A stretch of DNA of 20,000 nucleotides, from IMG/VR virus record IMGVR_UViG_3300038424_000133; one strand, written 5' to 3'. A program made the translations under genes and the position numbers. This document shows, piece by piece, positions 1 through 20,000 of the stretch; position 1 is the first letter of the stretch, and each line of letters begins with the position of its first letter. The notes below the pieces were generated by a model, which did no database searches, was not told where the DNA came from, and was given only the letters and a program-made list of their open reading frames with translations. The stretch comes from an uncultured virus (IMG/VR IMGVR_UViG_3300038424_000133) (taxonomy: Duplodnaviria; Heunggongvirae; Uroviricota; Caudoviricetes).

Positions 1-902
1 CTGGGGTCACGATATAACTTTAATCTTCCTATTCCATTTTTCAAAAGTTTAAGTTGAACAATTTCATTTAGTTTTTTCCACTCTGGTTCTTTACTTTCAA
101 AGTAAGTATATCCGCTACCACTTGTTCCGCCAAGTGGACCTTTGCCAACTGGCAACGGAGATTGTTTAACTGATTTAACATAATCCCAAAATTTTGGGTA
201 ATGGTCAGGGTCAACATTATATCTAATTTCTGCACCTGCACCGCCAACAGTTAAGGCTTCATCAAGCATAATGCCCAAAAGCGAATAAAGTGAAGTTGTA
301 TATTGGTCTTGATAAATATCCCTCATAAAATCTTGAAGTTGTTCTTTAAGGTCAAGTTTATACTTATCTGCTGGGTCATCAATCAAAACATCAAGATTAT
401 TACCCATAATGGTTGATTTAAGATAATCTATTGCTCTCGATACTGGTGCAAATTCTTTTCTTAAACGCCTATGTTCATCAACATCATTAGCGTCTTGAGG
501 CATAGCCCATGCCGTTAAAACTGGCGTAGCCTGAGTTATACCACCAGCAGTTGCAGATTCGCCAACTTTATAAGTTTCCATTATGTGGGATACGGCAATT
601 GTTTTGTCATCTTGAGAAAGATTTTTATTAGCTTGAATACTTGCAATCATACTATCTAATTTAGATTGACTTATAGTAGTGCTGTTAGCAGGCTTACCTT
701 CTCCAGCTATAGCCGCAGTATCATTAACTGTCCAAATTAAAAACCCATCTTTAAAAGTTTCATCAATAATTTTCTGTGGATTCTGTCCAGTACGCTCCGC
801 TTCTTCCTTAACAAACTTTTCAAAATTATCATAATCTAAATTGGTTTCTTTAACCTCTGCTTTAGCTATTATTTTCTTTCTGGTTTTCTTTGGAGAAGAC
901 AT
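1..902 (-). CDS. Probable portal protein (N-terminal part; runs off window start)
   Basis: Read by hand: ATG at 902 after GGTGA RBS and a TATA promoter; open to window edge (MSSPKKTRKK...). Segments EFAPVSRAIDYLKSTIMG and LLGIMLDEALTVGGAGAEIRY resemble portal proteins. Confidence 0.55.
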   Translation of the reverse strand, partial: MSSPKKTRKKIIAKAEVKETNLDYDNFEKFVKEEAERTGQNPQKIIDETFKDGFLIWTVNDTAAIAGEGKPANSTTISQSKLDSMIASIQANKNLSQDDKTIAVSHIMETYKVGESATAGGITQATPVLTAWAMPQDANDVDEHRRLRKEFAPVSRAIDYLKSTIMGNNLDVLIDDPADKYKLDLKEQLQDFMRDIYQDQYTTSLYSLLGIMLDEALTVGGAGAEIRYNVDPDHYPKFWDYVKSVKQSPLPVGKGPLGGTSGSGYTYFESKEPEWKKLNEIVQLKLLKNGIGRLKLYRDP

Positions 903-939
903 ATTTTCACCTATTTAATTTATTACTTAATTAACTTCA

Positions 940-959
940 ACTATATAAGTTTTATGGTT
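940..959 (-). promoter_or_regulatory. Archaeal promoter (BRE+TATA) AACCATAAAACTTATATAGT
   Basis: About 38 nt upstream of the portal-like start; identical 20-mer at 16253-16272. Confidence 0.65.
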
Positions 960-982
960 AAAAAACACAAAATAACTAAAAA

Positions 983-1441
983 TTATTGAGAATAAGGGTC
1001 AGGAAGCGTTATTTTTCGTGGAAGATTATATAATTCTGGTGGAAGTTTACCTTCTTGAATCCAAAGAATGGTTTGATAAGCACAAGCAATATTCCACAGA
1101 GATGCAACCAAGTGATTTTCGTCATCACGACCATCAACAACTTGTGCTAAATGACGCATAGCAGAATCAAGAAATGAACTAACTGGTATTCCTTTTTCCC
1201 AATTTCTGTCCCCATATTTCTTGCAACCCTTTTCATAATGAATTGCTAAAGCCCGTATAGTTTGCCAAGGTATAAGGTCAAATCTTCCTTTACCCTGACT
1301 CATATCACGAACTGCTCCTGTACCAAAATCTCGGCGTTGACCAGAATCTTTAATTTCATAATCAGAAGGATGGTCTTTAGTGTCTTGTTCTACTATCTTC
1401 TGTATAACATTATTTTTCTTTTGTTTTTTGTTCAAATTCAT
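983..1441 (-). CDS. dATP/dGTP diphosphohydrolase-like protein (DUF5664 family)
   Basis: Motifs FGTGAVRD..GKGRFDLIP, GCKKYGDRNWEKG, SAMRHL, DENHLVASLWN typical of this viral family. Confidence 0.8.
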   Translation of the reverse strand: MNLNKKQKKNNVIQKIVEQDTKDHPSDYEIKDSGQRRDFGTGAVRDMSQGKGRFDLIPWQTIRALAIHYEKGCKKYGDRNWEKGIPVSSFLDSAMRHLAQVVDGRDDENHLVASLWNIACAYQTILWIQEGKLPPELYNLPRKITLPDPYSQ

Positions 1442-1568
1442 CCAACCTCTTATTAATCTTAATAATTTCGTCTTTAATATACTTTTCGGTTTTCTCTATT
1501 TCGTCAAATTTGCCATAGATGACTTTTAACCATTTCCATTCAGCCTTAGCTTTCTTTGCCGCCGCCAT
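1410..1568 (-). CDS. Small hypothetical protein (52 aa, coiled-coil-like)
   Basis: MAAAKKAKAEWKWLKVIYGKFDEIEK...; fills the operon gap; below ORF-track cutoff. Confidence 0.5.
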   Translation of the reverse strand: MAAAKKAKAEWKWLKVIYGKFDEIEKTEKYIKDEIIKINKRLDEFEQKTKEK

Positions 1569-1665
1569 ATTCGAAACCTTCCTTTATTTCTCTCATTTTA
1601 CGTTCCCAATCTGATTCAGGCATCACTTTTCTATTTGGTCTATTGCGTCTTTGGTTTTTATTCAT
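1546..1665 (-). CDS. Small hypothetical protein (39 aa)
   Basis: MNKNQRRNRPNRKVMPESDWERK...; start overlaps the primase end. Confidence 0.4.
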   Translation of the reverse strand: MNKNQRRNRPNRKVMPESDWERKMREIKEGFEYGGGKES

Positions 1666-2737
1666 GATTTTTTCTCCAAATTTGACACTCATTACTTTCA
1701 AGACACCAACCTAACTTTTTTATTGTTTCACATTTATAAGGTGGATACTCCAAGTAACTTTGTTTATCTATAAAATATTTAACATAATAACGAGTCAACC
1801 CAAGATTAAAATCGTTCATATTACTGAATAAATTAGCAATACTATCTACATCTCTTAGTCCTGAATACCATGCTTCACCGAGAAGTGCTAATCGTTGACC
1901 ATGCTCCATTTCTTTACCTTTAAGTGCTTTGAGATAACACGGTCTTATCTGGCTGATTGTTTGAGAAACTTGTCCTGTATATATCATATTCTTCACTTTC
2001 TTTCGGTCTTCTTCTTCCATTTTTAAACGCTTAATTGTATCCTTTACTGCTTGAATAACATCTGAATATTTAAGACCGCCTTTTCTATAATAGTCTAATC
2101 CACGAATTTTATCTTCTTCAAATTGATTATCTTTATTTACTTTCAATAAAACACATTTCTTACCAGATACTTGATGTATCGAAAACGGAATTCTGCATAA
2201 TCTAACAAGGTCTTCATCGGTTGATGCATCGAGATATGAAACAGAACGATAACACTTTATTGAATCAACAAGCGTCTTATATATTTCCTTAACGAAATCC
2301 TGAGAATCGCTAAACTCATAGATTTTATCAAGATATATGTAAACATGATAGCCTTTATTGGTTTTAATAATCATTGGAGTAAGTTTTGGGTCTCTCTTAG
2401 ATAATTTATAAACAAATCTTTTAAGTTCAAAATCAACTTCTTCTTTGGATTCGACTATTTGTTTCTCAGTTAACTCATCACTGGCTCGACCATAATCGAA
2501 ATCAAGGAATAGTTTCTCTATGCCTTTAACTATGCCATATGATGAAAATGGTTGAACTGATATAAACGCTGGTAATTTATTTTTTTCAGCAAATTCTATG
2601 CATTCGAAGATGTTGTTTGGATTATCTGTAAAGTAGCGTTTGCGACCTGCATATGGCGGATTACCTAATATTCTACCATAATTGCCGAAAAATTCAAGTA
2701 AAAATTCAGATTCACTTATATGGTCTTCATTGGGCAA
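1658..2737 (-). CDS. Archaeo-eukaryotic primase: PriS catalytic domain fused to a PriL-like Fe-S C-terminal domain
   Basis: AEP motifs LFLDFD, TNKGYHVY, D..RLCRIP; C-terminal IRPCY...HGQRLAL...PYKCETIKKLGWC...C with four Cys as in the PriL CTD. TTG start. Confidence 0.8.
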   Translation of the reverse strand: MPNEDHISESEFLLEFFGNYGRILGNPPYAGRKRYFTDNPNNIFECIEFAEKNKLPAFISVQPFSSYGIVKGIEKLFLDFDYGRASDELTEKQIVESKEEVDFELKRFVYKLSKRDPKLTPMIIKTNKGYHVYIYLDKIYEFSDSQDFVKEIYKTLVDSIKCYRSVSYLDASTDEDLVRLCRIPFSIHQVSGKKCVLLKVNKDNQFEEDKIRGLDYYRKGGLKYSDVIQAVKDTIKRLKMEEEDRKKVKNMIYTGQVSQTISQIRPCYLKALKGKEMEHGQRLALLGEAWYSGLRDVDSIANLFSNMNDFNLGLTRYYVKYFIDKQSYLEYPPYKCETIKKLGWCLESNECQIWRKNHE

Positions 2738-3376
2738 TTAACCAATACCTTCATTATATCTATCAAGACATTCTTGACATAAATCATCTGTGGTGACTAA
2801 TTCTTTATCATGTCCACAATTTGCACATTTACCTATTCTTTTAGGTTTTGGGGCATTCTTAATTTGGTCCTCTATCCATTCATCCTCTAATTTAACCCAA
2901 TCTACTACTTCTTCATGAAATAGTATAATTCTCTTCTTTGATTCTCCAAGACCACTTGGAATAACAATTTTAGATTTATAGTAATAGACATCTTTGATTC
3001 CCGCCTGTATAATAAAGCGTCTGCAAAGATGGCATGGGCGTTCATCATTTTTATCATTAACTTCGCTAAGATACATCGTAGCTCCAACTGTAGATATTCC
3101 AACTCTTGCCGCATTCATAATACAATTTTGTTCTCCATGCACACTTGAACAATGCTCATATGATTTACAATGTTCTTCGTTATATAAGTCTTTTAAACAT
3201 GGGGTATCTACACCACAATTTTTTGCCCCACGAACAGTTCCAGTATAGCCAGTTGCTATAATAGCATCATCTTTAACTAATATAGCACCAAATTTTCGTC
3301 TGCTACACGGACTTCTTTCAGCAACAACTTTAGCCATTTTAAAATACCAATCTATTTTATTCGGTCTTTGGCTCAT
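2738..3376 (-). CDS. dCMP deaminase family protein
   Basis: RSPCSRRKFGA, ATGY, VHGEQN (HxE), PCHLC zinc motifs; extra C-terminal CxxC..CxxC. Confidence 0.9.
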   Translation of the reverse strand: MSQRPNKIDWYFKMAKVVAERSPCSRRKFGAILVKDDAIIATGYTGTVRGAKNCGVDTPCLKDLYNEEHCKSYEHCSSVHGEQNCIMNAARVGISTVGATMYLSEVNDKNDERPCHLCRRFIIQAGIKDVYYYKSKIVIPSGLGESKKRIILFHEEVVDWVKLEDEWIEDQIKNAPKPKRIGKCANCGHDKELVTTDDLCQECLDRYNEGIG

Positions 3377-3843
3377 CCATATTTCTCCATTATATACTCA
3401 TAATAATCTGACCAACTTATAAAGATTTCGGTTGAACAGCCCACAAGCCAACTTGGTAATTCACTTGGTTTCAGACTTCGTTCCGTAATAACATATATTG
3501 GTTTTCCAAGATAACATGCTAATGTAACTTCTCCGTAACTTCCACAAATTTCATAACCGTTAAGTTTAGGAATCCAAACAGTCAAGAAGTCTGCTTTTTT
3601 AACCATAATTAAATCTGTTTCAATCATATGACTACTAACAAGAGAACGGGTAGTTTCAATATCTCCCCTTTGATTAGCATCATAAATTTGCTTTCTAATA
3701 TCATCAGTATTACCTTTAATATTAAATGGATTTAGTGCTTCTATGCCCATTTTTCCAAGTCTTTCAGTTGCTTCTTCACGCCACTTTCGGCATTCACCAT
3801 TATTAGTTAAAGTTATCGGACCTGTTAAATATGTTTTAAGCAT
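3373..3843 (-). CDS. Nucleoside 2-deoxyribosyltransferase-like protein
   Basis: YLTGPI, WRE, LNP, DLIMVKKAD, GSYGE...GKPIY signature. Confidence 0.75.
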   Translation of the reverse strand: MLKTYLTGPITLTNNGECRKWREEATERLGKMGIEALNPFNIKGNTDDIRKQIYDANQRGDIETTRSLVSSHMIETDLIMVKKADFLTVWIPKLNGYEICGSYGEVTLACYLGKPIYVITERSLKPSELPSWLVGCSTEIFISWSDYYEYIMEKYG

Positions 3844-4234
3844 TTTTATTATACCACTCCAAATACATCTTACATATAATAGAATAACGACTTAATAAGT
3901 CTTTCGGCATAAGTTTAGCTACTTCTAAAACTCTTTCAGGTGATTGTTTTAAGATGTTCATTAAACCGTCTCCAGCTTGATGACATGGAAAACAAAGTTC
4001 AGCAGTATTATCAAGTATTAGTATTGGATTAGCCTTAACAGTTTCAGGTTTATAAGCATATTTAAAATGATGCAAAGCAGTTATTTTAATTTCATTTTTT
4101 ATTACCGATTTATGGCAAGCCTTACAAATATGGTTTCTTGGGTCAAAAGGTAATGTTATTACACAGCCATTTCCGCCTGAGCCACAGTAACGCATTCTAT
4201 ATTGTTTACGCTTAAATAGTTTTTCTTCTGCCAT
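3836..4234 (-). CDS. HNH-like zinc-binding protein
   Basis: CKAC...LHHFKY...ELCFPCH pattern. Confidence 0.5.
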   Translation of the reverse strand: MAEEKLFKRKQYRMRYCGSGGNGCVITLPFDPRNHICKACHKSVIKNEIKITALHHFKYAYKPETVKANPILILDNTAELCFPCHQAGDGLMNILKQSPERVLEVAKLMPKDLLSRYSIICKMYLEWYNKNA

Positions 4235-4653
4235 TAAATAAACATCCTTTCAAAGCACTCGGCATGGTAATAATAATGGCGTGATTTACGATGTTTAGAA
4301 ACTACCAATTGAGTATAAACTATCTTAACTGGATAACCACATTTTCCACATACAGAAATAATTGTATCTTCATGTGACCGATATTGTTTTTTTAAACCAA
4401 TATTATCTGTATGTTCAAGATGTTCAAGTGGAGTTTGATTACCGCAATTGATGCATTCGGCATAACCTTTCCATGTTATCTTTCTCTCAAAGTATGGGTC
4501 GTGAAGTTTTTCATCACCAGTTTCGTATATGCAATGTGGAGCGCAACAAATTAATTTCATGCCTCTACCATGAGTTTCGAAACCATCGCCAGCAAGTATA
4601 TGCTCTAAAGTTGGAGTTAAAAGAAATTTTGTTGTCATTTTTCTTCTTCCCAT
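4234..4653 (-). CDS. Hypothetical multi-zinc-finger protein
   Basis: Several CxxC motifs and YHAECF; translationally coupled in operon. Confidence 0.6.
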   Translation of the reverse strand: MGRRKMTTKFLLTPTLEHILAGDGFETHGRGMKLICCAPHCIYETGDEKLHDPYFERKITWKGYAECINCGNQTPLEHLEHTDNIGLKKQYRSHEDTIISVCGKCGYPVKIVYTQLVVSKHRKSRHYYYHAECFERMFI

Positions 4654-4835
4654 TTATCTACTTTTAAAGATTTAGATTCTGGAAACCTTTTTCTTGCATC
4701 ATCAATTAATATTTTTCTTCCAAAAGGTGTAAGATGAACTAATGCTCCACATCTACCACAAATAAAGTTCATACCACCACCACCATCTACGCCTTCATAA
4801 CCATCTTTATGTGGACAAGTTTCAGGGTTTATCAT
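4635..4835 (-). CDS. Small zinc-ribbon protein
   Basis: CPH...CGRCG; ATGA overlap with the radA stop. Confidence 0.55.
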   Translation of the reverse strand: MINPETCPHKDGYEGVDGGGGMNFICGRCGALVHLTPFGRKILIDDARKRFPESKSLKVDKWEEEK

Positions 4836-5854
4836 TCTGATGATTCTTCCTGTGCATTTACACCTAAATCTTTTGCAAGTTCTTCGGTTGTTTCTTCTAC
4901 TTCTTTATCTCCTTTCTTTTCTTTCTCTTTCTTTTTAAGGTCTTCCTGAGTCATCTTCTCTTCATATTTAGCCGCATTATCAAGCACTTGTTTAGCTACA
5001 GCCGCATCTTTTGGAATATCTTCTATGCCTTTTTCTGTAATTACAAATGAACGTTCAGCAAGTTTATTAAAACTTGAATCAACCATCCTAACTACTCTAA
5101 CATTGCCTGTACTTTTCATAAAAAATAATACAAAATCTGGCTGATGTGCTAACGAATGACCACCTATTGGTTTCTGTGTTTCTTCTTTGGGTTTTGGAAA
5201 ACCACCAGCATTAGGTTCATCATAAACCTGTGATGTATATAATAAAGCGGCTTTATGCATTTTACTTGCGGTTTCAAGCTGAGATATGAATTCTCTAAGC
5301 AAACCTGTCTTTAATCCTAAAGTTTCTCTGCCCTGAAATTCTATCCCTCTGAAATGTTTATTAAGTGAATCACATATGATTAAATCAACTTTGCCATCAA
5401 TATCTGCTGGGCTTGGCAAACTTGTAGAAACAATCATTTGTTCCATCCAGTTTTTAGGCTGATAATAGATAATTTTATCTCTAACTTTCTCCCAATTAAT
5501 TCCTCTTGTTTCGCACATTTCTCTTAGTCTTTCCATCCTGCAACTATCTTCAACATCAACATAAATAACCCAACCATCTGTTAATACTGTGCACGTTTCA
5601 CAGGTTTGTGTTTTACCTGTTCTAAATTCTCCATAAAGCAATGTTGATTTACCTTCTGGTATTCCACCACCTATAATGTCATCAATAACTGTGTTTGTCT
5701 TAACTTTAATTTCGCTTTTTTCAGACGCTTCTTTCTTTTTTAAATCTATCGGTTTTATCTTGGTATTTAATTTAACACTATCGGCATATTCTTTAAACTG
5801 GCTATTCTTTTTCTTTATGAGAAATTCTTTAATTTCATCTATACTATCTCCCAT
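4832..5854 (-). CDS. radA: RadA/Rad51-family recombinase
   Basis: IDDIIGGGIPEG, Walker A GEFRTGKTQ, Walker B LIICDS, KPIGGHSLAH, RMVDS..LAE..FVITEKGIED. Confidence 0.9.
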   Translation of the reverse strand: MGDSIDEIKEFLIKKKNSQFKEYADSVKLNTKIKPIDLKKKEASEKSEIKVKTNTVIDDIIGGGIPEGKSTLLYGEFRTGKTQTCETCTVLTDGWVIYVDVEDSCRMERLREMCETRGINWEKVRDKIIYYQPKNWMEQMIVSTSLPSPADIDGKVDLIICDSLNKHFRGIEFQGRETLGLKTGLLREFISQLETASKMHKAALLYTSQVYDEPNAGGFPKPKEETQKPIGGHSLAHQPDFVLFFMKSTGNVRVVRMVDSSFNKLAERSFVITEKGIEDIPKDAAVAKQVLDNAAKYEEKMTQEDLKKKEKEKKGDKEVEETTEELAKDLGVNAQEESSE

Positions 5855-6168
5855 TATAAACCGCCTTCTTTCATATATTCATCAACTACAGATTTAGACT
5901 TATCCCAATCCTTACTAAAGTTGAAACCAATCTTTTGCTTTCGCTTCCAACCAAATACTCCTGTTCCAACCCATTTATCACCTTCTTTACGCTTCTTTTC
6001 AGTCATCTGCCATTGATAAATCATAACTTTATTATGACCGAAACTATTGGCAAGCAAAACTGCAAACCACCATTTATTATTCTTGTATATGGTAGTTCCT
6101 TTAAGAACTTGAATTGATTCATCAACTGGAAATGGTTCGCTTGGATTTGGAAAATTATTATTCGACAT
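5854..6168 (-). CDS. Hypothetical protein, possibly PC4-like ssDNA-binding
   Basis: Trp-rich beta-strand protein ending in a helix (WKRKQKIGFN); coupled to radA. Fold is a guess. Confidence 0.5.
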   Translation of the reverse strand: MSNNNFPNPSEPFPVDESIQVLKGTTIYKNNKWWFAVLLANSFGHNKVMIYQWQMTEKKRKEGDKWVGTGVFGWKRKQKIGFNFSKDWDKSKSVVDEYMKEGGL

Positions 6169-6562
6169 ATTCAGCCGCCTTTTTTTGTTCTTTCTTCAAT
6201 TCATTAATGTATGTTGCCGCCATCTTCTTTAGCTGGTTTTCATATAATTCGTTAAATTTAATTTTATCTAAAATAGCAATTCTATCATTGAGACTTATGA
6301 AAACTTTATCTATTAGTGATTTTATTATAGCATCGAGACTTTGAATTCTTTTAGCAATATTATCGGCTACTTCTGGACCTTCATTTAATGATACGGCAAT
6401 ATTGTCAATCAAAATATTTATATTATCCATCATAGCCCTGTACTCTGGACCAATATCTTCTTTCTTTTCCCAAACTTTTAAACAGTCTGGAATTGGATAA
6501 TCATGTTTCAATTTTAATTTGGGGATTTCAATTACTTCTTCTGGTTTATCTTTTTCACTCAT
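6158..6562 (-). CDS. Hypothetical helical protein
   Basis: AGGTAGA RBS and TTTATTAA TATA-like box near 6598-6605; first gene of the replication operon. Confidence 0.65.
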   Translation of the reverse strand: MSEKDKPEEVIEIPKLKLKHDYPIPDCLKVWEKKEDIGPEYRAMMDNINILIDNIAVSLNEGPEVADNIAKRIQSLDAIIKSLIDKVFISLNDRIAILDKIKFNELYENQLKKMAATYINELKKEQKKAAEYVE

Positions 6563-6614
6563 TAATATCTACCTTTACAATTAAATAGACTTCGGGGTTA
6601 ATAAAGGTTTCGGT

Positions 6615-6734
6615 TTACCATCCACGCCGTTGTTCTTCTGGTGTATTTAAAATTTTAAAAACACATCCACAATCTGGGCAAACTTGCCATCTATCCCATT
6701 TTACATTATTCTTTCCACATTTAGGACAAAACAT
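6615..6734 (-). CDS. Small zinc-ribbon protein (39 aa)
   Basis: MFCPKCGKNNVKWDRWQVCPDCG...; strong GGGGTGAG RBS. Confidence 0.65.
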   Translation of the reverse strand: MFCPKCGKNNVKWDRWQVCPDCGCVFKILNTPEEQRRGW

Positions 6735-6746
6735 CTACTCACCCCT

Positions 6747-6908
6747 TCATTCTCCCCAATCTTCGCCTTCGAGCATTTCAGATTGACAGAAGACTCCGTT
6801 TTTATTTTCTAATTCTATGCCACAACTTGGGCAATTGACTAATTCTCCATTTTCTGAGTCATCTGGAATCTCAACATCGCAACCACATTCAGGGCATTTT
6901 ACTATCAT
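6747..6908 (-). CDS. lysW: LysW/ArgW-like amino-group carrier protein
   Basis: 53 aa from ATG 6908: CPECG...GELVNCPSCGIELE, acidic, ends in the diagnostic EDWGE-COOH. Confidence 0.85.
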   Translation of the reverse strand: MIVKCPECGCDVEIPDDSENGELVNCPSCGIELENKNGVFCQSEMLEGEDWGE

Positions 6909-7005
6909 TTCAACATCACAAGATTTATAATATAAAAACAAGTATTTAAAGTTTACTCTAAAAAAGAAAAGAGAGGAAAGTTTGTCAAATCAGCTTATCT
7001 TTTGC

Positions 7006-7899
7006 TTATGGCGTAGATGTTTCTACTATTTTTGCAATACCAGCCGCCTGAATTACTACAGGTTGGTATCGGGTAGTTGTTGCGAATATGCTCAATTCTT
7101 TGTCTTCATATCTCTGCTCTCTAACTCTCATCTTACGTTTCCAAGCAAGAATCGCAACTGGACCCCACTTAAAGTTAGGTGGGAATACAATATATGAAAC
7201 GCCTGTACCTGCAAGCAATGGAGTCTGGAGAACTTTGCATCCTGCAAACCTACCCACTTCACCTTCAAGGCTTTGTGGAGTTAAGCCTGCATAGAAACGC
7301 TCTGTCAATATGAAGAGAGTGTCTTGAACTAATTTAGCCGCAACGTCTGGACCAACAATTAGGAATGGTGGATTATCGGGTTCAGCCATCCATTTACCTG
7401 CCGCCATTATTGCAAGAGTGTTTGTAACAGCAACATAGTTGCAACTTGCAACCGTGTTAGTTATACCCATACCTGCTGAATATAGCGAGTCAATATCCGC
7501 ATCAATTTGCTCCATGACTGCTTTTCCCATGTTGTGAAGGTGTAGTCTGAGCCAATCAATATTCGGATAATCTTCCTTCAATATATCAGTCAAAGATATT
7601 GACGAATATACGAAAGTTGATACTAAAACAAGGACTTTGCTGATGGTTTTATTAGCAGCTGTGAAACCCGAAGAAATTGTGTCTTCAATAGTGCTGGTCA
7701 ACTTTGTAGCAGTTAACTGAGTGGAAGTTGGTACATAGATTTGAGTACCTGTACTACCAATCAAAGAAAAATCTTCTGTTACTGTGTCAAAGAAAACCAA
7801 TGGTCGTCTTGCCCCTTCAATAACTTCGCTGTAAATCAAGAATGCACCGTAATTTACGTCTGCTGATTCAAGAACTTCTTGAATTTTAATTTTACCCAT
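7006..7899 (-). CDS. Major capsid protein (HK97-like)
   Basis: About 300 aa; GTQIYVP, HNMGKAVMEQIDADI, FLIVGP, GEVGRFAGCKV, TTTRYQ pattern; downstream of scaffold/protease with its own promoter. Confidence 0.8.
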   Translation of the reverse strand: MGKIKIQEVLESADVNYGAFLIYSEVIEGARRPLVFFDTVTEDFSLIGSTGTQIYVPTSTQLTATKLTSTIEDTISSGFTAANKTISKVLVLVSTFVYSSISLTDILKEDYPNIDWLRLHLHNMGKAVMEQIDADIDSLYSAGMGITNTVASCNYVAVTNTLAIMAAGKWMAEPDNPPFLIVGPDVAAKLVQDTLFILTERFYAGLTPQSLEGEVGRFAGCKVLQTPLLAGTGVSYIVFPPNFKWGPVAILAWKRKMRVREQRYEDKELSIFATTTRYQPVVIQAAGIAKIVETSTP

Positions 7900-7933
7900 A
7901 TGTCATCACTAATTATTAAATAATTACTTAACT

Positions 7934-7949
7934 ACTATTTAAATCTTTT
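7934..7949 (-). promoter_or_regulatory. Putative late promoter AAAAGATTTAAATAGT
   Basis: Identical 16-mer upstream of three virion-module genes (also 12878-12893 and 19366-19381). Confidence 0.7.
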
Positions 7950-8017
7950 TTTACTATTATTATATATAAACAAAAGACTTAAATATCTGTTTATAGTATA
8001 TTATATTGGTAATAGAA

Positions 8018-8416
8018 ATGAATTCAACAACATTCAACTATAGCGAAATTAAAACCTGTCCAGTTTGTAAAACTGAATTTAAAAATGTTGATAATAGAGT
8101 AGTATATTGTTCAAACAAATGTAGGATTAAGGCATGGAATGATTATATGAAGGAAAGAATGAGAAAACAAAGAGAACATCCTTTTACAGAAGAAATGATG
8201 GAAAAAATGAAGTGGTTAAAAGAAAATCAACAATTTACATATAATATAATCTATGATGAATGTTGGGTTTGTGGTTCAAAAGAAAATTTACTTTGGCATG
8301 AAATAAAATATCAACCAGAATGTATATCAAAAATCCTTTGTAAATCTTGTCATGAATTTCTACATAAATCACTATTAAGAAGACGCAAATGCAGACCTAT
8401 TAGAATTAAAAAATAA
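8018..8416 (+). CDS. HNH endonuclease-like protein with N-terminal zinc finger
   Basis: CPVC...YCSNKC and CWVCGSKENLLWHE...LCKSCHEFLH; opposite strand to the head genes. Confidence 0.7.
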   Translation: MNSTTFNYSEIKTCPVCKTEFKNVDNRVVYCSNKCRIKAWNDYMKERMRKQREHPFTEEMMEKMKWLKENQQFTYNIIYDECWVCGSKENLLWHEIKYQPECISKILCKSCHEFLHKSLLRRRKCRPIRIKK

Positions 8417-8441
8417 TAAAAAAAAAAATAAAAAGGGATAT

Positions 8442-9041
8442 TTAGTGTTTAATGTCTTTGAGAGTTTTTATTTCTTTTCTTCGAGTTGAACCACGAATTG
8501 CTGGGAACGGTGATGGTTGTCCTGTTCTTTTCAAAACTTCTTCGGCAAAACTTAAATCTACATCAGGGTCTTCAACTACTTTTTCTGCAAGAGTATTTTC
8601 TGGTTCTGCACCTAAAGATTCGATATTCATTGGCGGTGCTATTGTTGTAATTTTACACCATTGGCATTTCATATATACGCCTTGACTTTCTATAATGAAT
8701 TGAATATCTGTGTTCTTTCCACATGCTGGACATGGTGCACCATAACTTTTGTCATATTTCCAAACTCTGTAGAGTATTTTACCTTTTACTGGATAATGTA
8801 TTTCCTCATAACAAAGTTCTTTTTCATTGCTTAAATCAGCTATTTGTTCGCTTTCACATGCGCCATAGAATGTATCTACATCATATCGTTTTCCATCAAA
8901 CATATGATAGTTTCTACCTTTTCTAACGTGATAGGTATAAAGGTAATCTTTATCTCCAGATGTCTTTATTGATGTCTTGGCAACTATTTCTCTTGCTTTT
9001 TCTGGCGTTATTTGTTCTGATTGCTTATTAGTTTCTGCCAT
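8442..9041 (-). CDS. Hypothetical zinc-finger protein in head module
   Basis: GGTGA RBS; CPAC...CQWC; directly after the scaffold gene. Confidence 0.65.
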   Translation of the reverse strand: MAETNKQSEQITPEKAREIVAKTSIKTSGDKDYLYTYHVRKGRNYHMFDGKRYDVDTFYGACESEQIADLSNEKELCYEEIHYPVKGKILYRVWKYDKSYGAPCPACGKNTDIQFIIESQGVYMKCQWCKITTIAPPMNIESLGAEPENTLAEKVVEDPDVDLSFAEEVLKRTGQPSPFPAIRGSTRRKEIKTLKDIKH

Positions 9042-9043
9042 AT

Positions 9044-9853
9044 TTAATCACCTTTATGTGGCAATTTTGGAGCATTCTTTGCACCAATTCCATGATGTTC
9101 TTTTTCTTCGGATTCATAATCCCGAATCTGGCTAACTTTAGTATGTTGTTCAAAGTCTTTATGAACTTGAATAGCCCATTTCTTCCAAAATTCTTCCAAT
9201 ACTGCTTGTGCTTCTGCTTGCTTTGCTGGGTCGCTTGGGTCTCTTGCCCTAATAACAAGGTCACTAAGCATTGCTTCATAACTATCATAACCTTCTTCTA
9301 TTTGTGGCTTTGCTCCGCCGCCTGTTATTTGCTGTTCATTTAAAGGTGCTGTGCCACCGCCTGTTGGTGCTGGTGGTGTAGTTCCTACTTTCTTTGCTTC
9401 TTCCTCAGTCTTTTTAAACTTTTCCATTTCAGCTTTACCTTTACTTAATGCTTCCTCAAGAACGCCCATAGTGAATTCGAGTTCTCTAAGATTTTGTGGA
9501 CCTTTCTCTGGGTCATTCAATTTTTTCTCAAAGTCTTTGTAACGAGCATCTTCTTTGCTTCCAAATGCGACTTCTGCCTTACCTAACAAAACGCCTGATT
9601 TAGCATCAAATTCTTTCTTAGCAATAATTGCTAAATCACCCTCAAGCTGTTCCTTCTCTGAAAGAATATTGCCTTTTTCTTGCTCTAAGGTTTGTTTTTC
9701 GGCGGCAAGTTTCTCGGCTTCGGCTTTATGACCTCTTGATTCTTCTTCTACCCTTTTCAATTCTTTTTGCATGGCTTCTAACTCTGCACTTCTTGTTATA
9801 TCTATACTAACAGTTGGTGCTTGCTTCTCTTCTTTCTTTGGTTGTTCTGTCAT
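9044..9853 (-). CDS. Probable capsid scaffolding protein
   Basis: Long E/K-rich coiled coil plus Pro/Gly linker; between protease and MCP; GGTGA RBS. Confidence 0.65.
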   Translation of the reverse strand: MTEQPKKEEKQAPTVSIDITRSAELEAMQKELKRVEEESRGHKAEAEKLAAEKQTLEQEKGNILSEKEQLEGDLAIIAKKEFDAKSGVLLGKAEVAFGSKEDARYKDFEKKLNDPEKGPQNLRELEFTMGVLEEALSKGKAEMEKFKKTEEEAKKVGTTPPAPTGGGTAPLNEQQITGGGAKPQIEEGYDSYEAMLSDLVIRARDPSDPAKQAEAQAVLEEFWKKWAIQVHKDFEQHTKVSQIRDYESEEKEHHGIGAKNAPKLPHKGD

Positions 9854-9929
9854 TTAATTTCACCATAAAGTTTAAATAGTAGAACTACTATATAAATGTT
9901 GTGGTTAAAAATTATACGGTGTATCACAT

Positions 9930-10673
9930 ATGCCAAAATTAGAAGAACATGAAAAAGATTCAAAAAATAGATATGGGAACCCATTTACAGAATTACATAA
10001 ATGGATGGATGAACCAGTAAAAATATTAGGTTTCAAACATAGAATGTATAGACATAATCCTAAAACTACACCAATAGAAGCTAAAGGACTATTTGGAAAT
10101 AATGCTGATAATGCCTGTATTGACCATATCATGCTTGATTATAAAGAAACCGAAGATTTATTATTTCAAAGAAATAGAAATAAAACTACAACCAGTTTAA
10201 CCCATTTAGTAGCAATGCGAATACCTAAAGATATAAGAGATGTTGTTAGTGATTATGCAAAAGATAATACTAATGGAAATTTTACAGATGCAATGATGCA
10301 TTTTGTAGAACGTGGAATAATAAGTAAAGTTATATATGATAGACTCCCAAAATTCAAAAATGAGCAAGAAAAATTAATGCTTGCTTTACTTAGCGAAACA
10401 GGAAGATATACAAGAGCACAAAGTAATAAAGGATTAACATTTGAACGTGATAATTATAAATGTAGAAAATGTAATTCTATTGATAATTTATTCATTTATG
10501 AAATAGCTTCTGATAAGGAAATGGGTCTATCATTATTTAATAATGATACAAATAGTTTACTTGGGCATGGAAATGAGATAATATTATGTGGAAACTGTTT
10601 AAAGAGATTCCAATCTTTTATTCCAAAAAGGTATAGATTAGAATTATTTTTAGAATGGTTTTATCTACTTTAA
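9930..10673 (+). CDS. Fusion: His-rich DUF6915-like domain + ribbon-helix-helix + degenerate HNH
   Basis: HEKDS..ELHKWMD..HRMYRH..DHIMLD; LVAMRIPKDIRDVV..NFTDAMM; FERDNYKCRKC..LCGNC. Confidence 0.55.
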   Translation: MPKLEEHEKDSKNRYGNPFTELHKWMDEPVKILGFKHRMYRHNPKTTPIEAKGLFGNNADNACIDHIMLDYKETEDLLFQRNRNKTTTSLTHLVAMRIPKDIRDVVSDYAKDNTNGNFTDAMMHFVERGIISKVIYDRLPKFKNEQEKLMLALLSETGRYTRAQSNKGLTFERDNYKCRKCNSIDNLFIYEIASDKEMGLSLFNNDTNSLLGHGNEIILCGNCLKRFQSFIPKRYRLELFLEWFYLL

Positions 10674-10750
10674 TAAGTAGAAGAAGAACCATCTTTTGGC
10701 TTTTTGCCTACGTTTTTCTTTAGTTTAGCTTTAAATTTCTTCGCTCCCAT
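10670..10750 (-). CDS. Tiny Lys-rich peptide (26 aa)
   Basis: MGAKKFKAKLKKNVGKKPKDGSSSTY; strong GGGGTGA RBS; starts right after the protease stop. Confidence 0.5.
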   Translation of the reverse strand: MGAKKFKAKLKKNVGKKPKDGSSSTY

Positions 10751-11395
10751 CTATTTCACCCCTTGAAAACTACATCCTCTACCAATATTTATTTTTAATC
10801 TTAAAGTTGGTAATGATTCATCATTATAAATCATAGATTCTTGTATTTTAACATCTTCCACTTGTGCAGAATCTTGACCTCTAACTACTGATGGCTCTAT
10901 TAAAGAAACATGCTCTACTACCATGTTTTTTATTTTATTACATAATCCTTTAATTTTATCAACTACAGGATTAAGTTTACTAACAAATCCGCCTATACTA
11001 ACGCCCCAGCCACTTTTAATTCTATCTACTAAATCTGGAAATAATGGAGTATTCGCAACTTCCGCAATAAAAGTTATTTTTTTATTTATTCTATCAATTG
11101 CAGTTTTTATGATTTTACCTATTCTATGGTCATCTGAATCATCATGAAGATTCTTTGTTAAAACTCCTGTATTTGGATTAATATCTTCTTTAACTCCAAA
11201 ATACATTGGAACACCTTCTGCTTGTTTAGCAATATTTTCCATCTCATCAATTTCATAAACATTCTTATTACGGCTTATGCCCTCAACAAGTAATGTACCT
11301 GAAATCAAAGCTACACCATATGCAGATTCCATTACTTTAATTGGACCTATATACTTGAATTCTGAATAAATCATTTCTTCTTCTATTTTGTTCAT
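10751..11395 (-). CDS. Prohead (capsid maturation) protease
   Basis: ISG....GISRNKNVY, H...IG, GVSIGG (putative catalytic Ser), EHVSLIEP; herpes/HK97/T4-like assemblin pattern. Confidence 0.8.
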   Translation of the reverse strand: MNKIEEEMIYSEFKYIGPIKVMESAYGVALISGTLLVEGISRNKNVYEIDEMENIAKQAEGVPMYFGVKEDINPNTGVLTKNLHDDSDDHRIGKIIKTAIDRINKKITFIAEVANTPLFPDLVDRIKSGWGVSIGGFVSKLNPVVDKIKGLCNKIKNMVVEHVSLIEPSVVRGQDSAQVEDVKIQESMIYNDESLPTLRLKINIGRGCSFQGVK

Positions 11396-11778
11396 TACAT
11401 ATCAAATCCCGTTAATTCTGTTTCATCATCCAGTAACCAAGCCCAAGGTTTAACTTTGGGTCTTTCTACAGCAGATTCTTCGGTCTCAGTAACCGATTCT
11501 TCAATAAAGGTTAAATCAAATGTTTTAGGGTCAATTATAATATCGTAAACAAGTAAAGTCTCATTAACTTTATATCCATGAGAAACTACCCATGTTTTAG
11601 CCGCCTTCATATCGTAGCGTTCTCTTGAAAAAAGAATGCTTTGAATCTTTGAAACTTGATTAATATATCCTCTTACAGCTTTAATTCCACTACTCAAAGT
11701 TTCAACTCTAAAACGATTAAATTTTTCATTCTCTGCTACTCTTACTCGTATATAATTTGCTGTAGTTTCTACTGGCAT
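11395..11778 (-). CDS. Hypothetical head-module protein
   Basis: GGAGA RBS; YIRVRV..IQSILFSRERY..AAKTWVVSHG domain of a kind seen near viral prohead proteases. Confidence 0.6.
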   Translation of the reverse strand: MPVETTANYIRVRVAENEKFNRFRVETLSSGIKAVRGYINQVSKIQSILFSRERYDMKAAKTWVVSHGYKVNETLLVYDIIIDPKTFDLTFIEESVTETEESAVERPKVKPWAWLLDDETELTGFDM

Positions 11779-11788
11779 ATTTAATCTC

Positions 11789-12019
11789 CTATTTAATTTT
11801 CATTTCTTTCAAATACCATTCTATTAGGCTTAATTGTTCTTCTGTTTTGGTTTCAAATATTGCTTTTGCAAGTTCTGGGGTAATTATTTTTTTATCAGCC
11901 ATTATAGCAATAATGAATTTGCATTTCTTTTCAATCCTATCAATTCTTTGGTTTATCCAAGTTATGTCAGATTGATATGCATATGCTGGGGTTGATTTAG
12001 ATACTTCCATACTTTTCAC
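11789..12019 (-). CDS. Hypothetical protein
   Basis: GGTGA RBS; in operon. Confidence 0.6.
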   Translation of the reverse strand: MKSMEVSKSTPAYAYQSDITWINQRIDRIEKKCKFIIAIMADKKIITPELAKAIFETKTEEQLSLIEWYLKEMKIK

Positions 12020-12022
12020 CTA

Positions 12023-12844
12023 TTAACTCGAACTTTTACTTGAACTTGATGAACTATCAGACGACTTACTTGAATTTGAACCAGCACTCAATTTGCTTGT
12101 TGCTATTGTACCTTGAGGTTTACTTGACTTAGAACTTGAACTACTTGACGAACTATCGCTTGAACTGGATTTACTTGAATCAGATGAACTTGAACTACTA
12201 CTGCTTGAGCCTTTACCTGTTCCACTTCCTTTCTTGATAACTACTGCTGGAATCTTCTTTAACCCAAGTTTTCTGAATGCTACAACACGGGCATGACCAT
12301 CATGAATTTCATACCTGCCGTCTGGTAACTTATAAACTGTAATTGGCGGAACATCTGTTTTGCCGTCATTATGCATTTTAACAAATTTCTCTGCTCGTAC
12401 ATGTAATTTTTCATGTTTATCATCCTTGAATTTTTCGCTAAAATTAATCAATTGTGGGTCAATCATTATGATTTTAGGTTTCGCTGTTTCTTCTATAGTT
12501 TTTAAACCACATTCTTGCAAATACCAATTAATTAATGGTAAACTATTAACTTTGGTTTCTGATACTTCAACTCCAAATCGTTTTGCCCTTGATTTCAAAC
12601 ACCCTTCAATCCTTGCCCTAACTTTAGGGTTTAATTTCGCACCAAATTGGCTTAACCTTGCAAGTCCATTGCGAACATGAGCCGCATCGTGTGAAGGATA
12701 ACTTTTATGTGGACCACAAAAAGCTGTTGGTGGCAATTTCTGCCTCTCAGAATACTCAAGTTTTGCCTCTTGAATTGTTAGTCCTTCTAATTCAGCAATA
12801 ACTTCATATTCTTCTTTATTAATTAGATTTTCCACTTCGGACAT
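12023..12844 (-). CDS. DUF6582-like + ParB/Srx-like domain protein with Ser-rich tail
   Basis: ERQKLP..AFCGP.KSYPSHDAAHVRNGLAR; PPITV...YEIHDGHARVVAFRKLG; poly-Ser/Lys C-terminus. Confidence 0.7.
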   Translation of the reverse strand: MSEVENLINKEEYEVIAELEGLTIQEAKLEYSERQKLPPTAFCGPHKSYPSHDAAHVRNGLARLSQFGAKLNPKVRARIEGCLKSRAKRFGVEVSETKVNSLPLINWYLQECGLKTIEETAKPKIIMIDPQLINFSEKFKDDKHEKLHVRAEKFVKMHNDGKTDVPPITVYKLPDGRYEIHDGHARVVAFRKLGLKKIPAVVIKKGSGTGKGSSSSSSSSSDSSKSSSSDSSSSSSSSKSSKPQGTIATSKLSAGSNSSKSSDSSSSSSKSSS

Positions 12845-12877
12845 CCACTATCAACTCTAATATGAATTGATTAAGCA

Positions 12878-12893
12878 ACTATTTAAATCTTTT
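12878..12893 (-). promoter_or_regulatory. Putative late promoter AAAAGATTTAAATAGT
   Basis: Second identical copy; heads the head-morphogenesis operon. Confidence 0.7.
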
Positions 12894-12931
12894 GGATTTA
12901 ATTAACTATAATTAACAAAAAAAGTAAGGCT

Positions 12932-13453
12932 TTAAGTAGCCTTTGAAATTCGGAAGTGACTATTTTTACCTTGGCTAACGTATTCGCCGCCCAATCCCCT
13001 TACTGCACTTGCTATCTTTGCAAAGTTTTCTGAACCCAAAAACTGCTTAGGCTTAATAATGAACCACATATTATTCTCTTCGCTATTTATGTTAACCAGA
13101 CTTAGAATTTCATCTGGAAAAGTTGCAAGAATCTTTGCTAACTTAGCATCTGGTGCACTCGAAGTTGGTGTTTGTGCTGGTGGTAGTGGTGTTGCGGCTG
13201 GTACTTCTACTGGAGTAATGGTAGCATTTTTAACAACTACTTGCTTAGTGTTCTTAACTAATTCGTCTCTAATTTGAGCTAAAATTTCAGTTTGGTCTTT
13301 CAATGTTTTGCCAATATACACTTCCACTTCATATATTCTTTCAAGCAATTCAGAAGTCCCCAATTTCTTTTCTGGTTGTGGTTCTGGAGTCCCAACAAAA
13401 GAACGCTTTGGTTCTTCCGCAGTTGCTTGTTTATTTTCTTCTGGTGTTGCCAT
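12932..13453 (-). CDS. Conserved archaeal hypothetical protein
   Basis: C-terminal IKPKQFLGSENFAKIASAVRGLGGEYVSQGKNSHFRI domain after a Pro/Thr linker; TTTAAATA box at about 13488-13495. Confidence 0.7.
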   Translation of the reverse strand: MATPEENKQATAEEPKRSFVGTPEPQPEKKLGTSELLERIYEVEVYIGKTLKDQTEILAQIRDELVKNTKQVVVKNATITPVEVPAATPLPPAQTPTSSAPDAKLAKILATFPDEILSLVNINSEENNMWFIIKPKQFLGSENFAKIASAVRGLGGEYVSQGKNSHFRISKAT

Positions 13454-13499
13454 TTTTAATCACTACCTACTACATTAACAACGACCTATTTAAATATTA

Positions 13500-13617
13500 C
13501 GGTTCACAACATAGGTCAGTTTTACACGTTAAGCTTGGTTCACAAAAAGCCCAAGTTTTAAATTGCTGATTAGGTTCACAAATCGGCAAAGTTTTACATG
13601 CTTGGTTTAGGTTCACA
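13500..13617 (-). repeat. TIGR-like array, distal block (3 units, 4 edge repeats)
   Basis: ggttcaca (+) at 13501, 13537, 13573, 13610 alternating with agtttta(c/a)a; unique 9-nt spacers (one is 10 nt). Confidence 0.85.
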
Positions 13618-13620
13618 AAA

Positions 13621-14547
13621 TTATGAAGGAATCAAATCCTTCATTAGTTCAACAAACATTGCGGCTTGCTCATTTAATTGAGATGTCAAAACTCTTCGAG
13701 TTTTCTCAAAGACATTAGTGCCTGCCAAAACATCGCCTACCACCCAGATTTCATCGGGATTAACTTGCTTACATGCTTCAACGAACTTCTTCCAGTATTC
13801 ATATAACCTTTGGTTTGCTAAGGTTTGATTAACTGGTTTAGTTACGCCGTTAATTGTGTATTGTGGCGGTGCAATAGATTGAACTTCGCCTACATGGAAA
13901 TCTGCTACGCAAGCAACCACGAATTTAGCATCTTTAAGCAACTCTTTAAATGATGGGTCGAGACATACTTTTTCTGTTGGTGCATATTTTCTTCCACCAT
14001 TAATTTTTCCAAGGAAAATTTTATTTTCGTTATAATCAAAAACGAATGATGGATAAAGCCATTCTTGCAATTTAACATGTCCTGTTTCTGTTACTATTAT
14101 GAAATATGCCCCAATATCTGTTTGGAATTGTGCAAAACTACCGAGTGCTTTAGGATACTCAATGAATGTTGTCCAGCATGGCAAATTAAGTATTTTTATC
14201 GTTTCGTTTGCAAGCGTACCTGCCGTAGTGTGACCATGAGCCGCAACCCGTAGAGCTATATTATTTGGCAATTTACCATCATATGCGTCAATTTTGAATT
14301 GTTGAGCGTCACGCATAGATGTAGTATATGGATAAACTGATGCTAAACGCCTTGTATGAGTTACAAATGCAAGTTTATCATTATGCAAATCTTCGAGACT
14401 CCACCATGCTTTATGTATGGCATTAAAACCTAATTCCCTCAATTTATTTGCAATATCATCCATAATCAAAAAATCCAAGCTACTATGAACAGGCGTACCA
14501 TCCCAAAGTTTAATTGTTGGTTTATATTCTTTTTTAACTTTACTCAT
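13621..14547 (-). CDS. Circularly permuted calcineurin-like metallophosphoesterase
   Basis: N-half: GTPVH, VTH, AHGH, LPCW, DIGA (motifs III-V); C-half: ADFHVG, VVGDVLAG (motifs I-II). GGTGGTGA RBS. Confidence 0.75.
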   Translation of the reverse strand: MSKVKKEYKPTIKLWDGTPVHSSLDFLIMDDIANKLRELGFNAIHKAWWSLEDLHNDKLAFVTHTRRLASVYPYTTSMRDAQQFKIDAYDGKLPNNIALRVAAHGHTTAGTLANETIKILNLPCWTTFIEYPKALGSFAQFQTDIGAYFIIVTETGHVKLQEWLYPSFVFDYNENKIFLGKINGGRKYAPTEKVCLDPSFKELLKDAKFVVACVADFHVGEVQSIAPPQYTINGVTKPVNQTLANQRLYEYWKKFVEACKQVNPDEIWVVGDVLAGTNVFEKTRRVLTSQLNEQAAMFVELMKDLIPS

Positions 14548-14596
14548 TTGGTTAATTCACCACCTTTACAATGTCACCACAATTATATATACCTTT

Positions 14597-14857
14597 CGGT
14601 TCACAACGCTGGGCAGATTTACAAGTCATCCAAGGTTCACATTTTTGTAAAGTTTTACAAACATTTACTGGTTCACATGAAAACATAGAGTCACAATCGA
14701 GCCAAGGTTCACAATCTCTGTTAGTTTTATAGGTATTCATAGGTTCACAATATTCGTAAGTTTTACAACACGATTCTGGTTCACACGGTAGGGGAGTTTT
14801 ACATAACTGTATAGGTTCACAAATCTGCCCAGATTTACAAAAGGTTTTAGGTTCACA
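14597..14857 (-). repeat. TIGR-like array, main block (7 units of 36 nt, 8 edge repeats)
   Basis: ggttcaca (+) at exactly 14598, 14634, 14670, 14706, 14742, 14778, 14814, 14850; unit on minus strand = TGTGAACCW-N9-TGTAAAACT(variants)-N9. Confidence 0.9.
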
Positions 14858-14865
14858 ATACATTA

Positions 14866-15900
14866 TTATTCACACAGGTCTTCTGGATGTAACCATTCTG
14901 TATCTGACAATTCACGCTCTGCATCTGATAGTTTAATTTGGCTGTTCGGGTCAGGATTATGTTGCGGTCTTGATATTGGCAAATTATAGATTTCTTGGTA
15001 TTTCTCCCAGAGTATAGATAGAAAAGTCTTTATAAATCGTCTTCGACTTAAATCAAGGCTGTTTGGTATATATTGTTTCGGAAAATTCTTCTTAACTTCT
15101 ATTCTTGTTGGATAACCATAATGTTTAATTAAATATTTCTCATAGTTAGCCAATGTTTCTTCGTGGTAACGCTTAAACAGGTCATAGCATTTACCTTTTT
15201 GCCTAATTACGGCATCAAAAAGAACATACATTGTCTTTTTATATTCGGCGTTTCCCATACAAGATTCCTTATTATAATTTGCTCGGCAAAATGCTCTATG
15301 GCTTGTTTCATCCACTCCATAACCGCACAGTTTAATCAATGAACTTCGTGATTTAGGGCGATAAAGTTTAAATGTCTTTTTCTGTGGGGCATCAAGAACT
15401 TCTCCTGTTCGCTCTTTCTTTTTAACATAAGCAGTCATTTCCATTTCAGCCCAATAAGGTTCGAAATAAGCTATCATTTTAGCGGCGGTAAGTATGCCTA
15501 TGCCTTTAACTCTACCAAGCCACTCTACATACAGCTTATTATTTTCGACTATTAGCTTCATCTGCTTAACAAGGTCGTCTTCCCAATACTGCAAGCCATG
15601 AAACTTCTTTTTTGGTCGCCCAATATCTTCGTATCCTTCTGGCATCTCAACATTATCCATTCCTTCAACCATAGAGTCCTCAATCAGCCAACCAAGCCTG
15701 CCTTCCTGTGTTGCTCCCTGTACCAAACTACGCACACGATTCTCAAACGCCTGCCTTGCTTTCTGCATATCCTGATGCTTACGAACAAGTTCACGTAAAT
15801 GCGTCAATTGCTCAACAGTTGACCCACTTAGCAAAGGTTCACAAACAATCATAGTTTTACATTCGCCGTTAGGTTCACATTCTAATTTTACTTCATTCAT
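14866..15900 (-). CDS. Nop-domain TIGR-associated protein, TasA-like (no RuvC/HNH)
   Basis: IS110/Nop-type coiled coil LRELVRKHQDMQKARQAFENR, WLGRVKGIGILTAAKMIA, SSLIKLCG, RRRFIKTFLSILWE; no DEDD RuvC N-terminus; flanked by 36-nt dual-repeat arrays. Start placed at ATG 15900, downstream of the TATA box. Confidence 0.8.
   Translation of the reverse strand: MNEVKLECEPNGECKTMIVCEPLLSGSTVEQLTHLRELVRKHQDMQKARQAFENRVRSLVQGATQEGRLGWLIEDSMVEGMDNVEMPEGYEDIGRPKKKFHGLQYWEDDLVKQMKLIVENNKLYVEWLGRVKGIGILTAAKMIAYFEPYWAEMEMTAYVKKKERTGEVLDAPQKKTFKLYRPKSRSSLIKLCGYGVDETSHRAFCRANYNKESCMGNAEYKKTMYVLFDAVIRQKGKCYDLFKRYHEETLANYEKYLIKHYGYPTRIEVKKNFPKQYIPNSLDLSRRRFIKTFLSILWEKYQEIYNLPISRPQHNPDPNSQIKLSDAERELSDTEWLHPEDLCE
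15835..15879 (-). repeat. Single TIGR-like unit embedded in the 5' end of the tas ORF
   Basis: TGTGAACCT-AACGGCGAA-TGTAAAACT-ATGATTGTT-TGTGAACCT, read in frame as CEPNGECKTMIVCEP. Confidence 0.8.
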
Positions 15901-15932
15901 TCTAATCACTACTAAGCTATATAGCATACCCA

Positions 15933-15947
15933 CTTATAAACTTATCC
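15933..15947 (-). promoter_or_regulatory. Promoter of the tas/TIGR operon
   Basis: GGATAAG-TTTATAAG (BRE-TATA-like) 33-47 nt upstream of ATG 15900. Confidence 0.55.
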
Positions 15948-15960
15948 TTTAAGTAATTAC

Positions 15961-16149
15961 TTAATTCAATTGCTTAACTTCGCCGTTGCAGTAGTAACAG
16001 GAAGTCATAGGATTAAGACCACCGCCTTTATGTCCCCTGTGATGTCTATAGCTATGTTTTACACTATGCCGTTTATAAATATACCGAATAAACTCTCTTC
16101 CACATCTACCGCATTTGACCCTAATTTCGCTAACCAATTCATATATCAC
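15961..16149 (-). CDS. Small zinc-ribbon protein with basic His-rich loop
   Basis: CGRCG...RHSVKHSYRHHRGH...CYYC; exact start uncertain. Confidence 0.55.
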   Translation of the reverse strand: MIYELVSEIRVKCGRCGREFIRYIYKRHSVKHSYRHHRGHKGGGLNPMTSCYYCNGEVKQLN

Positions 16150-16252
16150 ACCTACCCATAGAACTGCCCACCAGTTAAGCAGACATCGTTCTCTTATGGT
16201 TTACTGAGCATGGGTCATTATGCGTAGCACCTACTATAACATTATAGTCTCC

Positions 16253-16272
16253 ACTATATAAGTTTTATGGTT
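16253..16272 (-). promoter_or_regulatory. Archaeal promoter identical to 940-959
   Basis: Exact 20-nt duplicate in the divergent intergenic region. Confidence 0.6.
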
Positions 16273-16349
16273 TAAGTAATTATTTAATGAACCAGAAGCC
16301 TTAAATAGATAAAGTGATATTTATTAATATTAAAATTAGAAGGAATTAA

Positions 16350-16904
16350 ATGTTAACTGTTTATGATAATATAGGTTTAGATTTTGAACACCAAGTTTTT
16401 AATGCTTTACGGGCTTCTGGATTAAGTAATTATTTAACATTCAAAAACCCAATTAATCAACCTGATGAATGGAAACGCCAAATTGGACATGGATGCGACT
16501 TTAAACTTCAATTACCAAACGGCAAAAAATTCAATATTGAAGCAAAATATATGACCAGTGACTACCCATATCGAGTTGCTTGGTTCTATAACGATGTTAC
16601 AACCAGATTCTCAGGCGAAGGCTATGACCCAAACACTATCAACATTGTAGTCACGAATCGCCCAGCTAATTTAGCCGAATCCAAAGCAGTCAAGGCGGCG
16701 GTGAAGAGGTTTGCTGTAAATATTAGATTTATCACTATTACTGAATTATTATCAATTGTAACTACTACATTACAAGAAATAACCAAAATAATCAAGAGAT
16801 GTGTGACCTATATTAATAATTATAGCTATAGCATAGATGAACTTTACCACAATGTTTATAAGAGTCCATTGAATAATATTATTAGTGATAAAAATGGAAT
16901 ATGA
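16350..16904 (+). CDS. PD-(D/E)XK nuclease-fold protein
   Basis: GLDFEHQV...GCDFKL...NIEAK; TTAAATA box at about 16301. Confidence 0.7.
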   Translation: MLTVYDNIGLDFEHQVFNALRASGLSNYLTFKNPINQPDEWKRQIGHGCDFKLQLPNGKKFNIEAKYMTSDYPYRVAWFYNDVTTRFSGEGYDPNTINIVVTNRPANLAESKAVKAAVKRFAVNIRFITITELLSIVTTTLQEITKIIKRCVTYINNYSYSIDELYHNVYKSPLNNIISDKNGI

Positions 16905-17229
16905 AAAACTGGTAGAAAATTATAAATTAGCTTGGAAAGACAGAGAAAAAAGTCATATTCAAGAAATGATTAGAAGAAGTATATTACTTGAAAATAAGAG
17001 AGAAAAATATATTAAAATAAATGGATGTGTAGAAGGAGAATTTATAATTATTCGGAGAGCAAGAGAAGAACACGAATGCCATGAGTGTAATATGCCAATT
17101 ATTAAAGGTTTATTTTATGTGGAAGACCACCTTAAATATTATGTTAGCCATCATAGGGGTGGATGGAATAAATTTTATACAAATAAAATTTGTTTAAACT
17201 GTTGGAAAGGTCCACTACCAAAATATTAG
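16885..17229 (+). CDS. Hypothetical zinc-finger protein
   Basis: RAREEHECHEC.....G..Y...ICLNC; true start may be ATG 16894. Confidence 0.6.
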   Translation: MIKMEYEKLVENYKLAWKDREKSHIQEMIRRSILLENKREKYIKINGCVEGEFIIIRRAREEHECHECNMPIIKGLFYVEDHLKYYVSHHRGGWNKFYTNKICLNCWKGPLPKY

Positions 17230-17299
17230 TTTTTATTTAAGTTGTAACTTAAACGTAACCTTTATTAAGGAGTTTGTCATTATTAACTAAGTGATAAAT

Positions 17300-17788
17300 A
17301 TGCCTTACATAACTAAAGAACAAAGACCACCTTTCGATGAATTGATTGGTGAAATATTAGTTTGGGTTAATGGTCCACTTTGTACAGATGATGCAATAGC
17401 AATTTTAGCCATTAAATTTAAAGAAGAAATCGTTTATCATAAACCCGAAATTCAAGATGGTGAATTCAATTACTTCTTAACTAAACTTATGATTAAATTA
17501 AACTGGATAGATGGGATGACCTATTATTCTTATTTGGAAACATCCAAGAAAATTAACAAGTTAGTTTGTGAATGCTTAACAATCTACAGTACGCCAAAGC
17601 CATCTTACTATAACTATAATAGAGCTATAGGAATGCTTAATTGTTGCCAACTTGAGTTTAAGCGTAGATATGGAAATAGCAGGGCGGCGTTACCAATAAT
17701 GTTCCTGCAAATGATAATCAAAAAACTCTATGAAGAGATAGGTGTGTACGAAGATATAAAGATAAGTATGAATGGTGATGTTATATGA
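17300..17788 (+). CDS. DUF6899-like viral protein
   Basis: MPYITKEQR, GEFNYFLTKL, YNRAIGML.C..LEFKRR, YEDIKI..NGDV. Confidence 0.65.
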   Translation: MPYITKEQRPPFDELIGEILVWVNGPLCTDDAIAILAIKFKEEIVYHKPEIQDGEFNYFLTKLMIKLNWIDGMTYYSYLETSKKINKLVCECLTIYSTPKPSYYNYNRAIGMLNCCQLEFKRRYGNSRAALPIMFLQMIIKKLYEEIGVYEDIKISMNGDVI

Positions 17789-17889
17789 ATTGTCCTAAAT
17801 GTGGAACTAAAGTTATTGCTGAAAATCAACCAGAAGATGTTAATGAAATTTTATGGTTAAAATGCCCAAAATGTGGGTGGAAAAACTAA
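17785..17889 (+). CDS. Small zinc-ribbon protein (34 aa)
   Basis: MNCPKCGTK...KCPKCGWKN; ATGA and TAATG coupling on both sides; GGTGA RBS. Confidence 0.65.
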   Translation: MNCPKCGTKVIAENQPEDVNEILWLKCPKCGWKN

Positions 17890-18443
17890 TGAAAGAAAGT
17901 GTTGGCTTAATGTTTTCAGGCGGTGTTGATTCGATTGTTTGTTTATCTGAACTTGTTAAGCAGGGTATAGTTCCAAAGTTATTCCTATTTCAAACTTGGA
18001 AAATGAAGAATTATCATGTTCAACAAATTAAGCGTAATGCAAGGCGAATATCACCTAATTCTCAAATTTATGTATTTAAACCACGAACTATAGATTACTG
18101 TGCTACTTGGGAAACAAGATGTGATTCTAAAGACTTTTATAGTGTTTCAATGGATGAATATTGCAAACATCGTTTTTATCCATTAGAATTAGTTAATAAA
18201 TTAGTTATTGGATATGTTGACCATGAAATAAGGGGTAAACGTAGGAAAGGCGAAATAGGACTTGCTCAACCTATGTTAATGAATTATGCTGTTCAATATA
18301 GATACCCATTAATATTTCCATTAAGAGGTAAAACAACACGGCAAGTAGATGAAATGTTTAAAGCTTTATCAATAGAAGTTCAACAAAATACTTTATCATC
18401 AACAAGAGAGTATGAGTTTGGTGGGGCACACTTAAATGGGTAA
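17889..18443 (+). CDS. PP-loop (HUP) ATP pyrophosphatase, QueC-like N-terminus
   Basis: VGLMFSGGVDS motif, LIFPL; start re-assigned to the coupled ATG at 17889. Confidence 0.7.
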   Translation: MKESVGLMFSGGVDSIVCLSELVKQGIVPKLFLFQTWKMKNYHVQQIKRNARRISPNSQIYVFKPRTIDYCATWETRCDSKDFYSVSMDEYCKHRFYPLELVNKLVIGYVDHEIRGKRRKGEIGLAQPMLMNYAVQYRYPLIFPLRGKTTRQVDEMFKALSIEVQQNTLSSTREYEFGGAHLNG

Positions 18444-18831
18444 TTCTGCCATTGTAGAGTGGGAAGAAATTAGGGGAGACGCATCCTATTTTATGTATGG
18501 TCAAGATGAACCAAACGGTGAACTGAAAAGAATAATAACAATATCAATAAATCATATTAACAGTCTTGGAGTATTTATTCATGAAATCAATGAGTGTGAA
18601 TTAACTGATGTATTTGTTAAATTTGGAATTGAAAATATGAAAGTACCATTTAAATCTCAGTCTGCTGTAGATATACGCACTATTAATATAACAAAAAAGA
18701 TGGTTAAAAAATATTCAGAATTTCAATTAATTAAGGAAAAAGATGTCATAGTTTCCCATATGATTAGTCCTTATGGCATCTCACAAGGTAACTGCTTAAT
18801 TGATAGAAATAAAAATCGAGTAAGATGGTAA
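18436..18831 (+). CDS. Hypothetical protein
   Basis: Coupled ORF; contains FIHEINE (HExxE-like). Confidence 0.55.
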   Translation: MGNSAIVEWEEIRGDASYFMYGQDEPNGELKRIITISINHINSLGVFIHEINECELTDVFVKFGIENMKVPFKSQSAVDIRTINITKKMVKKYSEFQLIKEKDVIVSHMISPYGISQGNCLIDRNKNRVRW

Positions 18832-18872
18832 ATATAAAAAATTGGTTGATTAATAGACAACCATTGTGGTAT

Positions 18873-19325
18873 TTAAGTTGGAACTATTGTTACTACCCAA
18901 TCTGTTGCTTGACCAGATGCTTCTTCACCAATTATGTCGTCTGCTTTACCAGTCCTTGGTCTCCACTTATAGAGTCTTGCATTAGTAATAGATATTACTG
19001 CATTTGATGTTGCTCCACCACCAATTGGAACGCCGCTATTAGTGATTAAATCCCCTTCAAGTTCGAACTGTATTTCATTCAAAAACAAATTGAATAATAA
19101 GTTTTCCTGTGTTGCATCTGTATAGTACCATCGTGTAATGCTGAATGTGCAAGTCTTAGAGCCTGCTGAATGTTTCCTAACTCTTGAACCATAATACGGT
19201 TCTGCTCCGCCTTCATAACCAAGCTGGATGTCAAAGCCTTCGACAACACCTATAACATAGACTGTACTACCAACGGTTGCTTTTATTAACATATTTATAC
19301 ATCTAAATGGTCCTGACTGACTCAT
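18873..19325 (-). CDS. Probable tail tube protein
   Basis: 150 aa, beta-rich: IGVVEGFDI..EPYYGSR...CTFSITRWY...ISITNA...IIGEEASG; GGTGA RBS; shared late promoter. Confidence 0.6.
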   Translation of the reverse strand: MSQSGPFRCINMLIKATVGSTVYVIGVVEGFDIQLGYEGGAEPYYGSRVRKHSAGSKTCTFSITRWYYTDATQENLLFNLFLNEIQFELEGDLITNSGVPIGGGATSNAVISITNARLYKWRPRTGKADDIIGEEASGQATDWVVTIVPT

Positions 19326-19365
19326 ACTTTCACCTTCTAATATTGGTTTATATTTAATTTAAACA

Positions 19366-19381
19366 ACTATTTAAATCTTTT
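19366..19381 (-). promoter_or_regulatory. Putative late promoter AAAAGATTTAAATAGT
   Basis: Third identical copy. Confidence 0.7.
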
Positions 19382-19485
19382 GTAGTAAATTATCACTATT
19401 TACAATTATTGTTTGGACTAAAAATTAACCAAAACATTTATATACTATAACACTATTGTTGTATAGCAGGGAAGTTAGATACTAT

Positions 19486-19686
19486 ATGAAAAGAATAAAA
19501 ATTAAAGATAATACTCCACAGATAAAATATAAAGGTAGAAAATTTGAAATCGAAAGTGATGGCACATATCATGGTACAAAAGTTAAAATAAATGGTAATG
19601 ACACTCTAAAAATAAAATCTCTAATTTTAGATTGTGGAAGTCCAACTCAACCACCAACTATAAAAATGGAAGTGTTTGATTTATGA
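19486..19686 (+). CDS. Hypothetical protein
   Basis: ATG 19486 downstream of a TTTATATA box at about 19437. Confidence 0.55.
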   Translation: MKRIKIKDNTPQIKYKGRKFEIESDGTYHGTKVKINGNDTLKIKSLILDCGSPTQPPTIKMEVFDL

Positions 19687-20000
19687 GTATAAAAATAACT
19701 GATGTTGTTAGTTGGAAATTAAACCCTGCAACAGACTGTATAGAATTAACAGTTAATATGCCTAAATCAATGATTCCAGAAGTTGCACAAAATGAACCTG
19801 ACCAAGCAATAGTTGAAGTTCCAGAGACTAAGTTTGCTGAAATGATAGATATACTTCCAACACTTGAAGATAAAAAGAAACTTAAAGACTTGCTTGACAC
19901 ATTATATAAAGTCAGAAAAGACCGATTGCTTACTATTGATGCACTCAGTAAAGAATGTGAAGAGATGAAAAAATTACATGAAGATTTAAGAAAGCGGTTC
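19683..20000 (+). CDS. Hypothetical protein (partial, runs off window end)
   Basis: ATGA-coupled start; MSIKITDVVSWKLNPATDCIELTV... open to the edge. Confidence 0.6.
   Translation, partial: MSIKITDVVSWKLNPATDCIELTVNMPKSMIPEVAQNEPDQAIVEVPETKFAEMIDILPTLEDKKKLKDLLDTLYKVRKDRLLTIDALSKECEEMKKLHEDLRKRF

Follow-up and report, generated by a model that had tools for sequence, protein, structure and literature searches.

A protein of 308 amino acids encoded by an uncultured virus, here called cpMPE (P0001), carries the five motifs of the calcineurin-like metallophosphoesterase (MPE) superfamily (Pfam PF00149 clan) in the order III-IV-V-I-II along its chain, as against I-II-III-IV-V in the superfamily. 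The enzyme fold is a known one, but this topology of it is new; the permuted protein is conserved in uncultured viruses and, in the stretch described here, has a TIGR-TasA system next to it. The gene lies in a stretch of 20,000 nucleotides (hereafter the window) taken from IMG/VR record IMGVR_UViG_3300038424_000133, which belongs to the Caudoviricetes. The circular permutation, taken alone, is virtually certain. The explanation that we prefer for the locus as a whole, with a probability of about 0.7, is that cpMPE is a permuted, probably active viral phosphoesterase of single origin that would act in replication or recombination, and that a TIGR-TasA system adjoins it in one sub-lineage and in the window. 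A full-text literature search, carried out largely at the level of titles and abstracts, turned up no account of the calcineurin-like metallophosphoesterase fold being circularly permuted in nature. Together, the permuted clade and its close canonical sisters amount to a natural experiment, showing what rewiring a two-metal site can tolerate when five loops contribute to it.

An earlier note, made from the letters of the window and a list of its open reading frames, had proposed that this gene encodes a circularly permuted metallophosphoesterase situated between two TIGR arrays. The open reading frame is uninterrupted and lies exactly where the note had placed it (Table 1), and the motif strings that it quoted are all present in the translation and in the order given: WDGTPVH (residues 15-21), FVTH (61-64), AAHGH (102-106), LPCW, DIGA, ADFHVG (215-220) and VVGDVLAG (269-276). 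Alignment with canonical proteins agrees with the proposed motif assignments, placing H21 in motif III, H64 in motif IV, H104/H106 in motif V, D216/H218 in motif I and G271-D272 in motif II. The first of the two blocks into which the protein divides, block A, contains motif III (G17-T18..H21), motif IV (H64), motif V (H104, H106), W125 and D144-I-G146, and the remaining two motifs lie in block B.

That cpMPE is a true circular permutant of a calcineurin-like metallophosphoesterase is borne out by swapped-block matches to canonical relatives in both BLASTP and HMM comparisons, at a level that chance could not produce. A canonical HMM of 277 positions, built from 30 relatives with the canonical motif order, aligns with every one of the 46 permuted family members in two blocks of exchanged order. 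Within P0001, residues 11-167 correspond to profile positions 112-267 (97.4 bits) and residues 202-306 to profile positions 5-108 (82.0 bits), so that joining the C-terminus to the N-terminus, as had been suggested, restores the canonical order with the break falling between profile positions 108 and 112. A BLASTP comparison of P0001 with the canonical protein P0060 pairs residues 9-193 of the former with 110-290 of the latter (38% identity, E 2e-39) and residues 202-305 with 2-108 (35% identity, E 1e-11), and hhalign assigns block A a probability of 99.6%. Searched exhaustively with phmmer, 1.84 billion representatives yielded 110 matches, which were re-scored with the two parts of P0001 as separate queries. 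In 74 of these the two parts occur in the opposite, canonical order, 5 are colinear with P0001, 24 match only the part with motifs I-II, 5 match only the part with motifs III-V, and 2 match neither. With the Pfam Metallophos model, residues 18-119 of the permuted protein P0059 match positions 66-172 (27.0 bits, cutoff 21.5), the N-termini of canonical P0074, P0082 and P0065 match positions 1-81 above the cutoff (23.6-28.6 bits), and the C-terminal 110 amino acids of P0001 match positions 3-58 weakly (E 0.15, below the cutoff).

The rearrangement places the motif I-II module, normally N-terminal, behind the motif III-V module, with a new linker of about 34 residues connecting the two and new termini in the alpha2-beta3 loop. 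The linker, at residues 168-201, is the most variable and gap-rich stretch of the permuted family (alignment columns about 200-225); it lies outside the canonical HMM matches, and in the AF2 model pLDDT is lower at residues 181-190.

Table 1. Positions in the window of the permuted phosphoesterase gene, its parts and the neighbouring elements.
Feature	Position	Strand	Description
cpMPE gene (P0001)	13621..14547	-	Uninterrupted ORF, 308 aa; circularly permuted calcineurin-like metallophosphoesterase
Block A, residues 11-167	14047..14517	-	Equivalent to the C-terminal two-thirds of canonical relatives
New linker, residues 168-201	13945..14046	-	Joins the old C-terminus to the old N-terminus
Block B, residues 202-306	13630..13944	-	Equivalent to the N-terminal third of canonical relatives; motif I (D216-x-H218), motif II (G271-D272)
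TIGR array 0	15836..15879	-	One unit and a terminal edge repeat; overlaps the tasA start, terminal repeat in tasA codons 4-6
tasA	14866..15852	-	Nuclease-less Tas (Nop-domain) protein; probably 328 aa from the ATG at 15852, longest ORF to 15933
TIGR array 1	14598..14857	-	Between tasA and cpMPE; 7 units and a terminal edge repeat
TIGR array 2	13501..13617	-	Downstream of cpMPE; 3 units and a terminal edge repeat, first unit 37 nt
P0004	12932..13453	-	Conserved neighbour, 173 aa; most related loci have its C-terminal ~65 aa close to cpMPE, on one side or the other (cluster c1)

Relatives of P0001 in a collection of 5.8 billion proteins number 51, with 46-100% identity and lengths mostly of 298-337 amino acids apart from a few fragments, and none of the 51 carries a precomputed Pfam domain. 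P0001 as a whole has no at-threshold match in Pfam, NCBIfam or PADLOC, and PADLOC gave no match among 11 proteins. NCBIfam gave nothing for the phosphoesterases save a sub-threshold match of P0061 to PdeM. Searching the PDB by sequence profile returned nothing real (best E 1.2), and tblastn of 50,697 deposited phage records with P0001, P0060 and P0082 returned no match. Weak matches were obtained in PHROGs, where phrog_284 'exonuclease' matches P0001 at E 2.7e-4 and 11 of the 46 permuted family members, and phrog_547 'phosphoesterase' matches 4 of the 46. The ESM Atlas neighbours of P0001 are viral calcineurin-like clusters (score 0.94). It is the permuted order that causes Pfam, NCBIfam and Foldseek to leave these proteins unnamed.

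A swapped order could in principle be produced by assembly or gene calling, either through a chimeric contig or through two adjacent fragments read as one; the window is metagenomic, and repeats in the form of the arrays flank the gene. Against such an artefact, the open reading frame runs without interruption, and 24 of 33 metagenome loci, from many samples and with 43-100% identity, span both blocks in the permuted order, the other 9 being cut by contig ends. Independently assembled contigs from four runs that are not marked as a possible source (X8, X10, X11 and X12) cover positions 13300-16200 without joints and bridge the block junction near 13950 with 0 differences. Misassembly, which the earlier note had named as a possible refutation, is excluded by these contigs from four other runs, and the same permutation recurs in homologues; we give the artefact a negligible chance.

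The order was fixed by a single event. In a tree of 88 rows, comprising 17 of 56 permuted proteins (in rotated form) and 71 of 74 canonical ones, with three canonical proteins left out by a length filter of 240-345 amino acids, all 17 permuted rows form one clade (SH-aLRT 100) that is nested with canonical P0060-63 (support 99). The permutation thus arose once, within a family of viral phosphoesterases of ~260-300 amino acids, and at least 56 proteins of the searched libraries belong to the permuted clade. The textbook model for the origin of circular permutations is duplication followed by truncation, and cpMPE may have originated in this way. A search for longer, tandem or fused forms (540-2000 amino acids) found none, which is weak evidence against a duplication intermediate, and no viral contig was found to carry the nearest canonical sisters (A2). 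Since the one permutation event the permuted gene has been handed down as part of the core gene set of an uncultured virus group.

Structure prediction suggests that the rearranged chain folds as one compact domain. In the superfamily the fold is a two-sheet beta sandwich that holds a single dimetal site. The AF2 model of P0001, made from an alignment of 46 sequences, has a pLDDT of 87.8 and a pTM of 0.90, and the ESM Atlas model of the same sequence has a pTM of 0.84. Every motif of the P0001 model comes directly after a strand, at its C-terminal end, which is also the arrangement of the MPE fold: strands E11-15, E59-63 and E97-102 precede motif III, H64 and H104/H106, respectively, and strands E207-215 and E266-270 precede D216/H218 and G271-D272. 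The last helix of the model (291-305) corresponds to alpha2 of canonical enzymes, and its first strand corresponds to beta3. Foldseek found no match for the P0001 model in the PDB at E<=1e-3, as is expected of a sequential aligner. An exhaustive VIA search with the same model placed PolD DP1 (5ihe, Z 5.6), 1nnw (Z 5.4) and MJ0936 (Z 5.2) at the top, and other MPE-fold chains at the top of the list were polymerase B-subunits, Vps29, LpxH, SbcD and Mre11. Most VIA rows align model residues ~1-170, covering block A only, to the part of the matched chain behind motif II, with 1nnw as an exception; the Z scores reach at most 5.6, and since a Z under 8 can reflect merely a common arrangement they are insufficient alone. 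The canonical relative P0074, modelled with a pLDDT of 91.6, gave 330 full-length Foldseek matches at E<=1e-3, the best being DP1 at 4.1e-11 (TMq 0.58-0.61) followed by archaeal Mre11 at 7e-11.

The earlier observation that most metal ligands are retained holds for the ligand residues of motifs I, II, IV and V and for the histidine of motif III. D216, H218, G271, D272, H21, H64, H104 and H106 are invariant among the 46 permuted sequences, which extend down to 48% identity, and the equivalent ligand columns are invariant in the 30 canonical relatives. D216/H218 and G271/D272 align to D19/H21 and G75/D76 of canonical P0060, and H64 and H104/H106 align to H170 and H209/H211 of canonical P0074. 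Motif III is G-N-H-(D/E) in textbook enzymes. In P0001 it reads G17-T18-P-V-H21-x-S-x-D25, with an invariant histidine and no asparagine, and the 30 canonical relatives carry the variant SGSxYHxSxD, likewise with the histidine invariant and the asparagine missing. Because this asparagine is missing, the metal site may differ from that of textbook enzymes. To judge by these residues, cpMPE is probably an intact, catalytically active two-metal phosphoesterase of calcineurin-like fold.

Some proteins with the MPE fold, such as polymerase B-subunits and Vps29, are non-catalytic. cpMPE could likewise be a catalytically dead structural or scaffold protein, in which a permutation would be tolerated since activity is irrelevant. 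Such a role would fit the missing asparagine of motif III and the presence of inactive MPE-fold proteins (the B-subunits of Pol delta, epsilon and alpha, and Vps29) among the structural neighbours of the model. It is improbable, given the invariance of the ligand residues in motifs I, II, IV and V and of the motif III histidine across 46 permuted and 30 canonical sequences; moreover, the whole family shares the SGSxYH form of motif III, in which the histidine is itself invariant.

Retaining the reading of an active enzyme, we compared cpMPE with proteins of known or related type. Closest are the viral metallophosphoesterases of canonical order (~260-300 amino acids; nearest P0060-P0063, at 35-38% identity per block), which share with cpMPE both blocks, the invariant residues of the five motifs, the PCW and QPDIG strings, a similar size and a viral origin. 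The differences are that in cpMPE the block order is reversed, a linker of ~34 residues is present and the termini fall between alpha2 and beta3. These canonical relatives are themselves unnamed and unstudied, and they too lack a match in the deposited phage records. PolD DP1, a 3'-5' proofreading exonuclease (5ihe, 9f2a, 8ppt), is the best structural match both of canonical P0074 and of block A of cpMPE, and it has the two-metal MPE fold that is predicted for the cpMPE family; it differs in having about 16% identity and the canonical motif order, and in its DP2 partner and OB domain, neither of which was seen here. Mre11/SbcD (4tug, 3qg5, 7dog, 6s85) has an MPE nuclease fold matched by the canonical relative at E 7e-11, and the occurrence of the cpMPE family near Rad51 and ERCC4 genes is a recombination-module setting akin to that of Mre11/SbcD. 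cpMPE is unlike Mre11/SbcD in that no Rad50/SbcC partner or capping domain was seen, in its length of only 308 amino acids, in having GT..H rather than GNH as motif III, and in its permuted motif order. In its fold the parent family most resembles the 3'-5' exonuclease PolD DP1 and Mre11/SbcD.

The family is found in replication and recombination modules of viruses. The window encodes a Rad51-like recombinase (4832-5854), a primase-large-subunit-like gene, a dCMP deaminase and a dATP/dGTP diphosphohydrolase domain. Among the neighbours of 13 canonical loci are a DnaB-type helicase, a family A polymerase, DNA methylases and a primase at one locus (L036), a Rad51-like recombinase with an ERCC4 nuclease at two (L037 and L041), an ERCC4 nuclease alone at L050, and a PD-(D/E)XK nuclease with AAA_24 at L039. 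The canonical relative P0097 is interrupted by an intein. Neither a Rad50/SbcC (SMC/ABC) ATPase nor a DP2 partner was seen among the window open reading frames or among 73 neighbours of canonical relatives, so a 'nuclease' role is argued from fold likeness and neighbourhood. On that footing cpMPE would most likely serve the virus in replication, recombination or repair, acting on DNA ends as a nuclease or phosphodiesterase, and we put the odds of a nuclease role specifically at about even.

Related loci keep the same synteny: P0004-like and ParB_N-like genes and homologues of the window genes at 11395-11778, 10751-11395 and 7006-7899 accompany cpMPE, which is a core gene of this uncultured virus group. 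The host virus group is possibly archaeal; one locus (L053) lies on a contig of an 'uncultured archaeon' MAG, a weak hint at the host.

In the window, a Tas Nop-domain protein and dual-repeat arrays with a 36-nt unit are both present. In each unit an edge repeat (TGTGAACC) and a loop repeat (TGTAAAAC), in that order, are each followed by a 10-nt spacer, and the three arrays hold 11 units in total. The spacing reported earlier was correct, array 1 ending 50 nt before the cpMPE ATG and array 2 running from the 4th base past the stop. The tasA product matches NF052498 TIGR_Tas_endo ('TIGR-Tas system RNA-guided endonuclease') with E about 5e-20 and 72 bits in an alignment that takes in positions 1-213 of the 215 in the profile, which is below the equivalog cutoff of 100 bits, and it also matches phrog_4285. 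The protein has no extra nuclease domain and is therefore assigned to TasA. Its six aligned homologues begin at the position of M28 of the longest open reading frame. The window and the loci were searched for places where spacers A and B both match within 40 nt of each other, with no more than 1 mismatch apiece; the only two matches came from one AT-rich unit, and we take them as chance. Promoter and terminator scans gave counts not above those of shuffled sequences (11 vs 12.1 and 2 vs 2.2), and Rfam gave no match.

An arrangement of this kind has been reported for the tasParB-tasA operons of dual-repeat TIGR systems (PMC12045711), where a gene on the same strand as tasA has dual-repeat arrays upstream, downstream and between, as in the window; the bracketed gene is a phosphoesterase here and a ParB there. 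A ParB_N-like gene does occur two genes downstream of cpMPE (12023-12844), and it is also present in loci without tasA. cpMPE would probably be co-transcribed with the arrays. Xu et al. (2026; bioRxiv 10.64898/2026.09.09.750476) show that TasA, which lacks a nuclease, acts as a repressor, and that Tas itself cuts dual-repeat arrays in the edge repeat. Any transcript that spans both the arrays and cpMPE would then be cleaved to either side of the cpMPE reading frame, and from this published processing it is reasonable to infer, with the earlier note, that guide processing would release the cpMPE mRNA.

How constant the association is was assessed on a cpMPE tree of 20 loci, of which 19 were scored and one (L010) was left unscored for lack of flank. 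tasA lies next to cpMPE in 6 of the 19 (the window, L016, L017, L018, L025 and L026). The other 13 have no tasA in the flanking DNA covered, ten of them with at least 2.5 kb on both sides, and these 13 retain the same backbone genes. Five tasA-bearing loci form one clade on the cpMPE tree (SH-aLRT 86), and the presence of tasA requires 2 changes on this tree against a shuffle mean of 5.3, with only 2 of 500 shuffles as low. Arrays with the same edge repeat as in the window abut cpMPE in L015, L016, L017, L018 and L053. The order is array - tasA - array - cpMPE - array in the window and L016, cpMPE - array - tasA - array in L017, L018 and L053, and cpMPE - tasA in L025 and L026, where no array could be recognised; in L015 only an array is present, the contig ending at that point. 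In all seven tasA-bearing lineages seen (the window, L016, L017/L018, L025, L026 and L053), cpMPE directly adjoins tasA or an array on the same strand. Searches begun from TasA yielded two loci, the L026 contig and L053, and cpMPE is in both. Among loci with the canonical order, 15 of 16 are without TasA; the exception, L050, has an unrelated TasA (181 bits, above the cutoff) with a 36-nt array, 2.3 kb from the canonical phosphoesterase.

The adjacency of tasA and cpMPE is thus old and stable in one lineage, but elsewhere the enzyme clearly works without TasA. The implication in the earlier note that cpMPE belongs to the TIGR system did not find support, cpMPE being a core gene of the virus group. 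In the preferred explanation, TIGR-TasA adjoins cpMPE directly, on the same strand, in one sub-lineage and in the window.

A functional coupling of cpMPE to TasA is, overall, unlikely. Coupled to TasA, cpMPE would be a working accessory of the system, either a trans-acting nuclease recruited by a TasA that lacks its own or a phosphoesterase acting on RNA ends, which would trim those that TasA leaves on cutting the edge repeats; the cpMPE mRNA would be released or dosed by the same processing. The clustering on the cpMPE tree and the outcome of the TasA-first searches point this way, as does the fact that cpMPE remains the immediate same-strand neighbour although tasA is upstream of it in two lineages and downstream in others. 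The nuclease-less, repressor nature of TasA, the canonical-order relative near the unrelated TIGR-TasA locus in L050, and the published precedent of an array-bracketed gene in tasParB-tasA operons are also in keeping with it. The loci without tasA weigh on the other side, both the permuted ones with an unchanged backbone and the canonical ones. In the portion of their article covered, Faure et al. (2025; PMC12045711) name no protein other than ParB as clearly associated with TasA, and the words 'phosphoesterase', 'Metallophos' and 'calcineurin' are absent from the text of four of its supplementary files. The adjacency is, moreover, partly a product of construction because most tasA-bearing loci were found through cpMPE, and since the arrays are direct repeats, local rearrangement could keep neighbours together without selection. 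On balance we consider the accessory role unlikely.

A fuller version of that role is a shade less likely again. cpMPE and TasA would then form a two-part RNA-guided system in which TasA locates a DNA target and cpMPE, as a DP1/Mre11-like enzyme, degrades it in trans, much as Cascade recruits Cas3, or in which cpMPE heals TasA-cut tigRNA ends; edge-repeat cleavage by TasA would excise the cpMPE mRNA from between the arrays and tie its dose to guide production. If a coupling to TasA were true, cpMPE would be the first accessory enzyme of a TIGR system and would answer how a nuclease-less TasA could exceed transcriptional repression.

The base composition of this part of the window differs from its surroundings. 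A block from 11.8 to 16.3 kb has a GC content of 0.35-0.40 compared with 0.28-0.32 around it, and because of this span the raised GC content is not specific to the TIGR part.

The longest open reading frame of tasA, which encodes a nuclease-less Tas (Nop-domain) protein, takes its first residues from the array, and the true start of the gene is likely an internal ATG (coordinates of these and other features are collected in the table). With that start, codons 4-6 contain the terminal edge repeat, and array processing would therefore cut inside the 5' end of tasA. TigRNAs embedded in a TasA coding sequence are described by Xu et al. (bioRxiv 10.64898/2026.09.09.750476). A 103-aa open reading frame with repeating CEP...CKT is array 1 in translation; the frame stays open because the array period is 36 nt, and it is therefore no gene. 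In related metagenome loci the unit length is 35 (L016), 36 or 37 nt (L018), and the edge repeat TGTGAACC is kept. A second TasA, separate and compact (264 aa; 181 bits to the TIGR_Tas_endo profile NF052498), occurs in L050, a locus from the canonical-order set, and is accompanied by an array of nine or more 36-nt units (repeat GCGAGCCA). An ERCC4 nuclease stands between this TasA locus and a canonical-order homologue of the permuted phosphoesterase 2.3 kb away.

The region downstream of the circularly permuted metallophosphoesterase (cpMPE) is variable: some loci have the neighbour-gene clusters c3 and c13 there and others lack them. In the window, array 2 is the element directly after cpMPE. 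Nine loci without tasA (L004, L006, L007, L012, L013 and L020-L023) carry a c2 gene of ~90 aa close 3' of cpMPE, placed directly after it or separated from it by one or two small open reading frames. A terminator-like hairpin of 8 pairs, followed by a T-rich tail, shares the final codons of cpMPE and immediately precedes array 2; terminator-like sites in the window are no more numerous than in shuffled sequences.

Features in the window and in locus L050
Feature	Sequence	Position	Strand
dATP/dGTP diphosphohydrolase N-domain	window	983-1441	
dCMP deaminase	window	2738-3376	
Nucleoside 2-deoxyribosyltransferase-like gene	window	3373-3843	
ParB_N-like gene	window	12023-12844	-
Terminator-like hairpin	window	13623-13644	-
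103-aa frame (rejected)	window	14552-14863	-
Longest tasA frame, 5' region	window	15836-15933	-
Likely tasA start (ATG)	window	15852	-
QueC-like gene (weak match)	window	17853-18443	
Second TasA and array	L050	1480-2673	

The ParB_N-like gene, two genes downstream of the TIGR locus, recalls the tasParB described in PMC12045711, and its homologues are found in tasA-less loci too. The diphosphohydrolase, deaminase, deoxyribosyltransferase-like and QueC-like genes could together constitute one module for the nucleotide pool or for DNA modification. Among the canonical-order relatives, the 635-aa protein P0097 has an intein with a LAGLIDADG endonuclease, inserted between the two phosphoesterase blocks.
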